DNA of 59,616 nucleotides, filler included, from Sphacelaria rigidula (lineage: Eukaryota): assembly GCA_964200075.2 (NCBI GenBank). It is 5 parts of 5 records of this genome, joined end to end, with 100 filler letters (N's around TTAATTAATTAA, not from the genome) between each part and the next. Parts side by side here need not be neighbours in the genome. Positions count along the whole stretch, not along the records: positions 35,832 to 47,674 come from CAXNAA020004433.1; 4 more parts are not named here. The stretch is one strand, 5' to 3'. Position 1 is the first letter of the stretch, and the number at the start of each line of letters is the position of its first letter. Made by a program: the position numbers and the translations under genes. Positions 1-59,616 of this stretch are shown in pieces. The notes beneath the pieces are model-generated. The model saw nothing but the letters and a program-made list of their open reading frames with translations. It searched no databases and was not told the DNA's origin.

Positions 1-58
1 CTTTGTAGGGATGCGAGGTCAATGGTCTGATGACTACGGCATGCATGATCATGAGCAC
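1..58 (-). repeat. Dispersed repeat family with GACCATTGACCTCGCATCCCTACAAAG motif (fragment)
   Basis: Reverse complement of the motif seen at 23717-23788, 53440-53540 and 54285-54360. Confidence 0.75.
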
Positions 59-59
59 A

Positions 60-283
60 CCCCCCCCCCAAAAGTGGCTGATTTGGGAAGACAAAATCTA
101 GTCGTGAATCGAACTGAAAAAAGCCCATCACAACGAGCAGCTGGGATATCCTATCCTTGGGTTCGTTTTCGCCAATGTCGCCCGTATGAGGCGCTTCTAG
201 CTGCCTGAAGCCAAACATCAGGCGCTGTATGGCCATTTTCTCAGTGACAATTTCGGGCCTTTTGGGGGGGGGGGGCTATCGTA
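60..283 (-). mobile_element. MITE with C/G-tract termini (family also at 23889-24028, 25000-25210, 26566-26818)
   Basis: Internal GGGTTCGTTTTCGCCAATGTCGCCC is the reverse complement of GGCGACATTGGCGAAAACGAACCC at ~25100; ends in GGGGGGCTATCGTA. Confidence 0.7.
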
Positions 284-603
284 AAAAGTGTCCAACCCGT
301 TTATTCGGGTATTGTTTTGACTGACCTGTCGATTTATTGTCGCACATTCACTGCTCCGTTACGACTCCAGCGATAGTCGGAAGCACATATCCTGAACAAA
401 AGATGACGTTGTCAAAAAGTGTACTGTGTACAGTATCGACCATCGCGTATTATAGCAACAGGCAAAAGTTTCTGTACTGTACGCAGTACATTTTTTGACA
501 CTGCAATCTTTTGTCTGGGGTGTGGTCGAAGGACAGACAGTGTCCACGGGAAAATACGCGGGATTCAAGGGTATGTTGGGTAGGGTAAATACCCGGGTAT
601 TCA

Positions 604-1073
604 GGCCACTCTGATGGGAGGCGTTCAAAATTCCTGTCGAAAACTGCCTTTTGGACCCTTCTCCGTCGATTTATGCCCGAAAAGAGAGCTAGACGGATGT
701 TGACGCCTCGGAATGACTCGCTCTGGTCGTTGAGACCGGTCTAGGGCAACTTTGCATTTTCCGCTGGCCGCACTTTTGTTTTGGCCAAATTAGGCCAAAC
801 ACGGATTTTCAGTAAAAAATGGTCAGGTTATCAAATTTTTCCCCTGTTTTTTTATCGCTGGACCGCTTTTTGTTGAAAATCCGTGTTTGGCCAAAAATGA
901 AAGTGCGGCCAGCTGGAAATGCAAAGTTGCCCTGGAACGGCCTCAATTAGTAGAGCAAGTCATTCCAAGGCGTCAATATTCGCCTTGCCCTCTTTTCAGG
1001 CGTACAACGACGGAGAAGGGCCAAAAAGGCAGTTTTGAACAGGAATTTTGAACGCCCCCCATTAGAGTCGGTC
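604..1073. mobile_element. Foldback MITE (~470 bp near-complete palindrome), PIF/Harbinger-like
   Basis: The left arm (CTCTGATGGGAGGCGTTCAAAATTCCTG...GCAACTTTGCATTTTCC...GGCCAAACACGGATTTTCA) is mirrored by the right arm (TGAAAATCCGTGTTTGGCC...GGAAATGCAAAGTTGC...CAGGAATTTTGAACGCCCCCATTAGAG). Flanked by TCA/TTA, resembling a TWA target duplication. Confidence 0.8.
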
Positions 1074-1142
1074 TTAGTCTCCCGAATTTTGTGTCGCAAT
1101 AGTCCGGTCTCCAAACTATACCCAAACAGTGGTTAAAGTTGG

Positions 1143-1497
1143 GTGTGTGTTGTGTTGTCCCATCTAGTCTGGACGCCCGTCTACATCTTTCGGTATATGT
1201 GGGCGTATCAGCCGGGGTCACACAGGAGGGAGGTCAATATAGGAGTTTTTATGTTTAATCTTGTTTTTGTCCTCGACCTTCCTTCTGCGGTGCTTGTCTT
1301 TATTTATTTTATCACGAGAGGAGTCCAGCGGTCCGTTTCTCTCGTCGACCGTGACGTCGAATCGTGTGTACCCATGACGTAGTCGCTCTCCACTGTTGGG
1401 CATGGTGTGAGAAGAATCCCAGATCGTGTGCTTCACCGAGATTTGAACCCACAACCCAACCGTAAAAAAAGTATTAAGACGAACTGAGCCACCGAGG
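1143..1497 (-). mobile_element. tRNA-derived SINE family A
   Basis: The minus strand begins GGTGGCTCAGTTCG (A-box)...GGGTTCAAATCTCG (B-box), has body CCCAACAGTGGAGAGCGACTA and ends in a (CA)-rich tail. Homologous copies at 42499-42858 and 50528-50812; fragments at 4901-5000 and 47781-47838. Confidence 0.75.
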
Positions 1498-1534
1498 AAA
1501 GGTTTGTCTGTGTGTGTGTTTTTTTTTCTTCCTC

Positions 1535-1824
1535 ACACTTTGAACTCTCTCCCTTCCTCGGGATGAGTCGGTGGTCTCAAGGGACCAGCCCATCTCTCCC
1601 CCGGTACGTGCCTTTCAATTTGGACTCGCGGATTGGGTCAGCACTTCCGCACCGCGTCAACTCACCTCACACAAACCCAGTCGACTACTTTGTTTACTCA
1701 CGTTCTCACGCTTTCCACGGTGGAAATCATACAATATGGAGAAAAAAACCGAACGCATCGGGAACGGAACCCCCGCTCTCTCCACCCTATAAGCAATATT
1801 TGGACCCTTACACCACCGGGGCGC
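1535..1824 (-). mobile_element. tRNA-derived SINE family B
   Basis: Minus-strand head GCGCCCCGGTGGTGTAAGGG...GGTTCCGTTCCCGATGCGTTCGG and body CCAATCCGCGAG...GATCCCTTGAGACCAC. Homologs at 3040-3320, 3490-3792, 41090-41372 and 53555-53810. Confidence 0.75.
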
Positions 1825-2897
1825 AATGTGTACGATGGCATTCCTCTAGTGTACCCAGTATCTGAGTGTTGTTGACTACAATCTCAATGTTTTACCCAAG
1901 CTGTGGGTAATTATATTACGATTTTCCGACATACGCACATGTAGCAAAGATTCCACCCAACACACCCGTGACGGGTTTTACTCGCAGAGGGGAACACTTG
2001 ACAAGGGAAAAACTTCATACTGTCATTTTTCAGTTATAATAGCCTAACATCCTCGTCATGCTCAAATGTTGCTGAGTTTTCTCATGTCACATATACCATG
2101 AGGTAAAAACCAGTGGTTCCACGGTAGGGGGCGCACAATTTTTTTCTGAGGCTCTGAACGTTAGGAGCTCTCGATGACTAACACCTGGGCCTTGGCGTGC
2201 AGCCTAAGAAAACTTGTGAAGTAAAAAGTGCGCCCCGACCGTAGAAGCACTCGAGCACGTTCCTGATATTTTCTCGCGTTCCGTAACCGCGGTCCCGTAA
2301 GCCTCTTCCACGACGAAGTTCTTTCGTTACCCAGACAGGTTTCAAGCTGAGATGATTCCCACAGGAGGCCGACACCGTACGGCAGTTGATATGTGCGTGT
2401 GTGCGTAACTCCAATACCCGAATTTGTTAGGAACCAGAGCGTCAACACCGAATTTCACCGACCACGAGCTGAGTTAGCCTGAAAGAGGAAGTAAACTCTC
2501 ACAGCCACATCTCATCGACGCAGACGAATTGGACCGTGATCCGCACATCTTGTTCATCTTTTCATCCAGGGGCAGATGCCCATCGGCTCTACAGCCCGAC
2601 CGTGTTTTTCTCACTGAATAAACGCCATGTCGAGTAAATCCCGTGACATACGGAGATAGGGTTCATGCTTAAAGCCTATACGAAAGCCCGAACGATATAT
2701 ATAGCGGATGCTGATGATGATTTTTGGTGTGAATATTCCCTGGAGCACGGGGAAACGATCGACACCCTTACCTTCACCTCACTCGTTATTTATCCAGAGA
2801 TCTGACGCACATATCATTACACAATGAAGTCAAAATATTACGAGTAAAAGCGCAACACGCACCTGAATTAAGGTGATAATCTGGCTGCAACCTACAG

Positions 2898-5800
2898 GAA
2901 CAGGTCCGCTCCTCGGCTGGCCCAGCTCGTAGCGGAACGGTGGCAAATATGAGACAAGTATTCAAACCTCTTCACTTTTGATAGCCACAACTCACAGTCC
3001 TGATATCATGGTCACATTTTTTTTTTTTCCGTCGTCCTTTCAACCCTTCCCCGTCCTCGAGACAAGTCCATGGTCGTCAAGGGATCAAACCCATCTCTCA
3101 TACATATCGCGGAGTGAATCATGACCATCAGCATTCTCACGCACTGCGTCGACTTCTGTCAAGATGGAGCCGTTTTGAAATTCACGTTCCCCCGTCTCTT
3201 AACGGCCAAGAGTCAGATACTTCTCTGGAAAATAACCCAAACGCATCTGCCGGGAGTCGAACCCCGTATTATTTCGACCGAATAATGGTTTCACTTGTAC
3301 CATTGGACCACGGGGGCGCGGCCCGGCGGAGTAATTATACATATTTTACATATTATTATTTTTATTTTTATCTTTATCTTTATCTTTATCTTTATCTTTA
3401 TCTTTATCTTTATCTTTATCTTTATCTTTATCTTTATCTTTATCTTTATCTTTATCTTTATCTTTGTCGTTATCTTTATCTTTATCTTGCACGTCGAACC
3501 CCTGTTCCTCCTCGGGACGAGTCCGTGGTCGCATGCGATCATCTCGTCTCTCCCCTCGGTACACGCCTTGCATTTTGTTGTCGCGGATTGGATCATGACT
3601 CGCACTCCCGCACTGCGTCGACTCTCGTCAGCCATCCTCAGGTCAACTACTTTCTTGTTTGCCCAGTTACTCACGCTTTCGACGGTAGTAATCAGATACT
3701 TCGAAGAATTTAACCGAACACATGAGGAATCGAATCCACGGTCTCTCCACCCTAATGGGAACATTCGGACCCATTACACCACCGAGACGCGGTAGTGATG
3801 TGAAGCTACAGTCCGAGCGTAGACACGTGAGCATGCGGTTATAAATACAACGTATACATGTTGTGTCTCTTGATTTTTCCCTCCTGATTAGTTCTTCCCG
3901 ATGCTGGTTGGTTGGTGTGTATGGTGACACGCTTTTTGTTGATCAGATTCGAACCCCGCCGGGCGAGGAGGTGCCGACTCTGGGAAAGCCGTTTAAGGAG
4001 AGCAAGGAAAGCAAGAACCGCAGAAAAAATGCCGACACTTCGGGAGGCTTCGGGAACTACGAAATGGTGTGACCATTATTCTAACCGGGGTATTCTCTGT
4101 TTGTGGTTTGTCATGCCCCATTTACATGTTTGGTCCCGCGCGTTATGTGCAAACAATGGACCCTGCCTCCGGTAGTCTCCATGGTCGCCTGCGGCTCCGA
4201 AACTTATGAGGTTATCCAGTTTTTTTTCTTCTTCTAATTTTGTATGTCGTTTGTGTGAATTTTTCAGGTCCGTTATTTTTATTATTTTTCCAGTGATTTG
4301 ATTTGATTTGATTTTGCTTGTCGCACTTTAACTGACCATCCAAGGGTCCAGCCGTGGTGGCATGATTAAATTTTATTTTTGGGTAGTTGACCTGTGACCA
4401 CGAAAGTCGTCCGCATCAGATGCCCAGTACGGAGTTCTGCGCAGATCTCCAGAACGGTTTTTAATGTGAAGGGAGCAACAACTGCTCCATGGGAAACACA
4501 GTGTTGAGCAGCAGGACAAGATCGATACCGTGCTGTAGGAGGCTTTGATGGGTACAAGCCGCTTTAGTCTGGCGTTCCATGAGACACCTCAAGTTCGTCT
4601 CCCTCTGTGATGGATCACATCCGGTTGTTTTCATTCCAAAATTGGCAAATGATCCTTGCTGTTGTTGTGGCTGAGATCGGATGCGAACATCGATGCGTCC
4701 ATGTACTCCGTGTCTTTGTCGCGGTGATGGAACAACCCCGAGTTCATTTCGTATCCCACCACCTCGTGTTTTACCGTCCATATTTCCTTTTTTTTCTGTG
4801 GCTGTCCCTGAGTCTGTCGGTAGTGTATGTGCAGACATCGTATACTGCGACTATCTCCCGGCGATTCCATGATTCGTTGCTCGTTTATTTTTCCCATCCT
4901 TGTGTTGACCTTCCTCCTGTCTGACCCGGGTTAATACGTCCACATACACCGAAAGGTGTACAATGGCGTACAGAATATAGATGGGATGATAACACACACA
5001 GGAACACATCCGAGTTTGTTCTCTTCTTATGATGTGCGTTTCTTTTGACATGGGGAGAATACCCGTCTGCAGCTCTCGTCACTGCGGTGAGATATTGCCG
5101 ACCAGGGGATTGATGTTTTCATGCCTGGTTACCGAGGATTTATTTTGCGTTTCGACCGTGGGTCTGAATAAAAAGGCTGATGCGACGGTTAAAAAACAGT
5201 GTGCGTGATATTTTGACCATTCGAGGTGGTCTATTTGTGAATAGGCATCATTTTCAATCGAATAAAGGACTGGAGAAATGATGTCGATTCACAAAATAAC
5301 CATCTTTAGCGGTCAGAGGGTTAACCCTTAGACCGCGAGGGAAGTCCATCTAGATCACGCATACTTTTCTCAAGTTAAACTGATGTCGATTCAATAGATG
5401 GCCTACTTTCGCCGTCCTAGGGTTAACCCCTTGACTTCGAGTGGTGGTCCATTTGTCAATCACCATATTTTTATTCCATTTTCGAGTGAATGTAATGCCG
5501 ATTCACAAGTCGAAGAGTTATTTTCTTTCCTCAAACCGCGAGCATAGGCCATCTGTTGAATAAGCGTTGCGTTTACTTGAGGAACAACTGCGTGGCCAGA
5601 TCACCTACCCTCGCGGTTAAAAGGTTAAGCTTGCAAGTCGTTGCCTACATCAGTTTGTTTTCCTGCCTTTGCAGAGGGTGTCACTGATGAACCTTTTTCT
5701 CGGGTTTCCCTCAATATTTGCGGGTCCCCGTATGTGCACTACACTACAGACGTCCTAGGGTTGAAGCTCTTAAGAGCATGGCAGCGCGTGGACTGCGCCA

Positions 5801-7168
5801 AGTTGATGGAGAGTTTCAGTGGTTCCGATCCCCACACTGCCTTGAGTAAAGTCTCCACAGGCACCGTAGGTAAGGTAGGTACCCGGTACCGGTATTTGAG
5901 ACATGTCATACCCTACCGATACCGGTCCAATCGGGTATTTTCGAATATCATACCTACGATACCCACGATACCACGGTATTTCGAGATTTCAATACCCACC
6001 GTACCCGCTCGATCAGGTATTTTCGAAACTCCTCCCTATGATACCTACGATACCACGGGTAAATCGAGATTTCAATATTTACCGTACCCGCTCAATCAGG
6101 TATTTTCAAAACTCATACCTGCGATACCCACGCATACCACGGTATGGGATACCCCGGTAAATACCGGCGGTACGCTCGGTACGGTACCTTACCTACGGTT
6201 CCCGTGAAAGCTTCCGAACGCTCGAGGCGTCTACCCCACATGACTGTCGCGAGGCAGTCTACCCAAGCCTCCGGATCATTGGCACACGAACCCGCTTGTG
6301 GGGTAAGTGCTGGGTTAGGTTTCCTCCTTCGTTCAAGGAGAGAAAAAAACAAACGTGCGTTGAAATATTTGAGTCAATTGCGTTTGTTCATGTAATTCGG
6401 CTGGAGTCTCTGAAAAAATGATGGGGGACTCTATGTCTTGTAAGGAATAGCAGCGACGGTATTGGAAAGACGAGCCTACGTCTGTGACCACGGGTTCGAG
6501 AGATGGGACTAATGTGCCGAAATAATAATAATAAAAGTACTCCATGACAAGGGTGTACTGTGCATTGCCGGGCCGACAGCGAGTGTCTGCAGTCATTTTC
6601 CACACGTCGGACAGCTCGTGAGCTATAGTACCTAAAATAACTAATCGAAGAGGACTCTCAGTTGTCCTTGTTAAAAAAAGACACGAAGTACGTGGCAGCA
6701 GGATGCGAGAAGTCGAAATGCCCCTTTTGTGCTGCTCCGAGTGCTCTGCATCCAGCGCTGTAGGGAGAACATTCAGTGAAAGGGGTCAGATGAGCTAGGT
6801 CATGATCCGGATCAGTACACCGATGATGAGTAATAACATGGTGGCCATACTAATCTCCTGTGTCACCTGTCTTTTCCCGTCTTGTCTTTTTTTGTCTTCT
6901 CTCTTCCTTTCTTTCGGTGTACATTTTTGACAGGTCTGGCGTTTGTTGTTTGTCTGTCTGTTTTTATTTATTTCTTTTCTCGCCCCGTTGAACTCGGGGG
7001 AGCTACTTCTCACCGGTTTTCGTGACGTCTCCCTTCTTTTTATTTGGCACTGGGCCCGCAGATAGGTGCAAGAATTATGAGTTGCAAGGTTTCTCGACCA
7101 ATCAGAGTCTTCAAATATACCAAAATGCGGCGACCTTTCTTCAATTAGATGAGAGATATGAGAGGGAG
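2898..7168 (+). CDS. Candidate exons of an unidentified gene
   Basis: AG/GT-bounded open segments at 2898-2957 (EQVRSSAGPARSGTVANMRQ), 3947-4066 (IRTPPGEEVPTLGKPFKESKESKNRRKNADTSGGFGNYEM) and 7066-7168 (CKNYELQGFSTNQSLQIYQNAATFLQLDERYERE) lie between repeats. No recognisable domain, and their linkage is unproven. Confidence 0.3.
3040..3320 (-). mobile_element. SINE family B copy (diverged)
   Basis: Head GCGCCCCCGTGGTCCAATGG...GGTTCGACTCCCGGCAGATGCG on the minus strand; 3' body similar to 1535-1824. Confidence 0.65.
3361..3487. repeat. (TTTATC)n hexanucleotide microsatellite, ~20 units
   Basis: Directly visible; forms the (GATAAA)n tail of the SINE B copy at 3490-3792. Confidence 0.97.
3490..3792 (-). 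mobile_element. SINE family B copy
   Basis: Alignable by eye to 1535-1824 (TCGCGGATTGG, CACGCTTTC, TCTCCACCCTA, GGACC.TTACACCACCG). Confidence 0.75.
4295..4366 (-). mobile_element. Retroelement 3' end with (CAAAT)n tail
   Basis: The reverse complement ATCATGCCACCACGGCTGGACCCTTGGATGGTCAGTTAAAGTGCGACAAGCAAAATCAAATCAAATC matches 48627-48705. Confidence 0.65.
5210..5628. mobile_element. Tandem array of ~4 ~100-bp piggyBac-like MITEs
   Basis: Units of form TTAA-CCC(T/C)T(A/T)GAC...GGG-TTAA share TTAA junctions at 5321-5324 and 5423-5426. Shared core CCAT...ATG(T/C)CGATTCA; solo copies at 50930-51039 and 55176-55287. Confidence 0.7.
5856..6206. mobile_element. hAT-like MITE built of ATACC subrepeats
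   Basis: TIRs CACAGGCACCGTAGGTAAGGTA / TACCTTACCTACGGTTCCCGTG; 8-bp near-duplication AAAGTCTC (5848-5855) / AAAGCTTC (6207-6214). Confidence 0.8.
6279..6350 (+). repeat. Short dispersed repeat with terminal hairpin and A-tail (probable retroelement 3' end); second copy at 12548-12620
   Basis: TTGGCACACGAAC.CGCTTG.G.GGTAAGTG...GGTTTCCTCCTTC.GTT.AAGGA..AAAAAAA occurs in both segments 1 and 2. Confidence 0.65.
6986..7042 (-). repeat. Short dispersed repeat (second copy at 47607-47665)
   Basis: CCGTTGAACTCGGGGGAGCTACTTCTCACCGGTTTTCGTG is identical in segments 1 and 4. Confidence 0.75.
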
Positions 7169-9767
7169 GTATATCAAAAAGCAGCTTTGATTGGTCTACA
7201 CATTGCGCCGCTGCGACACAGACAGCTGCTACCGGCAATAAACGAGGATACAGCAGCTCCGTGCTGGCTCAGTTTGTTTGTCCCAACCTGCACGCACCCG
7301 CCTGGCGTGTCTTCCCCGATCACAGCCCTCGACTATAACTGAAGTAGCAGAGAAGACTCAACAGACAGCTGTACAGCCGTCACGTGACGATTGTTCTAAC
7401 CCTTCTTTGTGTCGGCAGCACCTTGATCCCAGACCACTTCTGCTCAGCCCGAAACACGGCATGCAGCAGTGCAACTGCTCAAGCACCGCCAGTGCACATC
7501 GCACCGTGATCGTCGTAGAGCGTTTGGATGCCTAACAGCACAGCGAGAACTCCAGCATAGAAATGATGGGCATGCCGTAAACGTTTCAACCGTCTGTAGA
7601 GAGCACTGCGTGCCGACAACATTTTTTTTTTTCGGGAGAGCACTGCGTGCCAACAACATTATTTTTCATAGAGATGAACGGAATGACAACACAAAGCAAC
7701 TCAGGCACTCCCAGCGGAGATCAAACCGTCTCCACAAAGGCCTGAAGTCGCCACAGCGCAGCGACAGCTACATCACACAAGACAGAGCATGAGTGTGTTT
7801 GTGCTGCAGCACAGTGGTACAGGACATGTCCCATTCGATTGTTATTCCCCTGATTTCGGGTGGGTCCTCGATTTTTGCCCAGTGGCGATTTTCAAACGCT
7901 CGGCCATAATCGCGCTTCGCTCGAAGATATTTTAATTCACTTTGAGTTACCCCTACCTGTGGGAGGTGAGCCTATGTATCACTGTAACGAACGCTACTGT
8001 ATTCTCCTAGCTGTTGTCGCTGTACTTTGGGGGTGGTGTACGGCACTGCACTACTGAACTCTGCTCGCGTACTCTTTGTTCACGGCATGTTCTCGCAATA
8101 ACGGCTGTGCCATCATGTACTACCACACGGCATTATCATGTACTGTACTGATGGAGTGTTCTGCACTGTATTACCACAGGGTACCAAGGTACGACACTGT
8201 ACTCGAAGGATTGTTTACCGCCTGCCTGCTCTTCGGCTTTATGCACAAGTACGCAGTACCATACTCATGCAGAAAATGATCGTCTATGTACAGAACCGTT
8301 TCACAAATCTGTGGTACTGTACTGTCTGTACCATAAAACGGTCCCCCTGATTTTGTGTTCGCGAATTCGAGTTACCCCGATTCCCCCAATGTTTTCAAGA
8401 TCTGGGTATTAAAAAATGGAGATTCGTTGCCATGAAAGGTGTTCTTAGTCCTCCTCAATATTGTTGTTCCCCTTTCAATAAAATCGAAGCTTTTGTCATG
8501 GTGACATGTTCGTCCTATTAGCTCAAGTCATGTTCCGCAGTTTCAATTATCTGGAGCTCAGACAGGAGGTCATGGTGGGGAGAGGGTTATGCACTATCAG
8601 CTTCAACAGCTCGCTTCACGATCGATGCTCCACGTGGGAGAGAGCTGCATGGCGCACGAGATTCGCTGCAGCACATGTCGCAAGCAGTTTTTGATGAAAA
8701 TATGTCTGTATCCGCTAGAACAGGCCGAAGTTGGTGCAGGTTTCCAAAGATGCAGGCCCCATCCTGTGCGCATCGGTGTTGAAACACATCCTTGTGCCAT
8801 AAATGCGCTGTTTGCTGATGTCTTCGACACTGCTGCAAATCGGAGCGTGATGCCTTCGGCGGTACTACCTGCTCACTGCACAGCGGCGGAGTACACGGTG
8901 ACAAAGCACACCACAGGACGTCACATCCATGGACTATCCCTGTGCTGCATTGATTCCGCGCTGTCTTATGCAGTTCGCCACATCATGAACGCAACCGCTT
9001 GTATCTGCGGCCAACGTGTGCGCGTGATATCACCCCTCGCTACACGTTATATCGCTACGCCACATTTTGTAAAGCTGTCCGTGTTGTAGCTCCAGCGTGC
9101 GTTTGTCCTAGGTGGCGCCCGCAGGAGTGAAAGGCCGCCTCCGCTGATGCAATGGCTGCCTGTATCTTGGGCGAAGCTGTGTGGTAACACAGCCGCTATG
9201 GCGCGAAAGCCGCCGGAAGCATTTCACACCCTGGAAATCTTTAGTCACTGTTGTCTCGAAGTGTAGCGTTGCAGTAGCCGACTTCAAGTGCGAGTATTAG
9301 TATTGAACAAATTACAGTCGGCAATATATTCCATACTGTACACAGTACGCTTCTAAGGCTACTTCTTACATATATAAAAAATCTCTATTGAAAAACTCGC
9401 TTTCTGATAATGACCAAAAACCCACTTGTTATGTGATCAAAAACCGCGTTTCATGATGAGAAATTCTCTGATAACATTTCCGACAGCCCCAATTTATCAG
9501 ATTATCGTGATTTTCTGATAAGCTTGGGCTATCGAAAAAAGTCATTGATGAAGCGTTCGAACACAACTTACTGCCAACGACAGCACCTGTGATGGCTTCG
9601 CTGCCATCACTACTGCTGTCGCTAGAGCTCGCGGGCATTCAGCGTGTTGCATCACTTTCCTTCGCTCGCCAGTAACGTGGTGGCCCTTTACCCCATGAAA
9701 ACAGCAGAGGTCAGGGTCGATGACGACTGCTGTGCAAACAGGACAGTCTATATGTAGTCCGTACAAT

Positions 9768-10170
9768 GTTGTAGCTCAGTTCAGGTCTGTGCACGCAGCG
9801 TGTTGCGAACAGCCGTCGCAATGCTTGACAGACTGCTCACGCACCCACGCCTTGTAGAGACAGGACCAGACTTACAGTACACAAGGCAGAAAGATAGGTA
9901 GTGCTACTACAGTAGTATACCCAACGCATTCATCACAGTACTGTCTGTACTGTTGTCCGTGCTGCCCGTACAATCGAGTACTACGGTGCAGCGACGTTGC
10001 AGCTCAGTTCAGGTCTGTGCATGTAGCGTGTAGCGAACCGGCGTCGCTTTGCAGTACAGACTGCCTACGCACCTAAGCCTTGTAGATACAGGACCGTACT
10101 GACAGTACACACAAGACTACGAATAGTGCTACTGTTGTCCGTGCTGTCCGTATAATCGAGTACTACGGTG
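9768..10170. repeat. Tandem duplication of a ~200-bp unit
   Basis: GCTCAGTTCAGGTCTGTGCA...CCTTGTAGA.ACAGGACC...CTGTTGTCCGTGCTG.CCGTA.AATCGAGTACTACGGTG appears twice (9768-9988 and 9997-10170). Confidence 0.85.
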
Positions 10171-36673: not shown

Positions 36674-39600
36674 TTACGTCGGCTTGTCAAGCGGCTTCGC
36701 GGATGGTAGGGAGCCTGTAGCAGAACGCGTCTCTCTCGTAGAAATGGGGCCAGTCACTGCATCCACCTTCCTCTTCTTGCTGCCCTTTTTTCCCTGAGAT
36801 TTCCCATTTCCAGCATTTTCACCTTCAGTACTTGCTCGCCTATCGGAAGCACTCTTTACTACCCCAGCAGAGACTACGGGGGCATCCCGTTCGGCATTTC
36901 CTTCATTTGTACTTGTACCACTGACGAGGTGATGCATTTTATCGTCCGCTCTCTCCACACTGTGCTCGGACAACCCCACGTCCACCACCTCGTTCTCATT
37001 GATAATGACACCACTCCCACCCCCACGAACTTGTAACGGCGTACTCCTGGCAGAACCACCCCAACCGTCGTGGTCACCACCACCATTGGGCTTTCCCCCG
37101 CGGGGATCTACCTCTGCCTGGTACTTTTTTGCGTTGATGTCACTCTGGGTGGCCTCCCTCGTTCCAAGGCACCTAAATACTTGAAATGCTGCAACACCAG
37201 CGACACATATTGCGCCAGCTACCTTGAGCGCTGTCACAGTTCGATCACTTAGTCCAGCGACACAAGATCCCGACTCCCGTGTCACCGTTGTTTGCATGGC
37301 GGCATTCTGCCAGAGAGTCCTGAGTTCTGCGCTAGGTGATGGGGGCTCTGTTGCAGATGACAGCAGGAAAGCTCCGTCCACACGGCCCACGAAAGCATTC
37401 GTCGTGAACTCTGGGCCTGTGTGCAGCGCACAACATGAATGCACAAAAAAAGGCCCTATAATTTGCCCTGTGTCTGTTTTGATCGCGATGTGGGACAGGA
37501 GCTTTGCTCTAGGAGCCCCCACGAATGAAATATCCGAGTATAGGGAGATAGATTGGCTTTCGGTGATGTTAGTGCAAAATAAATACACCATCCATGGTTA
37601 AGTTTTGGTGAACTAGAGAAAATTATAGTGCCGGCCAAGGGACAGGAAGCTGTGATCGGTATGCGAGTCTGCAGAGTCAAAGGCCAACCCTGCCCAATTG
37701 CTGCCCGAAGCTTTGCCACACACACCTCCTGGGCAGAAACGTCGAGCGTTGCAATACTGCAGTAGCATGATGTTGTCTCGCCTACCATTGCAGACCGATA
37801 ATTATCTGACCTTGGTAATTCCATGCGAGCTGCAGACGACTTCTCCCGTCTAAGCCAGAGTGTTCCTCCGAAGCTACGTCATTCAGCAGCAGAAGGAAGA
37901 GCGATCCCTCCCCACTTACTTTTTTACCGTAGCCGTCCTCCATGTGAGACCTGAGCGGGCGGCGCAGCCCAGTTCAAGTGAACTCGGAGGTGTCGGAATA
38001 CGAGGCTTCCTGCCGTGAGATCAAGCTCACCGCGCTTGCAACTAAGTACCCACGTACGTGAAAAGCTGTGTGGCGGGGCGTTGATGCTACGAAAACATCA
38101 TGAGAGCAACTATCAGCACTACAGGGAAAATGAAAGGTCTATCCTCCACCCATCGATGAGACGCAACCATCACCAGCTCAAGTATCAGACATGATGCCCG
38201 AGTAGAGAAGAGCCAGAAAATCGAACACTTTCTCACCGCTCGTCATCGAAGAGGAGCAGTAATGGATCCAGTAGGAGGATGTTCTCGCCCTTTAAATCGT
38301 GTGCATTGTCGAACACGACAGCTGCTTGACCAGGGCACATTCGAATCGCAGACGCCACCTTCTCCTTCAGCCACACTACCCCCTGCATGTTACGCATAAA
38401 GATACACCGCGGGGGAACAGGTGGGATGTTATTAGCGACAGCGAATCGAACAGACTGATACACCGACAGACACCGCTTATTTGCTCGACTGGAAAGCTGC
38501 GTTGAATCACGGCCAATGAATATTACACACCTTGGACAATATATGGTCAAAAGTTGGAGTAGACAAGAAACATATGGCATAAATTATAGGTATATTGCGA
38601 CTATTGTCGGCCGGCAATATATGCAATAGGCCTATACTTTATGCAGTACACTTCTCGTCTACTGCATCTGTTGACCATATATTGTCCAGGGTGTGGAATA
38701 TTATAAATAGTATGCATCCGTCTACTGTTTTCAACTCCATGAGTGACAAACATGAAGGCTGCGTTGAATGAAGGTGTCAACATCGGCCGCTCCCCCGGGG
38801 AACCGCCGGCTTCCTGCTTGTTTGTCATCTGAACGCACACCGTTGTCAATAGAATTCAACTCGCCCACGCGGATCACTGTTGCTCGGCGTATCACTTTTG
38901 ATCCCCACGAACTAACTCTGTAGCTGATATCAACACAACTGCTTTTGAACGCCGCCTGCGCGGGCTTGGATACATGTATAATGACTTCACGTTACTCGAT
39001 AGCCATTTTATAGAGATAGCAACTCAGCATGACGCCGGCCGGTCCATCAGAAAGCACAAGCGCAAACAGCTTGGGCTGGAAAAGCGCGGGGACATCGCAT
39101 CCAACATACTGTACAGTCATTAGCTTGTTATCCTAACGTTAACGCTCACGCTCATCTCCACACACCTGCAGCCACTTACCCAAAGACGACATGTACGCGA
39201 TCATGGCTACAGTCCAAGCGCGACTGGGACGTAAATCTGGACCACGCCTGGCATGTTTGCTTGCACCCAACCAGAAATATTTCAACGGAATCGAAGCGCA
39301 CATTAGGTTGGGATGCAAACAACCTTTATCCCGGTCCAAACGCCTTGCATACTGATGGAAACGTTTGTTAGCTTGTATCCAAACACACCGCTTCGAGGCC
39401 TTGCGTCTCGCGCACTTGGGCGGCAGCTGCTAAATCCACCACGGTCACGTGATTCCAAGGTTTTATGTATACAGCCTCCAGCAGAGCCTGGGCAGCCAGT
39501 CTCGGTCCCCACTCTCCACCGCCGATCAACGCGTACACGTGTGGACTGTCAGGCAAGCTGGATAGGACCGTGATAGTTTGAAGCGTACAACAATCAGGGT

Positions 39601-40283
39601 TCATGAGACTGTTGAGGGGCACGCATTTGAGGACCAACGCCCGGATAGGTAGGGTGACTCATGTACAGAGTCGAGCGGTGAGGGAGCCCCTACGTAGTTG
39701 AGGACGAGGGGTTATTTCAAGTCCGAGACTAGACTACCTGGGTGGGGGGCATCCCCGCTCGAGTGCCTACCCGTACACCGGACCACCATCACGGCAATTC
39801 AATTTTAGGGTCGGGTTCGAAACGATGGCGAGGTAGCGCGCACTCGAAAGCGCCGTACGAAAGTACAAGTACAAGTAGCGAAGTGCACGGTAAAGGTTCC
39901 TGCCTGTCTCCTGGGGACGAAAAAAAAAGAAGGGGGCACACATGTTCAAGTACCGAGGGAGTACAATATCCAGAGTCGTACCCCGCTCCGTCTATTCCGC
40001 TGCGACGCTCCAAAGTAAGCTATCTCAGAGACGGTAAAGCACCCGGGCGAAGTCCTCCTTACTTAATAGTTGCATTATTTATAAGTGCACACTGAACACG
40101 ATCCGGCAGGACTTGTGCACACGTGCTGCCATAGTGAAACCAGGAGTAAACGTTCAACGGATATATCCTTCCATGGGGCAACTGCCCAGACAAAACCAGA
40201 CAAGTCGACAAGTCACCTGAGGGCTCCGCTGCGTATGTCGGTGCCGAGACGAGACAGCCCCCTTTCTCCGGGCAGCAAACTCT
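36674..40283 (-). CDS. Torsin/LAP1-LULL1-like AAA+ fold protein with degenerate Walker motifs, C-terminal transmembrane helix and disordered basic tail; 5'-partial
   Basis: Phase-consistent GT-AG exons 40283-40217, 39557-39389, 38382-38237, 37950-37811, 37416-36674 (stop TAA). Translation: SLLPGERGLSRLGTDIRSGALSLPDSPHVYALIGGGEWGPRLAAQALLEAVYIKPWNHVTVVDL...GVVWLKEKVASAIRMCPGQAAVVFDNAHDLKGENILLLDPLLLLFDDERSHMEDGYGKKVSGEGSLFLLLLN...RSRLQLAWNYQGPEFTTNAFVGRVDGAFLL. By eye this is collinear with Torsin (LFGQ..PL.LSLHGWTGTGK..IFIFDE) and ClpB-D2 (LLDE..LLQ.LD.G.LTDG.G..V.F..TIII.TSN). Confidence 0.7.
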
Positions 40284-41089
40284 CTACGCGTGGCGGGTAA
40301 GCACAGGAAGAAAGGGGAAGAAACAGAGCATAGAATCGCGAAAATAGGGCTGATTGATCAACTCATTACCCTGCATTTCTGCTATAACGACATAGAGGGG
40401 AGGAGGGAGGGCTGACATACGTTGTTCACACGACAAGGCATCAGGCCCTGAGAGCTATGAGATTACAACCGCCAAGTCTAACCCCACCACCACACTCTCA
40501 GAATATCTCTAGTGTTTCTGTTGTAGGCTCTGCTTCAATACTGGTGTTGTGTGCAGGCATGCAGTTCGTTTTTTGTCGGCGCTTGCACACCACATGACAA
40601 AGCGAAAAATCATCATTACGGTGATGCTTACTGCACGACCGAGTAGCTACGGGCTCACCGCCGCCTAGGCGCTGCTGCGCTGAATCACACGTGTGCCGTG
40701 CACAGTACCGCTCATGGGATATTCCGGGGTACTATCCTCCGTCACGAAAATGTGTGGAGTATACAGTACCACTGTACGTCTTAGCTCCAATAAATAGTAT
40801 GGCATAGTACCATAGTACCGCACACAGCTTGTCTTCCAATTTTTCCGGCCGACAGACCCCCGAGTTTTCGAGCATAGTTTTTGTAGACATGAAGGGACAC
40901 TAAATAGACAACAGCCGTTAGCAGGAGTGGTGCAGAAGTTAAAAGCTGTAGGCAGTGGGCACTTGGACAGTATTTTGTCATCATTTGCTCCAATGTATCA
41001 TTTCGCCGTGTGCTGACATCTTCGAAAACGCAACACGTACTGCTGGCGCGATTACCGCCGCAACATGCTGCTTAAAATAGGTTGTAACC

Positions 41090-41372
41090 GCCGCGCCGCG
41101 GTGGTGTGATGGTACAAGTGATGCCGTTGGTGTGGGAACAACGTTGGTTCGATTCCCGCAAGATGCGTTCGGGTTTTTTTGTTCCAAGTAACAATTTCCA
41201 CCGTGGACTGAATAGAACAAAACATTTGACAGAGTTTGTTCGATGAGAGTGAATGCGATGCGGGAGTGTTGTTTGTCATGATCCAATCCGCGAGACCAAA
41301 ATGCAAGGCTTGTGCCGGGGGAGAGATGAGTTGATCCCTTGAGACAACGGACTCGTCCCGAGGAGGGGGAGA
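41090..41372 (+). mobile_element. SINE family B copy
   Basis: GCGCCGCGGTGGTGTGATGGTAC (A-box)...GGTTCGATTCCCGCAAGATGCG (B-box), then CCAATCCGCGAGACCAAAATGCAAGGC...GATCCCTTGAGACAACGGACTCGTCCCGAGGA. Confidence 0.75.
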
Positions 41373-42498
41373 GGCTAGAGATGTGCTGCTGGTCGTGGCT
41401 CATGCACGAATGACCATGACTAGTAGCACGTGCGTGGCAACAACCTCTTTTAAATAGCTACTCCGGACCCCTTCAACATCCCCGTTCGTTATTATCCCAC
41501 GTGAGTCCAATGAGGATTCAGGCCGGTAAAACCTTGCGCGACCACGACTGCTGTACTACTATGTTCGAAATCTACTGTCCAGGGGAGGCAACACCGCGGG
41601 CCGCGGCTCATGTACAAATATCTCTGACGCACGGCATACACGCGGCAACTACCTTGTCTATTTTCCAACCCCCCGGCAAGAACAAAACGAGGGAAAACGC
41701 TTTACTGGCGCACAGGTGCCTCGTGGATCAACAAATAACACACATGTCGTGTGAGGATCTACAGAGGGCTTTCGACCAAAGGAAGTATATCATCATGGTC
41801 ATTTGCCCCGAAATGATTTTTTTGTGTACGATCGCGCAATTGGGAAAACACGCCGCAAACGGCACTCTTACTCGAAATCTTCCTGGCAAATCAAGTGAGG
41901 ACATGTGTTGCATCCGTGGCTTGAAAACGAAAAGCGGCAAAAAAAAACTGCCCTCGCCTCATACATACCCTTGAGAGAGATCATCCTAAAATCTAAGTCG
42001 TACACTGTAATAGTAACGTCAGATTTGTACAGGTGCCGCCAATGTCATCTCTTACTCCTAAATACTCGAACCTCTTCTGGACTGGCTTTCCATACCTTTT
42101 CAAGGCGGGTAGGGACTACCCCGACTATCCCATGCAGCTGGCGCGCGCCGCCACCCAAGCCCCCAACAACAGCGACCATGGCACCCGCAGAATTTATTAT
42201 TAACCAGCGCACTGTTGCTATTCATCAAACACAAATATCAAACCTGACGGGTCGTTTCGGAAATAATTATCTCGGTATGTCTGCTCCCTACGTCAAGCGC
42301 TTGTGGACTTGTGGACGTGTCGAGGGTAACTATGTGGCGCTTATATGTTGACATTTCGCTGCTTATCCACAAACGAACGGATGGGGCGAACTAAGGGTTC
42401 TCTCTTGTCAAGCACATCATGATAGCGCCAAGCACCCCTCTCCTGAGGGAGACCGCATGTCCTAGTCGAGAGTTCGTGGAAAGCTTTGGGCTGTACGG

Positions 42499-42858
42499 TG
42501 TGTGTGTGTTGTCGTACCATCTATTCTGGACGCCGCACCACACCTTTCGGTATATGTGGGCGCACCAGTCGGGGTCACACAGGAGGAAGGCCAACACAGG
42601 AGTTATTTTGTTTGTTTGTTTGTTTTAGTACTCCATCTTCCTTCTGCGGTGCTTGCCTTGATTGTTTATCGCGAGAGGGGTTTAACGGTTCCTTTTCCTC
42701 GTTGACCGTTAAGTCGAATTCTGTGTACCCACGACATAGTCGCTCTCCACTGTTGGGTGAGAATTCCAATTTGAGAAAAATCCCAGATCGCTCCTTGAAC
42801 ACACGACCCAACCATCAGAAGGTTTCGAGGTTACCAACTGCGCCACCGGGGCGACCGG
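42499..42858 (-). mobile_element. SINE family A copy
   Basis: Alignable to 1143-1497; minus-strand head CCGGTCGCCCCGGTGGCGCAGTTGGTAACCTCGAAA. Confidence 0.75.
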
Positions 42859-44399
42859 TAGGTGTATCACTGTCATTCTGTATCATGAGATCATGTGGCA
42901 CTCAATAGCCCATTGATAAGAACCACTCGATGTGGCCAATTAACTGTGGTGCCAGCGTGCTATGCACACCTAATAGCAGTCCATGACCAAGTACAAGCCA
43001 AACCTCGAAGAAATTCCGCCTATCCCCTGACGTGCAAAACCGGAAAGCGGGTAGAAAAAATCCACACGTCCAACGACTACGATTCTGAGATGTAGGAGTT
43101 GACTCGAAGTCGCATCTCTGTTTTACTCAATTATGCTCGTTTTTGTTGTCAATTACACCACCTAGAAGGTAGATTATGCTACCCATTATGCTCCATTTTA
43201 TATCATCAGTAGAAAAGAAAGACATGCCATCATGTCCGCCAGGAAGGAGGAATATGATGCAAAAAAAAGTGCTCCCTAGACATCAGTGTTGCCCTTTTAT
43301 TTCTGAATTTGCTCCGTGATGTGCCCACAAAGCGATGCCGCATTATGCCTAAATGCTTACTGCCATGATGCGATCGCAACTGCTAATGTAGTGCTGGAGT
43401 ACGAGCTGGGCCAGCTGACAGTGATTTTTGAATGAAGAGGGGCGATGTGATTGGTGATTCGAAGAGTTAGGCGCTGAAAAATTTACACATGTTCATCATC
43501 AACCCGCGCGACCCTGATGACGGTGCAGAGGAAAATCAAAACGAAACGGGAGGTCAGAGCGAGTTAAAGTTTCAGCAAAAAAAGAAGAAGCCATAACTCC
43601 GTGAAAAAATGATAAAAACCGCTGTACCTCAAACCACGTTGAGGGCACTCGCGTGCAGGACATCCTGTTGAAGTTTCGGCCAGAAATATCACAAATTGGG
43701 CGCCGCATCGCACTTTTCGTGTGACATGGCCGCGACCCTTTGATCTAAGTGATACAGGAGATTCCACTTATTGAGGTAATAAGTTCGGCTCCCGATAGAT
43801 TCTCTTCTTGTTTCATCCGCCCTTAAGGTAATATATGATGCAGAAGATTTATTTTCATTTTTTTTTTCATTCAGCGGCGGCGCCGTGTGTCACCAGGTTG
43901 GTCTGCAGTTCTAAACGATATTCTCAAGTCGCGCTGATTTGGGGAACTTGAGAAGTTGTGGTGTCGGAAGGGAATGCTGGATTTACTGCTGGCCCAGCTT
44001 GTACTGCGACACGCTCTAAATAGTGATCTCCTCAGCTACCAGTCAGCATTCAACCTCCGAACTCATTCGATACAGGAGTGGTGCCTCTTTCCTACCTTCA
44101 TCTGTTGTGGATCTATGCAGCCTTGTATAAACAAATGCCAGTGGATCCGCGGGTGCAGATGACATATACGCTTGCACAGGAACAGGGGACTGTGCCACAG
44201 ACATGCCGCGAGTAGGGACGACATCAGGCGCACCATCTCTGGCTTATGCTTGTGCCACACCTATCTGTCCTCTGTCTTCTGACCTCTGCCCTCGTTCATA
44301 AGTTTTCGCCGTCCATTTTGAATTATTGTACGTTGCCCAGCCCTAAGCCTAACCCCAAGCATTACGAAATTATCCACAGTGGACATTCAAATAGCGAGA

Positions 44400-47000
44400 A
44401 ACATTATTTTGCTGTGAGGGCATGCCTTCGCACTTTTTTTTCGATCGAAAAAATGGGGCGGTGGAATCGATTTGAGCGAATTTTTATCATTCTGCTGCAG
44501 TTGGGTTCAGATGCATTCTCAAGCTTGCGATCGAAAAAAGACAATGAAATTCGTGAAACAGTACATGGTCACTCGTGTACAGTACAAACAGTCTGTACTG
44601 TTTGCAGTGTCTTGAGCGCGTGTTTGCGTGTTTCGTACAGGAGGATATAAAAGAGAAGCGGGCAACGTGCAGTGCAGACAATCCAGGGCCATCAGTCAGT
44701 TCTCTCTGCTTACAACGCGACGTGAAAAGGACTTCAGCAACGTGCAGCTTTGTACTGCCTGCACTGTCCATGAGCTTGCACGCAACTTGGTTGCCAACCG
44801 TACCACGCAGTTTCGTCGCTGATGCCTACCATGAGAGAAGATGCGCAAGTTATCGCCAACAAAACATAAACAAAGCACACCCGACTACTCCAGTGTATCT
44901 ATCCCTGTGCTCAACTCGTGCTCAATGCTGCAGGGCTGAGGTGGTAGCTGAGAATGAGTTGGATGGAGTTTGCATGGTCCTGTGAACAGGTGTTATCTGG
45001 AGTGGTGGTCTGTAAGATGGGAGTCAAGTGCCGCTTCGTACCTTCGACCGCATGTTTTCGATCGAAAATGTTTGTATTTTACTTCGAGTAATTCTTCTCC
45101 GCGCGCCGCTGATTATAATGTTGAGTTGAAGCCTTCTAGGAACATGAATGCGGTGGACCTATCAGATCGCCAAAAAAGATCGACCGCACTTCATCGATCG
45201 CAAAAAAAAAGGCGCTAAAACAAAATTTTATGGCAATCAATCTCGATTCTTACAAATATGAGGATTTCAGCCCGTGTAAATCCGATTTTCTCCCGTGGAT
45301 TGCTTTTTCGGACCCCAGTCCAAAATGAGAGCTAGGCGGATTTTGACACCTTTCGATGCCTCGCTATACTCGTTAAGCCGGTTCCAGCACACCCGTGCGT
45401 TTTCGTGGTAGACGTTTTTTTTTTGGCAACCTTGCATTTTTCTCGGGGAACGGTCATTTTTCACGGAGACCGTCCATGTCCACACAGATTTCCAGTCAAA
45501 TCTATCTCGCTCTCTCTTGGGGCGCAAAAGGATGTAGAAGCTCCAAAAAGGCAATTTTTCAGAATTTTTATTCTTGTTTGCAACAAGAAGCGGCCTACAG
45601 CCGATTCTTCCGCTTCGTTTTTTCCCCTCGTCTTTTGCAAGAAATTACAAGGTAAAAATACCGCTAGAAAAATACGATGAGAGATGTTGGCCCTGCCTCA
45701 CGGTTCCAGATACATCTCTGAGGCGGGTGGGATACCAACAAGTTAACGTACGGTCAGCGGATTTCAATGGGGTGTGCACGCCAAGGCGAGGTACAAAGAC
45801 CCGAAGACTTCGCCATGCCAAGCTTGCTGTGTTGGTGTAAGAGGGCGTGAAAAATAGACCTGCCCCGATCGCTGCTGGCCCAGCTCGTACTGTATGCAAC
45901 CCGACATCTTCATCCTATACTGCCGCATCTCGTATGCGGCAGTACAGACAGCAGTACTGTCTAGTACTGCACTCCTCCACATAATTTTTTGTGCAGCCGT
46001 TGTATATTACCGTCTGCAACCTGACATGTGCGCATGTATACTACCGAATGCGGCAGTACAGGCAGTACCGTAACGCTTAGTTCTGCCTGTACTGCACGTT
46101 GTCCACATCATATCATTGCAGCCGTTGTACACCACTGGCAGCTAACATTTGATCCTGTACTGTTGAATGCGGCAGTGCAAGCTTTGTACTGTCTGCACTG
46201 CGCGTTGTCCAGATCATTTTCGGCAGGTGTTGGGTGCAGCATGGCGTGTGGATCCTACTGTTCAATGCGGCAGTGCAGACAGTACAGCAGTACTGCCTAG
46301 TGTTGTCTGTATTGCACGTTGTCCAGAAACTTCCCATTGTACGCATCATTACTACTACAGCCGTGCGTACTACTGCACTGTTGTGTGCACCTAGAACTCA
46401 CTACATGAGACAGCACAGACAGTATCCTGTAATCTCTGCGCTGGGTAATGTCTAGGTTGCAGGTTTTCGATAGCACCGTCGATGGCAATAAGTCATCAAC
46501 CCCTGGCGATATCTCGCGTGCGCCGGGATGATTAAGCAAAGTTTGGTCTAGTGTGTAAACGGCGCTGGGGATGTTCGACATTGCTGTCAGGAGAGCCCCC
46601 CAGATGTCGAAGAGCACAAGCATATTCAGGGCTGGCGGGCGTTGCTAGTCTGCCGCGCCGCGAATGAAAAAAACGCGAGAAAGATACAAGTCGATCTCGT
46701 CTTGTTTTTGTTTTCGTCAAAAATATGCAAGCCAGGAGGGCCCATCTCGTGGAATTTCCCTCGTCTTGTACTTTTCCCCCGAGAATCTTGTGAAAACCGT
46801 AAGACCAATTTGTATGGCAACCAATCCGTATTTGTACAAATATGAGGCTTTCAGCTCATGTCTATCCGATTTTGTCTCGTGGATTGATTTTTCGGACCCC
46901 AGTCCGTTGGACAATGTCTTTCGCCTAGCTCTGAGGAAACAGGATCAATTCTCCGATTCTCTGGGCGCTGACTTTTGGTTTATAGTATCACCTGAACCAG
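44400..47000. mobile_element. Composite non-autonomous DNA-element region
   Basis: The motif ACAAATATGAG..TTTCAGC recurs at ~45250, ~46835 and ~49515; 44545-44700 is an inverted homolog of 49700-49870. Boundaries approximate. Confidence 0.5.
45930..46330. repeat. Degenerate tandem repeat of ~100-118 bp units
   Basis: TGCGGCAGT(A/G)CA recurs at about 45934, 46049, 46168 and 46266, followed in the last three units by GCACGTTGTCCA-like motifs. Confidence 0.75.
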
Positions 47001-47674
47001 TGAATTGTGAGTTGATATCGCTAGAAGGACATCGCTATGCCGGCTGCCAGACTGTCAGGATCTTAAATCCGCTAGCATTGCTACTACAGTATCTGTACAG
47101 GGATGTTGCCCACTTGTCGAGTATGTGGGGAAGGGTTCATGGAAGAACGCAGCGGTTGCGTGAGACATGCTTAACCTTGACGTGTCGAGTTTTTCGGACC
47201 GGCGAACGTTCAGCCTAGACCCTCACATATGTGATGGAGGCTAGATGCTGGCTATTTTCTCGTCTTCTGCGAGTGTTCATCCCTAACTGGGCGAAGATTG
47301 ACGATGAAGCCGGAAGGATCCATGGCGGTCTGCGAGCCCGGCCGACATTGTGCCTACTATAATCGTCATCAGACAGGAGGTGGTAAAAAAATGGAAACGG
47401 GTGAGAATTGTAAGACCGGGCCATCAACCATCAGCGCCTTATGCAGCCACAGCTGCAGCTCCGACGCCTTGTTGTAGTACCAGTCAACACATCCTCCAAG
47501 TTTCGGCGTCATCACAAGCGAGGTGCGGATTTTCTTGGCGTCTAACCTTTAAAAACACAGCCTCCATGTTATCTAAAAGGAATAACTCTGTCCATCTTTT
47601 CTCTCTCCGTTGAACTCGGGGGAGCTACTTCTCACCGGTTTTCGTGGCGTCGCTCTTCTTATTTCTTTTTCAGA

Positions 47675-47774
47675 NNNNNNNNNNNNNNNNNNNNNNNNNN
47701 NNNNNNNNNNNNNNNNNNTTAATTAATTAANNNNNNNNNNNNNNNNNNNNNNNNNNNNNNNNNNNNNNNNNNNN
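47675..47774. other. Artificial linker/gap between concatenated segments
   Basis: N44-TTAATTAATTAA-N44. Confidence 0.97.
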
Positions 47775-48626
47775 TTTATGTTTTATCGCGAAAGGGGTTG
47801 AGCAGTCCCTTTCCCTCGTCGACTGTGAAGTCGAATTTTAAAGCTGAGCAAAAACGAGGTACATATAAAATAGAAACAGAAATTAAGAACCAAAAGACGA
47901 ATCATGGCCGGGGGGTGGGGAGAGGAGATATAAATGGTTGGGAAAGTGGTACGGTAGATGATACAGCAGAGCTCTTTGTTTTGAGGATATCGGTGTGATT
48001 GCAGGCAAGAGTTTGGACCCTCATTTATAGTTGAGGTGAACGAACCTCTCAGGTACAGGCTGTTGTTGATGTCAGCCCTGTTGGAAGTGCAGTGGAAGTT
48101 CAGTGTGGCGCTGTAAGATTTTATTTTTTTTCTCAATAATGCCGTACTGTTGTTGTGTAGACCAAAGTATAGGCCGACGGGAAAAAAAAAAGCTATAAAG
48201 TTGTTGTTGTTAATGTTGCTGCTGTTGCTGCTTTTGTTGTTATTGTTTCTCACATCAGCCCTTTTCCGGGAATCAACAAAAACAACAACAGCAAAACAAA
48301 ATGAGGAAAGAAAAATAATACGCCCACGAAAATGAAAACACGACGCTCCACAAGTCAGGTTCTTCAAAAAGTATTAACGAGAGAACGTAACAAATTCGCA
48401 AAAGTACACGTACGTCTCGAAAGAACAAGAACAACTGGAATTCATACAAACAAGAAATCGTCGGTTACATGGTACGGGGGCTAGGAGAGGGTGTATATTT
48501 TATTATCGTGTGTGTGTTGCTTTTTCGTTAGTCTCTATTTATTTTTCCACTTTTTTTTTCTTCACTTTTCTTCACTTTTCTTCAGCGAAAGTATCCGTGT
48601 GATTTTCCTATACCTCGGCTATGTCG

Positions 48627-48765
48627 ATCATGTTACCACGGCTGGATCCCTGGAGGATGACTTGACGTGTGACAATCAATCAAATCAAATCAAATCAATC
48701 AAATCAGTCCTGGAGGATGACTTGACGTGCGACAAGCAACCAATCAATCCATCAAATCAATCAAA
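48627..48765 (+). mobile_element. Retroelement 3' end with (CAAAT)n tail, terminal ~30 bp tandemly duplicated
   Basis: CCTGGAGGATGACTTGACGTG(T/C)GACAA followed by (CAAT/CAAAT)n occurs twice in tandem; homolog at 4295-4366. Confidence 0.7.
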
Positions 48766-48867
48766 AAGAGAAATCGCGTGCGTGCGTGCGTGTGTGTTGT
48801 GTGTGTGAGTACGTGCTTTTTGTATTCATTACTTGACTTGACTGCTTGACTTCTCAATTTGGGGAAG

Positions 48868-51800
48868 GTGGTGCTACTACAAGGAGACGGAACGCGTGCT
48901 GGGACAAACGTTCGGGGTCTTGGTTCTCCAAGATTTCGAGGCGTTGACGCCGAATTTGTTGGCGAGGACGATCGAGACGATAGAGGGGGGTGGGCTGGTA
49001 ATCCTGCTGCTCAAGACTGTCACCAGCCTCAAGCAGCTCTACGCCATGTCTATGGACGTACACTCCAGGTATCGTGTGGAACTCCGTGCGTTCCTTTTGT
49101 TGTCTTCTGTATTTCATCGTGTAGAACTTGCTGTGATATTAATTAATTGATACATGTATAATATACAAGGTTCCCCTTCGGGAGGTTGGTACGGGCCTCC
49201 CAGGGGTGATGCAAGTCGAAAATATATGGATATAAGAAGGGCTGTTGTATGTCAATGTACAGGAGTGATCGTGGCTCTAAAAATATCGCGTGTGTTTTCG
49301 GGTGGTGGCTCCGGATAAGGTTGACCAATTTGAGCAACACGGATGGAAGATTGTACAATTGTTGGGCGGCAATACTTTTGACACGTGTGGCATATGCGTA
49401 GCTGCTCATCAGCTGTGCACGTTGTGCAGGACCTTAATGCTCAAATATGTTCAGAATTTATTGAAAAATGATGATTTGCTTGAGATCCACTTTCATGGCG
49501 ATGAATCTCGATTTGTACAAATATGAGAATTTCAGCCCATTTACATGCAATTTTTTCCCGTTGGGCAATGTTTTTCGGCTAGCTGTGAGCAAACCAGATC
49601 AATTCTCCGATTCTATGGACGTTGGCGTTTGGCTCACCACATTTCTGCCCAAATCGGGACACTCCCGCATCTCCCCCGATTTTTTGCATTGTGAGCAGAG
49701 AGAAGTGACAAGTCCTTGGGTGTCTGCACTGTACGTTGCCCGCTTCTCCTTTTTACCCCCCTCCACGAAACACGCACACACGCTCTCAAGACACCTTGCT
49801 TGCAAGCAGTGCAAGCAGTACAGACTATCTGTACTGCACAGGAGTGACCATGTTCCGTTTCACAAATTTCACTGATATAGTACAACCGAGGTGGAGTTTG
49901 TGGTGTTGCCAAATAATGTCGCCTAGGCAGCTATTATAGCTACCTAGCTGTATATTTCGCTCGGGTGAGGTAGTCGTAGTGCACGTGCATGTAATTATTC
50001 TTGTGTTCGGGGAGAAACCCTTGAGCCCTCCGAACACATGGTTGCGGACTTATTGCACTCCAGGGTGCAGTAGAAACCCCCGAGCCCTCCAACCCCATGG
50101 TCGCGGACTTACTGAACTGTACGGTTTTGTTTCGAAAACAAATAGTGCAGTCTGTGGTGTTGCCAGATGATGTCGCCCAGCTATCAATAGCTAACCCTAG
50201 CCATATATCCCCCAGACGGTCGACGAGGGGAAGGCAGTACTGATCCCCCGTCACGAAAAAAATAAAAAGGCAACCACCATAGAAAGATACAGCTCCGAAT
50301 GGGGGACATTGTAGTTCACTTGCTTACAGTGATGTTTGTTCCGCTAGAGTCAAGTTTTTATGCTGTATATCATTGCACGGTAGGTGCAGCCCTGTATGCA
50401 GGACTATGTCTCTAGTACAGCAGCTGCATGCAGTCAGTCTTTAATACAGCAGCTGCATCCAGGACTTTTTTAAAACACTGTGGCTGCCAAGGTACACAGG
50501 CAGCTCACGAAATCTCCATGTGCAGTGCCGGTCGCCCCAGTCGCTCAGTTGGTACTGTAACCTCGAAAATGTTGGGTAGTGGGTTCAAATCTCGGAGCAA
50601 TCTGGGATTTTTTCTCACACCATGCCCAACAGTGGAGAGCGACTATGTCGTGTGTACACAAAAGGAATATGAAGTACTAAACACAAATCAAAAGAAAAAG
50701 CTCATGTGTTGACGTTCCTCCTGTGAGACCACCTGCCACGGCTGGTGCGCGTACATATACCGAAAGGTATAGACTGGCGCCCAGAATAAATGGCACGCTA
50801 CAAACACAACAATACGACCTAGCCGACACCCGAGGAAGTTTCCTCGTGGTCATACGTTTCCAATGGACAGGACCCGTGAGGCCTCAACGTGGAACAATAA
50901 AGGCTGCTCGGTTCGCATGACTGTACGTCTTAACCCTTGGACCGCGGCGCCGGTACTCCATCTCAATCACGCATACTCTTTTCAAGTGAATATCGATGCC
51001 GATTCAGCAGGTGACCTGCCCTCGCGGTCGAAGGATGAACACCGATATCCTTTTTCAACTCATTTTCACTAATGTCCCTAAACATGCTTTTGTGGACTAT
51101 TGGGTTCGCACAACGGGGACCCACATGACCCAGATATGACGGTATTCGACGCTTCATGTCAAGACTAAAGAGGGAGGAATTTGAGATGTTCCGACTTGTG
51201 CTTGTGATGAAGAAATGCCCCGCCATGAACACGCTGCTTTGGTTCGGGTTCTTGTTGAGAGTTTTCCACGATCTCGAGGAGGCTTTCGTGGTTCGGGATC
51301 GACACCCCGCGAAAAAGAGCCAGTGTGGGCGACTTTCGTCGGCCAGGACGCGCGCCACAGGTATCAGATAACACCCAAACCTGAACTGTAATGTACCGCT
51401 GACCCTCCTTCGTGCACTGCAAAACAAGGCGCAGGCTAGGATGCCTTTCAGCCGGAGAAAACTCGGCGAAAGTGGTGAAAAATGTGAAATGAATGTATGT
51501 ATATGGTGTTGCAATCAGCTAATGTGAGATAATCAATCAATGAATCAATCAATGGTTGTCTTTATGATGTATTCACATTAAATATGCCGCAGTCTCCAGG
51601 CTCTTTCTTCTCCACAAGCCTCAGGCATGAATGACCACACTCGAGTAACCATAATGTTTGCTTCGATGTAGCGAATGACGACTGGCGAATATCGTAGAAG
51701 GATGGTCAAAAGTTGGATGCCAATACTGCGAAAGCAAGGCGTTGTTCTACTTTTTTGGCATGCCTTTGTGCAGTGGGATTGATCCTGGGACGGGAGGGGG

Positions 51801-52056
51801 GGGGGGAGGGGCGCACTCTCATTTGTCGCTTGCCTTAGCCGTTTGACCATTGACCATTGACCATTGACCACGCATCCCTTTCGAGACGGATCGCACGGGA
51901 GAGGGGGGGGTCGCACGAGAAAAATAGGATCACGAGTGTATTACATCCTGCTTGTGTGTTACAGGGTGGATGATGACCCTGAATAGAAGGCTGAAGAGTG
52001 GTTCGGCAGGTGGTGTTTCATGGTGAATGAAACGTGCAATAAGTGGCTCAAATGGA

Positions 52057-52087
<31 letters not shown>

Positions 52088-55000
52088 TCATCATCCTGTC
52101 GGCCCTGTATTCGCGTCTTGAATGATGCCCCCCTGTTGTGTGTGTGTGTATGTGTGTGTGTGTTTGTGAAGATACATCTCAAGAAGTCTAACCGATGAAA
52201 AAACACCATGTGGGAAGTGCGATCGAAGTTCCGATGGGCTGCGGGAAGCGCTGACCCAAATGCTCCATGCTTCTTTTTGTCCGTGTCCTGGTTGTCACAC
52301 ATTTCAACTCCTGCCCTTCCTCGGGACGCGCTCATGCTTGATCCTCTCCACAGGGATCAGCTCATACATATATACTCTCCCGCGGCACTGTACACGCCTT
52401 CCAATGTTGATGTTGGTATTGCGAGTTGTATCGGCACTCCACTCCCGCACCGCGTCGAATGACGTCTTCGTGCTACTACTCACGTATGTCCCTTAACGTA
52501 TGTCCCTCACATATTCAATCGACGACAGATCAATCAAGTTTTATTTGTTTGTTTTAGAATAAAGAACTAAACACATTTTGCCGGGGATCGAACAAGCATT
52601 TTCCCTCCCGACAGCTCTCGCCATTATTGAAACAAAAAATAATGTTAGGTTTCGAACGGAGAGCTCCGGAGACGTGGTTGGCCGGTTCAACGAACGCTTC
52701 ATGCTGACGCTGGGTGACTGCAGGAGCTGTCTGGTGTGCGACGACGAGCTGAACGTACTCCCTCTATCGTCTCACGCACGGGATATTCAGCCCCTGCCCC
52801 CGGCAGATGGTAAGCTACGCACTGAAGGAGTTTTTTGTTTTTCCTTGATGGAAGGAGGAAAATTTTGTCTGGTTCAGGGGCTCCTAACGATTCCAGATGC
52901 ACAAGAATATGGGTCAGGGCATACCCTTTAGCACATCAAGTTGGGATATCCCCAGCATATTGGAATAGTAATCCTGGCGTACTCTCGCATATCTTCATAA
53001 GTCGTGTTTTGGATGAGATGAAGGGCTCTTAACAATTCTAACCTCAGAAAACATTTGTGTACCCCTACCGCAGCATCACTCTTGACGCATCTATGAGCAC
53101 ATTTTTTTGTGGTATCGACCCCCCCCTATCGTAGCATGGCTCTTTGTGTAGTACTGGTTGCTGCTTTTTTAATGAACCACCTGGGGGGGAAAGAGAGCGG
53201 GGAGGGGGGGGGTGAGGAAGGTGCAATTTCACGAGAAAGAATGAGGAAAGATTTGAGGACGGATCATGACTCCTTGAAGCGCCAGATTCCCTCACACGGC
53301 CCGCTAACAATCTACGGAAAACAAGCCGTTATGGCGAGCAACGTCAAATGAGTCAGCGCTCGGAGGCCGTATTCTCCGGTAGACTTCGTCCCCCTGACCC
53401 TGACCCCTCGAATTTGCTCTTTAACCTAGGGTGTTATTTGGGTGTACTCATGTTTTTTCATGTCGCACTCATATGACCATTGACCTCGCATCCCTACAAA
53501 GCCAGCACGGAGCACGCCGGGTTTTCGCGGGTCAAGGGTTATTTGGGCGTGTTATATACGACGAGGGTTCGATTCCCGATGCGCTGGGTATTTACTTCGT
53601 AGTATCTGATTTCTACTGTGAAAAACGTGAGAACGTGAGTAAACAACGTGGGAGTCGACTGAGTTTGATTCACGTGAGTTGATGCGGTGCGGGAGTGCTG
53701 ATCCAATCCGCGAGACCAAAGTGCAAGGCGTGTACCGGGGGAGAGATTGGATGATCCCTCGAGACCACGGACTCATCCCGAGGAAGAGGAGGGGTTCAAA
53801 GTGCGACAAATGAAATAGTAATGATCATTATAACAAGAACAACAACAAAGAGTATACTGCGTACGGGTGAGGTACACTGAATTCCCCGGAAGGATTCGCT
53901 GACCTCCCACGGATGAACTAGACCAGAACACGTCGTCCTGCTTTTTTGTTCAGGGGGTGGTATATCACGTACCGGTAATGACACAGTCATCGTCATCGCG
54001 AGGTAGGCTTTGCTCGCCCGTTGTCCTCGGTATCCGGCTCACATTGACTGGAGGACCTCAAGTGAGGGGTGTTATTGTACGTATGGGCTAGGGACATCGC
54101 GTCCTATGGTGGGCTTCGATGATCGCCCCCAGAAAAGGAAGCCGAAAAAATATCGCCCACGGGGGTTCATCCAGGGGGGTTGTTGTACACGATGTACTGT
54201 ACCGGCAGTACATACCGTATTCTTAGACCTGCCTGAAGAAAATGCGAAGTACATGGCACGTGTTCACGTGTTGCTCTCTTGTAGTCATGATCTTACATGC
54301 CATAGTCATGGGATCATTGACCTCACATAATTCAAAACCGGTACGGAGCACGCCGGGTTTCTCCGGACCAGACTCTTGTTGCCGGGCGAGGGGGGGTGGT
54401 ACTTTTAAGTAAGGGGTAACACTACCAAGTTCTGTTGTGGGTCGCCTCTGCTCCGCTCCGTGGAAGAAGAGAAGAGGAATTTTTTGAAAATGGGGGGGGG
54501 GGGGGGGGGGTTCACAGAAAGACACATCTTTTGCGCTTTAATTTTTCATACAGTATTTCACGGTTAGGACAAGTCAACTGGTTAGTCATGAGGAGTCGAC
54601 TCGTAAGAATTCTGATTTGTCCTAACCGTGCAGTATTTCATGGTTGTTGGTGCTGTTTTTACGTGACATGATGATACATACACCTGCCCTGGGCGTCGAC
54701 CTTTTTCGAATACTGTCAGCTTCCTAGTTGGACCCTGAACGAACGGGCCTGGGGGGAGATCGGGGGTGGGTGGGGGGTACTCATTTCCTGCTTGCGTTAG
54801 CCATTTGACCGTTGACCACGCGTCACTTTCGATATAGAGTACCGTTCCTGCTCCTGGTAGGAACACGTGTTTGGGGCGTGCGGAAGGGTTGTAATTCGTG
54901 GAGAAACTGCACCGGCAGAGGGAGGAAAACCCGCCGCTACGCACATACGGCGTCTCATCGTCATCCATGCATGATCTGCGGCCGGCAAGCATATAGCTGT

Positions 55001-56832
55001 CTCAGTATCGTGAAACGGCGGCGATGATGGCGCCGGCATCAATTACATGTGGTCGTGCACACAGGAACGCAATGTTAGCATTTACGATGTCAATAAAATG
55101 ATGCGGAGTACAAGGTTCCCCTTCGGGAGGTTGATACGAGCCTGTCAGGGGTGACGCACGTCGAAAATATAGTGGTCAACCCTTGGACCGCGGTGCGGGT
55201 AGTCCATCTGAATCATGCATACTTTTATCAACTGAAATATTGATGCTGATTCAGCAGGTGTCCTACCCTCGCGGTCTAAAGGGTTAAGAGAGGCTGTTGA
55301 TTCTCAATGTACAGTAAGTAATGGAGGCGACCTGAAGTTTTGGTCGTATATCTGTGGTTGATTTCCTCGAACAAACTAACAGTATCGCCAACCTCAACCC
55401 TAACCCTAACCCTAACCCCGACCCAAGGCGTACGAGACCCTGGGGCGAGGAGGGACATGTTGTCAACCGTAGATGTACGGCTAAAACTCTATCAACAGGT
55501 CTACTGACTGGGACTTTCACATCACCCAGGCCTTTTTTCAAAACAGGGTGATCGCTTTTGCGGCAAAGTATTCCAGTGCTGCCGTGCTGCTGTTGTGCCT
55601 TGTTCAAGTCGCCAACGACTCATTGCACGGTCTTGTGTTTGCTTCTGACTGAAAGTTCAAGGCAATGTTGAATTGTTTCCAACTGCTTTTGCTCTCATGT
55701 TCTCGTGACATTTGCGGCATAACCCATGTGTTCGTGCTCGCAAATGAACGAGAACGTGCCAAAGAGAAACACGGGGAAAAAACACTCCGCCGAAAGTAAT
55801 CCCGTTTGAAGATTTCCATGATCTTCAACAGGCTTTTTTTGTGGTTCGAGTTCTTGTTTTAGGTTTTACATAATCTTGAAGATGCTTTTGTGGTTCGGGA
55901 TCGACACCCCGCGAAAAAAGGGCCAGTCTGAGCGACTTCCGGTGGCCAGAACACGCGCCACAGGTATCAGATGACGCCCAAACTTGAAAGGACATGTACC
56001 GCTGAGCCTTCTCAGTGCACTGCAAAAGAAAGCCTTGGGAAAATTGCCTTGCCGCCAGAGAAAGAGTGGTGAACAATGTGAAATGATACATGCACATACA
56101 TCTATGGACATTCATTAAAAAAATTAAAAGAAGAGACAAACGTCCTCCTCCCGTTCTCCCTCAGCGGCGGCAAAACAAAAAAATGTTGCTGCTGTACAGT
56201 GCTTTTATTGACCAATAGAAACGCCTTCGTCGCTTTTGCAACACTCTTGCGAAGCGCCCATGTCTGTCTGTTGTATTGGTATCACCCGTGAGCGGTGCTA
56301 CCATAGGGGTTGCACTTTTTGCTTCTGCGTCTCGTTTTTGTAGGAGCCCAAATATATGGGGCTTACTGTGCAACCCAAATCTCCGGGGACAGGGCATGGA
56401 GATGCACACAGGGGTCTTTCCGTGAATCGGCATCATCTTCAGTCTTATTCGACTGAAAATGATGCCGACTCCCAAAATGATCCGTGCAACACTCCGAGAA
56501 ACATTTTCGCTAAAAAAAGGCAACCCTACCGTAGCATCACGCCCGTTTGGTATCATGTCTGTTGTATTGGTATAATCCATTCCGCCTACACAAAAACATC
56601 CTGTGAAGAAAGAGTCGCAGAAAGGACTTCTCGGTGGACAAAAATTCGGAACAAAAAAATCATGAGCCCTCGAAGACCTCACTTTTTTTTGTGTGGTATG
56701 CTTCGTATATCAACGTCATTATCAGAGGATGCGGAAACCTCTGAGGCTAAGGAGCTGCGAGAGCTGAAAGAGTCGCTGGAAGGGACACCACCTGTCGGGC
56801 CTCTTGTGGCAGGGGCCAAAACTCTTGACCAG
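48868..56832 (+). CDS. NAT10: RNA cytidine acetyltransferase NAT10/Kre33; three internal exons (partial gene)
   Basis: Exons 48868-49068 (WCYYKETERVLGQTFGVLVLQDFEALTPNLLARTIETIEGGGLVILLLKTVTSLKQLYAMSMDVHSR), 52649-52809 (FRTESSGDVVGRFNERFMLTLGDCRSCLVCDDELNVLPLSSH) and 56726-56832 (ELRELKESLEGTPPVGPLVAGAKTLDQ). These match the highly conserved NAT10 N-terminal motifs; splice phases are consistent; introns are ~3.6 and ~3.9 kb. Confidence 0.96.
49164..49262 (-). mobile_element. Short dispersed element, possibly a non-autonomous Helitron; second copy at 55109-55314
   Basis: TACAAGGTTCCCCTTCGGGAGG...GTCGAAAATATA...GGCTGTTG..T.TCAATGTACAG in both copies. The minus strand ends with hairpin CTCCCGAAGGGG then AACCTTG|T. 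Confidence 0.45.
50528..50812 (+). mobile_element. SINE family A copy
   Basis: CCGGTCGCCCCAGTCGCTCAGTTGG (A-box)...GGGTTCAAATCTCGG (B-box)...CACACCATGCCCAACAGTGGAGAGCGACTA...CATATACCGAAAGG, with a CA-rich tail. Confidence 0.75.
50930..51039. mobile_element. ~105-bp piggyBac-like MITE
   Basis: TTAA-CCCTTGGACCGCG...CTCGCGGTCGAAGGA-TGAA; homologous to 5321-5426 and 55176-55287. Confidence 0.7.
51230..51553 (+). repeat. Dispersed repeat (second copy at 55835-56095); this copy ends in a (CAAT)n tail
   Basis: GTGGTTCGGGATCGACACCCCGCGAAAAA...CGCGCCACAGGTATCAGAT.AC.CCCAAAC...AGTGGTGAA.AATGTGAAATGA is present in two NAT10 introns. Confidence 0.75.
52815..53073. mobile_element. MITE homologous to 15683-15922 (inverted)
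   Basis: TTGTCTGGTTCAGGGGCTCCTAA...CAAGAATATGG.TCAGGGCATACCC...GTCGTGTTTTGGATGAGAT...ACCCCTACCGCAG. Confidence 0.75.
53555..53810 (+). mobile_element. SINE family B copy (5'-truncated head)
   Basis: GGTTCGATTCCCGATGCG B-box, a body matching 1535-1824, and a 3' end GGGGTTCAAAGTGCGACAAA followed by an A-rich tail. Confidence 0.75.
55176..55287. mobile_element. ~105-bp piggyBac-like MITE inserted in another repeat
   Basis: TCAA-CCCTTGGACCGCG...CTCGCGGTCTAAAGGG-TTAA interrupts the 49164-type element. Confidence 0.75.
55390..55420 (+). repeat. Short interstitial (CCCTAA)n telomere-type repeat
   Basis: AACCCTAACCCTAACCCTAACCCC; shorter versions at ~10179, ~19255, ~44340 and ~50191. Confidence 0.7.
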
Positions 56833-56868
56833 GTGATGCTGTAACACCAAGAAAAATACGAGAACGTA

Positions 56869-57918
56869 TTAACCCTTTTGGGACCGGGCCTCCAGAACGA
56901 CCAATGCGGCTGTTTAGGAATGACGTGTCTGGCATCTGCACGAAACAGTTGCGTGTTGCTGAAAATCCGCGTATGTAACCCCAGGGTGATGATGAAGACC
57001 GAAGGTTTCATCCCATCTGCTTTCAGGTGCAGGGTAGGGTGCACGTTAGGCGGTGTACATCTGATGTAGCAAGCAGTATGGGTCGCGGTAGAGAGCTTCC
57101 AACAGGATGCGGCGACCGGCGGGCCGCCCGCCACTTGTGGCCTTGAATGATAGTAATGTCCCTCTTACCTTGCCACACAGCCCTCTGTGGTCGAAGTGGG
57201 TCGCCATTTCCCTTCATGTTGCATGCGGCAAATTCTCTTTGAAGTGTATCGGCGTTGCGGGGCGCATGCATACAGTGTAGTACAGTACAACAGTGCAGTA
57301 CGCCTCTCCGACTACAGCAGCAGCTGCCGCTGCATACTCCCTTGCACATTCTGGGCGATTCTCAGCTACCGGGATCAACTGCCTATATACCGCTTCTTCA
57401 TCCCCGCCCACGACGTACATGTTAACTGCACACTGCGAGTCATCGGCAGGGGGATGAGCAGAATTCATGACGGTAGCTCTTTTTGTCTATCCACGGCCCA
57501 CCTGGGTGTAGTGCCTCGTGAAAATGACCACATTGAAGCATGTACACTCCTTCCCGGTTTTTCCGCCACACTGTGTTGGTGTAAATTGTTATGTTTCAGT
57601 ATAAAATTGAGACCCAAAAAACGCTCTGGAAAAACTCGGAAACGGTATACTGAGTGCAAGTAATACCATAAAACCAAGCTGCGATTATCCTGCACTTGGA
57701 AACCTGGAGAGGCTTATCTGGGCCAGGGATAGGGCCCCCCACACGATCTTTGCAGTGGCATCACACTCGACAACAATCCCCGCGCTGGTCGTTCGGGTCT
57801 GGTCGATAAATTTCGCATCGCCGTGGATGAGCAGGTCGCTCGAAGACTTACTTTTATTTTTCCACCAACACATGGTTGAACCCTGTGTTGATGGGGTGTC
57901 CGGTCCCAAAAGGGTTAC
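56869..57918. mobile_element. ~1.05-kb non-autonomous piggyBac-like element
   Basis: Perfect 15-bp TIRs CCCTTTTGGGACCGG / CCGGTCCCAAAAGGG flanked by TTAA and TTAC; no intact transposase ORF inside. Confidence 0.75.
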
Positions 57919-59616
57919 ACGACCGGAAAACGGGAAGAAGACGTGGAAAGAGGAAGAAAAGGAACCACCCGGACCCGGCAGGGGCGGTGAGGGTGGGTGG
58001 GGAGAGATATAATGAAATAAAATGAAGGTGGACAAAAAAGAGAAGGACGGGGGAAAAAGGTGGGGGAGACGAGAAAATCGAGACCAAGATATGACAGAGA
58101 AATGAGAAAGACGACGGGGGTAAAAGAAGAAAAAGGCGTGTACTTTGAGTTTATTGTCTACTACGGTTGAGACCACTCCTCTGCTCCATGTTTTTATCGT
58201 TTTGGGTGCAAGATGGTTCGGACAGGCTAGGATACTTGTTTTTTTATCCGGGGCGACAAACTATAGAAGGAGTATCTCCGAGATGGTTCGGATGGGCTAG
58301 GATGCGGGTGCGACTCCGTATTTCGGGTACCCTGGGATAGAATTTTTCAAAGGTTGTGTTTCTGTAGGGTACAGTGGCTGAAAATCGGGTATTTCAGAAA
58401 AGTATGGAAGAGCTATTTCATCGGAAATAATACCCTTCCGAACCATACCGGATTGTCCGGAAAACGGCTCGATACCCTGCCGGACCATACCAACCAAAAA
58501 TCCCCAACTTCCGGGTACGGTGGGGGGCACGGTTCAGGGGGGGAGCAGGGGGGGAGGGGTCACTCATTTGTTGCTTCCCTTAGTCGTTTGACCATTGACC
58601 ATGCATCCCTTTCGAGACAGAGCACCCTTTAAGAGGGGGGTGCGCCATACGAAATAAACCTCTCTCAAACATGACTTTCTTTTGTATCGTTTTGAGAGAG
58701 CTTTGCCGGTAAACAGGGTGCTCGGGTCAACAAAAAACCCATCTCAAAACGGTGTGTATGTATGTATATATATATATAAATTTGGGTTTTAGACTTCAGT
58801 GGGTGAAATCCAAGATATCTGGAAGGTATGCTTGTGTCGTGGCGCCCCATCAAACGTTTGACATGGCGTATTCAGTTATTTATGGTGCAATACAGGAACC
58901 ACGCTCAGCACGATTCGTCCTTGAAATGATGTGCAAGAACACCTCTGCTGTATACCGTGGTCTGAGAGGTACTCCAACATCTCAACATGGCGGCCAAGAA
59001 AACACGCGGGGACGTGTACTTGTACTGCTGTACAGCTGACTGCTGTGCTACTTACTGCTGCACATCAGTACTATACTGTATCGGCATCACCCTCAGGTCT
59101 TTAGAGTCGTTTTAATTGGGTGGATGAAGTTGAGAAAAACGAACTGTTTAGCTTTCATACCCGTTGCGAACTCCGGTCGGGAGTAAGTACGATAGCAACG
59201 AAAGCTAGCTATGATCGGGTTTGCCTGCCGTACAACCGACAGCGTTGCGTGAAAGCCACAAGACCTTTGCTGTCGGCGGTTGATGGCGTGGATCTCAAAT
59301 GCAACTATAAGTGGTTGATCGTAGAGAACTCTCGTTCAGCTTGTAATGCATGACCTTCTGACATCGGAATAATTCTGGGAAGCTACTCGTACTGTACCGA
59401 GGTGTTCACGCGACCAGCGTGTGCCCCAGATCGCAAAATGGACGAATTCCTGTGCGCCACACTAGCAACAGTGAGGTCACCACCATACGTATTTTTTTTC
59501 ACTCCGTATGTCAAGAAGGTCTCTACAAGCGTTTGATCTTTCCACCAACCCCCCGCCACCCCAACACCGCCTGCGTATCTACTCCGGATACGCTCACTCC
59601 ATGCCCCGGGACATGC

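Follow-up and report, generated by a model that had tools for sequence, protein, structure and literature searches.

What does the minus strand encode at positions 36674 to 40283 of the 59,616-nucleotide stretch of Sphacelaria rigidula DNA analysed here (the window)? The original prediction, made from the sequence alone, held that five exons splice in phase into a partial protein of about 420 amino acids, with a Torsin/LAP1-like AAA+ domain that has lost its catalytic residues, a hydrophobic helix and a tail. The locus is a spliced and conserved gene whose product is a single-pass membrane protein, and the predicted exon structure is borne out by contigs from several sequencing runs. Runs X1 to X4 are guessed to be RNA, X1, X2 and X3 coming from one study (P1), and X5 is a DNA run from study P2. 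The four exon joints occur in three of three RNA-like runs as opposed to zero of one DNA run, the latter being contiguous across the introns (for example, its record 19 at 36322-38555). All four introns have CT..AC ends on the plus strand, that is, GT..AG on the minus strand, and each is skipped by contigs of X1, X2 and X3. When spliced, exons A to E give an in-frame product of 420 amino acids followed by a stop codon, and every string on which the prediction had relied (LPGE, PHVYALIGGGEWGP, VVWLKEKVASAIRMCPGQAAVVFDN, LLLLFDDERSHMEDGYGKKV, AFVGRV, ALKVAGAICVAGVAAFQVF and KKGSKKRKV) lies within it. The parts of the gene, in transcript order, are as follows, with structural labels as predicted:

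40217..40283, minus strand: exon A, partial coding sequence, ..SLLPGERGLSRLGTDIRSGAL-S (joint 39557/40217 in X1 to X3; X2 record 11 has a piece at 40217-40291)
39558..40216, minus strand: intron
39389..39557, minus strand: exon B, encoding the first core strand, the glycine-rich loop and a helix (LPDSPHVYALIGGGEWGPRLAAQALLEAVY..HVTVVDL); flanking joints present in 3/3 RNA-like runs and 0/1 DNA run
38383..39388, minus strand: intron
38237..38382, minus strand: exon C, helix and strand with VVFDN, then LLLDPLLLLFDDE (from the joints and the ClpB alignment)
37951..38236, minus strand: intron
37811..37950, minus strand: exon D, hairpin-like stretch SHMEDGYGKKVSGEGS and strand LFLLLLN (from the joints and hhalign)
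37417..37810, minus strand: intron
36674..37416, minus strand: exon E, the final coding exon, stop codon included, with PEFTTNAFVGRVDGAFLLSS, juxtamembrane residues, the membrane helix and a tail of 166 amino acids (joint 37415/37810)
36180..36673, minus strand: 3' UTR (X1 record 2, X2 record 9, X3 record 13)

The RNA-like contigs extend past the stop codon to about 36179-36194. At the other end, the 3' boundary of exon A is firm and its 5' boundary uncertain: the only AG acceptor places the start of the exon at 40283, yet RNA-like contigs match the window up to 40291. These contigs carry a further 39-198 nucleotides upstream of exon A that are unplaced, and the N-terminus of the product is incomplete. 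There is no contig cover at 40592-40982, 41374-42155 and 42938-43328, and no listed contig joint leads from 40291, neither of which counts as evidence for a 5' exon elsewhere. A search for an upstream exon that ends like 40284-40291 (the eight shared letters) and is followed by GT or GC gave no match at one mismatch or fewer and three poor matches at two. The U12-type donor motif matched twice, both times on the plus strand and never on the minus strand of the gene. A candidate signal-peptide exon with its ATG at 44236 offers two donors, one of phase 0 at 44096 and a weak one of phase 1 after 44170, and only the phase-1 donor is compatible with an exon A that starts from 40283; the end of this candidate is unlike the eight letters shared at 40284-40291, and no RNA contig links it to exon A. 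The minus-strand ORF at 47783-48373 was considered as a first exon and set aside as implausible, being of low complexity. Among 94 plus-strand ORFs in 40150-49147, no additional NAT10 5' exon was found.

Relatives of the protein were sought in 5.8 billion clusters and 1.84 billion representatives, and amount to three unannotated genomic ORF fragments (P0001, P0003 and P0005); the 1.84 billion representatives yielded two matches, both of them last-exon fragments. Exon E had no match either in protein searches set to 'longer' lengths or in a metagenome scan. The metagenome scan for exon B gave three short matches (13-21 residues), judged to be search-pattern artefacts. The gene appears, from these searches, to be restricted to a narrow lineage. 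P0001 is 69% identical to exon B, and among them the fragments keep GGG.WGP, GRVDGA.LLSS, the Cys-containing stretch before the helix, the membrane helix, the basic cluster and the C-terminal R.TRS.T motif. In the pre-membrane stretch P0003 is identical at 55 of 62 residues, compared with 109 of 161 in the tail; the corresponding counts for P0005 are 29 of 54 and 55 of 154. Because identity in both fragments is higher before the membrane helix, constraint is stronger on the folded part than on the tail.

What kind of domain precedes the helix is a harder question. It had been proposed that the N-terminal part follows the Torsin/ClpB-D2 motif order, and hhalign of residues 1-235 against 81 ClpB-D2 sequences gave P 0.008-0.012 over 165 columns without a large gap, ending at template column 221 of 330. 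The motifs are collinear and fall in the proposed register, GGGEWGPR being paired with GPTGVGKT, VVFDN with ILLDE, LFLLLLN with VIMTSN, and FVGRVD with FINRID. To that extent the proposal stands, but the match is borderline and the glycine-rich loop fits a Rossmann fold equally well. Two short motifs in this register are:

39503..39523, minus strand: GGGEWGP loop at the Walker A position, with Pro for Lys; also fits GxGxxG
37376..37393, minus strand: FVGRVD, with Arg185 (37382-37384) aligned to the Arg of ClpB FINRID, R756 of E. coli ClpB

The loss of both Walker residues, also predicted, is seen in the hhalign register. The loop GGGEWGPR departs from GxxxxGK[ST] in that Pro replaces the Lys and Arg the Thr, and the P0001 loop, GGGKWGPR, has a Lys that is out of the Walker A position. 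VVFDN (38305-38319), aligned to ClpB SVILLDE, departs from hhhhDE by Asn in place of Glu. The Walker B register itself is unstable, an alternative in hhalign being ILLLD-P with an 11-residue gap, likewise without a Glu. LFLLLLN (37881-37901) aligns with ClpB ..VIMTSN, so that the Asn at the sensor-1 position is kept. The late Arg, predicted to sit where an arginine finger would be, does align with ClpB R756, which is the AAA-2 arginine finger according to PMC5319980. Three of three sequences, all of them close relatives, share Arg185 and the surrounding GRVDGA.LLSS; the invariance is clear, but the assignment to the finger position depends on a borderline alignment. The spacing between successive motifs, in residues, is 64, 46 and 35 here and 67, 41 and 37 in ClpB (K611, E678, N719 and R756). 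From AFLLSS to the membrane helix there are only about 40 residues; since this is all that follows the last core strand, the protein has no C-terminal lid and no sensor 2.

Shuffling and controls place the ClpB-D2 match near the edge of significance. Shuffled versions of residues 1-235 reached the real hhalign score in 1 of 156 cases. All of that score comes from residues 79-200; taken by themselves these give P 0.0065, with a score that no global shuffle (0 of 148) and a single block shuffle (1 of 148) reached. Residues 1-78 on their own are at P 0.4, the glycine-rich loop adding nothing. Of 30 real Rossmann proteins run against the ClpB-D2 profile, none attained P 0.012 (the best came to 0.026), and their alignments spanned only 13-62 columns. 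The score of 24-25 compares with up to 23.9 for decoys, whereas genuine but distant AAA+ proteins (FtsH, Lon, sigma-54 activators) scored 38-69 in 26 of 28 cases. With the ClpB-D2 HMM, hmmsearch scored -2.7 bits, and a phmmer comparison with E. coli ClpB reached -1.2 bits, neither value being significant. Among other templates, ClpA-D2 (4 sequences) gave P 0.67, a 4-sequence ClpB profile P 0.07, ClpX P 0.1, and HslU 0.03-0.05 on 14 misplaced columns; adding the orthologue fragments to the query brought no gain in score (P 0.013). Searched exon by exon at E up to 10, Pfam gave no AAA+, Torsin or LAP1 family, and neither did any exon or fragment match Torsin PF06309, each exon covering part of the model only. 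Per-exon phmmer and hmmsearch against PDB likewise gave no AAA+, Torsin or LAP1 match, the matches at E 0.03-5 being unrelated. Exon D had no usable match in the ESM Atlas, and Rfam had zero matches in the window. For exon B the top ESM Atlas clusters are nameless, and in one of them 11% of the members are labelled DNA_pol3_delta, which is a lead only. AAA+ homology of the folded part is, on this evidence, borderline.

We put at about even the chance that the protein is a catalytically dead, membrane-anchored AAA+-like module, consisting of the large alpha/beta subdomain of the Clp/Hsp100-D2/Torsin type. The same loop lends itself to another reading, which we consider distinctly unlikely, namely that the folded part is a Rossmann-type NAD/FAD-binding domain, that its likeness to ClpB is due to chance, and that the product is a membrane-anchored oxidoreductase-like or nucleotide-sensing protein. 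HVYALIGGGEWGPRLAAQAL would then be strand 1, the GxGxxG loop and a helix, with HVTVVD as strand 2 and its ribose-binding acidic residue. The fingerprint is indeed present (G34-x-G36-x-x-G39, an Ala four residues on, and an Asp after the next strand, in ..VTVVD), GGG.WGP is kept in P0001, the absent Lys requires no special account, and for residues 1-78 hhalign against the N-terminal Rossmann part of four GpsA sequences yields P 0.0025, or 0.0033 with the orthologue rows. The GpsA match is nevertheless limited to 30-52 columns (P 0.0025-0.008), and it does not carry over to residues 79-235 (P 0.44). Nor do related families follow suit, with P 0.15 for NAD_binding_2, 0.24 for ApbA, 0.16-0.47 for ProC, 0.03-0.1 for FAD_binding_3 and 0.019 over 32 columns for a pooled profile, and even at E 10 Pfam assigns exon B to no NAD or FAD family.

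Both weak profile matches could also be chance, the gene encoding a lineage-specific membrane protein unrelated to known nucleotide-binding folds. Roughly a dozen templates were tried and both hhalign P values are close to 0.01, per-exon Pfam and PDB searches are without matches, and three fragments from close relatives are the only homologues in all the clusters and representatives searched. We still regard this reading as somewhat doubtful, as the ClpB comparison was a hypothesis fixed beforehand and not one selected from many, and as its 165 collinear columns, in which four functional positions line up at similar spacing, exceed the 62 columns that decoys reach at most. A decaying pseudogene or transcriptional noise would account for the loss of the catalytic motifs and for the lack of an annotated protein in the collections searched, but is very improbable given that the frame is intact over five exons, that splicing is canonical in three runs, that the 'dead' motifs and the Arg are retained in relatives just 36-69% identical elsewhere, and that the folded part is better conserved than the tail.

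The segment after the folded part contains the following features:

37238..37276, minus strand: ESGSCVAGLSDRT, conserved Cys-containing stretch adjoining the membrane helix (E, S, G, C, V, G, L, S, D and R invariant in 3/3 sequences)
37175..37231, minus strand: predicted transmembrane helix, residues 236-254 of the partial product
36764..36790, minus strand: basic cluster KKGSKKRKV, NLS-like, 128 residues past the helix (recognised in the sequence)
36707..36736, minus strand: C-terminal motif RETRSATGSL, or R.TRS.T..L (R, T, R, S, T and L invariant in 3/3 sequences)

The hydrophobic helix was correctly foreseen, its 19 residues averaging 1.89 on the Kyte-Doolittle scale, and the segment is also hydrophobic in P0003 and P0005. 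An AlphaFold2 model of exon E from three sequences, at a mean pLDDT of 38.9, is unusably low in confidence; it has a helix at the hydrophobic stretch and an unstructured tail. Hydrophobic residues make up 17% of the tail compared with 33% of the N-terminal domain. The basic cluster reads KKGSRKRK in P0003 and KKRESASRKKG in P0005.

If the AAA+-like reading is right, the protein, of at least 420 amino acids, would have a folded part of about 195 residues unable to use ATP, followed by the Cys stretch, one predicted transmembrane helix and the 166-residue tail. Such a protein would be a non-enzyme that may dock on an active AAA+ partner, where it could supply its Arg in trans, as LAP1 and LULL1 do, or merely tether the partner, with the tail possibly keeping it on the nuclear side of the endoplasmic reticulum or nuclear envelope.

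In the well-known Torsin-LAP1/LULL1 system, the ATPase stays inactive unless a neighbouring, catalytically dead AAA+-like protein contributes an arginine. Another precedent is provided by yeast Heh1 and Heh2, which are sorted to the inner nuclear membrane by an NLS and a long unfolded linker. The basic cluster, a putative NLS about 128 hydrophobic-poor residues from the membrane helix, is reminiscent of the Heh1/Heh2 type; unlike those proteins, this one has no LEM or other known nuclear-envelope domain. As described in PMC4358337, LAP1 has lost Walker A and B, lacks the C-terminal domain and has a conserved Arg. Set against that description, and by way of the ClpB-D2 alignment, our protein would share the dead Walker A and B, the missing lid and an Arg at the finger position, as well as conserved Cys residues near the C-terminal end of the domain and a single membrane anchor with a long non-globular part that bears basic, possibly nuclear signals. 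The order of parts is reversed, however: LAP1 runs from tail to helix to lumenal domain (type II), whereas here the AAA-like part comes before helix and tail, and the glycine-rich loop is kept where LAP1 has no recognisable Walker A. With Torsin itself, an ER-lumenal AAA+ ATPase of Clp/Hsp100-D2 kind, the likeness is that ClpB-D2, the same clade-level template, fits best, including the stretch from Walker B to sensor 1 (LLLLFDDERSHMEDGYGKKV.. compared with LLQVLDDGRLTDGQGRTV..); unlike Torsin, the protein lacks a lid or sensor-2 domain, and its chain is crossed midway by a membrane helix and ends in a long tail. The second AAA+ module of ClpB/Hsp104 (AAA_2, PF07724) is the only family with a measurable, borderline profile match, and differs in having the catalytic Lys and Glu and the small domain, in forming a two-ring chaperone, and in not being membrane-anchored.

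By analogy, the gene might encode a non-animal, LAP1-like arginine-finger cofactor in reversed order, with a lumenal dead AAA+ domain, a helix and a nucleoplasmic tail bearing an NLS and a chromatin-contact motif, activating or tethering an ER-lumenal ATPase of Torsin/ClpB-D2 type at the inner nuclear membrane in this lineage; this full version is a long shot. In one review (PMC7175109), LAP1 and LULL1 are described only for metazoans, and our literature search found no paper combining 'torsin' and 'stramenopiles' and nothing useful on torsin outside animals.

Whatever its fold, the gene encodes a conserved, expressed orphan membrane protein absent from current protein collections, which contain only unspliced ORF fragments of it. 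Were the cofactor reading true, the nuclear-envelope design of an active ATPase paired with a dead Arg donor would have arisen more than once or would predate Metazoa, and a distant eukaryote would offer a second, independent system in which to probe such pairs at the nuclear envelope.

The gene on the minus strand at 36674-40283 lies in eukaryote-like DNA (about 50% G+C). As splicing evidence, contigs of four public runs were placed on 35900-47600: X1, X2 and X3, which belong to one study and whose RNA nature is a guess only, and X5, a DNA run of a second study. The same four stretches (39558-40216, 38383-39388, 37951-38236 and 37417-37810) are skipped by X1, X2 and X3 alike, each with GT..AG ends on the minus strand, with which a re-reading of the sequence agrees. 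X5 has none of the four joints and runs unbroken, with one contig, for example, spanning 36322-38555. The RNA-like joints and the reading frame define five exons:

40283-40217, minus strand: exon A
39557-39389, minus strand: exon B
38382-38237, minus strand: exon C
37950-37811, minus strand: exon D
37416-36674, minus strand: exon E, with the stop codon

Joined in frame, these encode 420 residues plus a stop, bearing out the original prediction of five exons spliced in phase into about 420 amino acids, and every string quoted there is present in the product. A 3' UTR is indicated by contigs that run about 490 nucleotides beyond the stop codon, to about 36180. The introns are partly covered by low-depth X1-X3 contigs (depth 5-19 versus 138-195 on exons); at 37389-37839 and 37922-38242, this cover is as with unspliced precursor or retained introns.

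The proposed RNA check, made with the RNA-like runs, recovered the four joints and no 5' exon. Spliced contigs match the window only to 40291, and their further 39 (X2), 149 (X1) and 198 (X3) letters have no placement within 35900-47600. The sole AG acceptor gives a putative start of exon A at 40283; the eight letters past it (40284-40291) are matched by all three RNA-like runs, in matches of 75 letters each. A search for an upstream exon with an end like these eight letters found none, and there is no U12-type donor motif on the gene's strand. The candidate signal-peptide exon (ATG at 44236) is joined to exon A by no RNA-like contig, and an in-frame junction is possible solely via a weak donor after 44170. 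Because X5 depth exceeds the single-copy level there, 40983-41373, 42156-42937 and 43329-47600 hold high-copy repeats (summed contig depth about 60 to 10,000 times the single-copy value of about 75-85, in depth bins); much of 40983-47600 is thus high-copy repeat, making depth upstream of exon A hard to read. These repeat stretches also show many DNA-level joints and loose ends.

Upstream of the gene in the window, on the opposite strand, are exons of an RNA cytidine acetyltransferase (Pfam TmcA_N, E 4.9e-28 and 3.6e-4):

48842-49147, plus strand: NAT10/TmcA-type exon
52563-52928, plus strand: NAT10/TmcA-type exon

The first exons of this NAT10 gene were not found among 94 plus-strand ORFs in 40150-49147. 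The N runs at 11846-11945, 23789-23888, 35732-35831 and 47675-47774 are paired, of 44 letters, every 11.9 kb or so, and look more like masking than assembly gaps.

Relatives were sought by word-indexed searches of 5.8 billion protein clusters and, exhaustively, with HMMER among 1.84 billion representatives. Four proteins were found in total: P0002, the window's own exon E ORF, and three unannotated genomic ORF fragments of relatives. P0001 (69% identity) was the sole match to exon B among proteins longer than the query. Exon E had no match among longer proteins of the 5.8 billion clusters and two among proteins of similar length, P0002 and P0003 (71% identity to exon E). The exhaustive search, queried with residues 1-100 of exon E (E <= 0.001), matched P0003 and P0005, the latter with 45% identity over 83 residues (E 1e-4). 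Two metagenome scans gave no genuine further relative. A single residue (Pro for Thr in ..AAMQ.TV..) sets P0002 apart from the window (36677-37597, minus strand), probably reflecting different strains.

The fragments keep PD.PHVYA.IGGG.WGPRL...LLEAVY..PWNHVTVVDL of exon B, GRVDGA.LLSS, ESG.CV.GLSDR directly N-terminal of the helix, the hydrophobic helix itself and a Gly-rich stretch. The pre-membrane stretch is more conserved than the tail: identity is 55/62 versus 109/161 in P0003 and 29/54 versus 55/154 in P0005. The window's protein, P0003 and P0005 each have a basic cluster (KKGSKKRK, KKGSRKRK and KKRESASRKKG, respectively), and one motif in the last 20 residues is invariant in all three, although the tail around it diverges:

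36707-36736, minus strand: R.TRS.T..L motif, invariant with P0003 and P0005

The gene is real and conserved, and the observation is sound.

The original prediction read a Torsin/ClpB-D2 motif order by eye. Exon by exon, none of the AAA, Torsin, LAP1 and NAD/FAD families appears in Pfam (E up to 10), and PDB gives no relevant match. The spliced protein was also scored in scripts against profiles of 81 ClpB second-module (ClpB-D2) sequences, of other AAA+ proteins (ClpA, ClpX, HslU, sigma-54 activators, FtsH, Lon), and of Rossmann families (GpsA, FAD_binding_3, NAD_binding_2, ApbA, ProC). HMMER was non-significant (phmmer against E. coli ClpB -1.2 bits; ClpB-D2 HMM -2.7 bits); the top phmmer path aligns LLLLFDDERSHMEDGYGKKV...N...FVGRVD to LLQVLDDGRLTDGQGRTV...N...FINRID. 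In hhalign, the order has borderline support from a collinear match to ClpB-D2 (P 0.008-0.012) that extends over 165 columns, from 21 to 194 in the query and from 47 to 221 in the template, and is free of large gaps; its score was reached by 1 of 156 shuffles. It pairs LSLPDSP..YALIGGGEWGPR with LSDPNRP..FLFLGPTGVGKT, AAVVFDN with SVILLDE at Walker B, LFLLLLN with TVVIMTSN, and PEF..FVGRVD..FLL with PEFINRIDEVVVF at the finger. The corresponding E. coli positions are K611, E678, N719, which we take to be sensor 1, and R756, with inter-motif spacings (window protein/ClpB) of 64/67, 46/41 and 35/37 residues. K611 is reported to belong to Walker A and E678 to Walker B, and R756 to be the second-ring arginine finger (PMC5319980).

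Support for this match is narrower than first appears. Residues 79-200 alone give P 0.0065 (reached by 0 of 148 global and 1 of 148 block shuffles), and residues 1-78 alone P 0.4. Adding orthologue fragments to the query brought no gain (P 0.013), and smaller or other Clp profiles were non-significant (ClpA 0.67, four-sequence ClpB 0.07, ClpX 0.1). Against the ClpB profile, 30 real Rossmann proteins score 12-23.9 (best P 0.026, 13-62 columns) and 26 of 28 real distant AAA+ proteins score 38-69. The window protein, at 24-25, is barely above the decoys and far under working AAA+ enzymes, and is therefore as expected of a Walker-less AAA+ module and equally of a lucky non-homologue. We give AAA+ descent of the folded domain roughly even chances on these alignments, and treat the absence of any real relationship to either fold as an appreciable minority possibility. 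That the domain is instead of Rossmann type seems unlikely: residues 1-78 match the GpsA N-terminus (P 0.0025) and the loop carries the pattern G-x-G-x-x-G ahead of a helix and a strand that closes with Asp, but the match ends after 30-52 columns and four other Rossmann families give nothing comparable (P 0.03-0.47). The GGG.WGP loop with its flanks (39503-39556, minus strand) fits GpsA, a glycerol-3-phosphate dehydrogenase, as well as the rest fits ClpB-D2.

Provided that the ClpB register holds, the Lys and Glu for ATP use would be lost, with the Asn position of sensor 1 and the Arg of the arginine finger kept. The predicted Lys-to-Pro and Glu-to-Asn replacements hold in the hhalign register, with the Walker B position shifting in one alternative alignment; the late Arg likewise falls at the finger, FVGRVD lying on R756 and GRVDGA being conserved, within a borderline alignment. 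The helix comes about 40 residues after the last core strand, so that there is no lid domain. The hydrophobic helix described after the domain is predicted to span the membrane (Kyte-Doolittle mean 1.89) and is hydrophobic in relatives too. The low-complexity tail is also as described: 166 residues, 17% hydrophobic versus 33% in the domain, with the SV40-like NLS string KKGSKKRKV, whose conserved basic cluster lies 128 residues C-terminal of the helix. An NLS set apart from a membrane helix by a long unfolded linker serves to sort proteins to the inner nuclear membrane. Proteins can also be anchored to nucleosomes through short Arg/Ser-rich motifs, and R.TRS.T..L presumably resembles such arginine anchors.

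LAP1 is reported to have an AAA+-like fold nearest ClpB-D2 that lacks Walker A and the C-terminal domain and carries an altered Walker B; it also has a conserved disulfide, and the Arg at its finger position is strictly conserved and stimulates TorsinA (PMC4358337). Dead Walker motifs, no lid and a finger Arg would be the same combination as in the window protein if the register is right, whereas Torsins are the other way round, with intact motifs and no finger. Unlike LAP1, the spliced product runs domain, helix, tail, the reversed order originally proposed. With no family-model match for any exon, no intact Walker A or B, no lid and a topology unlike that of LAP1, the protein cannot be assigned to Torsin, LAP1/LULL1 or AAA_2. 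Torsin and its cofactors are placed in metazoans in review literature (PMC7175109), and no paper combining 'torsin' with 'stramenopiles' was found in the one open library covered. The original interpretation is coherent in itself and plausible, but the alignment beneath it is borderline. Given the apparently lost ATP-use residues, the apparently kept finger Arg, the LAP1 likeness, the helix and the tail, the most likely reading is a non-catalytic, membrane-held AAA+-like partner protein. The boldest version of this partner-protein reading would make it a LAP1-like Arg donor at the nuclear envelope, for which the reversed domain order is workable only with an N-terminal signal peptide; despite its non-membership, it may work like LAP1.
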